A stretch of 64,000 bases of DNA from positions 96,001 to 160,000 of the forward strand of contig JAWVXD010000002.1 of NCBI GenBank assembly GCA_033723415.1. The letters are read 5' to 3'. Source of the DNA: Sulfurospirillaceae bacterium (GTDB lineage Bacteria > Campylobacterota > Campylobacteria > Campylobacterales > Sulfurospirillaceae). Position numbers and translations under genes: made by a program. Positions within the stretch are counted from its first letter, which is position 1. Every line of letters begins with the position of its first letter. The notes under the pieces are model-generated. The model saw nothing but the letters and a program-made list of their open reading frames with translations, made no database searches and was not told where the DNA came from. Of the stretch, positions 1-64,000 are shown piece by piece.

Positions 1-204
1 AAGATCAAAACCGTCAACATTTGGCATTATAATATCCGTAAATATTATATCCGGTTTTTTGGATGCGATAATATTCAATGCTTCTTCTGCATTCGCAGCT
101 TTATAAACATTTGAAAACACCACACTGAGGTATTCATACATTTCTTCAAGTGAATACAAATCATCATCTACGACTAGAGCTGTGTATTGCATTAAACTAT
201 CCAT
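1..204 (-). CDS. Response regulator, N-terminal receiver domain (runs off the window start)
   Basis: Own translation from ATG at 204: MDSLMQYTALVVDDDLYSLEEMYEYL...KKPDIIFTDIIMPNVDGFDL, with the acidic DD pair and the phospho-acceptor D-I-x-M-P-x-x-D-G motif. Confidence 0.9.
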   Translation of the reverse strand, partial: MDSLMQYTALVVDDDLYSLEEMYEYLSVVFSNVYKAANAEEALNIIASKKPDIIFTDIIMPNVDGFDL

Positions 205-237
205 ATAATTTTTTGTTTTCAGAGTCGATCAAAAATG

Positions 238-270
238 ATTATAACAAAACAGTGTCTTTAAAGTGTCTTT
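238..270 (-). promoter_or_regulatory. Extended -10 promoter (TGTTATAAT) with an 11-bp-period direct repeat over the -35 region
   Basis: Minus-strand TATAAT at 238-243 preceded by TGT; AGTGTCTTT repeated at 251-259 and 262-270. Confidence 0.55.
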
Positions 271-746
271 TAAATAGTTTTGCAATCAGTCAGCTTTTCT
301 AATACTTCATTTACATGTCCTTTTACTTTAACTTTATCCCAGAAAGCTGCTATTTTACCGCTTGGATCAATCAAAAAAGTTGAACGAACTATACCCATAT
401 ACTCTTTCCCGTATAATTTTTTTAACTGCCAAACGCCATACAGATTTGAAACCTCTTTTTCTACATCAGACAACAATGTGATCTGTAAATCTTTTTTTTG
501 AATAAAGTTTCTATGACTTTTTGGACTATCCGGGCTTATCCCTATAATAACAGCGTCAATCTTATCAAAATCCGGCATCATTTGTGTAAATTCACAAGCT
601 TCAGTCGTACATCCAGGAGTATTGTCTTTTGGATAAAAATACAATACTATCCATTTTCCTTTTAGATCTCTCATACATATCTCTACATCATCTTGATTTG
701 GTAAACAAAATTCAGGTGCGTTTTTACCTATTTCTAACATTGACAT
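270..746 (-). CDS. bcp: Thioredoxin-dependent thiol peroxidase (Bcp/PrxQ)
   Basis: LYFYPKDNTPGCTTEACEF peroxiredoxin-Q motif and GIVRSTFLID. Confidence 0.97.
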   Translation of the reverse strand: MSMLEIGKNAPEFCLPNQDDVEICMRDLKGKWIVLYFYPKDNTPGCTTEACEFTQMMPDFDKIDAVIIGISPDSPKSHRNFIQKKDLQITLLSDVEKEVSNLYGVWQLKKLYGKEYMGIVRSTFLIDPSGKIAAFWDKVKVKGHVNEVLEKLTDCKTI

Positions 747-793
747 CCTTTTTATATTTTATTCTCGTGTATTATCGACAAACTAACTAAAAA

Positions 794-1648
794 CTAGAAT
801 TTATTTATCTTGAACCACTCTTGTGGAAGTCCTACCTCTGAGCTATATGCCGCAACGATCATGCTCGCAACCATACCGCGAGATGCACTGTCACCACCAG
901 CTTTGGCATTTTGAATCAAAAGATTTTTTAGATCAAACGGATACTTACTTAAAAGATGAATAATACCACTGAACCCCTCATCTATACCGCATGCCGGGCC
1001 AAATTTTCTTATTGTTTCAAAGGTGTCTTGGTGTTTTGATGCAACTCCATTTTCTACGCTTTTTATCACATAAGGACTAAACTCATCTTTCAAAAGTAGC
1101 ATCTCTTTTTCTATATTTTTTGATTTTTCTGCTCTGAAAAGAAGCTTGGCAAAAAAGATAGATGCTTCTATTACTTTTGGTGAATTGTGAGAAAGCCTCA
1201 CAAAATCATTAACATTTCGTAGGAAAGAAGCTTCATCTTTTGAAACCAGTAAAAGCGGTGCTATTCGACCGATCACTGAGAAATCTTCTGAATTTGAGCC
1301 TATAGTTTTACCTTGTTCTAGATTTACAAGCGTTTCTCTTGTCGCACCGTCGATATAGCCCTCGTATGAGCCCATCTTATCTCTCCAAAATTCCAGATAC
1401 TCTAAAGCATTAAATTCTGATTTGTCTTTTAAAAATTCTTTTAAGAAATATGCTTGATCTCCTATATGAGTAAAGTCTCCGGCATTTTTACCTTTATGCC
1501 ATTGTGCTTTTGGAGCGTTTAATGCTTCCCAATCAACATCTAGATCATGTAATTGTTTTTCATCATAGACCCAATGAGCACCTAAACTATAGGAATCTGC
1601 TACAAGTGTCACTAAAACTATCTCTTCTATTTTTTCTTTACTAAACAT
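794..1648 (-). CDS. ADP-ribosylglycohydrolase family protein (atypical motifs)
   Basis: ADSYSLG..HW N-terminus, GDFTHIGDQ, SHN and NAKAGGDSASRG match the ARH/DraG-fold pattern; SD AAGGA upstream. Confidence 0.8.
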   Translation of the reverse strand: MFSKEKIEEIVLVTLVADSYSLGAHWVYDEKQLHDLDVDWEALNAPKAQWHKGKNAGDFTHIGDQAYFLKEFLKDKSEFNALEYLEFWRDKMGSYEGYIDGATRETLVNLEQGKTIGSNSEDFSVIGRIAPLLLVSKDEASFLRNVNDFVRLSHNSPKVIEASIFFAKLLFRAEKSKNIEKEMLLLKDEFSPYVIKSVENGVASKHQDTFETIRKFGPACGIDEGFSGIIHLLSKYPFDLKNLLIQNAKAGGDSASRGMVASMIVAAYSSEVGLPQEWFKINKF

Positions 1649-1719
1649 AATGTATCCTTTTATTTATATATATTTATTATAACCCTCAAAAGTAAATAAT
1701 GTTATTTAATAATATTTTT

Positions 1720-1746
1720 TTCATAAAATTGATACAATTCTATGAA
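1720..1746 (+). promoter_or_regulatory. Palindrome overlapping the extended -10 of trxC
   Basis: TTCATAAAATTG-ATA-CAATTCTATGAA (11/12 inverted repeat) contains TGnTACAAT at 1730-1738. Confidence 0.5.
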
Positions 1747-1797
1747 CAAAAACTAAACACAACAATAAAAAGTGTATCTATTTGGAGGGATAATAAA

Positions 1798-2220
1798 ATG
1801 AAAGTTATATGTCCACACTGCCTAGCAATAAATAATGTTCCTATAAAAGAAGACTACAACAAGGCTAACTGTGGAAAATGTAAACAATCTCTTTTGGAGG
1901 CAAAACCTGTTGACCTGACAAGCTCAAATATAGATAGAATATTAGAGAATTCTGACATCCCTGTGATAGTTGATTTTTGGGCACCTTGGTGTGGTCCATG
2001 CAAGATGATGGCTCCAGTATTTGCTGATGTTGCTATAGGATTCCCGTTAAAAGCACTCTTTGCTAAAGTAAACACTGAAAATGAACAATTCTTAGGAAGC
2101 AGGTTTAAGATAAGAAGCATCCCTACATTGGTAGTTTTTAAAAATGGTAAAGAAGTTGAACGAGTATCAGGGGCGATGGATCCTATTTCCTTGGAAAGCT
2201 TTGTCAGAAAATTTGTATAA
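1798..2220 (+). CDS. trxC: Thioredoxin 2 (zinc-finger thioredoxin)
   Basis: CPHC...CGKC zinc finger plus WCGPC active site; start moved to ATG 1798 after the GGAGG SD. Confidence 0.95.
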   Translation: MKVICPHCLAINNVPIKEDYNKANCGKCKQSLLEAKPVDLTSSNIDRILENSDIPVIVDFWAPWCGPCKMMAPVFADVAIGFPLKALFAKVNTENEQFLGSRFKIRSIPTLVVFKNGKEVERVSGAMDPISLESFVRKFV

Positions 2221-2264
2221 CATCTTTTTTTTTCATCTTGGCAATATAAGATACATAAGCAACA

Positions 2265-3482
2265 ATGAACAATAAAAAATTAAATGTATTTACCCTATCC
2301 AGCCTTATTATAGGTCCAATCCTAGGTTCTGGTATTATATTATTGCCTCCCCTTTTATATGATAGGGTCGGTAACTATTCATTAATTATTTGGGCCGGTA
2401 TCCTTGTGCTTGGTTTTTTATTTGCCATGATATTTGGAAAACTTGCTACATTATATCCTGGAGATGGAGGCGTCTCTTTGGCTACAAAAGCTGCCATGGG
2501 AAAGCATTATCAACTTTTGACATCACTGTATCTTATATGCGCTGTTTTATTTGGTCCGCCTGCCGTATTCTTGATAGCAGCTAAATTCATTTCGGCATAC
2601 TTTCCGCAAACTCCTTTGAGCATTTTGGGCTTTTTTATATACCTTCTGACATACGCGTTACTTCTCTTAAGAATTGATTTTTTAGGCAAGTTGATGCTAA
2701 TTGTCACAACTGCCATAACATTAATATTTTTTATATCAAGTGTAAATATTTTAATACATGCTCATTCATTTACTTTTATACTGCCTCATATTCAAATAAA
2801 AGAGATCGGATATTCTTTTTTAATCGTGTTTTGGGCTATAGTCGGCTGGGAAGTTATAGGGAACTATTCAAATGAAGTTAAAGACCAAAGGACCCTGATA
2901 AATGCCGTCATATTTTCTGCTGTAATAGTATCTTGCATATATTTTTTGATTGCTCTTGCAGTTTGTGTTGGAGATTTTCAATACAAAGGAACTCAGGCAT
3001 TCAAACTCGTATGGCTCTTGCAGCCATTGTTTAAGGAGTATTCACAAATAATACTCTCAAGCATGTCCGTGATCTTGTGTATAGGAACGCTTATGCTTTT
3101 CATAGGTGGAGTTTCAAGACTGATCTCATCACTAAATTTGACAAAATATTCATCCAAACATCTAAAAAACGGTACTCCTATAGGAGCATTAAATTTTTTA
3201 TCTACTGTATATCTGATTGAGCTTTATCTAGTTCATGAGGGCTTTTTGACCTTAGATAAACTAGTAGCATCTGCCGATGGTTTTTTCATCGCAAATGCAA
3301 CCATAGGACTAGTAACTGCCATAATTCTTTTTAAAAACGGTATTTTGAGATTTGGCGCAATCATTCTATCTGCTCTTTTTCTGAGTATCTTGCTTTTTTC
3401 AAATATTTTTATTTTATCTCTCATTATAGGACTTTTTTTATTTACATACTTTAAAGCTAAAAGATCTATACTACTGGTTTAG
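2265..3482 (+). CDS. APC-family amino acid permease (YjeH-like)
   Basis: Many hydrophobic segments, GSGIILLP, YPGDGG and FWAIVGWE motifs. Confidence 0.85.
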   Translation: MNNKKLNVFTLSSLIIGPILGSGIILLPPLLYDRVGNYSLIIWAGILVLGFLFAMIFGKLATLYPGDGGVSLATKAAMGKHYQLLTSLYLICAVLFGPPAVFLIAAKFISAYFPQTPLSILGFFIYLLTYALLLLRIDFLGKLMLIVTTAITLIFFISSVNILIHAHSFTFILPHIQIKEIGYSFLIVFWAIVGWEVIGNYSNEVKDQRTLINAVIFSAVIVSCIYFLIALAVCVGDFQYKGTQAFKLVWLLQPLFKEYSQIILSSMSVILCIGTLMLFIGGVSRLISSLNLTKYSSKHLKNGTPIGALNFLSTVYLIELYLVHEGFLTLDKLVASADGFFIANATIGLVTAIILFKNGILRFGAIILSALFLSILLFSNIFILSLIIGLFLFTYFKAKRSILLV

Positions 3483-3631
3483 TAAAGTAAATAAGGCAAA
3501 AACAACAATTTTCATAAATGGATTTTTAGCTTCTAAATGTGCTCTGAGTTGCCCTCTATTGACTCCTAAAACTACATTTAATGTAAACTTGGATATTATT
3601 ATACCTATTTTAATACAACAGGTAGGCACAA

Positions 3632-4546
3632 ATGGAAAAAGCAAAATTTATTTGGATGGATGGAACACTAACCCCTTGGGATGAAGCAAATGTTCATATC
3701 TTAACCCATACTCTACATTATGGGAACGGCGTGTTTGAAGGCACAAGAGCCTATATGACAGAAAAAGGGCTTGCCATTTTTAAATTGAGAGAACATACCA
3801 AGAGACTTTTGAACTCTGCTAAGATAACAAGAATAAAACCAAATTTTACATTAGAAGAGCTAGAGAAGGCTCAAATCGACACATTAAGAGAAAATAATTT
3901 TAAGTCAAATGTATATATAAGGCCTCTTATATATCTAGGATATGGGATTATGGGTCTATACCACATAAATGCTCCTGTCAGAACTGCAATAGCAGCTTGG
4001 GAATGGGGAAGTTATCTAGGGGATGAAGGATTAGAAAAAGGGATAAGAGTCAAAATCTCGTCTTTTGCAAGAAACCCTGTCAGCTCAACTATGGGAAAGG
4101 CAAAAGCTGCTGCAAATTATCTAAATTCACAATTAGCTAAGTTTGAAGCTATGGAAGCAGGATATGAAGAGGCTCTCTTGCTAGATACGGAAGGTTTTGT
4201 AGCAGAAGGAAGCGGCGAGTGCTTTTTTATAGTTAGAGACGGTGTATTAATCTCTCCTCCAAATGATACTTCTCTAGAAAGTATAACTCAAGGAATGGTA
4301 ATACAATTGGCAAAAGATGCAGGAATAGAAGTACAAAGAAGAAGAATTACAAGAGATGAAGTTTATATAGCTGATGAAGCATTTTTTACCGGTACTGCCG
4401 CAGAAGTAACTCCTATAAAAGATGTTGACGGCTATGTCATAGGAGATGGCAAAAGAGGCGAAATGACCAAACAACTTCAAAATGCATACTTTGATGTAGT
4501 TTATGGAAGAAATAAAAAATATGAGCATTTGCTAACGTATATTTAA
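3632..4546 (+). CDS. ilvE: Branched-chain amino acid aminotransferase
   Basis: LHYGNGVFEG, YIRP, AKAAANY, EGSGEC and FFTGTAAEVTPI class IV PLP motifs. Confidence 0.97.
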   Translation: MEKAKFIWMDGTLTPWDEANVHILTHTLHYGNGVFEGTRAYMTEKGLAIFKLREHTKRLLNSAKITRIKPNFTLEELEKAQIDTLRENNFKSNVYIRPLIYLGYGIMGLYHINAPVRTAIAAWEWGSYLGDEGLEKGIRVKISSFARNPVSSTMGKAKAAANYLNSQLAKFEAMEAGYEEALLLDTEGFVAEGSGECFFIVRDGVLISPPNDTSLESITQGMVIQLAKDAGIEVQRRRITRDEVYIADEAFFTGTAAEVTPIKDVDGYVIGDGKRGEMTKQLQNAYFDVVYGRNKKYEHLLTYI

Positions 4547-4555
4547 CAAAGGGCG

Positions 4556-4707
4556 GTATAATAAAGAATATCAAGATTAAATTTAGTTTAATACCTCAAA
4601 CAAATTAAACTAATATGATAAATTCTACACAAAGCGTGAGCTTATGTGATAGAAATTTGTATCAGGATAAGTTCCAATACAAAATACAATGAAAAAGGAA
4701 AGTAATG
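4556..4707 (+). repeat. Structured intergenic element, apparent diverged relative of the nuoB-nuoC insert
   Basis: Perfect 10-bp inverted repeat TTAGTTTAAT/ATTAAACTAA; stem capped by AAGC-GTGA-GCTT; 4624-4659 is 25/36 identical, ungapped, to 47521-47486 (minus). Confidence 0.5.
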
Positions 4708-5802
4708 CCAGTTGATTTAAATGATTATTTTAAGAAAAAGAATGGAAGTAACGGAGGCAATAGCGGAGGAGGAGACGGTGGAAATCGTCGACCAAGCCAA
4801 GGTTTTGAGCCACCTGAGATATTTAAGAATCTAGGCAAAAAAGCAGGATTCTTATATGTTCTAATTGCCATAATAGCATTACTTGTGATTTCAAAACCAT
4901 TTGTGATAATAAACTCTGGAGAGATGGGAATAAAAGCAACGGCAGGAAAGTTTGAGACTACCCCTTTAAACCCTGGTTTTCATATATTTATTCCTTTTGT
5001 CCAACAGATTTTTATCGTGGATACCAAAGTTAGAGTTATTAACTATACCTCTGGTGCAGATCAAGAAAGTGTACAAAGAGGCTCTGGAATCAAAAATAAA
5101 AATGCAATATCAGTCTTAGATTCAAGAGGTTTGCCCGTATCTATTGACTTAACCGTTCAGTATAAACTTGAGCCTTCCACTGCTCCGCAAACTATAGCAA
5201 CATGGGGTATGGCATGGGAAGATAAAATCATAAATCCTGTTGTTAGAGACGTCGCAAGAAATGTTGTAGGGCAATACCCTGCAGAAGAGTTACCGGTAAA
5301 AAGAAACATAATTGCCGCTAAAATTGATCAGCAAATAAGAAAAAACATCGAAGCGCAGCCCGGTCATCCAGTACAACTTTTAACGGTTCAATTAAGAAAC
5401 ATTATTTTGCCTCAAAAGATTAAAGATCAAATAGAAATAGTGCAAATAGCAAGACAGAGAGTTGAAAAAACCAAATATGAAGTAGAAACTGCAAATCAAG
5501 AAGCTCAAAAAGCGGCAGCTCTTGCTCAAGGACAGGCAAATGCAAGGAAGATAAAAGCCCAAGGACAAGCAAATGCTGTCAAAATTGAAGCAGACGCTAA
5601 TGCATATGCAAATATTGAGATAGCAAAAAGCATCACTCCTAATCTCTTGAAACTTCGTCAGATAGAAGTCCAAGGTAAATTTAACGATGCTCTACAGGTA
5701 AATAAAGATGCAAAAATATTCTTGACACCTGGTGGAGCAGTACCAAATATCTGGGTTGATGCAAAAGATACACAAAAGCTATCAAGTATGAGTAGTAAGT
5801 AG
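4705..5802 (+). CDS. SPFH/prohibitin (band 7) family membrane protein
   Basis: Gly-rich N-terminus, one TM helix, SPFH core (GLPVSIDLTVQY) and Ala/Gln-rich coiled coil. Confidence 0.92.
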   Translation: MPVDLNDYFKKKNGSNGGNSGGGDGGNRRPSQGFEPPEIFKNLGKKAGFLYVLIAIIALLVISKPFVIINSGEMGIKATAGKFETTPLNPGFHIFIPFVQQIFIVDTKVRVINYTSGADQESVQRGSGIKNKNAISVLDSRGLPVSIDLTVQYKLEPSTAPQTIATWGMAWEDKIINPVVRDVARNVVGQYPAEELPVKRNIIAAKIDQQIRKNIEAQPGHPVQLLTVQLRNIILPQKIKDQIEIVQIARQRVEKTKYEVETANQEAQKAAALAQGQANARKIKAQGQANAVKIEADANAYANIEIAKSITPNLLKLRQIEVQGKFNDALQVNKDAKIFLTPGGAVPNIWVDAKDTQKLSSMSSK

Positions 5803-5808
5803 GAAATT

Positions 5809-6492
5809 ATGGATAAAGAGCTAATAAACACTATTGACTGGGAAAAAAATCTTCTTATCCCGGTCATTGCCCAAGATTATCAAAGCGGGGAAGTGCTTAT
5901 GTTGGCTTATACCAATAGAGAAGCTCTTGATCTAACCATCAAGACAAATGTAGCTCATTATTATTCAAGAAGTAGAAAAAGGCTTTGGAAAAAAGGTGAA
6001 CAAAGCGGAAATATACAGGAAATAAAAGAGATATATCTTGATTGTGACAGCGACACATTACTTTTAAAAGTAAAACAAACTGGTGTCGCTTGCCACACTG
6101 GGAGAACGTCTTGTTTCTTTAATCGTATTGATTTATGCGAAGATACAAAACAAGTTGATCAACAGACAACTAACTATAGTGTAAGTGATGATCTATACCA
6201 TATTATCAAGGAACGAAAAAATTCTGATCCTTCAAAATCTTATGTATCTTCTTTATTCAAAAAAGGTGAAAATTCAATATTAAAAAAAGTCGTTGAAGAG
6301 GCCGGAGAGTTTTGTTTTGCAGTAAAAGATAAAAATGAAAAAGAGATTATCTATGAAGCTGCAGATCTTGCTTTTCACACACTTGTCGCTTTAGGCTATA
6401 GAGATATAAATCCTGATTTAGTAAAACAGGAATTAAAAAGAAGATTTGGAATAAGCGGCATTGAGGAGAAAAATAGTAGAAAAGATGGATGA
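5809..6492 (+). CDS. hisIE: Bifunctional phosphoribosyl-AMP cyclohydrolase / phosphoribosyl-ATP pyrophosphatase
   Basis: YSRSRKRLWKKGEQSG, DCDSDTLL, ACHTGRTSCF and KKVVEEAGE...EAADLAFH. Confidence 0.97.
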   Translation: MDKELINTIDWEKNLLIPVIAQDYQSGEVLMLAYTNREALDLTIKTNVAHYYSRSRKRLWKKGEQSGNIQEIKEIYLDCDSDTLLLKVKQTGVACHTGRTSCFFNRIDLCEDTKQVDQQTTNYSVSDDLYHIIKERKNSDPSKSYVSSLFKKGENSILKKVVEEAGEFCFAVKDKNEKEIIYEAADLAFHTLVALGYRDINPDLVKQELKRRFGISGIEEKNSRKDG

Positions 6493-7012
6493 TTTAAAAG
6501 CTTCTATTTCGCTGTATATCAAACATTTTACCAGTTATGATTATATAGCATATGGCTGGCTTTTGGCTACATTTGTACTACTTCTGATACTCTCAATATT
6601 GTTTATTAAAAAATCTCCTAAGACTTCTTTATTTCTTATATTATTAGCATTTGTTCTTTTTTTTATTTGTCCTATGTTCGTAAAGAACTTTCTTGATAAG
6701 ACAATAAGACCTCTAGAAGTAAAAAATATAAGTTATAAAAAACTGCATTTCTCAGATACGCTTATATTGAATTGGAGTATTCAAAATCTCTCGAAAAATC
6801 CATATCAATATTGTCAAACAACAGCTATAATATATGAACCGTCCAAATCCAAAATCAAATCATTTTTAGATAAATTAAACCCTATTTTAAGTAGAACAAT
6901 CTTAGAGGAAAAGACAATAAATCCAAATGAGATCAATAATGATCAATTGGTATTAAATAATTTTAATACCAACAGAGATATTAACATATCCGTAAAAGCA
7001 GAATGTTATTGA
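6485..7012 (+). CDS. Membrane protein, DUF2393-like
   Basis: Two N-terminal TM helices, then an Ig-like region with a Cys pair ending in 'ECY'; start at ATG 6485 overlapping the hisIE end. Confidence 0.65.
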   Translation: MDDLKASISLYIKHFTSYDYIAYGWLLATFVLLLILSILFIKKSPKTSLFLILLAFVLFFICPMFVKNFLDKTIRPLEVKNISYKKLHFSDTLILNWSIQNLSKNPYQYCQTTAIIYEPSKSKIKSFLDKLNPILSRTILEEKTINPNEINNDQLVLNNFNTNRDINISVKAECY

Positions 7013-7074
7013 ATTTAAAATTTTACATCTTAATATTTTAATACTATGTAATTCAAATTCTAACAAAAGATTTT

Positions 7075-7119
7075 AAAGTAGGAGAATTAGAAGTTTTATT
7101 CTTCTAATTCTCCTGCTTT
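7075..7119. terminator. Bidirectional intrinsic terminator between convergent genes
   Basis: 19-bp near-perfect inverted repeat AAAGTAGGAGAATTAGAAG / CTTCTAATTCTCCTGCTTT with a 7-nt loop. Confidence 0.85.
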
Positions 7120-7136
7120 TAGCTTATAACAATAGC

Positions 7137-8474
7137 TTATTTTATAAAATAATTCCCATCAAAACTTACAAGTGAATATTCCATATCATTGCCTATACTT
7201 GTTTTTAAAGCATCAATACTTAAAAAACTAAGAGAATCAGCCTCGATATACTCTTCAACTTCTTTTACGCTCTTATTTGCACTGATCAATTCTTCATAGC
7301 TTGGAGTATCAATACCATACTTATCTGGATGTTCAATAGTAGGTGAAGCTATACACATATGAACTTCTTTAGCCCCTGCTTCCTTTAATATCTTTATTAT
7401 TCTCTTGGCAGTCGTTCCTCTAACTATACTATCATCTATAACGACTATCTTTTTACCTTTCAAAAGGGAACCGATAGGCGATAATTTTAACTTGACTTTC
7501 ATATCTCGTTTTGCCTGAGTAGGTTCTATAAATGTTCGTCCAACATAGTGATTTCTGACTATTCCCATCTCAAATGGTATGTTACTCTCTTGAGCATATC
7601 CAAGTGCCGCACTAACACCGCTGTCAGGTACGGGGATGACTAGATCAGCATCTATTCTACTTTCTCGTGCCAATGCTCTTCCCATCTCTTTTCTAGCGGC
7701 ATAAACACTTTTACCTTCAATAACGCTATCAGGTCTTGCAAAATATATAAATTCAAATGCACAAATTCTAGGCTCTGGCTCAAATAATTGTACGCTTTCA
7801 TATTCATCTTTTGCATTATCAAATATTATCATCTCGCCAGGTCTCACATCTCTTATAAAGTGTGCCCCCACTAGATCAAATGCACAGGTTTCACTGGCCA
7901 CAATATATCCTCCATCATCTAAACGCCCCAAAGATAATGGTCTTACCCCATACTTGTCTCTAATGGCAAACATCTTATTTCTACCTTGTATCAAAAGGCA
8001 ATATGCACCTTTTATGACATTCAATGCCTCAACGATTCTATCTCTTAGATGCTCTTTATGGCTTCGTGCTATAAGATGTATTATATTTTCGGTATCCATC
8101 ATAGATTGAAATATTGCACCTTCTTCTATAAGATCCCTTCTTACTTCGTCTTTATTTATCAGGTTTCCGTTATGGGCTACTGAAATTTCACCCAGTTTAT
8201 AATTTGCATGCACAGGTTGTGCATCAACAGTAGATTTTTTACCTGCTGTTGAGTATCTATTGTGCCCAATTGCTATATTACCTGTTAGATGATTCAATGC
8301 GTCTTCATCAAACACTTCGGTTACTAAACCTTTTTTCTTAATAGTTTTTAATACTTTCCCGTCACTTACGCTAATACCTGTTGCTTCTTGCCCACGATGT
8401 TGCATAGCAAAAAGAGAATAATAAGCGATCCTAGCAGAATCGTTCGTACCAAATACACCGACTATTGCACACAT
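7137..8474 (-). CDS. purF: Amidophosphoribosyltransferase
   Basis: N-terminal MC nucleophile, QHRGQE, GHNRYST and VVIDDSIVRGTT. Confidence 0.98.
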   Translation of the reverse strand: MCAIVGVFGTNDSARIAYYSLFAMQHRGQEATGISVSDGKVLKTIKKKGLVTEVFDEDALNHLTGNIAIGHNRYSTAGKKSTVDAQPVHANYKLGEISVAHNGNLINKDEVRRDLIEEGAIFQSMMDTENIIHLIARSHKEHLRDRIVEALNVIKGAYCLLIQGRNKMFAIRDKYGVRPLSLGRLDDGGYIVASETCAFDLVGAHFIRDVRPGEMIIFDNAKDEYESVQLFEPEPRICAFEFIYFARPDSVIEGKSVYAARKEMGRALARESRIDADLVIPVPDSGVSAALGYAQESNIPFEMGIVRNHYVGRTFIEPTQAKRDMKVKLKLSPIGSLLKGKKIVVIDDSIVRGTTAKRIIKILKEAGAKEVHMCIASPTIEHPDKYGIDTPSYEELISANKSVKEVEEYIEADSLSFLSIDALKTSIGNDMEYSLVSFDGNYFIK

Positions 8475-8688
8475 TTAAAACCTTTTTTATTATTTTATTT
8501 CTTATAGAAGAAGATAATTGAATATCAATCCTCTATTTTATAGCTAAAACCGTCTCATTATGAAAAAGCTTTAGATAAAGTGTTTGTTCTTATTAAGAAT
8601 AGAAAGCATATTTCCTATTCAACCCCTATCACAATACAAAAAAAATATTGATATAGAAAGATATAATGATACTAAATGTAGTAATATT

Positions 8689-9471
8689 CTAAAGACCTAT
8701 ACAATCATCTATAGTATACAAACCATTTTCTTGTTTTCCTATCCATTTAGCCGCTTTGATTGCGCCTTTGGCAAATGTATCTCTGCTTGTTGCGGTATGA
8801 TTTAATTCTATAAATTCACCATTATTGTAAAAACCAACAGTGTGTCTGCCTACAATATCTCCACCGCGAAGAGCCATGATGGCAATCTCATCTTTACTTC
8901 TCTCACCGATCAATCCATTTCTACCGCTAACTCTAACATCTTCTAAATTTAGACCTCTAGCACTAGCTGCGTGTTCACCTAATGTCATAGCTGTCCCACT
9001 TGGAGCATCTTTTTTGTATCTATGATGTTGTTCGACTATCTCAATATCAAAATCACTTAAACTCTTTGATGCAATAGCAACCAATTTATTTAATACAGCA
9101 ACTCCCAAAGACATATTTGTTGAATACAATATAGGCATAAGTTTTGACGCTTCATTTAGGAGATTTTTTTGATGTTCATTTAACCCTGTTGTTCCAATGA
9201 CTAGCGGAGTAGGTTTTTCTAGTGCAGCTTCAAGTAAGGATTCTGTTGCAAAAGCAATAGTAAAGTCTATTATAACATCACTATTTTCAAATAACTCATC
9301 ATATGATTCTGTCAAAATTGCATTTGCCGGTAAAATACTTTTGTATTCTTCTATTGCGTGAAGCATATGTGGATATGCTTCATCATCTCCCTTAAGATTT
9401 TCAACTAAAAGTTGTCCTACTCTACCGGTTGAGCCATGTATTCCTACTCTCAATGAGTTCTTATCAATCAT
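8689..9471 (-). CDS. dapB: 4-hydroxy-tetrahydrodipicolinate reductase
   Basis: IDFT, VIGTTG and [15 protein letters not shown] motifs. Confidence 0.97.
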
Positions 9472-10396
9472 TTACATACTCCAAAGCCTGAATTCCTGCA
9501 GTTGCTCCATCGCCTGCTGCACAAACTACTTGTTTTGATGCCTTTATCCTTAGATCTCCTGCTGCAAAAAGTCCCTTTGTCGATGTGTGCATTTCAAGAT
9601 CCACTATTACATTTCCATTCTCATCTAAATCACAAATAGGAGAGCCGTCTTCTTGTATAAGTATAGAGTTATTTACATTCATGCCGACAAAAACAAAAAA
9701 TCCAGGAACCTGTAAGTCTCTCTTGTTACCATCTTTGCTTGAGATAATAACTCCGTTGACACCGCTGGCATCGCCATATATCTCATCTATAGTTGAATTT
9801 AAGATCAATTCTATATTTTTATTTTTCTTTACTTTTTCTACTGTTACAGGACTAGCTCTAAATGTATCTCTTCTATGGATCAGATACACCTTTGAACAAA
9901 TGTTTGCAAGATACAGTGCTTCTTCTAAAGCTGTATCGCCGCCGCCTAATACTGCAACTTCCTTATTTTTGTAAAAAAATCCATCACAAGTGGCACAAGT
10001 ACTTACTCCACGTCCAAAAAATTTATCTTCGCCTTTTATGCCTGATCGTCTAGGTGTACTGCCTGTGCATACAATAACACTTTTTGCTTCAACGACTTCA
10101 TCACCTAATAGCATAATTTCAAAAATTCCATCTTCTCTTTTGGATACGCGGCTAACTTCATCCATCCTGTGCTTCATTCCAAATCTCATACATTGTTCCG
10201 GCCAATTTTGCATCATATCCATACCGCTCATAACCTCTGAAATGCCGGGATAGTTTTCTATTTCACTGCTGCTGGTAATCTGTCCGCCGGGAAGACCTTT
10301 TTCAAACATTACTACCTCTTTTAGCCCACCTCTCGTTGCATATAAACCAGCGGTAAGTCCTGCCGGCCCTCCTCCTATAATCGCTAAATCCAACAT
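9464..10396 (-). CDS. trxB: Thioredoxin-disulfide reductase
   Basis: [22 protein letters not shown] and FAAGD. Confidence 0.97.
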
Positions 10397-10819
10397 TGTT
10401 TTCCTTTTTTACTTATTTAATTAATTCCAATTTATTATATTGTTATATATCATTTCATGATCTTTTATAAGGGATATGTCTGAAACTTGATATATACTGA
10501 ACCTTCGGACAAATTTTAGCAATAAATTTGCACAAGCATTTATACATTATACTTTTTATCTCTTGTTTTGATACAAATCTACCGTAATTATATGATTTGT
10601 CTTATTAACATTTCTTAAAATTTTATCGATATTATGAATCTTGAGGCTGTGTACTACAATCGGATACTTATAAAGTTGTATGAGAAAGATATCACTTTTA
10701 TCAAAGCAAATCCATTTGTAAAAATGAATCAAATAATATACAAAAAAACGATAATAATAATAAGACGAAAAAACAGCTGTTCTTATAACTGTACCAAAAA
10801 AAGAAGCAAAAATATAGTT

Positions 10820-10846
10820 AAGGGAGAGTAAGTTTCTCCCCCTTTT
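10820..10846 (-). terminator. Probable intrinsic terminator downstream of trxA
   Basis: Minus strand GGGAGA-AACTTAC-TCTCCC stem followed by a T-rich tail. Confidence 0.65.
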
Positions 10847-10931
10847 CATTGAGTTGTCCATCTCGCAATCAATAAATCCTTATGAAAAGTCACTATAACT
10901 TTCCCAAGACAATAAATAGATTGCATGAACA

Positions 10932-11249
10932 TTATAGGTATGAATTTATCTTATCTGCTAAAATTTGTTTTGAAGAAGCACCAACCATTTGGTCAACTAA
11001 TTCCCCATTTTTAAAAAATAAAATTGTAGGAATTGATCTAATTCCATATTTTACGGCAACATCTTGTTCTTCATCTGTATTTACTTTACAAATTTTTGCT
11101 TTACCATCAAAATCTTCGGCTAATTCTTCTATAACAGGAGCTATCATTCTACAAGGTCCACACCAAGGTGCCCAGAAATCTACTAATGCTACGCCTTCAC
11201 TCACTGTGCTATCAAAGTTTGATGCATTCAACTCTACATATTTTCCCAT
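10932..11249 (-). CDS. trxA: Thioredoxin 1
   Basis: DFWAPWCGPC and GIRSIPT; AGGAG SD. Confidence 0.98.
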   Translation of the reverse strand: MGKYVELNASNFDSTVSEGVALVDFWAPWCGPCRMIAPVIEELAEDFDGKAKICKVNTDEEQDVAVKYGIRSIPTILFFKNGELVDQMVGASSKQILADKINSYL

Positions 11250-11346
11250 AATTTCTCCTAAATCTTGACTTATTAATTATAGTATATTATACAAATTTTT
11301 CTTTAAAATTACCATAGGCGATCTTTTTAATTACCAACATACATGA

Positions 11347-11670
11347 TCAGCTAATATTTTCTAAAATCTCAATATTGTTCGAATCCACCAAGGCTGCGCA
11401 TATCTGATAATCTTTATCTTCTTGATTTAACATAAAAAAATAATTTATGGTTTTGATTATTTTTTCTAATTTTGTCGGTGTTATTCTATAAATCGGATCA
11501 TAATCTTTAGAATATTTTACTTCAAAAAAACTAATTAAGGAGCCTTTTTCAGCAATAATATCTATCTCACCGAATTTTGAGTGAAAATTTCTCTTTATAA
11601 TCTTGTATCCTTGTTTCTTTAGATACTTTTCTACTCTATCTTCTGCAAGTTTACCGATTTCTAAACTCAT
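11347..11670 (-). CDS. YraN family (UPF0102) endonuclease-like protein
   Basis: G..AE...YL...GY.I..RNF...GEIDII...FEVK. Confidence 0.92.
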   Translation of the reverse strand: MSLEIGKLAEDRVEKYLKKQGYKIIKRNFHSKFGEIDIIAEKGSLISFFEVKYSKDYDPIYRITPTKLEKIIKTINYFFMLNQEDKDYQICAALVDSNNIEILENIS

Positions 11671-12939
11671 CTACTCTTCTATTCTGATCATAGTAGGTTT
11701 CTTCTTTATAAATTCACATTGATGTATATCATTGATTGCTTTTTGTATATCTTTTTCAAAGCATTTATGCGTTGAAAAAAGCAATGTTGCATTTTTAACA
11801 TCACTGCTTTGTTTCTGAATAAAACTATTGATAGATATATTATATTCGCCTAAAATCTTTGCTATTTTTGACAAAACACCAATCTTGTCTTCTACTTCTA
11901 TTCTCACGTAATACTTTGTAAAAATCTCATTTGCATCTTTTAGCTTCAACACACTGTTTTCTAGTATATTTTTAAATCCCAGCATAGGTGAATTGCTACC
12001 GTTTCTTGCTATGTCAATAATATCTGATATAACCGAGCTAGCAGTTGCATCTCCGCCCGCACCTGGTCCATAATACATAGTTTCTCCTACACAATCACCA
12101 ACAACACTGACTCCGTTCATAACACCGTCAATCTTAGCTATCATTTCATTTTTGTTTATAAGTGCCGGATGAACTCTAAGTTCTACACTGTTCCCTGTCT
12201 TTTTTGCTATTGTAAGTAATTTTATACTGTAGCCAAATTCATTTGCAAAGAAGATATCTTCTTTGTTTATATTTTCTATACCTTCTATAAGTATGTCTTC
12301 TGGTTTTGCATCAATTCCATAAGCAATACTTGCCAATATCAAAAGTTTATGAGCAGCATCAAAACCACCTATGTCAAAACTAGGATCTGCTTCTGCATAT
12401 CCTAGCTCTTGGGCTTCTTTTAGGATCTCTTCAAATTCTACGCCGTCTTTCATCATCTTGGTCAACATATAATTACAAGTACCGTTCATTATACCCTTGA
12501 TCGACTCTATATGATTTGCACTTAGTCCCTCTCTTAAAGCTTTGATAATAGGAATACCTCCTGCTACGCTTGCTTCAAATCCTATTGGTATATTTTTCGC
12601 ATATTTTTGAAGTTCATATCTGTGGTAAGCAAGCATCGCTTTGTTTGCTGTCACGACAGCTTTATTCTTTGCTAATGCTTTTTTTACTACTTCATAGGCG
12701 TCATCAACCCCACCCATGAGTTCAACAACAATATCAATACTGTCATCTTCTAATATGTCATCTAGATTATTGCTTATGCGTATATTTACATCTCTTTTTT
12801 TATCTATGTTTTTGACTATACCAATAACCGGGACGATCTCTTTACCGGCTCTTGCTTTTATAATATCTTTATTCTTTTGTAAAATCTTAATAACACTTGT
12901 ACCGACTGTACCTACCCCTATTACCCCTACTTTTATCAT
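11671..12939 (-). CDS. hom: Homoserine dehydrogenase with C-terminal ACT domain
   Basis: GVGTVG, VVTANK, FEASVAGGIP, NGTCNY and GPGAGGDATAS. Confidence 0.97.
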   Translation of the reverse strand: MIKVGVIGVGTVGTSVIKILQKNKDIIKARAGKEIVPVIGIVKNIDKKRDVNIRISNNLDDILEDDSIDIVVELMGGVDDAYEVVKKALAKNKAVVTANKAMLAYHRYELQKYAKNIPIGFEASVAGGIPIIKALREGLSANHIESIKGIMNGTCNYMLTKMMKDGVEFEEILKEAQELGYAEADPSFDIGGFDAAHKLLILASIAYGIDAKPEDILIEGIENINKEDIFFANEFGYSIKLLTIAKKTGNSVELRVHPALINKNEMIAKIDGVMNGVSVVGDCVGETMYYGPGAGGDATASSVISDIIDIARNGSNSPMLGFKNILENSVLKLKDANEIFTKYYVRIEVEDKIGVLSKIAKILGEYNISINSFIQKQSSDVKNATLLFSTHKCFEKDIQKAINDIHQCEFIKKKPTMIRIEE

Positions 12940-14153
12940 TATTTTGCCTCTAAACTCTTTAAATATTTTTTTACATTTCTGGCAGCTTGTCTTATTCTGT
13001 TTTCATTTTCGATCAATGCGATTCTTACATACTGATCTCCATGTTCACCGAATCCGATCCCAGGACTTACTGCTATCTTCGCTTCTTTCAATAACTGTTT
13101 TGAGAATTCCATACTTCCTAAATGTCTTGCCACTTCAGGAATTTTTGCCCAGATAAACATCGTAGATTTTGGTTTTCCCATCTTCCATCCTGCATTATTG
13201 AAACTCTCATGAAGAACATCTCGTCTATTTCTATATACTTCTTTTATCTCTTCTACACACTCTTGCGGTCCATCAAGTGCTATAGTAGAAGCCACTTGTA
13301 TTGGAGTAAACATACCATAATCAAACCAGGATTTGATTTTTTGTAAAGCTCCGACAAGCTTTGGGTTACCTACTATAAAACCGACTCTCCAACCCGCCAT
13401 GTTATAACTTTTAGAAAGAGTCGAACTTTCAACCGCCACATCCTTAGCGCCTTCTACTTCAAATATAGATGGTGTCGTATAGCCATCATATGTCAGATCA
13501 GCATACGCTATATCGCTTATGATATAAAATCTCTCTTGCTTTGCATATGCCACCAATTCTTCATAAAACGATTTATCTACTGTAACCGTTGTTGGATTAT
13601 GAGGAAAATTTACAACTACAAACTTAGGTTTTGGGACAGAATCTCTAAATGCTTTTTTTAATTTAATAAAAAATTGTTCCTTATCCAATTCAAAATTTTC
13701 ATTAAAATCTAAACCAAATTTATGGACATTTCCTCCTGCGATTATAAATGCATGTGAGTGAATAGGATAGGCAGGATCAGGTACTACTGCAACATCTCCT
13801 GGATTCGTTATAGCTTGAACCAAATGCACATAACCCTCTTTGCTTCCAAGCGTTACTACAGCTTCAGTATTTGGATCTAAGTCAACTCCATATTTCCTTT
13901 TATACCAGTTGCAAATAGCAAGTCTTAATTTATAAATACCTTTGCTGACACTATAACCGTGAGTCTTGTCTTTACTGACCGAATCTACGAGCTTATCTAT
14001 TATGTGTTGCGGTGTTCTTCCATCAGGATTACCCATAGAAAAATCTATAATATCCTCACCTGCACGTCTGGCTTTTAATTTTATCTCATTTATTTCTGCA
14101 AATACATAGTTCGGTAATCTTTCTATCGTATTAAATCTAATTTCATCAAACAT
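12939..14153 (-). CDS. PLP-dependent class I aminotransferase (AlaC/DapL-like)
   Basis: NFPHNPT, DIAY and LSKSYNMAGWRVGF (PLP lysine). Confidence 0.9.
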   Translation of the reverse strand: MFDEIRFNTIERLPNYVFAEINEIKLKARRAGEDIIDFSMGNPDGRTPQHIIDKLVDSVSKDKTHGYSVSKGIYKLRLAICNWYKRKYGVDLDPNTEAVVTLGSKEGYVHLVQAITNPGDVAVVPDPAYPIHSHAFIIAGGNVHKFGLDFNENFELDKEQFFIKLKKAFRDSVPKPKFVVVNFPHNPTTVTVDKSFYEELVAYAKQERFYIISDIAYADLTYDGYTTPSIFEVEGAKDVAVESSTLSKSYNMAGWRVGFIVGNPKLVGALQKIKSWFDYGMFTPIQVASTIALDGPQECVEEIKEVYRNRRDVLHESFNNAGWKMGKPKSTMFIWAKIPEVARHLGSMEFSKQLLKEAKIAVSPGIGFGEHGDQYVRIALIENENRIRQAARNVKKYLKSLEAK

Positions 14154-14218
14154 CGTATTCTTCCTTTTCTACAAAATTTTTAAATTCAAATTTAACTAAA
14201 AGCTAATAAAGGGTGTGT

Positions 14219-15040
14219 TTAATTGTTGCTCTTAAGATAAACACTTAACCCATGCTTTATATTATCCAGTGTGTATATGTCCCCGATTCTTATATATTTA
14301 CAATCTTTTGGGACTTTCAATGTGATGCCATATGTTCTTTCGTTGATCTTTGTCTGGGAAATCAAGTGTAAGCCTCTATCCAAGAACAATACCAAAGGAT
14401 ACCAGTGATCAGAAAAGCTTGTTTTTATTTTGATAGATTTGGCATTGTTATTTTCTATCCAATACGGTTGAATCGGTTTTGGCAGATCCGTATTTATATC
14501 GTTTTCTAATTTTACCGTATTTAGTTTTGCATCTTGTGAGTCGATCTTGTACTCCCAATGGTCATCATTCTCTTTTATGATATCCTCAATTTTACATCCT
14601 CTCTTCTCAAGCTCTTGGGCAAATAGAATCGGATTTATAATTCTTTTGGTTTTTAAATTTATAGTCCATGTAAATTTATTTTCTGATTTTGCTGCTTCTT
14701 CAGTCAAAAAATAGTTGTAACCTATTGCTTCCAAAGATTCACTTATAACCCTTGTAAATATAAGTGGATTCTTATCCGTGATAAATTTTATATGCAAAAA
14801 GATAGGCGAATTATAAAAAAGCTTCAATAATCCGTTATCTTGCAACTCTTTTATAACTTTCAGGCTATCTACACTGCCATCGGATTGTCTATAAAAATTT
14901 GACTCATTTTTAAATAAAATTTTAACCAAATTTTCTTGTTTAGCATAGTTCTCTGCACCCATATAGCTGATGATCTTATCTTGCAGATTTGCAAAAGCAA
15001 ATGTAGCTATAAATGCCAATAAAAAGATTTTTTTTACCAA
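14219..15040 (-). CDS. Conserved Campylobacterota periplasmic protein
   Basis: Signal peptide (…ATFAFA); position in the conserved operon as recalled for C. jejuni. Confidence 0.75.
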   Translation of the reverse strand: MVKKIFLLAFIATFAFANLQDKIISYMGAENYAKQENLVKILFKNESNFYRQSDGSVDSLKVIKELQDNGLLKLFYNSPIFLHIKFITDKNPLIFTRVISESLEAIGYNYFLTEEAAKSENKFTWTINLKTKRIINPILFAQELEKRGCKIEDIIKENDDHWEYKIDSQDAKLNTVKLENDINTDLPKPIQPYWIENNNAKSIKIKTSFSDHWYPLVLFLDRGLHLISQTKINERTYGITLKVPKDCKYIRIGDIYTLDNIKHGLSVYLKSNN

Positions 15041-15945
15041 AGAGAGCCTCTATTTAATTCCATAAACTTCTTTGTTGAAATTTGTGATATATTTCCATCT
15101 TTAATCATAAATTTCATCGGCTGTATCTTATTATACTTTGTTACTTCTCCGTTAAAGTACAAAGTAAAATCTCCATGACCTGTTGTTATAAGCTGGTCTT
15201 TAGACGGATCAATAGTATAATTGCCATCTCCCAGATATGAACTTCTTTTAAAAGTTTTTAGATCAATAATCCCGATCCAAAGTTTCGTTGCAGGAGAAAT
15301 AAAATCATCTTTGTTTATATTTAACGCAACAGAAGTAGAATTATTTTCTTGTACTTTATCTTGTTTGATCTGTATATTTGAAAACGACTTATTTGATTCA
15401 TCAGAGGTATTCTTATCTACAGTCACAGGTAATGTGTTTACGGTAGTAGAGTTGTTATCTTCAGTAAAAGCTGTAGTATTTACCTCATCGACCTTAACAT
15501 TACCGGATAATGACTTTTTAGCTTCACTAACAACAGGGGTTTCTTCATATGTATAGTTTATATCTTTTTTAAGTACCGTGTCTTCAAAAAAATTCAATTT
15601 TTTATTTAAAAACATATAAGCACCATACAAAATTGCAACTAAAACAATAAGAGATAGCAGTGTAAATATAACCTTTGTATATTTTTTTGGTTTTTGAACT
15701 ATAAATATCTTATTATGTTCTTGTTCAGGTATTTGTTCATCCCAATACTGCCTTGCTTCTTCAAGCCAATCTGTAAAATCCAGATCATACTCTCTAGAAA
15801 TTATTTTTGCAAACCCTATAGAATTTGTCTTATTTAACTTGTCAAACTCCGAATTGATTATATATTCTAAAAATTTAACTTCAATATGGGTTTTTCGTGA
15901 AACTTCTTTTAAGCCTATATCTTCAAGAATCCTAATACTAGCCAT
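15034..15945 (-). CDS. RodZ-like protein (HTH, TM helix, low-complexity linker, periplasmic domain)
   Basis: N-terminal HTH (EVSRKTHI...GFAKIISREY), one TM helix, N/T/S-rich linker; start reassigned to ATG 15945 after AGGA. Confidence 0.7.
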   Translation of the reverse strand: MASIRILEDIGLKEVSRKTHIEVKFLEYIINSEFDKLNKTNSIGFAKIISREYDLDFTDWLEEARQYWDEQIPEQEHNKIFIVQKPKKYTKVIFTLLSLIVLVAILYGAYMFLNKKLNFFEDTVLKKDINYTYEETPVVSEAKKSLSGNVKVDEVNTTAFTEDNNSTTVNTLPVTVDKNTSDESNKSFSNIQIKQDKVQENNSTSVALNINKDDFISPATKLWIGIIDLKTFKRSSYLGDGNYTIDPSKDQLITTGHGDFTLYFNGEVTKYNKIQPMKFMIKDGNISQISTKKFMELNRGSLW

Positions 15946-16621
15946 TAAATATCCTATCGCACAATATTGCAGTAGCTGCGCCAACGTTTAAAGAGTCAAA
16001 TTCTCTCGCCATTTTTATAGAAACGATTTCATCAAGCTTAGATTTTACTTTACTTGGGATACCTTCTCCCTCACTGCCCATCATTAAAGCTTTTTTAGGG
16101 CTAAACTTTAATCCTTTAACATCTTTTCCATTCATATCTGCACCATAGATCTTAAAACCAACTTGTTTTAGCTCATTTATCAAATCTAGAGTATTGCTTT
16201 CTAAAACTATAGGAATCTCAAATATTGCCGCACTGCTAGTTCTGATAAGAGCTTCCAAATTAATACTTTTTATTCCACTTATTATTACAGCATCTGCACC
16301 AAATACATATGCGCTTCTGATAATTGCTCCAATATTACCTACATCAGTAATCCCTTGTAATATCAGTACAAACGAACTTTTTTTGATGTCATTGAAATCA
16401 GTAAAGGTTATGTCTTCAATATGCGCTATAAAACCTTGGTGGTTTCCGCCATGACACAGAGCTTGTGCCTTCATATTATCAACCAAAGAAACATCCAAGC
16501 ATGCTCTCTTTATCTTCGAAAAAAGTTTTGGGTCACACTTCTTAGATAACTGCACTTTTATTAATTTATTCGGATATTTTTCTAAAACATGTAAAAAAAG
16601 TTGTTTACCGTATATTATCAT
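15938..16621 (-). CDS. rlmB: 23S rRNA (Gm2251) 2'-O-methyltransferase, SpoU family
   Basis: NHQG, DVGNIGAIIRSA, GSEGEG and DSLNVG. Confidence 0.93.
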   Translation of the reverse strand: MIIYGKQLFLHVLEKYPNKLIKVQLSKKCDPKLFSKIKRACLDVSLVDNMKAQALCHGGNHQGFIAHIEDITFTDFNDIKKSSFVLILQGITDVGNIGAIIRSAYVFGADAVIISGIKSINLEALIRTSSAAIFEIPIVLESNTLDLINELKQVGFKIYGADMNGKDVKGLKFSPKKALMMGSEGEGIPSKVKSKLDEIVSIKMAREFDSLNVGAATAILCDRIFNG

Positions 16622-16633
16622 GGATTTATTGTA
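16622..16633 (-). promoter_or_regulatory. -10 box positioned for a leaderless rlmB mRNA
   Basis: Minus strand TACAAT-AAATCC-ATG with no SD. Confidence 0.6.
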
Positions 16634-16664
16634 TCTAAAATAGCTTAAAAAGTACTATAAAAGC

Positions 16665-17480
16665 TTAAGTCTCTTGTATGTTTTTATAACAATCTTTGAT
16701 GCTTGTCCCTGTCAATTTTGAAAGTAGTTTTGCTTTTTGTTTTGGATGTATTTCTAAAGATTTTATATCCTCTTCAGTAATTTTTTCACCGATTAGTTCC
16801 TCTTTTGGCTCTAGCACCAAAGACCACTCTCCCTTTGGGTTTATATGATTTAAAAAATTCGGAAATTCACAGCAGGTAGCAAAAAATTTATTTTCAAATT
16901 TTTTAGTTGCTTCTTTTATGGCAAAAAGTTTTCTATTTGGACACATCTTCTCTAGTTCGAGAGAAAGTTTTGCGATTCTATGGGGTGACTCGTACAATAT
17001 TGTAGGATAGATCGAATCAATCACGCTAGATAAGGCATTTGTTCTTTCTTTTCCCTTATGTGGCAAAAAACCATAAAACGTAAATTTGCTCAGATCAAAA
17101 CCACTTGAAGCATAAGCTAAAAGAGCGGCATTTGCTCCAGGCAAAACTTCATATCCTATATCATTTTCTTGACAATATTGAACAAGTTTTGCTCCTGGAT
17201 CACTAATACATGGCATCCCTGCGTCACTCATAAATGCTATATTATTTAGAAAAATCTCTTTGTCAAATGAAGCTAATACTTTTTCGTCATTGTGAGAATG
17301 AAATGATATAAATTTTTCGATTTTGAATTCTATGTTATGTTTGATTGAAAGTAAATTGAGGAGTTTTTTTGTGACTCGTGTATCTTCACAAAGCAGAATT
17401 TGTATTTCAGTCAAAAGCTTTAAGCTTCTAACTGAAATATCATCTATATTTCCTATTGGAGTAGGAATTAAATATACCAA
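16665..17480 (-). CDS. rsmI: 16S rRNA (C1402) 2'-O-methyltransferase
   Basis: PTPIGN, CEDTR, SDAGMPCISDPG and YESPHR. Confidence 0.97.
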   Translation of the reverse strand: MVYLIPTPIGNIDDISVRSLKLLTEIQILLCEDTRVTKKLLNLLSIKHNIEFKIEKFISFHSHNDEKVLASFDKEIFLNNIAFMSDAGMPCISDPGAKLVQYCQENDIGYEVLPGANAALLAYASSGFDLSKFTFYGFLPHKGKERTNALSSVIDSIYPTILYESPHRIAKLSLELEKMCPNRKLFAIKEATKKFENKFFATCCEFPNFLNHINPKGEWSLVLEPKEELIGEKITEEDIKSLEIHPKQKAKLLSKLTGTSIKDCYKNIQET

Positions 17481-17495
17481 AATATTTTAGAAAAA

Positions 17496-17696
17496 CTATT
17501 TTAAATTGTATTTTTTCTTAAATTTTTCAACTCTACCGGCCGCATCCACTATTTTTTCACTGCCCGTAAAAAATGGATGGCATTCATTACAAATGTCTAT
17601 CTTAATTTCAGGTTTGTTAGACATTGTTTCAAATTTATTTCCGCAAGCACAACTAACGGTACAAGCGACATATTCAGGGTGAATATCTTTTTTCAT
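17496..17696 (-). CDS. rpmE: 50S ribosomal protein L31 (zinc-binding type)
   Basis: [23 protein letters not shown] and GRVEKF. Confidence 0.98.
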
Positions 17697-17726
17697 TCTT
17701 ATCTTCCTTCAAATTTGTATAAAGTG

Positions 17727-17811
17727 CCCTAATAATAAGTAAAATTAACTTAGCAGTAGGCTTTTTAAGGCCCACCGCTATATAGGGGGGAGGGGAAACG
17801 AAATTATAACA
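17727..17811 (-). promoter_or_regulatory. rpmE promoter and structured 5' leader (candidate cis-regulatory RNA)
   Basis: TGTTATAAT at 17803-17811; 11-bp stem TAGCGGTGGGC/GCCTACTGCTA with G-U pairs on the minus strand, a second small hairpin and a closing CCCTA/TAGGG helix. Confidence 0.6.
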
Positions 17812-17827
17812 CAATACTCTTAAGATT

Positions 17828-18496
17828 TCAAGTTAAAACTAAAGAACAGATTGATATGAGTGCAGTTTCACTTCTAAGTACCATCGGTGTTTGTAATCCT
17901 ATTTTATCTATGTGAGCAAATAAATTTCTCTCTACATTAGAAAATCCACCTTCACATCCGATCAAAAAGGAGGAAAGATCATTTTCTTTTTGTAATTTAT
18001 TTTCACTAAAATCAATCATCTTGCTTTTTGGATAGAGCATAAAATAATCCTTCAAACTATCAACAATTTCAATTTCCATCATTTTACTTCTTCCGCATTG
18101 CTGTGATGAATTTATCAATATCCTCTCAATTCTGTTCAAATCAATTTTAAAATTTTTCTGTGAAAATTCACAATATACAAAAGAGATCTTCGCAACACCT
18201 AATTCATTTAAATATGGAATCGTTTTTTCTATAATCTTGGGATCAACCACGCACCAACCGACATGAAGATACCTAGCCGCTTCAATTTTTAGATGTTCTT
18301 CGCCAATTAAATCCAAACTTGCAAATTTTTTATTGATATCTATAATTTTATATTTATACAAAACATCATCAGACATATTTCTAAAAAAAAGCTCATCTCC
18401 CACTTTAGAACGCCTTACTTTTAGAACATGCGCATATTCTTTGGCATCCAAACTCAATGTGGTTTTTTGGGCTTCGATATGGTATATAAATTGCAT
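17828..18496 (-). CDS. rsmE: 16S rRNA (U1498) N3-methyltransferase
   Basis: HVLKVRR, ELGV, SSQQCGR, IGCEGGFS and LRSETA. Confidence 0.95.
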   Translation of the reverse strand: MQFIYHIEAQKTTLSLDAKEYAHVLKVRRSKVGDELFFRNMSDDVLYKYKIIDINKKFASLDLIGEEHLKIEAARYLHVGWCVVDPKIIEKTIPYLNELGVAKISFVYCEFSQKNFKIDLNRIERILINSSQQCGRSKMMEIEIVDSLKDYFMLYPKSKMIDFSENKLQKENDLSSFLIGCEGGFSNVERNLFAHIDKIGLQTPMVLRSETALISICSLVLT

Positions 18497-18498
18497 TT

Positions 18499-18915
18499 TT
18501 ACTTTATGTATACAATAGCCATAGTCGCAATAATCAAAAGTATATCGATCAAATGTTTCTTTTTTGAAAATTTGATAAACCTACTTAATCTAACAGTGTC
18601 ATCACGCCTAAGTGATTTAAATTTTTTGTATCTCTTGATCGTGCTGATAAGTATAGTAAACCATACTATTATCATGACCAATTCCCGATAGCTAAAATTA
18701 AATTTTGATAGCCCTAGTAAAACTAGTCCCGTAAATATAACCGTAGCCAAGAACAAATAATAAAACGGAAGCATTGATCTAAATCTTTTTACCAAACCGT
18801 CATAATCTAATTTTTCATTTATAATAAAATAATTTACAGCTGCAAAAATTAAAACTATTCCAACAAGAGCACTGTGTAGGTGTAAAGTCATAGCAAATGT
18901 CTTATCCATTTTCAA
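18499..18915 (-). CDS. Integral membrane protein of unknown function
   Basis: About four hydrophobic segments; tightly coupled to moaA and rsmE. Confidence 0.75.
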
Positions 18916-19880
18916 CCTCCGGTTTCATAAAATGCTCTTTGGGATGTTTCATTCTCATTATCTTCACTCCATTTATTTTTTTCTGGCTTGTTTTTCAATA
19001 CGGTTTTTAGTACATTTGCAGCACCTTCTATATCTCCATTTTGAACTGCGTCTTTTATACTCATAGCTTCATCAAAATACAAACAAGGTATCAACATCCC
19101 CTCAGCTGTCAACCTGATTCTATTGCAATCTTCGCAAAAATCATGCTTATGCGGGTCTATAATCCCAAATCTGTATCCATCTTCTAATTCAAAAAGATGC
19201 GCAGGTGACGATCCGACTCTTCCAATCTCTTTAAAAGGATATTTTTGAGATATTGCATCTTTTATCTCTTGTGCACTTAATCCTTGCAATTTATCTTTTG
19301 CATGTTGATTTTCCATATATTCGATAAATCTGATTCTCATATTTTTTGATTTAGCAAATTCCAAAAGATCCAAAACTTCATCAGCATTGATCCCTTTTAA
19401 AGGGACTGTATTTATTTTGACGCTAAACCCTACTTTTAATGCTTCTTCTATACCTTCCATAACATGGATAAAAATATCTTTTTGAGATATCTTCATAGCT
19501 GTTTCTGCCCGAAGAGAGTCAAGTGAGATATTTATTCTCTTTAATCCGGCGTCTTTTAATTTTTTTGCACACTGTTTCAAAAGATAACCATTTGTCGTAA
19601 GAGCTAGATCCAAGTCACTTCTATAATCACTGATCATCTTGATAAACTTATCAAGATCAGCTCTCAAAAGAGGCTCACCACCGGTTATTCTAATCTTGTT
19701 GATGCCTTCATCAATACCAACTTTTATAAATAAAAACAGATCTTCAAAGCTTAGCAAGTTTTCTTTTGGAACCCAAGAAAACGGCTTTTCCGGCATACAA
19801 TACTGACATCTAAAATTACATCGCTCAGTTACGGAAACTCGCAAATAATTGACTTTTCTACCATGTCCGTCTATTAACAT
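18912..19880 (-). CDS. moaA: GTP 3',8-cyclase (molybdopterin biosynthesis)
   Basis: CNFRCQYC radical SAM motif, [11 protein letters not shown] and C-terminal GG. Confidence 0.98.
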
Positions 19881-19888
19881 AAAAATTC

Positions 19889-19941
19889 CTTTAAAATAGT
19901 CAACCTTATATTAAATCCATACTATTTTAAAGTGAATTATA
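19889..19941 (-). promoter_or_regulatory. moaA -10 box and 12-bp inverted repeat spanning the 5' UTR
   Basis: TATAAT at 19936-19941; perfect inverted repeat CTTTAAAATAGT (19889-19900) / ACTATTTTAAAG (19921-19932) reaching into the AAAGGA SD. Confidence 0.55.
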
Positions 19942-20052
19942 CCTATCTCAGCTAACAATTATATAAAATGAAAAATTATATTTTTTTATTGATATAGTTT
20001 TGCGTAGTTAAAAAAATAAGGAAGCAAAAAACATTCTTTTGCGTTACCGTTT

Positions 20053-20970
20053 TTATTGATTTTTGCTTCTATTTCTATCTAAAACATCTTTTTGTTGCGT
20101 TTTTTTTGTAGATTTCTTTGCCATAAAACTGATGGTAACACGTCTATTTTTTTTACGCCCTTCTTCTGTAGTATTTGAAGCTATCGGTCTGTATTGTCCA
20201 TAACCAACAACCCCCAGTCTATTTCCGTCTATTCCATCTTGCATCAAGACTTTAACGACAGATAAAGCTCTTGCTGCCGATAACTGCCAATTGTCCTTGT
20301 ATGCTGAATCTTTTGAGGGTGCTATATTGTCTGTATATCCATTGACTAGGATATCAGTACTTTTTGGCATTTCCTTCATGATAAGAACTATTCTTTTGAG
20401 TAGTAATGTAGCATCTACACTTGTAATTTTTGCACTATCTTTTTTAAATAAAAGCGAAGCAGGCAGATTTATAATAAAACCCTTTTCTGATTCTTTGATT
20501 GATATCTCTGTCCCGGCATCTTGCTTTTTTATCATCTCGTTCGCACTGGCAATACTTTTCTTGATCTGAGGATTTTGCATCAGCAATCCTCCTTGTATGG
20601 CAGTACTAGAACTTGAGAGAAGATCACTAGAAGTACTTTTTTGTGAATCACCCTGGCTTGAATTAGGAGTTCCTCCGCTTAATACACTCTTTGCTCCCGG
20701 AAGTGAACCGGACAAAGATGTCGAAGCACTTTTTGAAGCTTCTCCGGATCTTGGGCTCATGCGAATCACAGGATTCATCTGTTCAGGCTTTGGGGTATAT
20801 GAATATATCTGTACAAAAGCTGCTTTTAAAGCATCCATCTTTTTCTTATTTACTGAAGCTAGGGCATAAAGAGCAATGAAAAGAGCCAATAAAAGGCTTA
20901 AGAAATCCGCATAAGGAACGGCCCATTTTTCACCGGCAGGACATTCTGTTTTTTTGCATTTCTTTTTCAA
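20053..20970 (-). CDS. motB: Flagellar stator protein MotB
   Basis: WAVPYADFLSLLLALFI TM with the conserved Asp; OmpA-like domain NWQLSAARA...NRRV. Confidence 0.97.
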   Translation of the reverse strand: MKKKCKKTECPAGEKWAVPYADFLSLLLALFIALYALASVNKKKMDALKAAFVQIYSYTPKPEQMNPVIRMSPRSGEASKSASTSLSGSLPGAKSVLSGGTPNSSQGDSQKSTSSDLLSSSSTAIQGGLLMQNPQIKKSIASANEMIKKQDAGTEISIKESEKGFIINLPASLLFKKDSAKITSVDATLLLKRIVLIMKEMPKSTDILVNGYTDNIAPSKDSAYKDNWQLSAARALSVVKVLMQDGIDGNRLGVVGYGQYRPIASNTTEEGRKKNRRVTISFMAKKSTKKTQQKDVLDRNRSKNQ

Positions 20971-20982
20971 GCTCTATTTCCT

Positions 20983-21756
20983 TTATTTATCAAATTTACT
21001 TTGTTTTTCTTCAACAGGAGAAAAGTAGTTAAAAAGCTTACTCTCTAGTGCTCTTGGATTATCACCTGAGGCTATACCGACGATACCTGCCAAAATTATA
21101 TTTTTTTCTTGAATGATTGTACGAGATTTACCTTTTAATTTATTTCCTATCGGCCCTATAAACATATAGGCTCCGGCAATCCCTGTAACAGTTGCCGTAA
21201 AAGCTCCCGCGATTCCCTCAGCCATAGCAACCGGATCATCTAGTTTTTGAAGAGCAAGGATGAGACCCATAACAGCACCTACTAGACCCATAACGGGACA
21301 AGTTTCGCCTGCTAGCAGCCAATAATGTGAGGCACCGTGATAATACTCTTCAGTCTCTTCTATTAAATGTTCCATAGTAGATTCAATTTCATCAATCTCG
21401 ATTCCGTCAATCGACATACTAAGCCCTTTTTTAAAGAACTCATCATCAATATCTTTTACATGTGACTCTAAAGCAAGGATGCCATCTCTTCTTGCAATAA
21501 TCGAAAGATCGACTATCTCGCTAATTCTGGCAGCAAAATCAATAGGAGTCTTTTTAAACACGACTTTTAACTCTTTAAAAGCTGCTCGTACATACTCACC
21601 GTTAGTACCGGTCATAGCGTTTGCCATTGCCGTAGGTATAACAATAAGAAAAGATGTGATATGTAAAAGACCAATTGGATTTCCACCATCCAATAAATCT
21701 CCTATAACCAATGATGTAACGGCAAGAACCATTCCTAAAACAACTGTTAAATCCAA
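20983..21756 (-). CDS. motA: Flagellar stator protein MotA
   Basis: ARRDGILALE, GETCPVMGLVGAVMGL and AFTATVTGI; TTG start after GGAG. Confidence 0.97.
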   Translation of the reverse strand: MDLTVVLGMVLAVTSLVIGDLLDGGNPIGLLHITSFLIVIPTAMANAMTGTNGEYVRAAFKELKVVFKKTPIDFAARISEIVDLSIIARRDGILALESHVKDIDDEFFKKGLSMSIDGIEIDEIESTMEHLIEETEEYYHGASHYWLLAGETCPVMGLVGAVMGLILALQKLDDPVAMAEGIAGAFTATVTGIAGAYMFIGPIGNKLKGKSRTIIQEKNIILAGIVGIASGDNPRALESKLFNYFSPVEEKQSKFDK

Positions 21757-21807
21757 AGCATTACTCCAAAAAAATCTTTTTTAATTTATTTTAAACCTCA
21801 GCAAAAG

Positions 21808-21834
21808 AGATCGTCCAAAAAAGAAAAAACTTTA
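21808..21834 (-). promoter_or_regulatory. Sigma-28 (FliA)-type promoter for motAB
   Basis: Minus strand TAAA-N15-GACGATCT versus consensus TAAA-N15-GCCGATAA; spacer counted as exactly 15 nt. Confidence 0.65.
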
Positions 21835-21894
21835 TCTTGATTGCTGAAGGTCATCTTATTTAGTTATATATTTTACCGGTTTTATCTGCTCAAA

Positions 21895-22608
21895 TCACCG
21901 TTTTGACAAAAGCTGCATAGGCTTAAAAAAATCTATAGCTGATTTATCTTTTATAAAGCCGACATTATAAGGATGTGGTGTTTTATGAGTTTTAAACTGC
22001 TTTGAAATTTCTAATTTTTTTTCTATCATGTCTGCTATATTACCAAATAGAATAATTTCTATGTCATTATCTTTTAAACTGTGTAATAATTTATCCATAA
22101 AAGGTAAAAATTGACGAGCATGATAAGAAGTATCTTTTTTTGAAGTAAATATCAAAGCTGTATTTAGCAGTAAAACTCCATTTGATTCAAAATTATTCTT
22201 TAGATCAATAATACAGGATATGATATTTTCTTTAGAAACTTTCAATATCTCTTCTTGAGACGTATTATTTATATCTAGCTTGCCATCTGACACCAATAGC
22301 ATTTTTATAAAATTTCTAAGACTTGTAGCTTTATTTACACTTTTACTCAATCCTGATTCACTAAAAAGTTCATTAACTAGCCCATCAATAAAAGCATAAC
22401 CTATGGCACTGTCTTTTCTTGGATAAGGATCTTGCCCGAATAAAATATATTTTGTATCTTCTAATGCAAGGGTTTTGAATGCATTTAAAAAGTTATTTTT
22501 ATCTGGAAAATAGTTATTGTCATTCTCTAAAAAATCTCTATACTTTTTATCTAATGAACTATAACATTCACTGACAATCTCTTGCCATGATGGATGAACT
22601 TGTATCAC
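21895..22608 (-). CDS. Uracil-DNA glycosylase family protein (divergent family 1)
   Basis: ILFGQDPYP, GVLLLNTAL and C-terminal PHP motif. Confidence 0.85.
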   Translation of the reverse strand: MIQVHPSWQEIVSECYSSLDKKYRDFLENDNNYFPDKNNFLNAFKTLALEDTKYILFGQDPYPRKDSAIGYAFIDGLVNELFSESGLSKSVNKATSLRNFIKMLLVSDGKLDINNTSQEEILKVSKENIISCIIDLKNNFESNGVLLLNTALIFTSKKDTSYHARQFLPFMDKLLHSLKDNDIEIILFGNIADMIEKKLEISKQFKTHKTPHPYNVGFIKDKSAIDFFKPMQLLSKR

Positions 22609-23111
22609 TTCAGATTTGCCAATTTCAATATCAAATCAACTTCACCTATACCTATTCTCAAATCTTTTGCGATCATCGCCTCGCTTTTCCCTGCTTGATA
22701 TTGAGAGATAATGATCTTTTCATTTGACTCCGTTGTTTTTATTTGGGAAAAATTTTTTTCTTTAGTCCGATTTTCCAACAAATCAATCCTGTTAATTTGT
22801 TCATTTTGAAAAGTCTGCATGATCTCTTCTATCTCTTTAATAGAATCAACCATAGGTCTAATCGAATTTTGCACTTCAAATTCTACTAATTGCTGTATCT
22901 CATCTTTAAAATTTATCATGTGGGATTCATTGCTTTTGGATAATTTGTCCATATTCCTCGATAATCTATGATTTTCAAGGTTTAAATCCTCTATGATCCT
23001 TTCATAAATACTAAGCTTTTTAGAAACTTCTTGATCTCTTACTATCATGAAGAAGAAAAGGATCACAACCAATATTATAAGTGCTATAAGTCCCAACGAT
23101 TCTATATTCAC
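22605..23111 (-). CDS. Membrane-anchored coiled-coil protein with C-terminal HTH; probable FlgW (Cj0162c-like) motility protein
   Basis: N-terminal TM, coiled coil and IAKDLRIGIGEVDLILKL; assignment rests on recalled synteny between ubiA/mqnP and moaA in C. jejuni. Confidence 0.6.
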   Translation of the reverse strand: MNIESLGLIALIILVVILFFFMIVRDQEVSKKLSIYERIIEDLNLENHRLSRNMDKLSKSNESHMINFKDEIQQLVEFEVQNSIRPMVDSIKEIEEIMQTFQNEQINRIDLLENRTKEKNFSQIKTTESNEKIIISQYQAGKSEAMIAKDLRIGIGEVDLILKLANLK

Positions 23112-23650
23112 GAAAAACCATCCTTTAACGCTTTCATTTCCCTAATTATGGCTCTCTCTCTAGCATTCATATAAAAACTCCAATCTTTCTTGTCTTTTTC
23201 ATGGAGCATATATATCTGTGCAATATTTGAGTCCAATCCAATAAAAAATACCGGAACTTCTCTTTTTGGAAATACAGGCATAAAGATCCTGCCATAGTAC
23301 TTAACGTTTTCTTTCAAATTTCCCTCTATCAATTTAAAATGTTCATGCCCTATACCTTCTATATCTTTGTTATATTGAAGGTCTATAAAATCCGGTTTTT
23401 CGTTCTTGACAAAGGCACTGAGTTCATCTACTTTTCGGTGTAGTTCAACCAACAAAGTAAGTAGTACTTGATCACTTTCTCCAGTCTCGCCTCTGGCTTT
23501 GGCTAACTTTAACCACTGGCCTAGGTTGTCATCATCTATATTTGATAGTTTGTCATACTCTCTTTTATACATCTCTTCATTATCATCGATCTCATCAAAC
23601 CAAATTTTAAGAGGTGCTTCTACAAAACGAATATCATTACTCATAATCAA
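23108..23650 (-). CDS. Degenerate PilZ-like protein; probable stator chaperone FlgX (Cj0163c-like)
   Basis: LLVELHRKVD helix, predicted beta-rich region and C-terminal RERAIIRE helix without RxxxR/DxSxxG; directly downstream of mqnP as recalled for C. jejuni. Confidence 0.55.
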   Translation of the reverse strand: MIMSNDIRFVEAPLKIWFDEIDDNEEMYKREYDKLSNIDDDNLGQWLKLAKARGETGESDQVLLTLLVELHRKVDELSAFVKNEKPDFIDLQYNKDIEGIGHEHFKLIEGNLKENVKYYGRIFMPVFPKREVPVFFIGLDSNIAQIYMLHEKDKKDWSFYMNARERAIIREMKALKDGFS

Positions 23651-24534
23651 ACTCCACTTAGTATTAGTCTATCCAACCATATAAATACAAAAAATATAAT
23701 CCCTAGATAGCCGTTTAATGTAAAAAATGCTTTATCTATCTTGGAAAAGTCTTTTGCAACAATTTTATGCTCTTGATAAAGTATTATAGCAGATATTGCA
23801 ACGCCGATGTAAGCAATAACACTTAAATCTGCCAAATAAACAAATAAAATCCAAAATAATATAGTTTGTGCATGAAAAAGTTTTGATATAAAGAAAGTAG
23901 CATCTTTACCGTATTTTGATGGAATTGAAAAAAGGTTATTTGCCTGGTCGTATTCCATGTCTTGCAAAGAGTATAAAAGATCAAATCCCGCAACCCAATA
24001 CATGACACCGATACACAACATGACAGCCCAAAGAGGGATATTTTCTCCTACTGCTACAGCACCTGCAATAGGAGCCAAACCCAAAGAAAGACCCAAAACA
24101 AGATGAGCAGTCTCTGAAAACCTTTTAAATATGGAATACCCGCCTAATATTGCTAAAATAGGAAAAGAAAGATAAAAAGCCAGATGATTTATAAAATACG
24201 CTACGACAATAAATATAATTGCATTTGCTACGATGAAGATTATCATATTTGTCTCACCGACTCTACCGTCAACACTTGGTCTATTTGCAGTTCTTGGATT
24301 GTATTTATCTATATCTTTATCTGCCCATCTGTTGAATCCCATAGCAAAACTCCGAGCACTGACCGCTGCCAACAGTCCTAATATCAGCAATCTCCATCCA
24401 AACCACATAGTTCCGTTTAGCAAAGAAGAGGAAACGATCATGGCCACAAATATAAACGGCAGCGCAAAAATCGAATGCTTAAACACGATCAAATCATTTA
24501 TACTTTTTATAGTATCTATATATCTTTTCAACAT
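23647..24534 (-). CDS. mqnP: UbiA-family prenyltransferase (MqnP, futalosine menaquinone pathway)
   Basis: NRWADKDIDKYNPRTANRP and GFDLLYSLQDMEYD Asp-rich motifs; multiple TM helices. Confidence 0.8.
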   Translation of the reverse strand: MLKRYIDTIKSINDLIVFKHSIFALPFIFVAMIVSSSLLNGTMWFGWRLLILGLLAAVSARSFAMGFNRWADKDIDKYNPRTANRPSVDGRVGETNMIIFIVANAIIFIVVAYFINHLAFYLSFPILAILGGYSIFKRFSETAHLVLGLSLGLAPIAGAVAVGENIPLWAVMLCIGVMYWVAGFDLLYSLQDMEYDQANNLFSIPSKYGKDATFFISKLFHAQTILFWILFVYLADLSVIAYIGVAISAIILYQEHKIVAKDFSKIDKAFFTLNGYLGIIFFVFIWLDRLILSGV

Positions 24535-24607
24535 AATCCTTTATCAAAGAGTGCGTAATCCAACACTTCATTTTAATCACAAATTTTACTACAAATGAGA
24601 TTAAAAG

Positions 24608-24616
24608 TGTTATAAT
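24608..24616 (+). promoter_or_regulatory. Extended -10 promoter for dadA-miaA
   Basis: TGTTATAAT about 70 nt upstream of the AGGAG-preceded ATG at 24684. Confidence 0.6.
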
Positions 24617-24683
24617 TTCACTTTATTGCATAACTTTTAAAGTTTTTCAGGAAAAACTTATAAACTGCAAAGGAGAAGTACAT

Positions 24684-25922
24684 ATGAGAGATGTTATCAT
24701 CATAGGCGGTGGTGTTATCGGTTTAATGTGTGCTTATTCATTAAACAAAAGCGGCAGAAAAGTAACGGTAATAGATAAAGGAGATATAACGGATTCCACT
24801 TCATTTGGTAATGCCGGCGTGCTCTCTGCATTTGACGAAAATCCACTCTCAAGACCCGGTATTTTAGTAGATACTATCAAGCTGATGCTGCAGGGGAAAA
24901 GTCCTGTCGTTATCCATCCTACCTTAGATATCCATATACACAAATGGCTTCTGAAATTTTTGTTGAACGCAACACCTGAACGACTTAAAAAAACTCTTGT
25001 ACTCTTTGAGAGATATGGAGATTCGAGTATTAAGCTTTATAAAAAAATGATTAAAGAGTCTGAACTTGATTTTGACTTTCATCATAATGGTCTGCTTATG
25101 TTATACACTGAACTTGAATCTTTCCAAAAACAAACGAAAAAAACCGCCGACAGCACGCACTATCAAATACTAGACAAACATGAGACAAAAGAGTATGTTC
25201 CTTTCATAAAGGAAAATATACAAGGTTCTGTTCTTTTAAAAAGAAATGCCCACCTAGATCCGGGACTCATGATGAGAAATTTGCATCAATACCTTGAAAA
25301 TGAAGGTGTAGAATTCCTTTTAAATGAAGAAGTGATAGATCTAGAATTAAATTTTTCAAAGATAGGTAAAGTTATCACGACAAAAGATTCATATAGTGCT
25401 GATACTGTGATAATGTCCACAGGTGCCGATACGTCACTAGCCAAAAAAACCGAAACGGAACTGATGTTAACTCCTGCAAAAGGCTACAGTATTACTTTTG
25501 AGATGGATGAAACATTTAGACCCAAAACTCCTATTATATTTGCGGACCAGTTCATAGGTTTTGCTCCTAGAAAAAATGACATGAGGATTACTGGAAAACT
25601 AGAGATCGCAAGCAGAAATAAGTTTATTGATAAAGAAAAGATCGATAGTATCATAAAAAATTTAAAAAAATACAGTATTGATTTTGAAATGAAAAACCAA
25701 AAATTATGGACCGGATTTAGGCCACTTACTCCAAATGACATGCCTCTTATCGGAAGAGATGAAACATATAACAACCTTATTTATGCTACAGGGCTTGGCT
25801 GGCTTGGTATAACCTTTGGACCGGTTATAGGCAAGATCATAAATGACCTAGTAACGAAAAATGAAGCTAATACTGACAATATAGATATACTATTGTTTTC
25901 AGGTTTTTACCAAGGTTCATGA
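24684..25922 (+). CDS. dadA: D-amino acid dehydrogenase (DadA-like FAD oxidoreductase)
   Basis: IGGGVIG, TSFGNAG, PAKGYSIT, WTGFRPLTPNDMPLIG and G.GWLGITFGP. Confidence 0.85.
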   Translation: MRDVIIIGGGVIGLMCAYSLNKSGRKVTVIDKGDITDSTSFGNAGVLSAFDENPLSRPGILVDTIKLMLQGKSPVVIHPTLDIHIHKWLLKFLLNATPERLKKTLVLFERYGDSSIKLYKKMIKESELDFDFHHNGLLMLYTELESFQKQTKKTADSTHYQILDKHETKEYVPFIKENIQGSVLLKRNAHLDPGLMMRNLHQYLENEGVEFLLNEEVIDLELNFSKIGKVITTKDSYSADTVIMSTGADTSLAKKTETELMLTPAKGYSITFEMDETFRPKTPIIFADQFIGFAPRKNDMRITGKLEIASRNKFIDKEKIDSIIKNLKKYSIDFEMKNQKLWTGFRPLTPNDMPLIGRDETYNNLIYATGLGWLGITFGPVIGKIINDLVTKNEANTDNIDILLFSGFYQGS

Positions 25923-26815
25923 AAACTATAGCAATATTGGGTCCAACTGCATCAGGAAAGACTTCTTTGTCAATAGAATTAGCAACTGAATATAATGCAA
26001 ATATTCTCTCTTTAGACTCTTTAAGCATATATAAAGAAATAGACATAGCTTCTGCAAAACCGACACTTGAAGAGAGAGGAAACATAAAACACTTCGGAAT
26101 TGATGAAATTTTTCCGGATGAAACTTTTAATGTTTCGATATATTTTGATTTTTACAAAAAAGCAATGGACGAGTCCATCAAAAATAGTAAAAACCTTATA
26201 ATTGTAGGAGGCACAGGATTTTATCTTAAATCGCTCATCTCCGGATTAAGCAATAAGCCAATAATCTCAAACAAGACTAAAGAAGAAGTTGCAAAAACTT
26301 TACTGGATCTGGATCAAGCATATGAAATTTTATCCCGGTATGACACAGAATATGCAAATAAAATCTCTTCAAATGATGCATATAGAATTGAAAAATGGTT
26401 TGAAATATATATTGAAAGCGGGATAACAGTAAGTGATTTCTTTCAAGAAAATAAGCAAAAGCCACTCATCGACAATTTAGATATTTTTGAGATAGAAGTA
26501 TCTAAAGATGATCTAAGAGAAAAAATTTCACTCAGGACAGAGATCATGATACAAAACGGCTTGATAGATGAAGCTGTTTACCTGGAAAACAGATACACAA
26601 GGACTCCAAACTCGCTCAAATCTATAGGTATAAAAGAGACATTTGAATATCTTGACGGATTGATAAGCAAGGATGAATTGAAAGAAAAGATAGTTACAAA
26701 TACTGCTAAATTAGCAAAAAGACAAATGACTTTTAATAAAACCCAATTTGAAAATCGAATTGTAGGAAATACTGATTTAATATTTAAAGAAGCAAAAGAG
26801 ATCTTTAATCTTTAG
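25919..26815 (+). CDS. miaA: tRNA dimethylallyltransferase
   Basis: GPTASGKT, DSLSIYK...SAKP, VGGTGFY and LAKRQMTF. Confidence 0.97.
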   Translation: MKTIAILGPTASGKTSLSIELATEYNANILSLDSLSIYKEIDIASAKPTLEERGNIKHFGIDEIFPDETFNVSIYFDFYKKAMDESIKNSKNLIIVGGTGFYLKSLISGLSNKPIISNKTKEEVAKTLLDLDQAYEILSRYDTEYANKISSNDAYRIEKWFEIYIESGITVSDFFQENKQKPLIDNLDIFEIEVSKDDLREKISLRTEIMIQNGLIDEAVYLENRYTRTPNSLKSIGIKETFEYLDGLISKDELKEKIVTNTAKLAKRQMTFNKTQFENRIVGNTDLIFKEAKEIFNL

Positions 26816-29800
26816 GATTTCGTTTCAATCTATTTAGCATCATTATCATGTCATCTCTATGTCTATAAATTTCGGCTAAACTTTCACTTAAATTTTCTAT
26901 AGATTGATATTTACACTCATCACATAACTTCTGAGATGCGTCATGCAGTTTATTGTGCAACATAAAGATAGGCTCTAATAAATCTTTTCCAAAATGTTCA
27001 AGTCCTTCTTGTTGAAGCCATTGTCCAAAAGAACAATCTGTAGAATTCATTTGTGGCATAAAAGGAGATCTTTTGTATACATAGTTTTCAAGCATATCTA
27101 TCCAAGACCTATGTCTGACAATAGCATGTAAAATTGGGAAATCCTCTCTATCATAAAGGATCGTATTTCTCCAAATTTCCGGTAACTTCCAGCTATCAAC
27201 CCAACCTTTAACATTCTCGGCACTCATCGGCTTTGCTATGCCGTACCCTTGTGCATACTTACAACCCATCTGAATGAGCATAACTCCATGTGCAAGTGTT
27301 TCAACTCCCTCTGCTATAACTTTTTGGTTAAAGGCATTGGCTAGCCCTAAAATGCCATCCAATATAGAAAAATCATTTGGATCATCAAGCATATCTCTTA
27401 CAAAACTTTGATCTATTTTCAAAAGATCTATAGGTAATTTTTTTAAATAAATCAATGATGAATATCCCGTACCAAAATCATCCAAAGAAAATTTAAAACC
27501 TAATTTTTTTGCCTCTTTAATCAATTTAGATACTCTAGCTAAATCCTGCAGAGCACTTGTTTCTAAGATTTCTAATTCTATGTTGGCAGGGGAAACATCT
27601 TTGTATAGCCGTATTGTTTCTTCTAAAAATTCTATGAAATCGTGGCTGAGTAATTGTTTTGCATTAACATTTATACTGACATTGACATTTATTCCCTCTT
27701 TTTGCCAAGTTCTCACCTGCTCAAAAGCATTTCTTATAACCCATTTACCGACATCTATAGAAAGCACATGTTCTTCAATAACCGGTAGGAAGATAGCCGG
27801 AGGCAAGATTCCTTTTGTCGGGTGCTTCCATCTTATCAATGCTTCAAAACCTATAATTTCACCCGTTCTCATATCTACCTTAGGCTGATAATAAAGTATA
27901 AATTCTTTATGTTCAAATGCCTTTCTGATATCTTCAATATTTGCATAATTTCCACGGACATTTTTGTCTTCTTGCTCATCAAATATATGATATCGGTTTT
28001 TACCGGATAACTTAGCTTGATACATAGCCTGATCAGCTTGTCTTATCAATTGATCAGCTTCTACAACTTCGGACTGTGGATAAAAAGTAACTCCTACGCT
28101 CGCTGAGACTTTTAGCATTATATTACCGCATAGAATCGGTTTATTGACAACTTCTAAAAGTCTTTTAAGCATTGGTATACACATTTGTGTATCTACAATA
28201 TTTTGTAATACAATGACAAATTCGTCTCCACCTAATCGTGCCAAAGTATCTTCTTCTCTAAGTGTCTTTTTCATCTCGTTCGAAATTTCTACTAGTAAAT
28301 CGTCTCCTATTTCATGCCCGAATCTGTCATTGATTGTTTTAAAACCATCTAGATCCAAAAATAGAACAGCTACTAAATGATTGTTCCTTTTGGTTTCTAT
28401 CAGCGCTCTTTGCAATCTCTCGCTCAATAGAAGTCTGTTTGGCAAATTTGTTAAGGCATCATGATGTGCTATGTATTCTAACTGCTCTTCATGCTCTTTT
28501 AAAAATGTAATATCAGAAAAGATTGCTACAAATTGTTTTGGAACATTTTTTTTATCAAAAATCGTGCTGATCGTGAGCATTTCAGCATAAATTTCACCGT
28601 TTTTTCGTTTATTCCAAATCTCACCGTACCAATGCCCTTTAGTAGTGAGGTCATTCCACATTCTTTTATAAAAAACCTCATCATGAACTCCAGATTTTAG
28701 TATTGAAATCTTTTCGCCCACAACTTCACTTTTTGAATAACCCGTGATATACGTAAATGCATCATTAATATCCATAATAGTACCGTCTGTATTGACAATT
28801 ACTATACCTTCTCTTGCATGACTAAATACACTTGCCGCAAGATAGAGTTTTTCCTGTGATTTTTTCTCTTCGGTTATATCTCTAAACTCTACAGCTCTGA
28901 CAATTTTCCCATCATAAGGCATTAATTTCGCTTCTAGTCTCACCGGATATAAAGTGCCGTCTTTTTTTATTCCGATAACCTCATAAGGTTTTGTATATCC
29001 TGTAGTTATCTTGTCTTTGACATCTTCAACATATTGTTCAGATATAAGTTTCAGTCCATCCATACCTATTAATTCTGCATGTGAATATCCTGAAATACTT
29101 TGCATTCTTTCATTACACTCTAAGATTGTACCTTTATTGTGTATAATTATGCCGCTGAAAGAACCCTCTAAAAGCGCTTTAACTCTTTTTTGGCTATCTT
29201 TCAATCTACTATTTATAATATATAGTCTAACAAGTCCAAAGATTAACATCAACCCAACAATAATTAAAAATGCCAATATTTCATTTTCGTAGTACTTTAG
29301 AATATCCTTAAGGCGTATTTTTTGTAGATTGTTAAAAGGTGCAATCTTTAATTTTTTCAATATTTCTTCAACATGATCATAATTTGCCGCTATTCCAAAT
29401 CGTTGTTTTTCATTTGATTTTGAAACGTCATTTCCCATGCTCAAAATTGTCCCTGCAATAATATTTACGATTTTTTTGTCAGTAGAAGGCATCGCGCTGA
29501 TCGGCCAAAGTGGATAAAGATCAGTTGATAGAGCAAAAGGAAGTTCTTCACTCTTTTGTTCATTGATGATTTTGAATTCCTTCATATCTATTTTGTGCTC
29601 ATGTGCTAAACTTTCCAACACTCCCGCTCTTACGAAACCGACATCAGCCTCTTTTTTTAAAACAGCATAAACCACTCTATCTTGAGGCATACCAGTAGGT
29701 ATCAGCTTGGCAGATTTTGAGAAAGAGATACCACGCTTTTTCAACTCATATAGCTCCATTATATATCCTCCAAAAGCCTCCTTTGATACAAATGCTACCT

Positions 29801-30311
29801 TTTTATTTATAATATCTTTTAGAGTTTGTATTTTATGGTTACTTTTAAGAGTAAAAATCACACCGCCGAAGGAATTTATCTCTTTATTGTTTTTTGTCTC
29901 AATCATAGTGGCAAAAGGATACGGCAAACCAAATGTTTTTTTCAACCAAATATAATGTCCTGAATTCGTGATAACAAAATCAATCTTTTTATTTTTAACA
30001 GCGTTATCCATTTCCTTTAATGTCATAGGAAATAGTTCAAAATGATAATGAGGCAAATGTTCTTGCAAGGATTTTAAGAATCCATCCCATTGTTTATACG
30101 TAGCATCTTTGCTTCTATAAGCCAAAACACCTATGTTTATATTTATAGTTTTTTCTATGGAAGCTTGTAATTTAACAGGAGATAAAATACTAATAGCAAG
30201 AAGCAACAAAATAAGAATTATGGGCTTTATGGATTTTTGAATACTTTTTTCTTTTATTTCATAACTTTTTTTTAAAACTTTTTCGAGAGACTTAATCTTA
30301 AAAAAAAGCAA
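26805..30311 (-). CDS. Membrane-bound diguanylate cyclase/phosphodiesterase: PhnD-like PBP, TM, two PAS, GGDEF, EAL, CZB
   Basis: PBP motifs (IDFVITNSGHY, ADVGFVRAGVLE), two PAS/PAC units, HDALTNLPNR...REED...GGDEF, FEALIRW, DDFGTGYSSL, and C-terminal H..W/C.FG.W/H...H. Confidence 0.92.
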   Translation of the reverse strand: MLFFKIKSLEKVLKKSYEIKEKSIQKSIKPIILILLLLAISILSPVKLQASIEKTININIGVLAYRSKDATYKQWDGFLKSLQEHLPHYHFELFPMTLKEMDNAVKNKKIDFVITNSGHYIWLKKTFGLPYPFATMIETKNNKEINSFGGVIFTLKSNHKIQTLKDIINKKVAFVSKEAFGGYIMELYELKKRGISFSKSAKLIPTGMPQDRVVYAVLKKEADVGFVRAGVLESLAHEHKIDMKEFKIINEQKSEELPFALSTDLYPLWPISAMPSTDKKIVNIIAGTILSMGNDVSKSNEKQRFGIAANYDHVEEILKKLKIAPFNNLQKIRLKDILKYYENEILAFLIIVGLMLIFGLVRLYIINSRLKDSQKRVKALLEGSFSGIIIHNKGTILECNERMQSISGYSHAELIGMDGLKLISEQYVEDVKDKITTGYTKPYEVIGIKKDGTLYPVRLEAKLMPYDGKIVRAVEFRDITEEKKSQEKLYLAASVFSHAREGIVIVNTDGTIMDINDAFTYITGYSKSEVVGEKISILKSGVHDEVFYKRMWNDLTTKGHWYGEIWNKRKNGEIYAEMLTISTIFDKKNVPKQFVAIFSDITFLKEHEEQLEYIAHHDALTNLPNRLLLSERLQRALIETKRNNHLVAVLFLDLDGFKTINDRFGHEIGDDLLVEISNEMKKTLREEDTLARLGGDEFVIVLQNIVDTQMCIPMLKRLLEVVNKPILCGNIMLKVSASVGVTFYPQSEVVEADQLIRQADQAMYQAKLSGKNRYHIFDEQEDKNVRGNYANIEDIRKAFEHKEFILYYQPKVDMRTGEIIGFEALIRWKHPTKGILPPAIFLPVIEEHVLSIDVGKWVIRNAFEQVRTWQKEGINVNVSINVNAKQLLSHDFIEFLEETIRLYKDVSPANIELEILETSALQDLARVSKLIKEAKKLGFKFSLDDFGTGYSSLIYLKKLPIDLLKIDQSFVRDMLDDPNDFSILDGILGLANAFNQKVIAEGVETLAHGVMLIQMGCKYAQGYGIAKPMSAENVKGWVDSWKLPEIWRNTILYDREDFPILHAIVRHRSWIDMLENYVYKRSPFMPQMNSTDCSFGQWLQQEGLEHFGKDLLEPIFMLHNKLHDASQKLCDECKYQSIENLSESLAEIYRHRDDMIMMLNRLKRNPKD

Positions 30312-30340
30312 ATTTACGACCTTACTAGTAATTCATATAA

Positions 30341-32731
30341 TCAAAACAACTTTAGATTATCTATGCAAAGAGATCGCCAAGAATTATCTGTTTTACCAGA
30401 AGCACACTCTTTAAAATATGCTTTTGCATTCTTGTTCTCATTTAGCTTAATACTTAATTCACCCAACTCATATAGGATTCGTGATTTAGTATTTCCGCTT
30501 AATCCTCCTCTTTTATTGAGTATCTTGGCTTCCTTGAGTGCTTCTTTTATCTTAGAAATTCTTTTTAATGAATCTATCAGCAAAAACTCTATATTTGGGC
30601 TATGTAAAAAAACTCGATTTTTATTTTGTAGTCCTATAATCTTTTTAGCATACTTAATCAGAAGTAAATCATCCCTTTTGCTGCTAGCATAAAGTGCCAT
30701 TTTGTAATATGGTTCTATATTATGTATATTGTTAGGCCAGATTTTACTTAGTGTCCCTAGTGTTTCCAATGCTTGGTCATACTGTTGTAGATAATAGTGA
30801 GTACCAAATAAGGCCACATAAGTAGCCTGAGAGACATTTTTTTTCAATATTTTTGCCAATGTAAACAAGTCTTTTTCTAAAGGTAAAATTTCATCAAATT
30901 GCTGCAATTTGGCTTTTGCATCTATATAGTTCTGTAGCCAGATAAACTTTTGATCAAATGATGAAGTTTTTAATACTGTACCTGCTAATTTATTTGCTCT
31001 TTGATATCTTGAGGTATCCATAAGACAAGAAAAAAGATTTTGTTTATCTGTGATATTATTTTGATCTAGATTATATTTTTCCAAGATAGAAATCGCTTCA
31101 TTGCAATTTTGATTTTTAATGTCTTTTTCTATCAATGCATATCCTGCATCATCTAAAATATTCTTAGGCGAAGATGAATTGTTCTCAACTGTTCGATCCA
31201 ATATATCCTTCATATCTAAAACTTCATTGTACTTTTTTTGCTTCATGAGAAGTTTGGCTTTTTCGACAACAGCCTTATCTTTTATATAGTTATTATATTT
31301 TGAGATCAAAACATTATAATAATTCAGTAATTTAGTTTCATTTGTCTCTTGTGTTTTGAAAAAGAGTTCATCAAGTGATCTGTTTACTTCATCAATATAA
31401 TTTCCGACCCTGTAATCCTTTTTATATTCCTGATATCGTTTATATGCTTCTTTGATGTTGCCACTCTTAGCATGCCAATCGCCACTCTCTTTTAATAATA
31501 GTTCTCTTTGTCCGTTGACATCTTTTCCTAAATTTTCAAGAAGCAGATCACTAAGTCTTGCTGCCATTTTAGGCAATTTATTTTCAGCCAATTTTTCGGC
31601 TAGCAGTTGTGTAGCCATTTTGTCTTTCAACAGATAGTTTTTATTTGCATCTAGTACTTTCGTAAGATAATCTCTGGCTTCTTTGAGCTTGCCTTTGTCT
31701 ATATTCGTACTAGTAAGCCTAATAGCAGCCAATGATGCTATATCTAAATTTGTAGTGCTGTATAGAACATCTTTATATAATTTGATAGCTTTTTCTTTTT
31801 TGCCTTTAGCGTATAGTGAATCTGCAAAGTACAAGATAGCTTTTTTTGTGTATGGACTGTTTTTATGTTCAGTTATCAATATATCAAGAAAATAATTTAC
31901 ATCTCCGCTAGAATTGCTTCTAAGGTAACTTTTTACTAGCAAATATAAGACTTCCGGAATATTTTCATTGGATGAAAAAGTTCGTATCCATCCCTTCGCC
32001 AGCTTTGCTATTTCCGCATTATTATATTCTTTTGGGATTATAAAATTTTTATCTTCAAGTAATTTATCCATGGCTTCAAGTTTATATAGTAACAGATCAC
32101 TTTTGAATATGCTGTTTGGATATTTGTTAAGAGTGCGATCGACATCTCTTATGGTGTCCTCATACTCTTTTTTGTTATACTCTTTTTGAATCTCCAAATA
32201 ATAATTTATATCCTCGCTTGCTGCATATGATATAGGCGCTCCGTTTAAATCAACTGAACCTATATATGGCATTTTGTATTTTGTATAAGTGATTGGGAAG
32301 TTTATACCTTCAGTATGTTCATTTTTGCCAAATGGCGGTTTTGTATATAATAATACCGCCCAATGTTTTGCTTTTTGTTTTTGATCTGACTTATTAACAT
32401 TTTCTGTTTCATACAAAGGTTTTTGCAAAGAGATAAGTCTAGACGATACTTTAGGATCTATCTTAATATAGAATTTATCTTTCTTCTCAATAAAATCTAT
32501 ATCCGCCAACTTTAGCTTTTTTCTTTTTATTTTACTACCTATAGTCTTATTAAACATGCAAATATAGTCTTTTTTATCAAGAGGCAAAGGTATAGTCTTA
32601 CACTCTATTGGCTCGTCGTCAATAATATGCAGAATCGCATACGCAGAACCATTCTCTTTTGCACTATTTAAAAAGATATTTAAAGCAAAAATTTGAATGC
32701 TTGTAAAAAGTATAAGAAGTATAAATTTCAT
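30341..32731 (-). CDS. pflA: Paralysed flagellum protein A (TPR-rich periplasmic motor scaffold)
   Basis: Signal peptide, 'LNSAKENGSAYAILHI' N-terminal domain with a Cys pair, YIGSVDLNGAP, TPR array and terminal W..LC..NL.L, as recalled for PflA. Confidence 0.8.
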   Translation of the reverse strand: MKFILLILFTSIQIFALNIFLNSAKENGSAYAILHIIDDEPIECKTIPLPLDKKDYICMFNKTIGSKIKRKKLKLADIDFIEKKDKFYIKIDPKVSSRLISLQKPLYETENVNKSDQKQKAKHWAVLLYTKPPFGKNEHTEGINFPITYTKYKMPYIGSVDLNGAPISYAASEDINYYLEIQKEYNKKEYEDTIRDVDRTLNKYPNSIFKSDLLLYKLEAMDKLLEDKNFIIPKEYNNAEIAKLAKGWIRTFSSNENIPEVLYLLVKSYLRSNSSGDVNYFLDILITEHKNSPYTKKAILYFADSLYAKGKKEKAIKLYKDVLYSTTNLDIASLAAIRLTSTNIDKGKLKEARDYLTKVLDANKNYLLKDKMATQLLAEKLAENKLPKMAARLSDLLLENLGKDVNGQRELLLKESGDWHAKSGNIKEAYKRYQEYKKDYRVGNYIDEVNRSLDELFFKTQETNETKLLNYYNVLISKYNNYIKDKAVVEKAKLLMKQKKYNEVLDMKDILDRTVENNSSSPKNILDDAGYALIEKDIKNQNCNEAISILEKYNLDQNNITDKQNLFSCLMDTSRYQRANKLAGTVLKTSSFDQKFIWLQNYIDAKAKLQQFDEILPLEKDLFTLAKILKKNVSQATYVALFGTHYYLQQYDQALETLGTLSKIWPNNIHNIEPYYKMALYASSKRDDLLLIKYAKKIIGLQNKNRVFLHSPNIEFLLIDSLKRISKIKEALKEAKILNKRGGLSGNTKSRILYELGELSIKLNENKNAKAYFKECASGKTDNSWRSLCIDNLKLF

Positions 32732-32746
32732 AGTATTATTATAACA
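32732..32746 (-). promoter_or_regulatory. Extended -10 positioned for a leaderless pflA mRNA
   Basis: Minus strand TGTTATAAT-AATACT-ATG with no SD. Confidence 0.65.
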
Positions 32747-32764
32747 TATAATCTAATCAATATA

Positions 32765-33400
32765 TTATTCAAACATGAGCCAGACACCAACACCTGCCAT
32801 AAGTAAGCCTGCGATTTTATTTAAGAGTTTTACATTGTCTCTTTTTTGCAAAAATCTTTTCAGACTATTTCCTCCACTGGCATATATGACCAGACAGGTA
32901 AACTCTAAAAATAAGATTATGAATAATAAAACCGAAATTTGAGGTATCAGAGGTTGATCTTGTTGTATAAAAGGAGGAAGTAAAGAGATAAAAAATGCCC
33001 ATCCTTTTGGATTTGCTATGGCTGTAATAAAACCTTGAAATGCCAAATCTTTATTTGATATATTTGTAAACCTTGAAGTACCACATTCAGAAAGTGCCAA
33101 CTTGCCCTTGCTTCTAAGCATCATGACACCTAGATAGATCAAATAAGCCCCTCCTATATATTTTAGTACTACAAATACTTCAGGATATTGCAGCATGACA
33201 GCAGATACCCCGATAACAGAAGATAAAGCAACGATTCCGACACCTATAAGTTCTCCAGCCATCATAGAGAATGTTCTTTTTATACCGATACTCATACCCA
33301 AACTCATAGCAAGTGTCATACACATACCAGGGGTCAATGAAACTAGAAAAAATGTAGGCACAAAAACAGCCAAAACAGAAAAACTCAAAGTAGTCGTCAA
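32765..33400 (-). CDS. LysE/RhtB family amino acid exporter
   Basis: SLTPG, KYIGGAYLIYLG and GFITAIANPKGWAFF. Confidence 0.93.
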   Translation of the reverse strand: MTTTLSFSVLAVFVPTFFLVSLTPGMCMTLAMSLGMSIGIKRTFSMMAGELIGVGIVALSSVIGVSAVMLQYPEVFVVLKYIGGAYLIYLGVMMLRSKGKLALSECGTSRFTNISNKDLAFQGFITAIANPKGWAFFISLLPPFIQQDQPLIPQISVLLFIILFLEFTCLVIYASGGNSLKRFLQKRDNVKLLNKIAGLLMAGVGVWLMFE

Positions 33401-33423
33401 TTTATTATCTTTTTTATAATCTA

Positions 33424-34464
33424 CTAGTGAGTACTAGCTGCTGTGATATCATGTATGAGTTTATCAACTCTTTTTTGAGTAGAACTCCAGGAAAATACAA
33501 ATCTATTTGAAACTCCGATAAAACTGTAAAACAACCAGCCTTTTTTTCGTAATTCCACTTCAATTTCCGGCTTCATTTTCAAGAAAACTTCATTTGCATC
33601 ACACGGGAACATCAAGCTGACTCCGTGTATATTTTCTACTTTGCTAACAAAATATTTTGCCATATCATTTGCATGTTTTGCATTTTTCAACCAAACATCA
33701 TGTTCTAGTAAACCAAGCCATTGTGATGATATAAATCTCATCTTGGAAGCTAGCTGTCCTGCTTGTTTAACTCTATATTCAAAATCCTCAGCAAGCTCTT
33801 TTTTGAAAAATACAACTGCTTCTCCAAATGCCATACCGTTTTTTGTGCCGCCAAAGCTCAGAACATCAACGCCTGCCTTCCAAGTAACTTCGCTTGGTTT
33901 ACAACCTAAAGATACTATGGCATTGGCAAATCTAGCCCCATCCATATGAATTTTCAAATCATATTTATTCGCTATCTTCTTTATGGCTTTTATCTCATCT
34001 ATTGTATAAACTGATCCTACTTCATTTGATTGAGTTATGCTTATCACTTTTGGTTTAGGGTAGTGTATATCTTCACGTCTGGTAATGAGTTCCTCAATAG
34101 CAGCCGGAATAAGTTTGCCGTTTTCGCCTTTTGCCAATAATAGTTTTGAACCGTTTGATGCAAAAGCCGGAGCCCCACATTCATCTGTTTCGATATGTGC
34201 CAGCTCATGACAGATCACACTATGATAAGATTGGCTCATAGCCGCTAAAGAAAGAGAATTTGCAGCAGTGCCGTTAAAAACAAAGAAAACTTCACAATCG
34301 CACTCAAAGATCTCTCTTATCTTATCTGTTGCCATCTTTGTGTAAACATCTTCTCCATACGCTTTCATTGAACCTTCATTTGCTTTTTTCATATACTGTA
34401 GAACTTCCGGAGCTATTCCCGAGTAATTGTCGCTTGCGTATTGTTCTTCATTTTTAATTTTCAA
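33424..34464 (-). CDS. ltaE: Low-specificity L-threonine aldolase
   Basis: ASDNYSG, FNGTAANSL, HMDGARFANA and SFGGTKNG (PLP lysine). Confidence 0.92.
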   Translation of the reverse strand: MKIKNEEQYASDNYSGIAPEVLQYMKKANEGSMKAYGEDVYTKMATDKIREIFECDCEVFFVFNGTAANSLSLAAMSQSYHSVICHELAHIETDECGAPAFASNGSKLLLAKGENGKLIPAAIEELITRREDIHYPKPKVISITQSNEVGSVYTIDEIKAIKKIANKYDLKIHMDGARFANAIVSLGCKPSEVTWKAGVDVLSFGGTKNGMAFGEAVVFFKKELAEDFEYRVKQAGQLASKMRFISSQWLGLLEHDVWLKNAKHANDMAKYFVSKVENIHGVSLMFPCDANEVFLKMKPEIEVELRKKGWLFYSFIGVSNRFVFSWSSTQKRVDKLIHDITAASTH

Positions 34465-34498
34465 TTTATTGCCTTGTAAAAAATAAAATTACTTATTG

Positions 34499-34525
34499 TA
34501 GAGGCAAAAAAACTTCTTGCCTCTA
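34499..34525 (-). terminator. Hairpin terminator at the end of the nuo operon
   Basis: TAGAGGCAA / TTGCCTCTA inverted repeat just past the nuoN stop; the U-tail is weak. Confidence 0.65.
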
Positions 34526-34534
34526 TTTTATTAA

Positions 34535-36022
34535 TTAGATAAAACTTGCACCGATCAAATCTGTTATCAGTCTTAAGATAGGCTCTACAAAGATAGATGC
34601 AGTAATTGTAAAAATAATCGTTATACCTACTATCAGTTTCAAAGGAGTAGTAGTATTTGCTACATAGATATTGCCATCTTCCGTTATAGGATCTTTTAGG
34701 AACATATATACCATCAATTTCATATAGTAGTAAACTGCAATAGCACTATTTATAACCATAATCACTGCTAATAAAGAGTGCCCGCTGTTGACTACCGTAC
34801 TTAAGATATATAATTTTCCCCAAAATACCGAGAAAGGAGGCATCCCTGCCAGCGTAAACATAAAAAGGCCAAAAATCGTAGCCATCATTGGAGATACTTT
34901 GACCATACCGGAAAACTTCACAAACGGGTGCTGATATCTAGTGTCCCACAGGTTTCTTTTATGTCTTGCTATCCAAAGCATTGTAAATGCTCCCATATTG
35001 GTAAACATAAACAGTATCCAATATAAAAAGATTGCAGAATACGCTTGCGTATTTCCTACCATGATAGCAGTAAGCACAAATCCTGCATGAGCGATCGAAC
35101 TAAATGCCAACATCCTTTTGACGTCTTCTTGTACGAGTGCCGTTATATTAGCAAGTGTCATCGTTATAACAGCAACCAGTATCAAGATATTTTCAACCCA
35201 GACTATATGATGGGATAAAAATATATCAAAGAATCTAACTGCAACCACGAGACCTGCCATCTTTGGAACAACTGACATGTATCCGGCAAGCGGTGCCGAG
35301 CTTCCCTCATAAACATCAGGAAGCCAGGTATGAACAGGTACTATGGAGAGTTTGAATCCCAAAGCTATTAGCATAAAAGCTACACCTGCAAGTATTGCCA
35401 TACCAGGGGCAAAGGAATTTGCTGCCAAAGATTTAGATATGATTGAAAGTTCAATACTTCCCGTTAGGGTATAAAATATCAAAGAGGACATAGCAAAAAA
35501 GCTTGCAGCCAATGCTCCCATCGTGAAATATTTTATAGCTGCTTCAAATGCTTTGTCTCTATTGTGCATAGCAATCAGAGTATACAGAGAAAGACTGGCA
35601 GTTTCTAAACCCAAAAATATAAGTATCAGGTTGTCACTAGCTACCATAAATTGAAAACCTACTATAACAAATAAAAACAGAGCATAGTATTCGGCTTTTT
35701 TAAATTCTTTAAAAGGTTTATTACTCAATGCAGTAAGAATAAAAAGTGCTGAAGTAATCAATATTATCCCTTGTGCAAGTATCGAAATACCATCAACCAA
35801 CATTACATTGAAAAATCCTCTGTGAGGTCCGTGTATACTTAGAAGAGCGGTAAAATCTAAGAATATAAACAATAATGAATAAGCTACATAAAAACTCTTT
35901 GTCAAATTTTTTGCAAAAATATCTATACAAATAATACTAAGAGCACCGAAAGCTAAAATAGCCATAGGAGTCAGTAAATCTATATTTAAACTAGACAGAC
36001 TAATTGAGATAGGTTCTAACAT
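34535..36022 (-). CDS. nuoN: NADH-quinone oxidoreductase subunit N
   Basis: EAAIKYF, GFKLSIVPVHTWLPDVYEG and KRMLAFSSIAHAG. Confidence 0.97.
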   Translation of the reverse strand: MLEPISISLSSLNIDLLTPMAILAFGALSIICIDIFAKNLTKSFYVAYSLLFIFLDFTALLSIHGPHRGFFNVMLVDGISILAQGIILITSALFILTALSNKPFKEFKKAEYYALFLFVIVGFQFMVASDNLILIFLGLETASLSLYTLIAMHNRDKAFEAAIKYFTMGALAASFFAMSSLIFYTLTGSIELSIISKSLAANSFAPGMAILAGVAFMLIALGFKLSIVPVHTWLPDVYEGSSAPLAGYMSVVPKMAGLVVAVRFFDIFLSHHIVWVENILILVAVITMTLANITALVQEDVKRMLAFSSIAHAGFVLTAIMVGNTQAYSAIFLYWILFMFTNMGAFTMLWIARHKRNLWDTRYQHPFVKFSGMVKVSPMMATIFGLFMFTLAGMPPFSVFWGKLYILSTVVNSGHSLLAVIMVINSAIAVYYYMKLMVYMFLKDPITEDGNIYVANTTTPLKLIVGITIIFTITASIFVEPILRLITDLIGASFI

Positions 36023-37548
36023 TATTTTGTCCCTCCCACGCTATTTACTTTTATCAGAAACTCTTTGGTCTCAGGCAGTAGAGCCTTATGTTCCATCAAA
36101 ATAATCATCTTTTTTACACTCATATCAATCGTACTTAATATAGGTTTAGGATAAACACCCAATATAACAACTAACGCTACAAGAGGTATTAGTGCCGCAT
36201 ATTCTCTCTTATTTAAATCTTTTAAGCTTTTATTTTCTTCATTTGTGACTTCACCAAAAAATGATTTCTTAAAAAGAACAAGCATATAAACGGCTCCCAA
36301 AATAATACCACTTCCTGCAAACATCGTCATGATCCAATTGACTTTATAAAAACCAAGTAGTGATAAAAACTCACCTACAAAGCCTATGGTCAACGGTAAT
36401 CCGACTGCAGCAAATAATATGATTCCAAATACCGTAGCATATCTAGGCATTACGGTGGCTAATCCGCCAAATTCACTCATTAGTTTTGTATGTCTTCTAT
36501 CGTATATAACTCCGACTAACATGAACAGCGCACCGCTGACAATACCATGACTTAACATCAAAAATATTGCACCTGTGATTCCCTCAGCATTGAGTGCGAA
36601 AGTTCCCAGTATGATAATCCCCATATGAGATATAGAACTGTAAGCGATAACTTGCTTCATGTCCTCTTGCGCATATGCGACCATCGCTGCATAGATAACC
36701 ATTATTATGGCTATTATTGCAATCGGATATAAAAAATATAATGATGCATCCGGGAAAAGAGGCAATGAAAATCTAATAAACGCATATGTTCCCATCTTAA
36801 GCATAACCGCTGCCAATAGAACTGAACCTATAGTAGGCGCTTGTCCATGAGCATATGGAAGCCAAGTATGAAACGGAAACATTGGAACCTTGACGGCAAA
36901 CGCCAAGAAAAATGCACCAAATAACCATAATTGTGTCGTAAATGGCAAAACTAGCAAATGCCAATCTGCAATAGCAAAACTCCATGTTCCGGTAGCCAGA
37001 AAGTATTGATATCCCAAATACAAAATACCTACTAGCATCAAAGCAGATCCTGCAAATGTATACAAGAAAAACTTAATCGCGGCATATATCCTTTGTCCGC
37101 TTCCCCAAGCACCTATGATGTAAAGCATAGGTATGAGTGAAAGCTCCCAAAAGATATAAAAAAGTATCATATCTAAGCTGAGAAAGACTCCAACCAAAGT
37201 CATTTCTAAGAACAAAACGGTAACGACAAGGTTTTTGATATCTTTTTCTATACTGAGTCCTACAAGTGCAACAAGTGTCATAAACGTACTCAGCACTACT
37301 AAGAAAAGAGAAATTCCGTCAACTCCCATATAATAATTGATACCAAATTGTGATATCAAAGGAAAATATTCTACAAATTGATACCCTGCATTGCCTGAAT
37401 CAAAGCCAACCCAAAGTGCGATAGACAATAAAAATTCTACGATAGCAACGGCTATACCGTAAACTTTGACACTGTCTTTATTTACGAAGAATCCGAATAA
37501 ACCGGCGACTAAAGGGAAAAATACGATTAGTGATAATATGTGTTCCAT
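36022..37548 (-). CDS. nuoM: NADH-quinone oxidoreductase subunit M
   Basis: FYIFWE, VKVPMFPFHTWLPYAH and AYSSISHMG. Confidence 0.97.
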   Translation of the reverse strand: MEHILSLIVFFPLVAGLFGFFVNKDSVKVYGIAVAIVEFLLSIALWVGFDSGNAGYQFVEYFPLISQFGINYYMGVDGISLFLVVLSTFMTLVALVGLSIEKDIKNLVVTVLFLEMTLVGVFLSLDMILFYIFWELSLIPMLYIIGAWGSGQRIYAAIKFFLYTFAGSALMLVGILYLGYQYFLATGTWSFAIADWHLLVLPFTTQLWLFGAFFLAFAVKVPMFPFHTWLPYAHGQAPTIGSVLLAAVMLKMGTYAFIRFSLPLFPDASLYFLYPIAIIAIIMVIYAAMVAYAQEDMKQVIAYSSISHMGIIILGTFALNAEGITGAIFLMLSHGIVSGALFMLVGVIYDRRHTKLMSEFGGLATVMPRYATVFGIILFAAVGLPLTIGFVGEFLSLLGFYKVNWIMTMFAGSGIILGAVYMLVLFKKSFFGEVTNEENKSLKDLNKREYAALIPLVALVVILGVYPKPILSTIDMSVKKMIILMEHKALLPETKEFLIKVNSVGGTK

Positions 37549-37559
37549 TTCTATCCCCC

Positions 37560-39419
37560 CTACATCATCGGTCTATAAAATATTGCTAACGCTAACAATG
37601 TAACAATGCCCACTGCCATCCACCTAAGCATATCGGATAGATTTCCGCTCTGCATCTTTCTACTTTTCTGCCCCATAAAATAGAGCGTTCTTGCTATTAG
37701 ATCTACTGTAAAGTCTATAATTCTTACATCTATTTGCTTCCATGCAAATTTAGATAATGAATAATATGGTTTCAAGATTGCAACCTCATAAAATTTAGGT
37801 ATATAATATTGATTACTAAGCAGTTTGTACAGAGGTAATGTTTCTACCTGCTTACTAAAACCGCCTGTTCTATATTTGTAAATCGCATATAAAACTCCTC
37901 CTATCGCCATAGTTGAAGTTGCGACTATCAAAGCCCATTCTGTTCCGTGTGCTATATGCAATTCATATTTTGATAAAACCTTTGTAGTAAACTCTTCAAA
38001 TGGTTTTTCAAAAAATCCTGCTATTACCGATAAAATCCCTAGAGGTAAAAGTGCCCAGAGAACAAAAGGATATGTTTCGTGCGGATGAAAACCTAATTTC
38101 TTATGTACTTTCTCTCCAAAAAATACAAGCATGATCAATCTAAAGCTATAAAATGCCGTCATACCGGCACCGATAAATAAAGCAACCCATAAATAATAAG
38201 CATGCTCGTTAAATGCAGCTGCCAAGATCATGTCTTTACTAAAGAATCCGGCAAACGGATAAATACCACAAAGAGCGACAGAAGCAACACTCATCAAAAT
38301 AGCCGTATATTTCATGCTAGAAAACAAACCACCCATCTTTTTGATGTCAAGTTCGTCATCCATAGCGTGCATAACATTTCCTGCACCCAAGAATAGAAGA
38401 GATTTAAAAAATGCATGTGTCATAAGATGGAACAATGCGATCCAATAAGCACCAAGTCCCGCTGCAACAAACATATAACCAAGTTGTGATAATGTCGAAT
38501 AAGCGATGATCCGCTTAAGATCACGATTGACTAATGCCATTGAAGCTGCAAATACCGCAACAAATGCTCCAAGACTTGCGATCACATAGCCAACATTTGG
38601 AACCAAAGCAAACAGCGTACTTGCTCTAACAATCAAATAAACCCCTGCAGTTACCATCGTAGCTGCATGTATCAATGCAGAAACCGGAGTCGGACCTTCC
38701 ATAGCATCTGCCAGCCAAGTATGAAATGGAAACTGTGCAGATTTTCCCATAGCACCGACAAACAATAACAGAGCTATTGTAGTAACAACGCTTGGATTTA
38801 TATGTGCAACTCCTGAGAATACAACGCTATAACTAAATGATCCGAATTGCCAATATATTAAAAATAATCCCATAAGCATACCAAGATCTGCAACGCGGTT
38901 CATGATAAATGCTTCATTCGCTGCCCAAGAAGCACTATGTTTCTTATACCAAAATCCAATCAGCATCCAAGAACAGAGACCAACGCCTTCCCAACCTATA
39001 AAAAGTCCTACAAAATTGTCGCTCATTACCAAGATCAACATAGAAAAGACAAAGGCTGAAATATATGTAAAAAATCTATTGTATCCCACGTCATGTGCCA
39101 TATAACCCATAGAATAAATATTGACAACGGTAGAAACAAGAGTGACGGTCACCATCATGACCACAGAGACATTATCAACTGTAAATCCAAAAGGAAGTTC
39201 CAAATTCCCTGCACTTATCCACTCCATCATCTTAACGTGTAAAAAAAGTCCTTCATGTACTGCTACTAAAAGCGTAAGAGAAGATACAAAAGATATCAGA
39301 AGAAGAGCTGAAGTCATAATCCCCGTAGCGACATTTTTTTTCTGTGCCGTAAACAAAGCACTAAACAGTGATCCGGCAAGAGGTGCAAAAAGTGCTACAA
39401 ATAAATATTTTTCCATCAT
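37560..39419 (-). CDS. nuoL: NADH-quinone oxidoreductase subunit L
   Basis: GWEGVG, GKSAQFPFHTWLADAMEGPTPVSALIHAATMV and HAFFKSLLFL. Confidence 0.98.
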   Translation of the reverse strand: MMEKYLFVALFAPLAGSLFSALFTAQKKNVATGIMTSALLLISFVSSLTLLVAVHEGLFLHVKMMEWISAGNLELPFGFTVDNVSVVMMVTVTLVSTVVNIYSMGYMAHDVGYNRFFTYISAFVFSMLILVMSDNFVGLFIGWEGVGLCSWMLIGFWYKKHSASWAANEAFIMNRVADLGMLMGLFLIYWQFGSFSYSVVFSGVAHINPSVVTTIALLLFVGAMGKSAQFPFHTWLADAMEGPTPVSALIHAATMVTAGVYLIVRASTLFALVPNVGYVIASLGAFVAVFAASMALVNRDLKRIIAYSTLSQLGYMFVAAGLGAYWIALFHLMTHAFFKSLLFLGAGNVMHAMDDELDIKKMGGLFSSMKYTAILMSVASVALCGIYPFAGFFSKDMILAAAFNEHAYYLWVALFIGAGMTAFYSFRLIMLVFFGEKVHKKLGFHPHETYPFVLWALLPLGILSVIAGFFEKPFEEFTTKVLSKYELHIAHGTEWALIVATSTMAIGGVLYAIYKYRTGGFSKQVETLPLYKLLSNQYYIPKFYEVAILKPYYSLSKFAWKQIDVRIIDFTVDLIARTLYFMGQKSRKMQSGNLSDMLRWMAVGIVTLLALAIFYRPMM

Positions 39420-39721
39420 TACCCCTTCATCATCTGCAAGCTGTCAAGATCAATAGTACCGTTTCTTTTATACCACAGCACCAGCAATCCAAGACCTACA
39501 GCTACTTCACTTGCGGCTATTGCTATGATAAAAAATGCATAAACTTGTCCACTTAGATCTCCATAATATCTAGAAACTGCAGCAAAGCCTACATTTACGG
39601 CATTTAGCATGATTTCTGTAGAAAAAAACAACATAAGCAAATTCTTTCTTCGTAAGATTCCTACTACTCCCAATGAAAATAAGATTCCACTCAGTACTAA
39701 GTAATGTGTCAGTGTTATCAT
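39419..39721 (-). CDS. nuoK: NADH-quinone oxidoreductase subunit K
   Basis: EIMLNAVN and AASEVAVGL. Confidence 0.97.
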   Translation of the reverse strand: MITLTHYLVLSGILFSLGVVGILRRKNLLMLFFSTEIMLNAVNVGFAAVSRYYGDLSGQVYAFFIIAIAASEVAVGLGLLVLWYKRNGTIDLDSLQMMKG

Positions 39722-40260
39722 TTTTCGCCCCTTGCTACTTCTATATGCGTTGGTGTTTCATCCATTTTTACTTTTACCAACACTATTCCTGCTATCATCG
39801 CTGCCAACAGCATAATAGCCGCTAATTCAAATGGAACAAGATATTTTGTAAAAAGGATCAAACCTATCATTTGTATATTGCTTACTCCTTCAATAGAAGG
39901 GTAAATTGCTTTGATTTTTAAAGAGTAAATAGGTGCTAGAAAAACAAAAATAGTAAAAATAGACGAAAGTATTGAGAGTGTATAGATTGTCTTTTTATAC
40001 CTTATATTTTCTTTTACGTCTCTTGTTGTATCAAAGAACATCATACCAAATGCGTATACTGCCATGATCGCACCCGTATAAACTACGATTTGAACAACTC
40101 CTAAAAACTCTGCATTTAACAAGAAGAAAAAACCCGATATAAATATCATCCCTCCGGCCAATGCACTCAAGGCATATAAAGCATTTTTGCTAAATACAAC
40201 TATGCCAAACATCCCTATAACTATAATCGAAAACGTATAAAACGCTATTGCTTCAAACAT
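39718..40260 (-). CDS. nuoJ: NADH-quinone oxidoreductase subunit J
   Basis: AEFLGVVQIVVYTGAI and LFTKYLVPFE. Confidence 0.96.
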   Translation of the reverse strand: MFEAIAFYTFSIIVIGMFGIVVFSKNALYALSALAGGMIFISGFFFLLNAEFLGVVQIVVYTGAIMAVYAFGMMFFDTTRDVKENIRYKKTIYTLSILSSIFTIFVFLAPIYSLKIKAIYPSIEGVSNIQMIGLILFTKYLVPFELAAIMLLAAMIAGIVLVKVKMDETPTHIEVARGEK

Positions 40261-40267
40261 ATCTACC

Positions 40268-40882
40268 TCAATACGCTAATGGAGTTTTTTTAACAAATTC
40301 ATCAGCATTTTTACTTAATGCACCAAATCCCGGGAACTCTTTTTGTTGTTTAGCTTTAAAACTGTCAAGCGGCGTTAACATATCTTCTTTCAATCCAAAA
40401 CTTGCACGCTGTTCACTTGCATATTCGTATTCCGCGCCATGTACGATAGCAAGTTCCGGACAAACTTCAGCACAATAACCGCAAAATATGCATCTACCAA
40501 AATTAATACTGTACTGCGTGACTGATTTTCTGCTTTTCTTATCGACATGAGTGTCCATCCTGATACAATTTGATATACAGATCTTCTCACACAAACCACA
40601 ACCGATACAGCGTTCACTTTCACTTTCAAATAATCTCAAAAGCTTGTGAACAGCCCTGTATCTTGGACTCATTTCAAGTTTCTCCATAGGATACTGTACT
40701 GTATGAATATTGAATTTAAACATTTCTCTAAGTACTATCCAAAGTCCTACAAAAAGCTCACCCTTAACTGCTCTGTTTACTACTCGCTGAAATCTTTCCC
40801 AGCCGTTTGCAGGTTTCGGTTCACCTTCAAAATATATATATCCAGGAGTTGCATTTCTATTTTTAAATCCTCTTAATTCCAT
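40268..40882 (-). CDS. nuoI: NADH-quinone oxidoreductase subunit I
   Basis: Two 4Fe-4S motifs: [11 protein letters not shown] and [12 protein letters not shown]. Confidence 0.97.
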
Positions 40883-40891
40883 TTTTTACCC

Positions 40892-41884
40892 CTAAACCAA
40901 AAATATGCCGGTAATCAGTATGTTTAAAAGTGCTAACGGCATCAAGACTTTCCAACATACCCACATAAGTTGGTCAGGTCTAATATGAGGCCAAGCTGCT
41001 CTTACCCATAAAAATAAAAATATCCAAAATGAAACTTTTATAAGCATCATCAAAGCCCCCGGTATAATCCAAAGAGGATTATACCCTCCCATAAAGATTA
41101 TACTCACCAATGCAGATATCGTGATCATATTTGCATATTCACCGATAAAAAACAGTCCCCATCTCATACCTGAGTATTCTGTCGCATAACCGGATACGAT
41201 CTCTGCTTCAAACTCTACAAGGTCAAAAGGAGTTCTATTTGTTTCGGCAAAACCGGCAATTGCAAATAAAATAAACGCTAATGGCTGTTTCCAAACAAGC
41301 CAATGCGAGATCCCGCCAATTTGATAATCATTCATATCTATCAACGAGAGTGATCCGATCATCATGATAGGAGCCAATATGGAGAGTCCGCTTACCACTT
41401 CAAAACTAAGAAGCTGGATAACTGCTCTGGCACCACCCAACAGAGACCATTTATTTGCACTACTAAGCCCTGCTAGCAGTGGTCCGTACATGCCCACAGA
41501 TGCTGCTCCCATTATAAATAGTAATCCGACATTTATATCTGACACTATAGGATGCACCGCGTATCCGAAAACTGTGAATTGTGGGAAATACGGTACAGCA
41601 GCTATAGCTACAAATGCTGAAACAACTCCTACAAGAGGTGCTAATATAAATATAGGCTTTACAGCATTTTGAGGGATGATATCCTCTTTTGTAAATAGCT
41701 TAATCCCATCAGCTGCTAATTGTAGCAAACCAAAAGGTCCGACATGCATAGGTCCAAGACGACGTTGCATAAAAGCCAAAACTTTTCTCTCTATAAATGT
41801 GGCAAATGCCCCCATGCCGGCAACAACCGCCAAAGCAATTACCGCCTTTACTATCGTTTCAATTATCAAGGCTGTTTCAATCAT
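40892..41884 (-). CDS. nuoH: NADH-quinone oxidoreductase subunit H
   Basis: ERKVLAFMQRRLGP, ADGIKLFTKE and AETNRTPFDL.E.E. Confidence 0.98.
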   Translation of the reverse strand: MIETALIIETIVKAVIALAVVAGMGAFATFIERKVLAFMQRRLGPMHVGPFGLLQLAADGIKLFTKEDIIPQNAVKPIFILAPLVGVVSAFVAIAAVPYFPQFTVFGYAVHPIVSDINVGLLFIMGAASVGMYGPLLAGLSSANKWSLLGGARAVIQLLSFEVVSGLSILAPIMMIGSLSLIDMNDYQIGGISHWLVWKQPLAFILFAIAGFAETNRTPFDLVEFEAEIVSGYATEYSGMRWGLFFIGEYANMITISALVSIIFMGGYNPLWIIPGALMMLIKVSFWIFLFLWVRAAWPHIRPDQLMWVCWKVLMPLALLNILITGIFLV

Positions 41885-44355
41885 TTTTCCGCACCTTTTA
41901 TAGTTACTTTTGAAAACCTATAGCCGTCTGTAAAAAACGGCATAACATCCAACTTTGTATCAAACGTAGGAAGATAAGGAATTTGTCCTTTTATCTGATG
42001 ATCCAGCTTCGTAGCAATGATCAGCTTTGCATCTCCGTTTGTTATCAACACAGGAGAACCGGCTTTGAGATCATGTTTTTCCAAGAAATCACTTGATACA
42101 TAAAGTGCACCTGCTTCATTTAGCTGATGAGCTTTATTTGTAAATGCACTAAACTGCATAACAGGATTTGCAAGATAGACAACCGTGCTATCTTCAAAGT
42201 CGATATCTTCTATCTTTTCTACATCATCACTCACCGCGCCAAGCTCTTTGTCATCTAGTAAGTACCCACGGTTTTCTAAGCCTGAATTTTCAAACTCATT
42301 TGGTAAAGAATCAAACTCTTCACTTTTATATAATTCTATAGAACTTAACTCTTTTGTATAATCAATCGTATTTTTGGCTTTTAATCCAAGAGCATTTGCA
42401 AGATCATTTAGACAATAACCTGCAAAAGGCACTGCTACATTTGTAGGGACAACTCTTTTATTCATAGAAGTAAATGTTCCCTCTTGCTGATTGAGGGCCG
42501 GCATATCCAGATCTGCTTTACCTAAAGCACTTAGCGTAAAATCAGCTTTTACATTGTATCCCAGTACTTTACTGCCTTCAGCCTCATCTAAATCACAAAT
42601 TAATGAAACACCCAAAGTATTTGTTTTTGACGGTATGATTAAAACATCAAAAGACGTATGTCTTTGAATTAGTCCTAATAGTTTTGATAGATTTGCTGCT
42701 CTTTTATGATTATATAAATCTTCTCCTGCTACAAGCGTAAAAGTATCTTTTTTATCTAGCATCTTCTCTAAAGTAGCGCTAAATTCTTCTTCGATGCCGA
42801 TGTTGTCAAAAAGTCTGTTGTAAACAACTTCGATCTCTTTTTCGACATTTTTGTTCACTTTTTTTACAACTTCTTTTTCTTCTCCGCTTTCTTCGTCTTT
42901 GACGATCTCTTTTACTTCTTCCTTAACTACTTCTGTAATAGTCTTTTTCTTTTTCTCATGAAAGCTCTCTAGATAATCTACCAAATCTTTTGATAATTCG
43001 TCTTTATTAGCAAATAGGTCCAAGACAAGATATAAGATGCTTTCTTCAACACCTACTTTATGGGCTACACTTGCAAAGTTTTTAGAGTAACCTTCAACTA
43101 CGCTGTCTGAAACAGGATGAAAATAAATTCCTGCCCCTTTATTCATGGTGACAGCATTATTGATCGCATATCCGACATTTGGATTATCTGTTTTAAATGC
43201 TGATCCGACACTTATTACAAAATTGCTGGCTCTTATCTTATTTAGATCAGCCGAATACAATGATTTTCCGCTGGTTGATCTAAACCCTTCCAAGAATTTT
43301 TTGTATGAAAAAGCGTCATGATTTACAAGTTTGTAACCAAATTTTTCTTTTAATCTTTGCAAGATAAGTGCTTCTTCATTGGTTATAAAGCTATCAAATT
43401 TGATAGTATCGGCACTCTCTTTCAAAAATTCGATCGCTTTTTTAAAAGCTTTTTCATCTTTTGCTTTTACTTCATTTTGAAAGTCGTATCCATACCTAAT
43501 CCCACCGTGAAGCGGAGCAAAGTTAAAATCACTGCTTACTCTGTATATCTTAGGATTTGGATTTTTTATATCAGTATGTTTTACGTCATAATAAATTAGT
43601 GAACAATCACTACTATGAGGATTTGAAGCAGGTATCTTTTTAAGCTCCCAAGCATTTGAAGTGTATTGGAAATCACTGCCTACAAGTGCTCCGACAGGAC
43701 AAACGGCAGTACATTCACCGCAATTTGTACAATCTAAACTGTCTGCATCGCTTGCTATACCTATCAAAGATTTTTGAAGCTTGTTCCACATCGCATATGT
43801 ATCTTTTGGTGCTTTATCTTTCCACTCTTTATCAAGTGCGTCTCCGCCTCTAGGAACGGTTTTGAGCGCCGCATCTCCGATCATATCCTTACATACAGTA
43901 ACACATCTCTCACAAACAATACATAAAGAAGAATCATAATGTATGAAACCCCAATCATGCGTCGGTCGGTGAGTATCGGCGATAGCAAAATCTTGTGTGT
44001 CGATGCCCATCTCAAGTGTATAGTTTTGAAGTTCACACTCTCCACTCTGATCACAAACTCCACACTCCAGCGGATGATTCAGATCATAGACCTTCATGAT
44101 GGCTTTTCGTTCAATCTCTATTTCTTCATTTTGAGTGATGACATCCATGCCATCCTTTGCTTTTGCATTGCACGAATATGCTCTTTTGCCATCTATCTCA
44201 ACCAAACACAACCTACAAGCTAATGTTGGAGAGCAGTTCGTTAAATAACACATAGCAGGTATGAAGATGTTATTTCTTCTAGCTATCTGAAGTATATATT
44301 CTCCCTCACTAGCTTCACATTTGATTCCATCAATAGTTACTGTAATATCACTCAT
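41881..44355 (-). CDS. nuoG: NADH-quinone oxidoreductase subunit G (epsilon type)
   Basis: CY...ACRLC, NHPLECGVCDQSGECELQ, CIVCERC and CTNCGECTAVCPVGAL. Confidence 0.96.
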   Translation of the reverse strand: MSDITVTIDGIKCEASEGEYILQIARRNNIFIPAMCYLTNCSPTLACRLCLVEIDGKRAYSCNAKAKDGMDVITQNEEIEIERKAIMKVYDLNHPLECGVCDQSGECELQNYTLEMGIDTQDFAIADTHRPTHDWGFIHYDSSLCIVCERCVTVCKDMIGDAALKTVPRGGDALDKEWKDKAPKDTYAMWNKLQKSLIGIASDADSLDCTNCGECTAVCPVGALVGSDFQYTSNAWELKKIPASNPHSSDCSLIYYDVKHTDIKNPNPKIYRVSSDFNFAPLHGGIRYGYDFQNEVKAKDEKAFKKAIEFLKESADTIKFDSFITNEEALILQRLKEKFGYKLVNHDAFSYKKFLEGFRSTSGKSLYSADLNKIRASNFVISVGSAFKTDNPNVGYAINNAVTMNKGAGIYFHPVSDSVVEGYSKNFASVAHKVGVEESILYLVLDLFANKDELSKDLVDYLESFHEKKKKTITEVVKEEVKEIVKDEESGEEKEVVKKVNKNVEKEIEVVYNRLFDNIGIEEEFSATLEKMLDKKDTFTLVAGEDLYNHKRAANLSKLLGLIQRHTSFDVLIIPSKTNTLGVSLICDLDEAEGSKVLGYNVKADFTLSALGKADLDMPALNQQEGTFTSMNKRVVPTNVAVPFAGYCLNDLANALGLKAKNTIDYTKELSSIELYKSEEFDSLPNEFENSGLENRGYLLDDKELGAVSDDVEKIEDIDFEDSTVVYLANPVMQFSAFTNKAHQLNEAGALYVSSDFLEKHDLKAGSPVLITNGDAKLIIATKLDHQIKGQIPYLPTFDTKLDVMPFFTDGYRFSKVTIKGAEK

Positions 44356-45179
44356 TAATTTTCTCGCTTAATAATTTTTGCTATTTTATAGTAATACGAT
44401 CCATCGCCATCAGCATTTGGCATTAATGCGACAGTGCCTTTAAGTTCATTATCCAACAAAAATTTTCTTGGATATTCCCCGGATTCTGTTATCACGAACA
44501 CTTCTTGATTATCTCCTATTTTGGCAGCTGTCATAAATTGACTTGAACCAAAGAGATATTCTTGTTCTTCGGCATCCAAACTAGGACAGGCATATACCAC
44601 ACACCCATCAAAACTGTGCAACTCTCCTATATCTTCTATCTCAAAATCATCACTTGCGCTTAACTGTATGCTCTCAGGTTTTGTGTAAATTTTAAACTTG
44701 CCGAACTTAACAAGCAAACTGATCAGTTTTGCTATGTTTTTATTTTTAGGGTGATTAAAAAGATCAGCTCCCACGATCATGATAGGGTTTTTAGTATTTT
44801 CGTATAAACTAAACATCTCTTCAATCTCTTCTTCTCCGACATTGCATTCAGCGCTTAGATACCCTTCATCTAAATTATCAAAAAAATCTTTTGTCTTGGC
44901 ATCTATTCCTTTGTTTGAAAGAAACTCTTTTGCCAAGATCGCCAACACGCCCTCTTCGCTGCCAGCTTCATATCTACTTTGAATTGTAGCGATTCCGGAC
45001 ATATTTACATCTTCTATAACATTTAGGTAAACTACATTTTTTTTATCTTTCAATAAAGAAAGCAATTCAACGTCTCTTGATGGCAATAATCCAATAACAA
45101 GAAAAAAATCACCATCTAGCTTGTCTGTAAAACTATCTTTATCTTTGATCTTCAAAAATGACATAAAGTTATCCCTCAA
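44355..45179 (-). CDS. Epsilon complex I subunit in the NuoF position (NuoY-like; no NADH/FMN motifs)
   Basis: YEAGSEEGVL and LDEGYLSAECNVGEEE; lacks the LRGRGGAGF and CGEET motifs of true NuoF. Confidence 0.8.
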   Translation of the reverse strand: MRDNFMSFLKIKDKDSFTDKLDGDFFLVIGLLPSRDVELLSLLKDKKNVVYLNVIEDVNMSGIATIQSRYEAGSEEGVLAILAKEFLSNKGIDAKTKDFFDNLDEGYLSAECNVGEEEIEEMFSLYENTKNPIMIVGADLFNHPKNKNIAKLISLLVKFGKFKIYTKPESIQLSASDDFEIEDIGELHSFDGCVVYACPSLDAEEQEYLFGSSQFMTAAKIGDNQEVFVITESGEYPRKFLLDNELKGTVALMPNADGDGSYYYKIAKIIKREN

Positions 45180-45414
45180 TCTTTGCCCCTGTATTCTTTT
45201 TAACGACTATAGTCCAATCAGCTTCATTGAATTTCAATGAATTCATAAGCTCATGACCTGCCTCTTTGATAACGTCCGCACTTTTTTGTATAGGCGAAAA
45301 ATCTCCAATTTCAAACATAAAGATCGAAACTTCGCCGTCTTTTGTCTCATCAACTATCTCAAGCATGCGATCATAGAACTTATCGCCCAAATGTCTCAAA
45401 TCATATCTTTGCAT
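45169..45414 (-). CDS. Epsilon complex I subunit in the NuoE position (NuoX-like)
   Basis: RYDLRH...FMFEIGDFS...LMNSLKFNEADWTIVVKK; 81 aa with no 2Fe-2S cysteines. Confidence 0.85.
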   Translation of the reverse strand: MQRYDLRHLGDKFYDRMLEIVDETKDGEVSIFMFEIGDFSPIQKSADVIKEAGHELMNSLKFNEADWTIVVKKNTGAKIEG

Positions 45415-45423
45415 CTACACTCC

Positions 45424-46650
45424 CTATCTGTCTATTTCGCCAAAGACGATATTTGAGTTACCGATGATAGTAACAACATCAGCCAAATAATGTCCCGGAA
45501 GCAATTCTTGTAAAATACTAGTATGCCAGAAACTTGGAGCTCTAAGTTTTAATCTATAAGGATAGGCTCCTCCTTGCGAATTTATATAAAAGCCCAATTC
45601 TCCTTTTGGAGATTCTGTTGGAACATATACTTCTCCGACAGGTGGTCTCATACCCTGTGTTACAAGAACAAAATGTTGCATCAAAGAGTAGTTTTGAGTC
45701 ATAATTTGCTCTTTTGGAGCAGATATGTATGCCGGAGCGTGTGCCATGATCTCAGGCTCACTTTTATAATACATCGGTATCAATTGTCTTATAATATGTG
45801 CACTTTGACGCATCTCTTCCATATGAAGTTTATACCTTCCGTAACTGTCAAATGTCATACTAACCGGCACATCAAACTCTACTTCATCATATAATTCATA
45901 AGGTTCTTCTTTTCTTATATCCCAAGCTATCCCGCTTCCTCGTAACATCGGTCCGCTGCATCCCCAGCTTTGTGCCATCTCAGGTGAGATAACGCCGATA
46001 TCTTCTAATCTCATTTTCCAAATACGGTTTTGGTCCAACAATCCCTCATAATCAGCTAGATTTGCTGGCAATTTGTCTATAAAATTACTTAATCCTGTTA
46101 TCCAATTATCAGGGAGATCAAGCGGCACGCCACCGATCCTGACTGAAGAGTGAGTCAATCTTGCACCACAGTATGCTTCGATCAGATCCATTGCATACTC
46201 TCTCTCACGAAATGCATACAAAAATATCGTCATAGCACCGACATCTAGGGCATGAGTTGCCAACCAGAATAGGTGTGATGTGATACGGTTTAGTTCCAAA
46301 AGCATCATTCTGATGACTTTAGCACGTCTTGGGACTTCAAGCCCGATGAGTGTTTCAACGGCAAGTGCAAATCCGTAATTATTTGAAGTCGCAGCGATAT
46401 AATCCATACGATCCGTTGTCGGCAAAAATTCATTGTAGATCATGTTTTCTGCCATTTTTTCCATACCGCGATGTAGATATCCGACATCAGGAACCGCTTT
46501 TGTGACCATTTCACCGTCTAACTCCAAGATAAGACGTAACTGTCCGTGTGAACTTGGATGCTGAGGACCAAAGTTAACGATCATATGATTGTCGTCCCGC
46601 TCAAAGACTAGATTTTCAAAAAATGGTTGTAGTCTATTTACTTTTTGCAT
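45424..46650 (-). CDS. nuoD: NADH-quinone oxidoreductase subunit D
   Basis: [28 protein letters not shown] and terminal GEIDR. Confidence 0.98.
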
Positions 46651-46652
46651 AT

Positions 46653-47450
46653 CTATGGTCTCTCTTTTAAAGTTTTACTTGTATCTTTGCTCATTTTTTT
46701 AACCAAGAAAACACCACCCTCTTCTTGATAATCTGTTTTAACTATCTCTTGTGAAGGTTCAGCCCCAAATTCAACCTCATGATGAATTCTTGAGAAGTTA
46801 TATGTGTCACTCTCATCGATTCTGGCGCTGTCTCGATTTTCCGGTCCTATAATATCTCGATACTCTTTTCCGAAAATTTTATCTATCTCATACCAACTGG
46901 CTTCTTCATCTCCGTGAAGAGGATAAGTTTTACGAAGAGGATGTCCAAACCAATCATCAGGCATCAAGATTCTTTTCATATAATGATGTCCCGTGATAAT
47001 AACACCGAACATATCATACATCTCTCGCTCCGCCCAATCAGCACTTTTATATACGTTGGAAACGGTTCGGATCTCTCGTTTTTCCTTTATAAAAAACTTG
47101 ACTCTCATTCTTTTTCGTTTTGAGGTTGAGAGCATTTGGTAAAAAATTTCAAACTCTCCACTTTTTGCCAACCAATCTATAGCACTCAGTTCACTTAAAA
47201 AGTTATATTCCAGACTGTGTTTTAGAAAAGTCAAAACCTCGACATTATCACTTGCATTGATGTAAACTACAAGTTGACCTCTTTGAATATAAGCTTCTTT
47301 TATTTCAAAGATTTTTTTGAGTTCCATGACATCATTTGCGAATACTTCATCTGTTGAAACATCCAATTTCGGAACTTGAGGAGCTACCCAAAAGCGATCG
47401 GTGTAGTAAGGTTTTGGCTGTACGTCTTTTTTGTCTTGATATGGTCTCAT
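46653..47450 (-). CDS. nuoC: NADH-quinone oxidoreductase subunit C
   Basis: [11 protein letters not shown] and [18 protein letters not shown]. Confidence 0.97.
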
Positions 47451-47566
47451 TATACGCTCTCCTTTTTATTGAGCAGAGCCCAACAAAAATTCCTCTCACT
47501 GAAGCTACAGCTTTGCTGAGAGAAACTGCCTATTGTTTTAGAAAATTTTATATGTAGGCGTTTCAT
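47450..47566 (-). other. Structured insert carrying a 38-aa ORF ([38 protein letters not shown]) coupled to nuoB and nuoC
   Basis: Own translation: its ATG overlaps the nuoB stop (TAATG) and its stop overlaps the nuoC start (TAATG); GTATAATGA direct repeat at both junctions; internal hairpins. Confidence 0.6.
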
Positions 47567-48075
47567 TATACCAACCTCTTAGGTTTTAATTTTCTTGAAG
47601 CTCTCTCTTTCCTGATCTTCTTTTGTAAAATCATCAACGCATATTGCAGTGTTTCAGGGCGAGGAGCACAGCCAGGTAGATAAATATCTACTGGTATGAT
47701 ACGATCCGCTCCCTGAACTGTTGCATATGTATTAAACATACCGCCAGTATTTGCGCAACTTCCCATGCTGATGACCCACTTTGGTTCTGTCATCTGATCA
47801 TACAATCTTCTCATGAAGGGTGCATGCTTTTTTGTTAGAGTCCCTGCGATGATCAAAACATCGGACTGTCTTGGACTTGCTCTAAAAATAGTTCCAAATC
47901 TATCGAAGTCATATCTACTAGCACCTGTTGCCATCATTTCAATAGCGCAACATGCCAATCCATAAGTCATAGGCCAAAGAGAATTACTTCTTCCCCATTG
48001 GACTAATTTATCAACTGTAGTAAGAGCTATAGGAAGTCCGGCTTCTTGTAAGTAATTTATTTTATGCTGTGCCAT
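47566..48075 (-). CDS. nuoB: NADH-quinone oxidoreductase subunit B
   Basis: [23 protein letters not shown] and PGCAPRPE. Confidence 0.98.
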
Positions 48076-48455
48076 TCAAGCGCTCCTTTTTTCCAAGCAT
48101 ACACAAAGCCAATCGTTAGCAACAAAATGAAAAGTATCATCTCTACAAATCCGAACCAACCAAGAACTTTGAAATCAATAGCCCATGGAAACATAAAAAT
48201 GATCTCCACATCGAAAAGAACAAACAAAATAGCAAAGAGATAAAACTGTGCAGAGATTTTGTTGGGTTGCTTTGTGACTTCAGGCCCGCATTCGTAGATA
48301 GTTAATTTTAACTTTTCTGTATCCAGCCTTGCCATCTTTCTACTCACTGCTCTTGCTAATACAGTAATTCCGTAAAAAACAACTGTTGCAAACACAAGTA
48401 GGAAAAAGGCACCAAAATAAGGGTGAGTGAAATCCATATGCGACAATGGTGTCAT
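48057..48455 (-). CDS. nuoA: NADH-quinone oxidoreductase subunit A
   Basis: [19 protein letters not shown] and WKKGALEW. Confidence 0.97.
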
Positions 48456-48549
48456 GGAATATCCTTCTTTCTATAAAATTTAAATTTACATTTCGTCAAT
48501 GATATAAAAAACTTCTTTTAAACTTCCTTAGAGAAATTTTACATCATAT

Positions 48550-50283
48550 TTATTTCATAAACCCCATCGTCTTAGCCTCGCCGAAAGCGCCTTTTGTCTC
48601 TCTTTCAATGCTATTAATAAAATCTTCTATACTGAAGATGGGTTCATCTTTTATGGCAACACTTAGGGCAGTATTTTTCAACACTACCTTAATTTGTCCA
48701 CCGGTGAGTGGATAAGTTGCGAGTTTTTCTATAGTGAAATCTGCGCTGTAAAGGGCATTTTCCGGTAACATTTTCCTCCAAAGCTCAAGTCTTTGTTTTA
48801 GATTTGGTTTTGCAAATTCGATCTTATAATCAAACCGTCTTGAGAAAGCAGGATCTATGGTTTCTAGTAGATTTGTAGTAGCTATCAGTATACCCTCAAA
48901 TTTCTCTATTTGTTCCAAAAAAATATTTTGCATTTGATTATGCATCTTGTCTGCACTTGAGTTTGAGCCCACTCCTCGGGAGCTCAAGAACTGATCAGCT
49001 TCATTGAGTAACAAAAGTGGTTCACTTTTAGTTTTTTGGCAGAGGTCTTTATAAGTGTCAAAAATATTTCTGACATTTTTCTCACTCTCCCCTATGTATT
49101 TTGAAAGTATTTTAGAACAATCGAAGCTAAGTACTCTTTTCTTCATCGTCTTTGCTAACGACAGAGCCGTCATAGTTTTACCGGTTCCAGGAGGTCCATA
49201 AAAGATCACTCTGGCGTCTATTCCGCTTCTTCTCTCTTTAATTCCCCATTCACGGAGCAATCTTAATACCTTTGTATCTATCTGCTTTAGCAAATGATCC
49301 AATACTTCTCTTGTCTTTGGATGCAGGACAACGTCATTCATATTTGTTCTTGGATCTATTAGTTCAAATAACTCCTGCTCTTCTATCAACATATCCAATT
49401 TGATCTTTTTATTTTTCTTTTCTTTGTTTGGATGCATGATCTTTTGCAAAATATCTTCACTAATAAAAAAACTTCTTGAGACTCCTCCAAAATTATTGAG
49501 CATTTCATCATAATCTATCAGTAATGATTCGATCAATTTAGAGCCATCTTCCAATAGTGAACGGTTTTTTATCTTCTCATAATCATCAAAACTGATAAGA
49601 TTGATCAAATTATTCATATCTCTCAAACTCTCGAATTCACCGGAATATTCTTCTTTTAAAAGTGCTAAAAATATCAACTGTTCTTTTGGATTTAAGTCAT
49701 GTTCTTTAAAAATAGAATCTACGACTATATTGTCCTTTGTTGCTGTGATACGCTCATCAATCCTATTTTCTAATTCTTGCAGCCTGTTTTTGATCCTGCC
49801 TATACTTGGAGAATGCCCGGCTACGCTTTGTTTCAAGTGAGCCAATTTTTGGTATAGATCTATTCTTGAGAATTGATCTTTTAAATATTCCAAATGGTCT
49901 GCATAAGCAGTGATCTCAGGAAGCGTAAGCTCTAAAGTACCCTCTTCTAATATTTTAAGAAAAGCCGAACTGAGTGATACTGAGCTATTTAAGAGTTCAA
50001 GATTCGTTATCTCAGAAGCATTCACGTGCAAAAAGTTTTCTTGCGCTATCCAGCCTTGTTCCATCAAACTCTTTACTAAAGGCAGGCAGTCTAGATATTT
50101 TTGGTATTCGTTGGAGAAGACATCTTTAAGAATCTCCAAAACCATCACTTCTGAAGAACCGTTTATGTAGTTTTTAGCCAAATATTTGAGTATTAAAGCC
50201 TCTTCGATAGAGCACTTTAAGTACCCAAATATTTTACTGTCCTGTATGTTTTTATTTTCAAGAAAATCAATTAAATATTGCAA
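48550..50283 (-). CDS. AAA+ family ATPase
   Basis: GPPGTGKT Walker A, SKYIGESEKN, atypical Walker B LLLNEAD and ATTN...DPAFSRRFD. Confidence 0.92.
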   Translation of the reverse strand: MQYLIDFLENKNIQDSKIFGYLKCSIEEALILKYLAKNYINGSSEVMVLEILKDVFSNEYQKYLDCLPLVKSLMEQGWIAQENFLHVNASEITNLELLNSSVSLSSAFLKILEEGTLELTLPEITAYADHLEYLKDQFSRIDLYQKLAHLKQSVAGHSPSIGRIKNRLQELENRIDERITATKDNIVVDSIFKEHDLNPKEQLIFLALLKEEYSGEFESLRDMNNLINLISFDDYEKIKNRSLLEDGSKLIESLLIDYDEMLNNFGGVSRSFFISEDILQKIMHPNKEKKNKKIKLDMLIEEQELFELIDPRTNMNDVVLHPKTREVLDHLLKQIDTKVLRLLREWGIKERRSGIDARVIFYGPPGTGKTMTALSLAKTMKKRVLSFDCSKILSKYIGESEKNVRNIFDTYKDLCQKTKSEPLLLLNEADQFLSSRGVGSNSSADKMHNQMQNIFLEQIEKFEGILIATTNLLETIDPAFSRRFDYKIEFAKPNLKQRLELWRKMLPENALYSADFTIEKLATYPLTGGQIKVVLKNTALSVAIKDEPIFSIEDFINSIERETKGAFGEAKTMGFMK

Positions 50284-50318
50284 AACTTACCTCTATTTTT
50301 TTATTTATGGTAGTTTTT

Positions 50319-51878
50319 CTATTTTGCAAAATCACCTTTTAAAATCTGCTCTTTCAAAACTCTTTTTAGGACTTTCCCTGTCGCATTTTTAGGCAATTCT
50401 TCTACCATATAGATGCTTTTTGGCACTTTAAAATTCGCCAAATGCAACTTTAGATATCTTTTTATATCCATTTCACCTAAAATTGTATCTTCTTTTGGTT
50501 GAATAAAAGCTATAACCTCTTCATCGTTATCCTTGTTCTTCAGACCGACTACTGCAGCAGAATCTACTCCCTCATACTTTAATATTAATTCTTCTATTTC
50601 TCTAGGGTAAATATTTATCCCCTTTGATATGATCAAATCTTTTTTTCGATCGACTATAAAGATATAGCCGTCTTCATCCATTTTCCCCAAATCTCCTGTT
50701 CTGAGCCAGCCGTTCATGATCGTCTCATCGGTTGCATCTGGACGGTTTAGATAACCTTGCATGACGTTATCGCCTTTGACGATAATCTCTCCTATATCTC
50801 CCAGTGGGAGCTCTACCATTTCATCATTTACGATCTTCACGCTATATCCAGGAAGTGCTGCTCCGACAGAGAGTGGCTTTTGTTTTTGCAAAGTGTTTGC
50901 TGCTACCACAGGCGAACATTCACTAAGTCCATATCCCTCTATAAGCGTTGATTTTTTAAATCTCTTCTTAAATGCCGTCAATGCCGCTTCGCTTAGAGGA
51001 GCGCCGCCTGATATAAAAAGTCTCACTTTGTGAAAATACATAAAATACCAAGGTATTTTAGCTTTTAAAAGTGATGTATAAAGAGTAGGCACACCCAAAA
51101 ATACGGTTACTCTTTTTAATAATACTTGTTTTAGCACATTTGCAAAAGGAAATATTGATCTAACGACAACGATAGATGAGCCGGTAAAAAGCGGCAATAA
51201 TACTGAAGTAGAGAGGGTAAAAGAGTGAAACATAGGTAGAAACACTATAAATCTATCTGTAGTACGCACACCAAATACTTCATTTGCCCCAACTGAGTTT
51301 GAGAGAATATTTCTAAAACTCAGCATTGCCCCTTTTGGCTTGCCTGTTGTTCCTGAAGTATATATGATACAAGCTAAATCATCCAAACCAGGATGCTCTT
51401 GAATCTCTTCATCGTTATCAAGAGTAGCTTCCATTTCTGCAAAGCTATAGTTTTTATCATCTAGTTTGTCATATTTTTCAGTCCATACTATTTTCTCTAT
51501 ATTGGTTGTATTTATGAGATTTTTTGTTTCTTTTGCGTAGGCGGTACCGCTTATAAGTAGTTTAGCCTCACAATCATTTACTATATATTCTAATTCTTCT
51601 CTTTTTAAGAAGGTATTGATCGGTACAGCGACTGCACCGATCTTTGTTATCGCAAACAATGAGACTATAAACTCTATAGAGTTGCCGACTATCATGGCAA
51701 CTCTATCTTCTTTTTTTATACCGCTGAACTCTAAAAATCTGGCAAATGTATCAATATCCTGCTTTAATCTTAAATTCGATATTTTTTTATCTTCTAAAAA
51801 TATCGCGATTTTGTTTGGAGCAAGTTTTGCATTATTTTGAATAATCTCATAAAAATTTTGATACTTATACTCTAACAT
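50319..51878 (-). CDS. fadD: Long-chain fatty acid-CoA ligase
   Basis: IYTSGTTGKPKG, EGYGLSE, WLRTGDLG and DRKKDLII; lies directly after fadL. Confidence 0.88.
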   Translation of the reverse strand: MLEYKYQNFYEIIQNNAKLAPNKIAIFLEDKKISNLRLKQDIDTFARFLEFSGIKKEDRVAMIVGNSIEFIVSLFAITKIGAVAVPINTFLKREELEYIVNDCEAKLLISGTAYAKETKNLINTTNIEKIVWTEKYDKLDDKNYSFAEMEATLDNDEEIQEHPGLDDLACIIYTSGTTGKPKGAMLSFRNILSNSVGANEVFGVRTTDRFIVFLPMFHSFTLSTSVLLPLFTGSSIVVVRSIFPFANVLKQVLLKRVTVFLGVPTLYTSLLKAKIPWYFMYFHKVRLFISGGAPLSEAALTAFKKRFKKSTLIEGYGLSECSPVVAANTLQKQKPLSVGAALPGYSVKIVNDEMVELPLGDIGEIIVKGDNVMQGYLNRPDATDETIMNGWLRTGDLGKMDEDGYIFIVDRKKDLIISKGINIYPREIEELILKYEGVDSAAVVGLKNKDNDEEVIAFIQPKEDTILGEMDIKRYLKLHLANFKVPKSIYMVEELPKNATGKVLKRVLKEQILKGDFAK

Positions 51879-51879
51879 T

Positions 51880-53142
51880 CTAGAACCTGTATTTGATCGA
51901 AGCTCTTACTAAATGTGCCGAAGCATCTTTAAATGTACCATGCACTTTTGCGTTAGTTACCGTTCTTGTTTTTTTAGAATCATACAGATAAGCCAAGCCA
52001 AAACTTGTTGCTTTGCTAACTTTGTATTCAAAACCGAGTGAGTAAAGTTTAGCATCAGAATCCGGCAATTCAAATCCTAATGTGTTACTTGGTACCGGGC
52101 TTTTATCTATAGCAAATCCGGCCATAAGTTTTAATTTGTCGCTGTACTGGTGAGTAATACCTATTCTATAAGTATCTGAGTCTTTCCAATTTTTTGGAAT
52201 TGCAGCATCGAAGGCACTAGGTAAAATAGAACCTGGTAGCGTACCTGAATAATTAAAATCTAGATTTTTGTAGCTTGACCAATATACTCTTTCGTAAACC
52301 AATTCTACAGTAGTTTTATCGAATGAATAAGCCGCTGCCAAATCAAGAGTTGCCGGCAAAGGAATAGCTACTGATGCTGAACCATCATATGAACCCAAAT
52401 TAGTTCCAGCACCGACACCAGCAGCGATGAAACTATTTAATTTTGCAGTTCCCGTCACTGTCAAATTAACTTTTGAGCGATAAGTTGCAGAAAGTGTCAT
52501 ATCGTTGGTAGGCTTATAACTCAGTGCTAAATTATAGCCATAATCTATTGAATTTCCTGTCATGTCTCTACTTGCATCTATATATGATGGTGCCGCTGTT
52601 ACAGCCACTATTCCATCACTCTTAACAATTCCTTGCGTATAAACACCTCTAACTCCAAAACCGATAGCAAATTTATCATTAACTTTATAACTTGCAGTCG
52701 GATTTAATTCCATTATCTTTAATGTAAATTCTTGTGCAAAAGTTTTTGGATATGCGTCATCCCATCTTTTTGAAAGTCCGCCCGGTGCTACAAAAGATAA
52801 ACCAAATCTCCAGTTTTTGACTTCAGGTGACATATAATGGAAAGTAGGAACATAAAAATTTTCAACTTTTGAACTTCCACTGTACGTAGGAGATACACTG
52901 TCGGTATAGTTAATACTAGGCAACTTGATATAAGTCAATCCCAACTCCAACTCTGCACCTGATTGACTAAACGCCATATTTGCAGGATTATAATAACTTG
53001 CATCTGCCCCGTTTGCATTTGCCACATAAGCAGCGCTTAGTGCTACTGAGTTTAAAGACTGCTCCGGTATTTTATATCCGGCACCAAATAACGTTGCTGC
53101 GCTGAGACCCAGCAATGCTGTTACTTTTACATATTTTTTCAT
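51880..53142 (-). CDS. fadL: FadL/OmpP1 family outer-membrane long-chain fatty acid channel
   Basis: Signal peptide, 'ADASYYNPANM' hatch motif, beta-strand pattern and terminal YRF. Confidence 0.88.
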   Translation of the reverse strand: MKKYVKVTALLGLSAATLFGAGYKIPEQSLNSVALSAAYVANANGADASYYNPANMAFSQSGAELELGLTYIKLPSINYTDSVSPTYSGSSKVENFYVPTFHYMSPEVKNWRFGLSFVAPGGLSKRWDDAYPKTFAQEFTLKIMELNPTASYKVNDKFAIGFGVRGVYTQGIVKSDGIVAVTAAPSYIDASRDMTGNSIDYGYNLALSYKPTNDMTLSATYRSKVNLTVTGTAKLNSFIAAGVGAGTNLGSYDGSASVAIPLPATLDLAAAYSFDKTTVELVYERVYWSSYKNLDFNYSGTLPGSILPSAFDAAIPKNWKDSDTYRIGITHQYSDKLKLMAGFAIDKSPVPSNTLGFELPDSDAKLYSLGFEYKVSKATSFGLAYLYDSKKTRTVTNAKVHGTFKDASAHLVRASIKYRF

Positions 53143-53152
53143 TTTTATCCTT

Positions 53153-53998
53153 TTAGTTTTTAATAAGAGAATATAAGAGATTTATCTCTTCTGCCCATAT
53201 GCTCTCATCAATAGTTTCAAGTACCATAGGTATATCATTAATTCTATCATCGTTCATGATAAGCCTAAAGGCTTCCAGGCCGATTTTACCCTTACCTAAA
53301 GAATCATGCCTGTCAACGCGACTACCCAAGTCAGGTTTTGAATCATTGAGATGCATACCTTTTAGATACTTAAATCCGATTATTGTATCAAATTTTTTCA
53401 TAGTTTGTTCATAGGTTTCTTGTGTTCTTATATCATAACCTGCCGTGAAAACATGGCACGTATCAATGCAAACACCGACTCTATCTTTATCTATGCAATT
53501 ATCTACCAAATATCCAAGATGTTCCAATTTGTAACCTAGATTGCTTCCTTGCCCTGCAGTATTTTCTATCACAAGTTGGACATTTTTAGTTCTTCTCAAT
53601 GCCTCGTTCATGGACTGGCTTATCAATTCTAAACAATTTTCTTCGCTAATTTTTTTTAGGTGACTACCTGGGTGAAAGTTCAATTTGTCCAAGCCCAACT
53701 GATCACATCTGTGCAACTCATCTATAAAAGCTTCAAGTGATTTCTCTCTTTGTTCTTTCTCAGGATGCCCTAAATTTATAAGATAACTATCATGAGGCAG
53801 AACATGACGAGGTAATATCTCAGAAATCTCTAGCTCTTTTTTAAATTTTGATATAACTTCCTCATCTAAGGGCTTAGCTACCCACTGTCTTTGGTTTTTT
53901 GTAAAAAGTGCGAAAGCTTTTGCACCTATTTGTTTTGCATTAATAGGAGCATTAAACACTCCTCCGCTCGCACTGACATGTGCGCCTATATACTTCAT
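53153..53998 (-). CDS. nfo: Endonuclease IV
   Basis: [37 protein letters not shown] and DRH. Confidence 0.97.
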
Positions 53999-54475
53999 CT
54001 AAATCCTTTCTAACTTGATCAATACTTTGTTTTGTCTATCTTTGAAGTAAATATTTCCATCTTCAATCTTATACAAAATATCATAATTTTTAGATTTTAT
54101 CCTCTGTTCAAAGCCGTCTTTTATGTATTTAATATTTTTTCCGTTATATATCTGATTTTTATTTAAAATATCATCCATTATATTTTTATAATACGGATAT
54201 CCAAATAATTTTGTATTAAAATCTTCTCTAGTAGTACATCTGCCGTTTAGACATGCTTTGTTCGATAATTTCAAATTTAAAACCAGACTACCGGCTGAAA
54301 ATATCTGTAGATTCTTGTATCTGCTGGATTTTTTTAAAAATCCAGCATCTGCTATACCTATATTTTGAGTTTTTACTACTATCTTATAAGGGTATGATAA
54401 AATAGCATCTTGTTTTATTGCACATCCTGAAAAAAACAATAATACAGATAAAAAGATAATTATATGTTTACGCAT
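53999..54475 (-). CDS. Putative lipoprotein
   Basis: Lipobox LFFSGC after a hydrophobic stretch. Confidence 0.75.
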   Translation of the reverse strand: MRKHIIIFLSVLLFFSGCAIKQDAILSYPYKIVVKTQNIGIADAGFLKKSSRYKNLQIFSAGSLVLNLKLSNKACLNGRCTTREDFNTKLFGYPYYKNIMDDILNKNQIYNGKNIKYIKDGFEQRIKSKNYDILYKIEDGNIYFKDRQNKVLIKLERI

Positions 54476-55367
54476 CTAAATCTCTTTTTTTATTTCTAAC
54501 ATAAGTCCCGAGTTCTGCGCTAAGCATTCCGAATATTATCAAAAAAGCACCTATGGATTGCTGTAATGAAAACACTTCATTTGCAAAAAAGTATCCAAAA
54601 AAACCTGCACTCACAGGCTCTAGAGTAAATATGATCGCAGTTTTTGCAGGAGTCGTGTATCTTTGCATTGCCGTTTGTACACCGAATGCAAAAACCGTAG
54701 CAAATACGACAGTTATGATTATGGCATTTAAAAATACGCCATCAAAGGCACTTGGCATGATCGTTTTATCAAATATCACGGCAGCTAACAAAGATAAGAC
54801 AGCAACGGTAAATAGCTCTATCGTAACGAGCAGAAGAACATTGTATTTTTTTGAGTACTTATCCGTAAATACTATATGTGAAGCAAACATAAACGCACAT
54901 ACCAAAGAGTAGAATTCTCCCTTGCCAAAGCCAATAGCACTATGTAATGTTAAGAAATATAATCCAAAAGCCGCACAAACTGCTCCAAATATTGAGTAAG
55001 GTGAAGCTGTTTTTTTGAAGATCATGAAAAGTAACAGCGGCACTATGATAACATTGAGTCCTGTGACAAAAGCTACCGTAGATGAATACGTAAATAAAAG
55101 TCCAAATGTTTGAAAAGCAAAGCCTAGAAACATAAAAATTCCCAACAATATTCCGGCTTTTAAAATTTGTCTATCTATTAATATAAGTTTTTTGTATGAA
55201 ATCAAAGACATCAGTATTGCGGCAAACAGGAATCTCCAAAAAAGAAACACATATACCGGCGTTTCTCTAATAGCATCTTGAACTATAAAAAAAGTACTTC
55301 CCCAAGCCAATGCTACCAAAAGAAGTAAAAAATCAGCACCATACTCTCGTATTCTTGACATGATCAT
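54468..55367 (-). CDS. DMT (EamA) family transporter
   Basis: WGSTF, WRF, FQTFGL and IFTLEPV; about ten TM helices. Confidence 0.92.
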   Translation of the reverse strand: MIMSRIREYGADFLLLLVALAWGSTFFIVQDAIRETPVYVFLFWRFLFAAILMSLISYKKLILIDRQILKAGILLGIFMFLGFAFQTFGLLFTYSSTVAFVTGLNVIIVPLLLFMIFKKTASPYSIFGAVCAAFGLYFLTLHSAIGFGKGEFYSLVCAFMFASHIVFTDKYSKKYNVLLLVTIELFTVAVLSLLAAVIFDKTIMPSAFDGVFLNAIIITVVFATVFAFGVQTAMQRYTTPAKTAIIFTLEPVSAGFFGYFFANEVFSLQQSIGAFLIIFGMLSAELGTYVRNKKRDLDA

Positions 55368-55554
55368 AATCTAAACCTTTTTGTGAAAGTGTAATAATAT
55401 CAAAAATTACTCAAATTTATTTACTAAAAACCAAAAGATTAATAAATAGGCAATTTATTACATTTATTTATCTTATTTTTAGATATTATTGCTAGAATAA
55501 CTTTTTACAAAGTTTCATTTAAACTTAAAAAAGTTCTACAGCAGAAAGGTGTGA

Positions 55555-56292
55555 ATGGATAATATAGTCAGCATGAAGAATATAGATAAATATTTTGGAG
55601 ATTTTCATGCACTCAAAAACATAAATTTTGAAGTAAAGCAGGGTGAGATAGTTGTTATATGCGGTCCCAGCGGGAGCGGAAAATCAACTTTGATAAGATG
55701 TATCAACAGACTTGAGGATATAGACAGCGGAGAGTTAATAGTTGATGGCATGGACGCATACAGTAAAAAGACAAGATTAAATGAGCTTCGTGCTGAAACA
55801 GGTATGGTTTTTCAGCATTTTAATCTTTTCCCACATTTAACTATACTAGAAAATATTACTATAGCGCAAGAAAAAGTTAAAAAGATTTCAAAACATGATG
55901 CAAAAGAAAACGCATTACTACTTTTAGAAAAAGTCGGTTTAGTTCACAAAGCCGAAGGATATCCGAATGAATTAAGCGGCGGACAAAAACAACGTGTTGC
56001 TATAGCTAGGACTTTAGCTATGAAACCAAAAGTCTTATTATTTGACGAACCGACAAGTGCACTTGACCCAGAGATGATCGGTGGGGTTTTAGATGTAATG
56101 AGACAACTAGCTCATGAGAACTATACTATTGTCTGTGTTACCCATGAAATGGGATTTGCAAAAGAAGTTTGCAACAGAGTAGTCTTCATGGATGAAGGTG
56201 AGATCATAGAAGAAGGAACACCTAAAGAGTTTTTTGCTCACCCAAAAACTGACAGAGCTAAGAAGTTTTTACAAGAAATATTGACACATTAA
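55555..56292 (+). CDS. Polar amino acid ABC transporter ATP-binding protein (GlnQ-like)
   Basis: [22 protein letters not shown] and [11 protein letters not shown]. Confidence 0.96.
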
Positions 56293-56318
56293 ATTTTAAA
56301 AAATCTTAAGGAGTATAA

Positions 56319-57119
56319 ATGAAGAAAATAATGGCGGCATTGTTGCTAATGCTTGGACTACACTTGATGGCTGATGATATCGGCTTGTGGCAAAAATCTA
56401 CTTTAAATTCTATCTTACAAAAAGGTGAACTAAGAGTTGGATTAGAAGCTGGTTACATGCCTTTTGAGATGAAAGACAAAAAAGGTGAAATCATAGGTTT
56501 CGATGTTGATTTGGCAAAAGCTATGGCAAAAGCTATGGGCGTCAAATTGGTACTTGTTCCAACAGCTTGGGATGGTATAATCGCTGGTTTATTGGCTGGC
56601 AAGTATGACATCATCATGTCTGGTATGACTATCACGCAAGAGAGAAATTTAAAAGTTAACTTTGCTAACCCATATATTAGTGTCGGTCAAACAATCTTAG
56701 CTAAGAAAAAATTTGCAGGTAAAACCTGGAGAGATTTAGATAAGCCTCAATACACAATTGTAACAAAACTAGGTGTTACAGGTGAAATCGCAACAAGAAA
56801 AATGTTTAAACACGCAAAAATCAGAACTTTCGATACAGAAACTGATGCCGTTCAAGAAGTCATGAATGGAAGAGCTGATGGTTTTGTTTACGACAAACCT
56901 TATAATGCAATATTCTATGCAGCAAAAGGTAAAGGCAAACTAGCTTTCCTAAGCCAAGACCTGACATATGAACCACTAGGTTGGGCTGTTAAAAAAGGTG
57001 ACCCAGATTTTCTAAATTGGTTAGATAACTTCCTAAACCAAGTAAAACATGATGGAATTTACAAAAAAATCTATGACAGATGGTTTAAAAGTACCATATG
57101 GCAAAAAAAGGTAATGTAA
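56319..57119 (+). CDS. Polar amino acid ABC transporter substrate-binding protein
   Basis: Signal peptide, YMPFE, GFDVDL, WDGII and SGMTITQER. Confidence 0.95.
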   Translation: MKKIMAALLLMLGLHLMADDIGLWQKSTLNSILQKGELRVGLEAGYMPFEMKDKKGEIIGFDVDLAKAMAKAMGVKLVLVPTAWDGIIAGLLAGKYDIIMSGMTITQERNLKVNFANPYISVGQTILAKKKFAGKTWRDLDKPQYTIVTKLGVTGEIATRKMFKHAKIRTFDTETDAVQEVMNGRADGFVYDKPYNAIFYAAKGKGKLAFLSQDLTYEPLGWAVKKGDPDFLNWLDNFLNQVKHDGIYKKIYDRWFKSTIWQKKVM

Positions 57120-58085
57120 TTGTCTAAAAAACATAAATCATTATTAGAAAATAAAATCTTCGGCCACTTTGTGGCCGTAGCTTTTTTTATACTGATGGGG
57201 TATTCACTGTTTCTTGCAGCTTCCCATATGAACTACATTTGGAAATGGAACAGCGTTCCTAAATATTTTGCTTACCAAAAAGAGATTACTCTTAAAGCCC
57301 CGATAGACGGAGCTATTAAAGTATCCGGCAATCAGATAACCGTACGTGGACAAAGTGATTCCCAAGTTGTTAAAATTCCTGATCAGTATAAAATCGTTGT
57401 AAGTAGCGGAGATGATGTGTACCAGGGAGATAACCTGGCATCATATAAAGAATGGGAAAGAGGACCATTAATCAACGGTCTTATCGTAACATTAAAAATA
57501 TCTGCATTAGCCGCAGTCATAGCGTTTCTTCTCGCTTCCGTTTTGGCGTTTATGAGAATTTCAAATTTTCACTTTTTGCAAGATATAGCAACATTTTACA
57601 TAGCTGTTATCAGAGGGACTCCTCTTTTAGTACAGATATTTATCTTTTACTTTATAATTGCGACTATATTTAGTTTAGAGAGGTTTATGGCCGGTGCTAT
57701 TTCTTTAGGACTTTTTTATGCTGCATATATTGCAGAAGTTTTAAGAGGTGCAATACAATCAGTAGATAGAGGTCAGTACGAAGCTGCCAAATCTTTGGGT
57801 ATGAATTATGCACAAACTATGAAAAGTATCATCATGCCTCAAGCACTAAAGCGAGCTCTTCCTACTCTTGTTGGTGAGATCATTGCAATGGTAAAAGACT
57901 CTTCTTTGGTATCTGTTATATCAATTACGGATCTAACAAAAGTCGGTAGAGAAATTGTTGCAAATACATTTTCTCCGTTTGAAACTTGGCTGATAGTTGC
58001 AGCAATGTATTTTGCCGTGACATTTATATTATCTATACTTGGAAGAAAGTTAGAAAACAGAATGAAAAAACAAGGCGGAATGTAA
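57120..58085 (+). CDS. Polar amino acid ABC transporter permease with an extra periplasmic insert
   Basis: IRGTPLLVQ, AYIAEVLRG, GQYEAAKSLG (EAA loop) and KDSSL. Confidence 0.95.
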   Translation: MSKKHKSLLENKIFGHFVAVAFFILMGYSLFLAASHMNYIWKWNSVPKYFAYQKEITLKAPIDGAIKVSGNQITVRGQSDSQVVKIPDQYKIVVSSGDDVYQGDNLASYKEWERGPLINGLIVTLKISALAAVIAFLLASVLAFMRISNFHFLQDIATFYIAVIRGTPLLVQIFIFYFIIATIFSLERFMAGAISLGLFYAAYIAEVLRGAIQSVDRGQYEAAKSLGMNYAQTMKSIIMPQALKRALPTLVGEIIAMVKDSSLVSVISITDLTKVGREIVANTFSPFETWLIVAAMYFAVTFILSILGRKLENRMKKQGGM

Positions 58086-58107
58086 GATCATCTTACACTT
58101 TCGCCTT
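58072..58107. terminator. Hairpin terminator between convergent operons
   Basis: AAGGCGGAA-TGTAAGA / TCTTACA-C-TTTCGCCTT, overlapping the permease stop codon. Confidence 0.75.
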
Positions 58108-58108
58108 T

Positions 58109-58864
58109 CTACCTTTTTAGGTTCTTAGTTAACTCCCTTTTTGCATCGGCATATCCTAATTCAAATAACTCATCAAAATGTTTAAAAGAAAATAAACTGT
58201 ATTTTGGCAATTTATCAGATGTTATATAAACATCACAGGCACTTTCATTTTCCAAACTATTTCCGTACATACTTATTAAAAGTGCTCTTTTGATATTTCC
58301 GACTATAGTTTCATTGGTGTTTTTTTGAAAAATAGGATGTAAATTTACTCCCACCATCGGACAAAAATACTGCTTCAAAGGCTGAATAGGCATATGATTT
58401 TTTGTTCCGCCGTCTATTAGTTTATACTCCAAATAATCAACTGCAGGGAAAAGTGGAATCAGAGCAGATGATGCTTGACATATTGTTTTAATATCACCTT
58501 CATCAAAATAGTGGTTCTTCCCGCTTTTCATATCTACCGCCGTAATATAAAGAGGTATTTTCAGATCTTCAATATTTTTACTTTTAACTAATTTGTCTAG
58601 TAATTTATGTTTTAGATCTATCTTAAAAAGTGACTTTCTAAAATAATTAAATGAAAATAGACTTCTAAATTCTTTTGATTTAATAATTTCAAGTTGCTCT
58701 CTTGGAGTCACCCCGCTTAAATAACTGGCGGCAATAATCGAACCGATCGATGTTGCGCATATTGCTTCTATATAAATCTTCTTTTTATCAATATATTCTA
58801 ATACTCCAAGATGGTATGCCCCTCTTGCAGCACCGCCTGAAAGAGCAAGTGTTATATTTGTCAT
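58109..58864 (-). CDS. Patatin-like phospholipase
   Basis: LSGGAARGAYHLGV, nucleophile elbow variant ATSIG, ASSA..P and DGG. Confidence 0.92.
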   Translation of the reverse strand: MTNITLALSGGAARGAYHLGVLEYIDKKKIYIEAICATSIGSIIAASYLSGVTPREQLEIIKSKEFRSLFSFNYFRKSLFKIDLKHKLLDKLVKSKNIEDLKIPLYITAVDMKSGKNHYFDEGDIKTICQASSALIPLFPAVDYLEYKLIDGGTKNHMPIQPLKQYFCPMVGVNLHPIFQKNTNETIVGNIKRALLISMYGNSLENESACDVYITSDKLPKYSLFSFKHFDELFELGYADAKRELTKNLKR

Positions 58865-59598
58865 CTATTCAGCCAACTTATGATTTCAAAGCTTCCGTCA
58901 TAATTTTCAACCAATGCAGTACATGACTCAACCCAGTCACCGCAATTTAAATACTCAATTTCATCTATAGTTTTGAGCTCAGCCTTGTGAATGTGCCCAC
59001 AAATCACGCCATGATAATTTTGTCTTTTGGCATGCATTGACAATACTTCCTCAAAATTCGTTATAAAACTGACTGAACTTTTCACATTATCTTTTACATA
59101 TTTTGATAAAGACCAATGCCTTTCAATATGAAGTCTCCTTCTTGCAATGTTTAGAAGATGATTTATATAAAGTACAAAATCATATCCAATGTCTCCAAGG
59201 ATCGCCAGCCATTTTTTTGTCATAGTAATACTGTCAAAGAAATCTCCGTGCGTGATTAGGTATCTCTTGCCATTTATAGCTTCATATTCCATTTCATTTT
59301 TTATCTCCAAATTGTCACCGACAAAAAAAGGTGCGAAAGGTCTCAAGAATTCATCATGATTACCTGTAATATAGTGTACTTTTGTACCTTTTCTAGCTTT
59401 TCTTATAACTTTCTGTATAACATCAGAATGAGCTTGTGCCCATTTGAATTTTCTTTTGATCGCCCAGCCGTCTATAATATCCCCGACAAATATCAAAGAT
59501 TCTGATTCATTTTCTCTCAAAAAATCTAAGAAAAGTTCAGCTTGTGCAAATCTAGTGCCTAAGTGCATATCCGATATAAATATAGTTTTGTATTTCAT
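58861..59598 (-). CDS. Calcineurin-like metallophosphoesterase, PlcP/LpxH-like
   Basis: ISDMHLG, GDIIDGW, W..AHSDVIQKVIRKARKG, GNHDEFLR, HGD.FD, CGHIH and NCGDWVESCTALVE. Confidence 0.88.
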   Translation of the reverse strand: MKYKTIFISDMHLGTRFAQAELFLDFLRENESESLIFVGDIIDGWAIKRKFKWAQAHSDVIQKVIRKARKGTKVHYITGNHDEFLRPFAPFFVGDNLEIKNEMEYEAINGKRYLITHGDFFDSITMTKKWLAILGDIGYDFVLYINHLLNIARRRLHIERHWSLSKYVKDNVKSSVSFITNFEEVLSMHAKRQNYHGVICGHIHKAELKTIDEIEYLNCGDWVESCTALVENYDGSFEIISWLNR

Positions 59599-59639
59599 GT
59601 CAAGAAGTCTACAGTTATTTGGTTACAAAAAAGAAACAA
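59599..59639 (-). promoter_or_regulatory. Pho-box-like direct repeat plus -10 for a leaderless phosphoesterase mRNA
   Basis: Minus strand TTGTTTC-TTTT-TTGTAAC (11-bp period, 59639-59622), 10 nt, TAGACT (59611-59606), 7 nt, ATG. Confidence 0.6.
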
Positions 59640-59669
59640 AAATACAAATGATTTATATGAAAGTTATTG

Positions 59670-59681
59670 TATAATTTCACT
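59670..59681 (+). promoter_or_regulatory. -10 box positioned for a leaderless phoH mRNA
   Basis: TATAAT-TTCACT-ATG with no SD. Confidence 0.6.
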
Positions 59682-61061
59682 ATGAGTGCAAAAATATTTA
59701 TAGTTGATACTAACATAATCCTTCAAGGTCTTCACAATATAACTAATTTGTCTGAAAGCGGTAAAAATATTATCGTAATAGCAGAAACAGTTTTGATCGA
59801 AGTTGAAAATAAAAAGAAACTACTTGATGATGTAGGCTACAATGCAAGAGAATTTGCAAGATTCTTAGCAAATGCCGAAGTTAAGAAAATAGAGCAAAAT
59901 AATGGCTTTAAAGTAGTTAGAATGTCAAATGACGACATCATTATAGACATCATTTCCAAAGATCATTACGAAACACAAATCTCAAACAGTAATATGGCAG
60001 AAAGCAATGATAAAAGGATCATCGAAGTAGCTGAACTTGCCAAACATTACTACAAAAATCACAAAGTGACATTCTTGTCTATAGATGTCTATGCTAGGAT
60101 ATTTGCCCTTTTAAAAGAAGTATCTACAGAAACTCTGAGAGAAGACAGAGCAGAAGTACCAAAGATAGAATTATTTAAAAAAATCCAAGTCGATCAAGAA
60201 ACATTGGATCGATTAAATGACAGAGATATAGAACTTATAGACAGTGAATATCAAAGCTGCAATAAAAGTTACGAATTCTCAACAATAGAAGGCAAGAAAG
60301 AGTATGGGATTATACACAACAAAAGAATTTTATTACATACAAAAAATGATTTTACAGGTTTCAAAGTCAAGCCTGTAAATATAAATCAAAAACTACTTAT
60401 GAAAGCAATAACGAGCAATCTTTATGATCTTATAGTCGTTGATGCAAAAGCAGGAAGCGGGAAAACTCTTTTATCTGTATACGGTGCTATGAAACTTATA
60501 TCCCAAGGATTATATGACAAGATCGTTTATACAAGAAATTCTATTGAAAGTTTGGATAAAGGTGCTGATATAGGATATCTTTCAGGAAATGAAGAAAAAT
60601 TTCGTGTTTATAACATGGCTCTTTATGATACCTTGGAATTTATCGCAAAATTTATGTTAAAAAAACAAGATGCCACAGAAAATGTAGATATCATTAAAAC
60701 AAAAGTCGAAGAATTAATGATTAAATACCGTATAGAAAAGCTCTGGCCCGGCGAAGCTAGAGGAAGAACGCTAAGCAATGCTATCGTGATCTTAGATGAG
60801 TGGCAAAACAGCTCTCAAAGTACGACTCAACTAATATTATCAAGACTAGATAACAGCTGTATGGCGATTGTAATAGGCTCAAATAGACAAATAGATAACT
60901 TATATCTTAATAAATATAACAATGGATTGACAAGTCTTATAAAGCAAACTCAGCATCCAACAAAAGAACTTAGTATATTTGCGATAGATCTACAAACTGC
61001 CGTTCGTGGAAAATTTGCAGAATTTAGCGAAAGAATATATGAGAATAAAGCAAGAAACTAA
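59682..61061 (+). CDS. phoH: PIN-PhoH (PhoH2-type) protein
   Basis: N-terminal PIN domain (IVDTNII...E...ND...D) plus AKAGSGKT, IGYLSG...EK, RGRTL and DEWQN; start set to ATG 59682. Confidence 0.9.
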   Translation: MSAKIFIVDTNIILQGLHNITNLSESGKNIIVIAETVLIEVENKKKLLDDVGYNAREFARFLANAEVKKIEQNNGFKVVRMSNDDIIIDIISKDHYETQISNSNMAESNDKRIIEVAELAKHYYKNHKVTFLSIDVYARIFALLKEVSTETLREDRAEVPKIELFKKIQVDQETLDRLNDRDIELIDSEYQSCNKSYEFSTIEGKKEYGIIHNKRILLHTKNDFTGFKVKPVNINQKLLMKAITSNLYDLIVVDAKAGSGKTLLSVYGAMKLISQGLYDKIVYTRNSIESLDKGADIGYLSGNEEKFRVYNMALYDTLEFIAKFMLKKQDATENVDIIKTKVEELMIKYRIEKLWPGEARGRTLSNAIVILDEWQNSSQSTTQLILSRLDNSCMAIVIGSNRQIDNLYLNKYNNGLTSLIKQTQHPTKELSIFAIDLQTAVRGKFAEFSERIYENKARN

Positions 61062-62182
61062 ACTTTATAGTTTTGTAACTCCAATTTTAACTCTTCAATT
61101 ATACTCTTCTGTCTTTTCTTGATATAATCTAATATACGAGTCAAATTTTCTTGATCGGGAAAAATCTTTAAGCAATACCTATATGAGTTATCATATTCGA
61201 TTATATTGACTATTTCACCTTTTGTTTCCAGCTTACAAACTTTGCACTTTTTATTTGGTTCATCAAGCAATAATGAGACAAAAACCTGAGCTCCTACATA
61301 AAATCCTGTATTCTCGTTACTTATAAAACCCAGACCGTTTTGAGACAAATCATATAAATTACCTCTCACCTGCTCGCTTTCACTGCCATGTAAAGATACT
61401 TGAGCTAGCATATCAGGATAAATTCTCATAAATTCTCGATTGACAGCAGGCATATTTAGAAGATACACAAAATTAGTAAGAGTCACTGTATGATCATAAA
61501 AATTGATATATTCTACATCGGCCTTGACATGCCTTGGTAAATACTCATTTTGTATAATATGAGCAGCCCCTTTTAATTTCATAGCTATTTCTTGAAATTC
61601 GTTTGTAACTTTGAAAACCACCCTGTTGTCGCCGATATCTATAATCTTTCCTTCATGACTAATAGGCATACCCTGATAAAGATTCATAAACGTAACAGTT
61701 TTCTTTTCATCTCTCATATGACTTAATATCTCAACTATATTATTTTTGGTGATGATTATATTATCATGAGAAAAATTTACTTTAGAATTTACAGTAAAGG
61801 TTCTTTCTCTTATCGCTTTTTCAAATAGATATGAAAACTTGCTGAGGTGGTGTATACACATAGATAAATATTCAAAATTATTTTTTGGATTTTCACGTAA
61901 GAAGATAGAGTAGTGTTCCAATACATACAGTAAACTTTTATTTAACAAAAAGTTTGGTAAATGGCATTGTCCTGTTGCATTTAAAAATATTTCAAGACTT
62001 TCATCTCTGATTTGAATGTCTTCTTTAATCATGTTTGCCAAGATATCCATTCCTAAAACTTCACACTTCTCAGCCGTAATTGCATAATAATACATTTCAC
62101 ACTGAGATCTTAAAAATTTTAGAAACTCTTTTTCAAAATTATTTACAAATACCTTGAAGCTGTATACGAAAGAATTTGTCAT
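61058..62182 (-). CDS. PilZ-domain c-di-GMP effector protein
   Basis: C-terminal REFMR (RxxxR) and DLSQNG (DxSxxG) motifs, preceded by a probable PilZN-like domain and a helical N-terminus. Confidence 0.85.
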   Translation of the reverse strand: MTNSFVYSFKVFVNNFEKEFLKFLRSQCEMYYYAITAEKCEVLGMDILANMIKEDIQIRDESLEIFLNATGQCHLPNFLLNKSLLYVLEHYSIFLRENPKNNFEYLSMCIHHLSKFSYLFEKAIRERTFTVNSKVNFSHDNIIITKNNIVEILSHMRDEKKTVTFMNLYQGMPISHEGKIIDIGDNRVVFKVTNEFQEIAMKLKGAAHIIQNEYLPRHVKADVEYINFYDHTVTLTNFVYLLNMPAVNREFMRIYPDMLAQVSLHGSESEQVRGNLYDLSQNGLGFISNENTGFYVGAQVFVSLLLDEPNKKCKVCKLETKGEIVNIIEYDNSYRYCLKIFPDQENLTRILDYIKKRQKSIIEELKLELQNYKV

Positions 62183-62216
62183 TTATATACTCACTATATT
62201 GTTTTTATAGACTTAG

Positions 62217-63083
62217 CTAACATATTTTTACTATCTTATCTAAATCTAAATTAATTTTTGTACCTTTTCCTAGCTTTGATTCAATTTTAATGAGAATTTT
62301 ATTTTCATCACAAAAAGCTTTTACAATGCTAAGCCCTATACCGAAACCATCTTTTTTATTTTTACCTTGATAATACCTATCAAATATCATAAACAATTCA
62401 GACTCACTCATACCAATTCCACTGTCTTCAATTATCAAATTATTATCTTTTGTATAAATTGATATATCATTATCGTCTCTATTATATTTCAATGAATTTA
62501 GTATAATATTCCCAATTACCTTAGAAAACCATCTTTTATCGGTAAAAAGTTGTAAATTATTTATATCTTGATTGATACGAACATTTGGATATAGTATTTC
62601 ATATTTTTCAATCTCTTCTTTTAATAGTTTATCTAAAAAAAATGTCTCTCTAACTTCGTTTTTAGTCTCTTTTTTTATGTAATAATCTATATCCTCATAA
62701 AGCTTATATAATTCATCGCAAGCAAGATTTACTCTCTCTAGTTTTTTGAGATTTTTCTCATTCTGCTCTTGCATTTTTAACATTTGTGTATTAGCCTTTA
62801 TGACAGATAACGGAATATTTAATTCATGCAAAGTATCTTTAAGAAGAAGTTTTAAAAGATTATTCGTCTTAAAAAATTTCGATAACAAAAAAATTGATAA
62901 ATAATAACTAAATGCCATTATAACCAAACAATAGACAATAATTATAGCAACTTTAAACTTTGCAAAAATATCAAGCTTTGCAAGAAACCATAAACCAAAA
63001 GAGAGCAAAAGAGTAAATAAAAATATCAAAAAAGTATTGAGAAATAAAAGTTTTTTATCTCTATTTTTCAAATCTGTACCCAA
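62217..63083 (-). CDS. Sensor histidine kinase
   Basis: Two closely spaced TM helices, H-box LHELNIPL, NSLKY, DSGIG and GFGIGL. Confidence 0.94.
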   Translation of the reverse strand: MGTDLKNRDKKLLFLNTFLIFLFTLLLSFGLWFLAKLDIFAKFKVAIIIVYCLVIMAFSYYLSIFLLSKFFKTNNLLKLLLKDTLHELNIPLSVIKANTQMLKMQEQNEKNLKKLERVNLACDELYKLYEDIDYYIKKETKNEVRETFFLDKLLKEEIEKYEILYPNVRINQDINNLQLFTDKRWFSKVIGNIILNSLKYNRDDNDISIYTKDNNLIIEDSGIGMSESELFMIFDRYYQGKNKKDGFGIGLSIVKAFCDENKILIKIESKLGKGTKINLDLDKIVKIC

Positions 63084-63720
63084 TTCCTCTTATATTTGAT
63101 ATGGAATCTTTCCCGAATATTTTTTTGAGATTAGTCACATAGACACGTATTGAGCCTATATTTGCTTCTTCGTTTTTCCAAAGCGTATCTATTATCATCT
63201 CAGTCGTAACAACTTTGCCTCTGTCTTCTGCTAATAAGCACAGAAGCTGAAAATCTTTGAGATTTATATCCAGTTCAATACCGTTTTTGAACACTCTTTT
63301 TCTATCAAGATCAATTGTGAAATTTTTGTCTATGGTCAAAAGTTTTCTTTTTTTGTGCATCCTCTCTAAAATCGCCTTTACCCGTAAAAGAAGTTCATCC
63401 AAATCAAAAGGCTTCTTGATATAATCATCTCCGCCAAGATTGAAACCTTTTGATAAACTCTCTTTATCGGTAAGTGAGGTCAAAAAGATTGCAGGAGTAG
63501 TATTTCCTGAATCTCTTAAGCTTTTTAAGAACTCAAATCCATTTATATCGGGGACTTTGACATCCAGTAAAAACAGATCAAAACTTTCATTATAAGAGAC
63601 ATTCAATGCATCTAAACCTTTTGGTACTGCTGTAACGATATAGCCGTTCTCGCTTAAGAACTCTTCTATAGTTTCTAAAAGCAAAAGATTGTCTTCCAAT
63701 ACTAAAATTTTATAAGACAC
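63061..63720 (-). CDS. OmpR-family response regulator
   Basis: [22 protein letters not shown] and winged helix ending IRGIGYRF. Confidence 0.95.
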
Positions 63721-64000
63721 TTTTTATACTCCATAAAATCTTTAAACCTGCGAACATAGGAACTACATTTTCATAAGACTCAGGAACAAGAAATGGTTTT
63801 TTTTCTAATACAACTTCTTTTTCTATAGGCTCGTAATTATAGATATTTTTTGCATTATCGCTAATAAAGGGCTGCAAATTTTCTAAGACCCCGTGCTTTT
63901 CAAAAAGCTCGGCTAAAGCTTGCAATGCAATAGGAGCTGTAAATATACCGGCAGCACAGCCGCAACTCTCTTTCTTGCTTATCGGATGAGGAGCTGAATC
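63710..64000 (-). CDS. pyrC: Dihydroorotase, C-terminal part (runs off the window end)
   Basis: Own translation from the window edge: [34 protein letters not shown], a type II PyrC motif. Confidence 0.93.

Follow-up and report, generated by a model that had tools for sequence, protein, structure and literature searches.

The 116 bp that separate nuoB from nuoC in this Sulfurospirillaceae genome are best read as one copy of a dispersed repeat, made of two hairpins and carrying its own Shine-Dalgarno (SD) sequence and ATG. The repeat is likely a non-autonomous mobile unit directed to A/T-ATG-purine words, and it is likely kept at tight gene junctions only if ribosomes can read through it. We give this reading as a whole a probability of about 0.68. 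The window analysed here is a stretch of 64,000 bp. The genome under study is called G000, other G numbers designate the compared genomes and L numbers the loci of copies.

The nuoB-nuoC insert and its parts

On the minus strand, nuoB ends in GTA TAA TGA with 116 bp of insert ahead of nuoC, and the 9-bp direct repeat GTATAATGA is found at both 47563-47571 and 47447-47455. A micro-ORF spans the insert and shares TAATG overlaps at its two ends with the nuoB stop and the nuoC start. The direct repeat, the 116-bp insert and the 38-codon frame described in a sequence-only reading of this DNA are thus borne out, and the repeat, the ORF and both overlaps could be located. The features are as follows:

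47566..48075, minus strand: nuoB (NCBIfam), the upstream host gene, whose TAA overlaps the micro-ORF ATG
47563..47571, minus strand: left direct repeat GTATAATGA, comprising the host nuoB end and the original nuoC start
47450..47566, minus strand: micro-ORF of 38 aa plus stop, bridging nuoB and nuoC; no family match, peptide unconserved among copies
47522..47564, minus strand: variable 5' leader with the predicted hairpin P0 (arms 47555-47564 and 47522-47532)
47446..47535, minus strand: core repeat unit, matching model R1 at E 4.9e-13 (this copy is itself in the training set)
47505..47520, minus strand: hairpin H1, loop c(AAA)g, with compensatory changes
47490..47504, minus strand: conserved purine-rich linker, with one position covarying with the SD's second G (G·G or U·A)
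47463..47489, minus strand: hairpin H2, whose 5' arm is the U-run formerly taken for a terminator tail
47458..47464, minus strand: element-borne Shine-Dalgarno AAGGAGA, assigned from the sequence
47447..47455, minus strand: right direct repeat, containing the micro-ORF stop and the nuoC ATG
46653..47450, minus strand: nuoC (NCBIfam), the downstream host gene, starting in the second GTATAATGA
4610..4700, plus strand: second repeat copy, decayed, between ilvE and a weakly HflK/HflC-like gene; its SD is lost and a native SD follows

At the position of the left repeat, the empty sites of relatives read GT(A/G/C)T(A/G)ATG. The insert region folds better than shuffled sequences (z -2.67, with 2 of 200 shuffles as good), and 5' hairpins resembling P0 were seen by eye, their covariation uncounted, in recent copies of G055 and G117. 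The covariance models of Rfam 15 gave no match in the window (best E 4.3) and none at E <=0.5 in 12 loci from other genomes. The micro-ORF peptide has no match in Pfam and NCBIfam.

The second copy of the window corresponds to the model match G000:C2:100610-100700 (E 3.7e-8). It contains a 25-aa frame that begins 69 nt past the ilvE stop, and its HflK/HflC-like neighbour is named from family matches under the curated cut-offs. A related sequence had been placed at 4556-4707 by the sequence-only reading; it is real, but it lies at about 4610-4700 (+) and is a decayed copy.

In the same window, the nuoD–nuoG interval (44355-45414, minus strand) holds two ORFs: one of 81 aa, for which NCBIfam gave no match, and one of 274 aa, which matches NuoG in part. 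They stand in place of nuoE and nuoF, a replacement that is usual in Campylobacterota.

Copy number, layout and range

When the insert was compared with the genome by BLAST, many matches were obtained, all to its 3' part, and this stretch of ~85 nt is a dispersed repeat. An iterated profile search recovered 37 copies in G000 at E <=1e-3 and 0 in the reversed-genome control. A covariance model was trained on 35 copies, 30 from G000 and 5 from the nuoB/nuoC junctions of relatives. At E 0.01 it yielded 41 matches in G000, two of them in the window (47446-47535 and 4610-4700), so that the further genomic copies whose existence was to be checked are present by the dozen.

The unit is ordered as a variable leader, TCT, H1, the linker AGCTTTAGTGAGAGGAA, H2, GGAGA, a spacer and ATG. 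A same-strand ORF start lies near 38 of the 40 profile matches of G000, an ORF start on the other strand near 4 of the 40, and the orientation is sense in all 27 arrays located between co-oriented genes. The genes downstream are unrelated housekeeping genes with no common function. The repeat is not a system specific to complex I. Tandem arrays are frequent, 40 of 274 copies having another unit upstream. With respect to replication, 25 copies are on the leading and 10 on the lagging strand, with no clear difference from the genes (1154 and 813, respectively).

In an order-wide draw, matches were detected in 29 of 101 Campylobacterales genomes, G000 included, with 1 to 38 matches per positive genome and at most 43 candidates scored in each. 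In a phylum draw the repeat was present in 7 of 121 genomes, and it was not found in the genomes searched of the two dominant families of that draw (0 of 46 and 0 of 43). Six congeners contain 17, 83, 101, 99, 55 (in a 63% complete genome) and 76 matches, respectively, and one other genus of the same family contains 35. The nearest relatives of G000 are Sulfurospirillaceae or unclassified Campylobacterales. Six pattern matches were obtained in viral contigs, the best having a model E of 0.081, and no match to the repeat was obtained in the plasmids searched.

Empty and filled sites

The nuoB/nuoC junction is empty, the two genes overlapping by one base, in 25 of the 30 loci of one set and 76 of the 80 loci of another, the four filled loci of the larger set being the same sequences as in the smaller. 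Empty sites, by which the mobile origin of the insert was to be checked, are thus the common state in relatives, and the site is empty in the sister genome G013. At the five filled junctions the inserts measure 80 to 208 bp and all include the repeat unit, and in every one of them an open frame, or a chain of two, ends on the nuoC ATG. On a tree of 38 selected rows calculated with the junction left out, the five filled rows require 5 changes, forced by well-supported branches, gain and precise loss being indistinguishable on this tree. Five state changes at one nucleotide of a complex I operon would make the repeat a case of selfish DNA living in tightly coupled operons.

We also compared 55 ORFs located downstream of copies in relatives. 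The corresponding G000 site was empty for 31, filled for 13, and had no or only a weak orthologue for 11, in an uncurated comparison that includes two false ORF starts and counts four G000 sites twice. In G055 and G117, near-identical copies of about 130-140 bp, which start at or near ATGAAA and have an extra 5' hairpin, are found at unrelated genes; their near-identity points to recent spread.

Two covarying hairpins

Mutual information singles out H1 and H2. In the corresponding structure 85.6% of the cells are paired, double changes are found in 14 of 18 pairs and 0 of 500 shuffles are as good, counts that lean toward the structure since alignment A2 was its source and A3 was in turn fitted to it, and that are inflated by lineage bursts. 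Sliding the pairing partners lowers the pairing to 39-54%. When 73 distinct matches of other genomes are fitted to the model, the paired share of the cells is 95.2%, the metagenome copies having been found with a pattern that constrains the linker. The covariation check proposed by the sequence-only reading is therefore positive, for two hairpins other than those it had drawn. On the sense strand G·T exceeds C·A (65 vs 12), and the sense strand is therefore the folded strand.

The commonest loops are c(AAA)g for H1 (83 of 269) and c(TTT)g for H2 (130 of 299), their counts being likewise inflated by lineage bursts. The GNNA tetraloops of H1 are mostly GNYA, not GNRA; DNA-type loop stability extends from GNA triloops to GNYA tetraloops. 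The stability of GNA triloops is presented as a DNA feature in the accessible part of PMC3201870. The two commonest loops are reverse complements of each other, and each strand thereby carries one CTTTG-capped hairpin.

The outer helix drawn by the sequence-only reading was 55.5% paired in our first structure, where its register was imperfect. Better registers gave 70-86% of paired cells, with near-invariant columns and no covariation.

A G·G or U·A pair involving the Shine-Dalgarno

One further pair associates the fourth linker base 5' of H2 with the second base 3' of H2, which is the second G of GGAGA. Of 239 copies, 190 have G·G there and 38 have T·A. G·G, T·A or A·A is fitted by 229 of the 239, a number that averaged 167 and never exceeded 181 in 2000 shuffles. 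The switch between G·G and T·A recurs, a weak tree built from 236 copies showing 27 changes. Among supported independent pairs, 5.6 of 6 go in the same direction (median p 0.03), and 17 of the 38 T·A copies have a G·G copy as nearest neighbour. The next gene's start is supplied by 130 of 159 G·G copies and by 2 of 25 T·A copies.

Adjacent positions of the linker and of the SD mirror one another (G·G and A·A), which is the purine-motif triplex code as given in the accessible part of PMC4666352. The evidence for purine-motif triplexes in RNA is mixed, according to the part of PMC7583470 that is accessible. Searching for a third strand within the element, we found no column that covaries (mutual information 0.02-0.03 versus 0.48 for the pair, in 219 copies). 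A direct non-canonical pair is therefore as likely, and an intrastrand triplex is speculation on our part. The SD-linked covariation is directly testable.

On a bolder reading, which we hold to be unlikely, the repeat would be a structured single-stranded mobile unit with a targeting chemistry of its own, in which linker and SD would form triplex-code pairs (G·G, A·A, T·A) and which an enzyme of the host lineage would plant at ATG words. Of the enzyme candidates tested, the integron integrase is the best correlated. The unit would also be a portable ribosome-binding module, on as GGAGA and off as GAAGA, and would offer a tractable non-pathogen model for the movement of MIRU-like start-codon repeats.

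Ends and duplications

The 3' end of the repeat is fairly precise and its 5' end is variable. In 53 comparable arrays whose left ATG overlaps the upstream stop, the duplication spans 3 to 22 nt, the commonest length being 4 nt (15 of 53). A match of 5 nt to the left of the shared ATG was found in 7 of the 53, versus 1.7% of shuffled pairings, and duplications of at least 9 nt in 9 of them, where 5% were expected from shuffled pairings. Away from ATG overlaps the duplication extends up to about 60 nt. Direct repeats of at least 14 nt flank 18 of 195 solo copies versus 3 of 581 controls, at least 2 of the 18 being overlooked tandem units; these long repeats include SD-spacer-ATG repeats and 27-66 nt copies of the upstream gene's end. 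As a 9-mer, GTATAATGA has 27 occurrences in the genome. The 9-bp repeat put forward as a target-site duplication is thus real and longer than chance, but the duplication has no fixed length and is most often of 4 nt.

At L357, L326 and L340, and at L159, L392, L342 and L402, the unit is flanked by duplicates of the upstream gene's final 27-66 nt. These are two recurring loci, on different contigs, whose genes we take to be secF and lepA from their translation.

Duplications of such variable length, several long repeats that are exactly SD-spacer-ATG, the common tandem arrays and the lack of a linked enzyme in our searches would all agree with a spread by host recombination or template switching between SD-ATG microhomologies, gene conversion homogenising the copies and no dedicated enzyme being involved. 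This explanation leaves unexplained the conserved pairing, the loops and the G·G/U·A pair amid diverging stems, and it does not readily account for a patchy range of 0 to about 100 copies per genome. We regard it as rather improbable.

For the two-hairpin mobile repeat that we favour, the following course of events can be proposed. The element, folded as a single strand, would attach through its 3' end (W-W-A-T-G) to an identical word in the target, and in the process would duplicate a variable stretch, usually of about 4 nt and sometimes of 20-60 nt. Recombination between the duplicated ends would then produce both precise loss and tandem arrays. At the complex I operon, ribosomes ending nuoB would re-initiate at the former nuoC ATG, pass through the hairpins and re-initiate once more at the new SD and ATG, leaving the expression of nuoC-N roughly unchanged.

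Search for a mobilising enzyme

The sequence-only reading had suggested looking for a cognate transposase. No linked candidate was detected among the Y1, RT, IS110 and IntI searches. Y1 genes are present in 27 of 40 genomes, with and without the repeat, and in 5 of 5 congeners, and no copy was found at the 24 Y1 loci searched (12 with nothing below E 0.4, then 12 more). RT was matched in 4 of 5 genomes, with no RT match in G003, which has 76 copies, and IS110 in 1 of 5. Y2 was matched in 0 of 5, by a search that gave no match in any control.

IntI was detected in 10 of 21 element-positive versus 1 of 20 element-negative genomes, the groups having been picked by repeat presence and being confounded by kinship and habitat. 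It was also detected in 4 further high-copy congeners, two of the matches being partial. No IntI match was obtained in G000, G013, G108 and G117, and no copy was found near the 10 IntI loci searched.

The sole Y1 match of G000 is a 220-aa ORF (G000:C1:455-1114, minus strand) with short inverted repeats of its own, located among sequences that look attC-like by eye, though G000 has no IntI match. One gene downstream of a copy in G003 lies an open-ended ORF of 186 aa (L264:1-558, minus strand), which overlaps a partial match to the IntI family. A TnpB-like zinc ribbon beside one copy turned out to belong to topoisomerase I.

Expression, read-through and the micro-ORF

The repeat could instead have been domesticated as a cis-acting element of the mRNA, serving processing, stability or protein binding and tuning the gene downstream, its G·G or U·A state setting the use of the SD. 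The strict sense orientation at protein genes, the excess of sense-strand G·T wobble over C·A and the tolerance of copies within RNase P RNA are consistent with it, as is the repeated persistence of the pair in U·A copies without their own start (23 of 25, versus 29 of 159 G·G copies lacking one). Two observations count against our preferred reading and together fit a retained host function: part of the sites (13 of 44) are filled across genera, and copies without their own start still undergo compensatory changes. On the other side, the downstream genes share no function, most sites are not common to congeners and two copies are antisense in tRNA clusters; on thermodynamic grounds, GNYA tetraloops and c(AAA)g/c(TTT)g triloops suit folded DNA over RNA. 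We consider this explanation quite improbable.

A ribosome-dependent attenuator, making nuoC-N expression conditional on nuoB translation, was another proposal of the sequence-only reading. Both of its stems can be drawn: the nuoB/nuoC copy is able to form a long outer helix with TTTTTGTT behind it as well as an 8-bp anti-SD stem, and both appear in its minimum-energy folds. The fold that is conserved is a different one. The U-run forms the paired 5' arm of the covarying H2 and has at least 5 T in only 71 of 239 copies, no unpaired U-tract is present 3' of the conserved stem, and an anti-SD stem of at least 7 bp is found in 1 of 239. Moreover, the outer helix excludes H1, which covaries, and the insert is missing from 76 of 80 relatives. 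Attenuation is very improbable in the light of these counts.

Read-through was analysed in 237 arrays. Among them, 54 have an ATG overlapping the upstream stop and 98 are operon-like without such an ATG, the other 85 having no upstream gene close by, no start downstream or too little flanking sequence. At ordinary gene ends an overlapping ATG occurs by chance in 110 of 1395 cases. The frame opened by the left ATG reads through and is coupled to the next start in 44 of the 54 arrays versus 14 of 108 with the frame shifted in silico (62 of 81 versus 22 of 162 in a looser first pass), figures that are not formal p-values because the copies are non-independent. The spacing in coupled arrays is -4 or -1, and that of the nuoB/nuoC copy is -1.

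In these 54 arrays the leader measures 5 to 176 nt, and the left ATG enters the two open frames 26 and 26 times and the stop-containing frame twice; closed-frame copies are thus nearly absent where the ATG overlaps the upstream stop (2 of 54). The main frame is open in only 117 of the 239 copies. One linker codon specifies E in 172, D in 29 and A in 28 copies, and most changes in the linker codons are non-synonymous. Selection acts on read-through at each site separately, and the peptide product is incidental. A functional complex I-associated peptide, the last proposal of the sequence-only reading, has in its favour the open and doubly coupled frame, or chain of two, at 5 of 5 filled nuoB/nuoC junctions, but it is barely credible given junction peptides of 27-42 aa with frame switches, the equal use of two frames, the closed frames and codon changes just described, and the lack of a Pfam or NCBIfam match. 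For annotators, this means that many small ORFs of 25-45 aa in these genomes ('SFSERNF', 'ALVRGI') are by-products.

The claim of a small mobile element built to be non-polar in operons agrees with the empty sites, the recurrent gain or loss, the dozens of copies and the preserved coupling. "Filtered for non-polarity" describes it better than "built", because 98 of the 152 operon-like arrays are without an overlapping ATG.

Comparison with known repeats

The closest known systems are the mycobacterial MIRUs, which reportedly go back to Supply et al. in 1997. In the accessible part of PMC12548453, MIRUs are apparently mobile, insert at start codons, have an internal ORF coupled to the host gene and leave downstream expression little affected. 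Their units measure 53-77 bp at senX3-regX3 according to the accessible part of PMC4213456, which gives M. leprae and the M. tuberculosis complex as their range, where PMC12548453 speaks of 'many mycobacteria'. As in these partial accounts of MIRUs, the campylobacterial repeat has short units of similar size, dozens of intergenic sites, tandem arrays, insertion at start codons, empty orthologous sites and an internal ORF coupled downstream (44 of 54). MIRUs being compared by description only, the campylobacterial repeat differs by its two covarying hairpins, its own SD, the G·G/U·A covariation, the -1 and -4 overlaps, the variable duplication and the copies in RNase P RNA, rRNA leaders and tRNA clusters. 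By analogy, the repeat is one that works like a MIRU; yet we do not class it as a MIRU, because its host belongs to the Campylobacterales (Sulfurospirillaceae, Campylobacterota), outside the mycobacterial range of these descriptions, and because the likeness is drawn from descriptions, not from sequences.

With this repeat the MIRU strategy would be known from another phylum, in a form much richer in natural variation, as seen in genomes with up to about 100 copies, in the empty sites, in the covariation and in recent bursts. The targeting of start codons thereby becomes testable in environmental bacteria, and the copies could be used as strain-typing markers.

REP and REPIN sequences, associated with RAYT enzymes (Y1 HUH), are short, multi-copy, intergenic, hairpin-forming and tandemly clustered, with GT(A/G)G 5' of the hairpin. 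The repeat resembles them in being short, multi-copy and intergenic, in its hairpins and tandem clusters, and in small loops typical of folded single-stranded DNA. It differs in having no GT(A/G)G at the hairpin foot and no Y1 neighbour, and in its strict sense orientation at gene starts, not behind genes. The 4-mer before H2 is GGAA in 195, TGAA in 42 and AGAA in 2 of 239 copies, and GTAG is found solely at the 3' foot of H1, in 40 of 239.

Bacterial MITEs such as Correia/NEMIS and ERIC are non-autonomous, co-transcribed with their neighbours and polymorphic between genomes, and the repeat is alike in these three respects. In contrast to MITEs it has no fixed duplication length (3-22 nt at ATG overlaps, up to about 60 elsewhere). 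Terminal inverted repeats were not seen by eye in recent copies, the 5' ends being variable. In attC sites, the consensus RYYYAAC...GTTRRRY bounds a hairpin. The repeat shares with attC a folded strand that tolerates G·T, but this frame is present in only 2 of 239 copies per strand, and a GTT in the tail in 34 of 239.

A literature search, with few subscription papers in its scope, found no description of this repeat family. The family is not described in the accessible parts of PMC6429828, PMC11109978, PMC8632094, PMC12306157, PMC12817950 and bioRxiv 10.64898/2026.10.21.760802. The core motif is absent as text from the supplements of PMC6429828 and PMC8632094, and those of PMC11109978 and bioRxiv could list it unnamed. 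The repeat family is thus real and apparently undescribed so far; what the sequence-only reading called an undescribed system is nevertheless of a known kind, that of the mycobacterial MIRUs as they are presented in the accessible part of PMC12548453.

Copies away from start codons and variants

Several copies are located away from protein starts. In L410:1377-1782 and L338:149-554 the whole unit lies within RNase P RNA, in a variable helix whose site is empty in G000, and the leader and tail of these copies can pair, extending the stem. At L324 and L304, units stand directly before the first bases of the 16S and 23S rRNA genes, in sense orientation. The units at L351 and L412 are antisense, each lying between tRNA genes and joined to them at a tRNA 3' end read as its reverse complement; these two are the clear exceptions to the sense orientation. 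Five of the six junctions of this group read W-W-A-T-G-G, which suggests that the target would be a DNA word and that start codons would be favoured by this word together with selection.

A longer variant with an extra hairpin cassette in the linker was detected in 7 of 301 genomes (G000:C5:215060-215191, G000:C3:327660-327752 and L421-L430). It was considered as an autonomous parent and set aside, no inserted gene being present in the flanks inspected. The cassette is also found with no H2 behind it in G111 (3 copies) and G210, and on these sequences it may be a separate small repeat. Finally, L174, L181, L182 (G055) and L292 carry another hairpin, about 40 nt long, inserted at that point of the linker.
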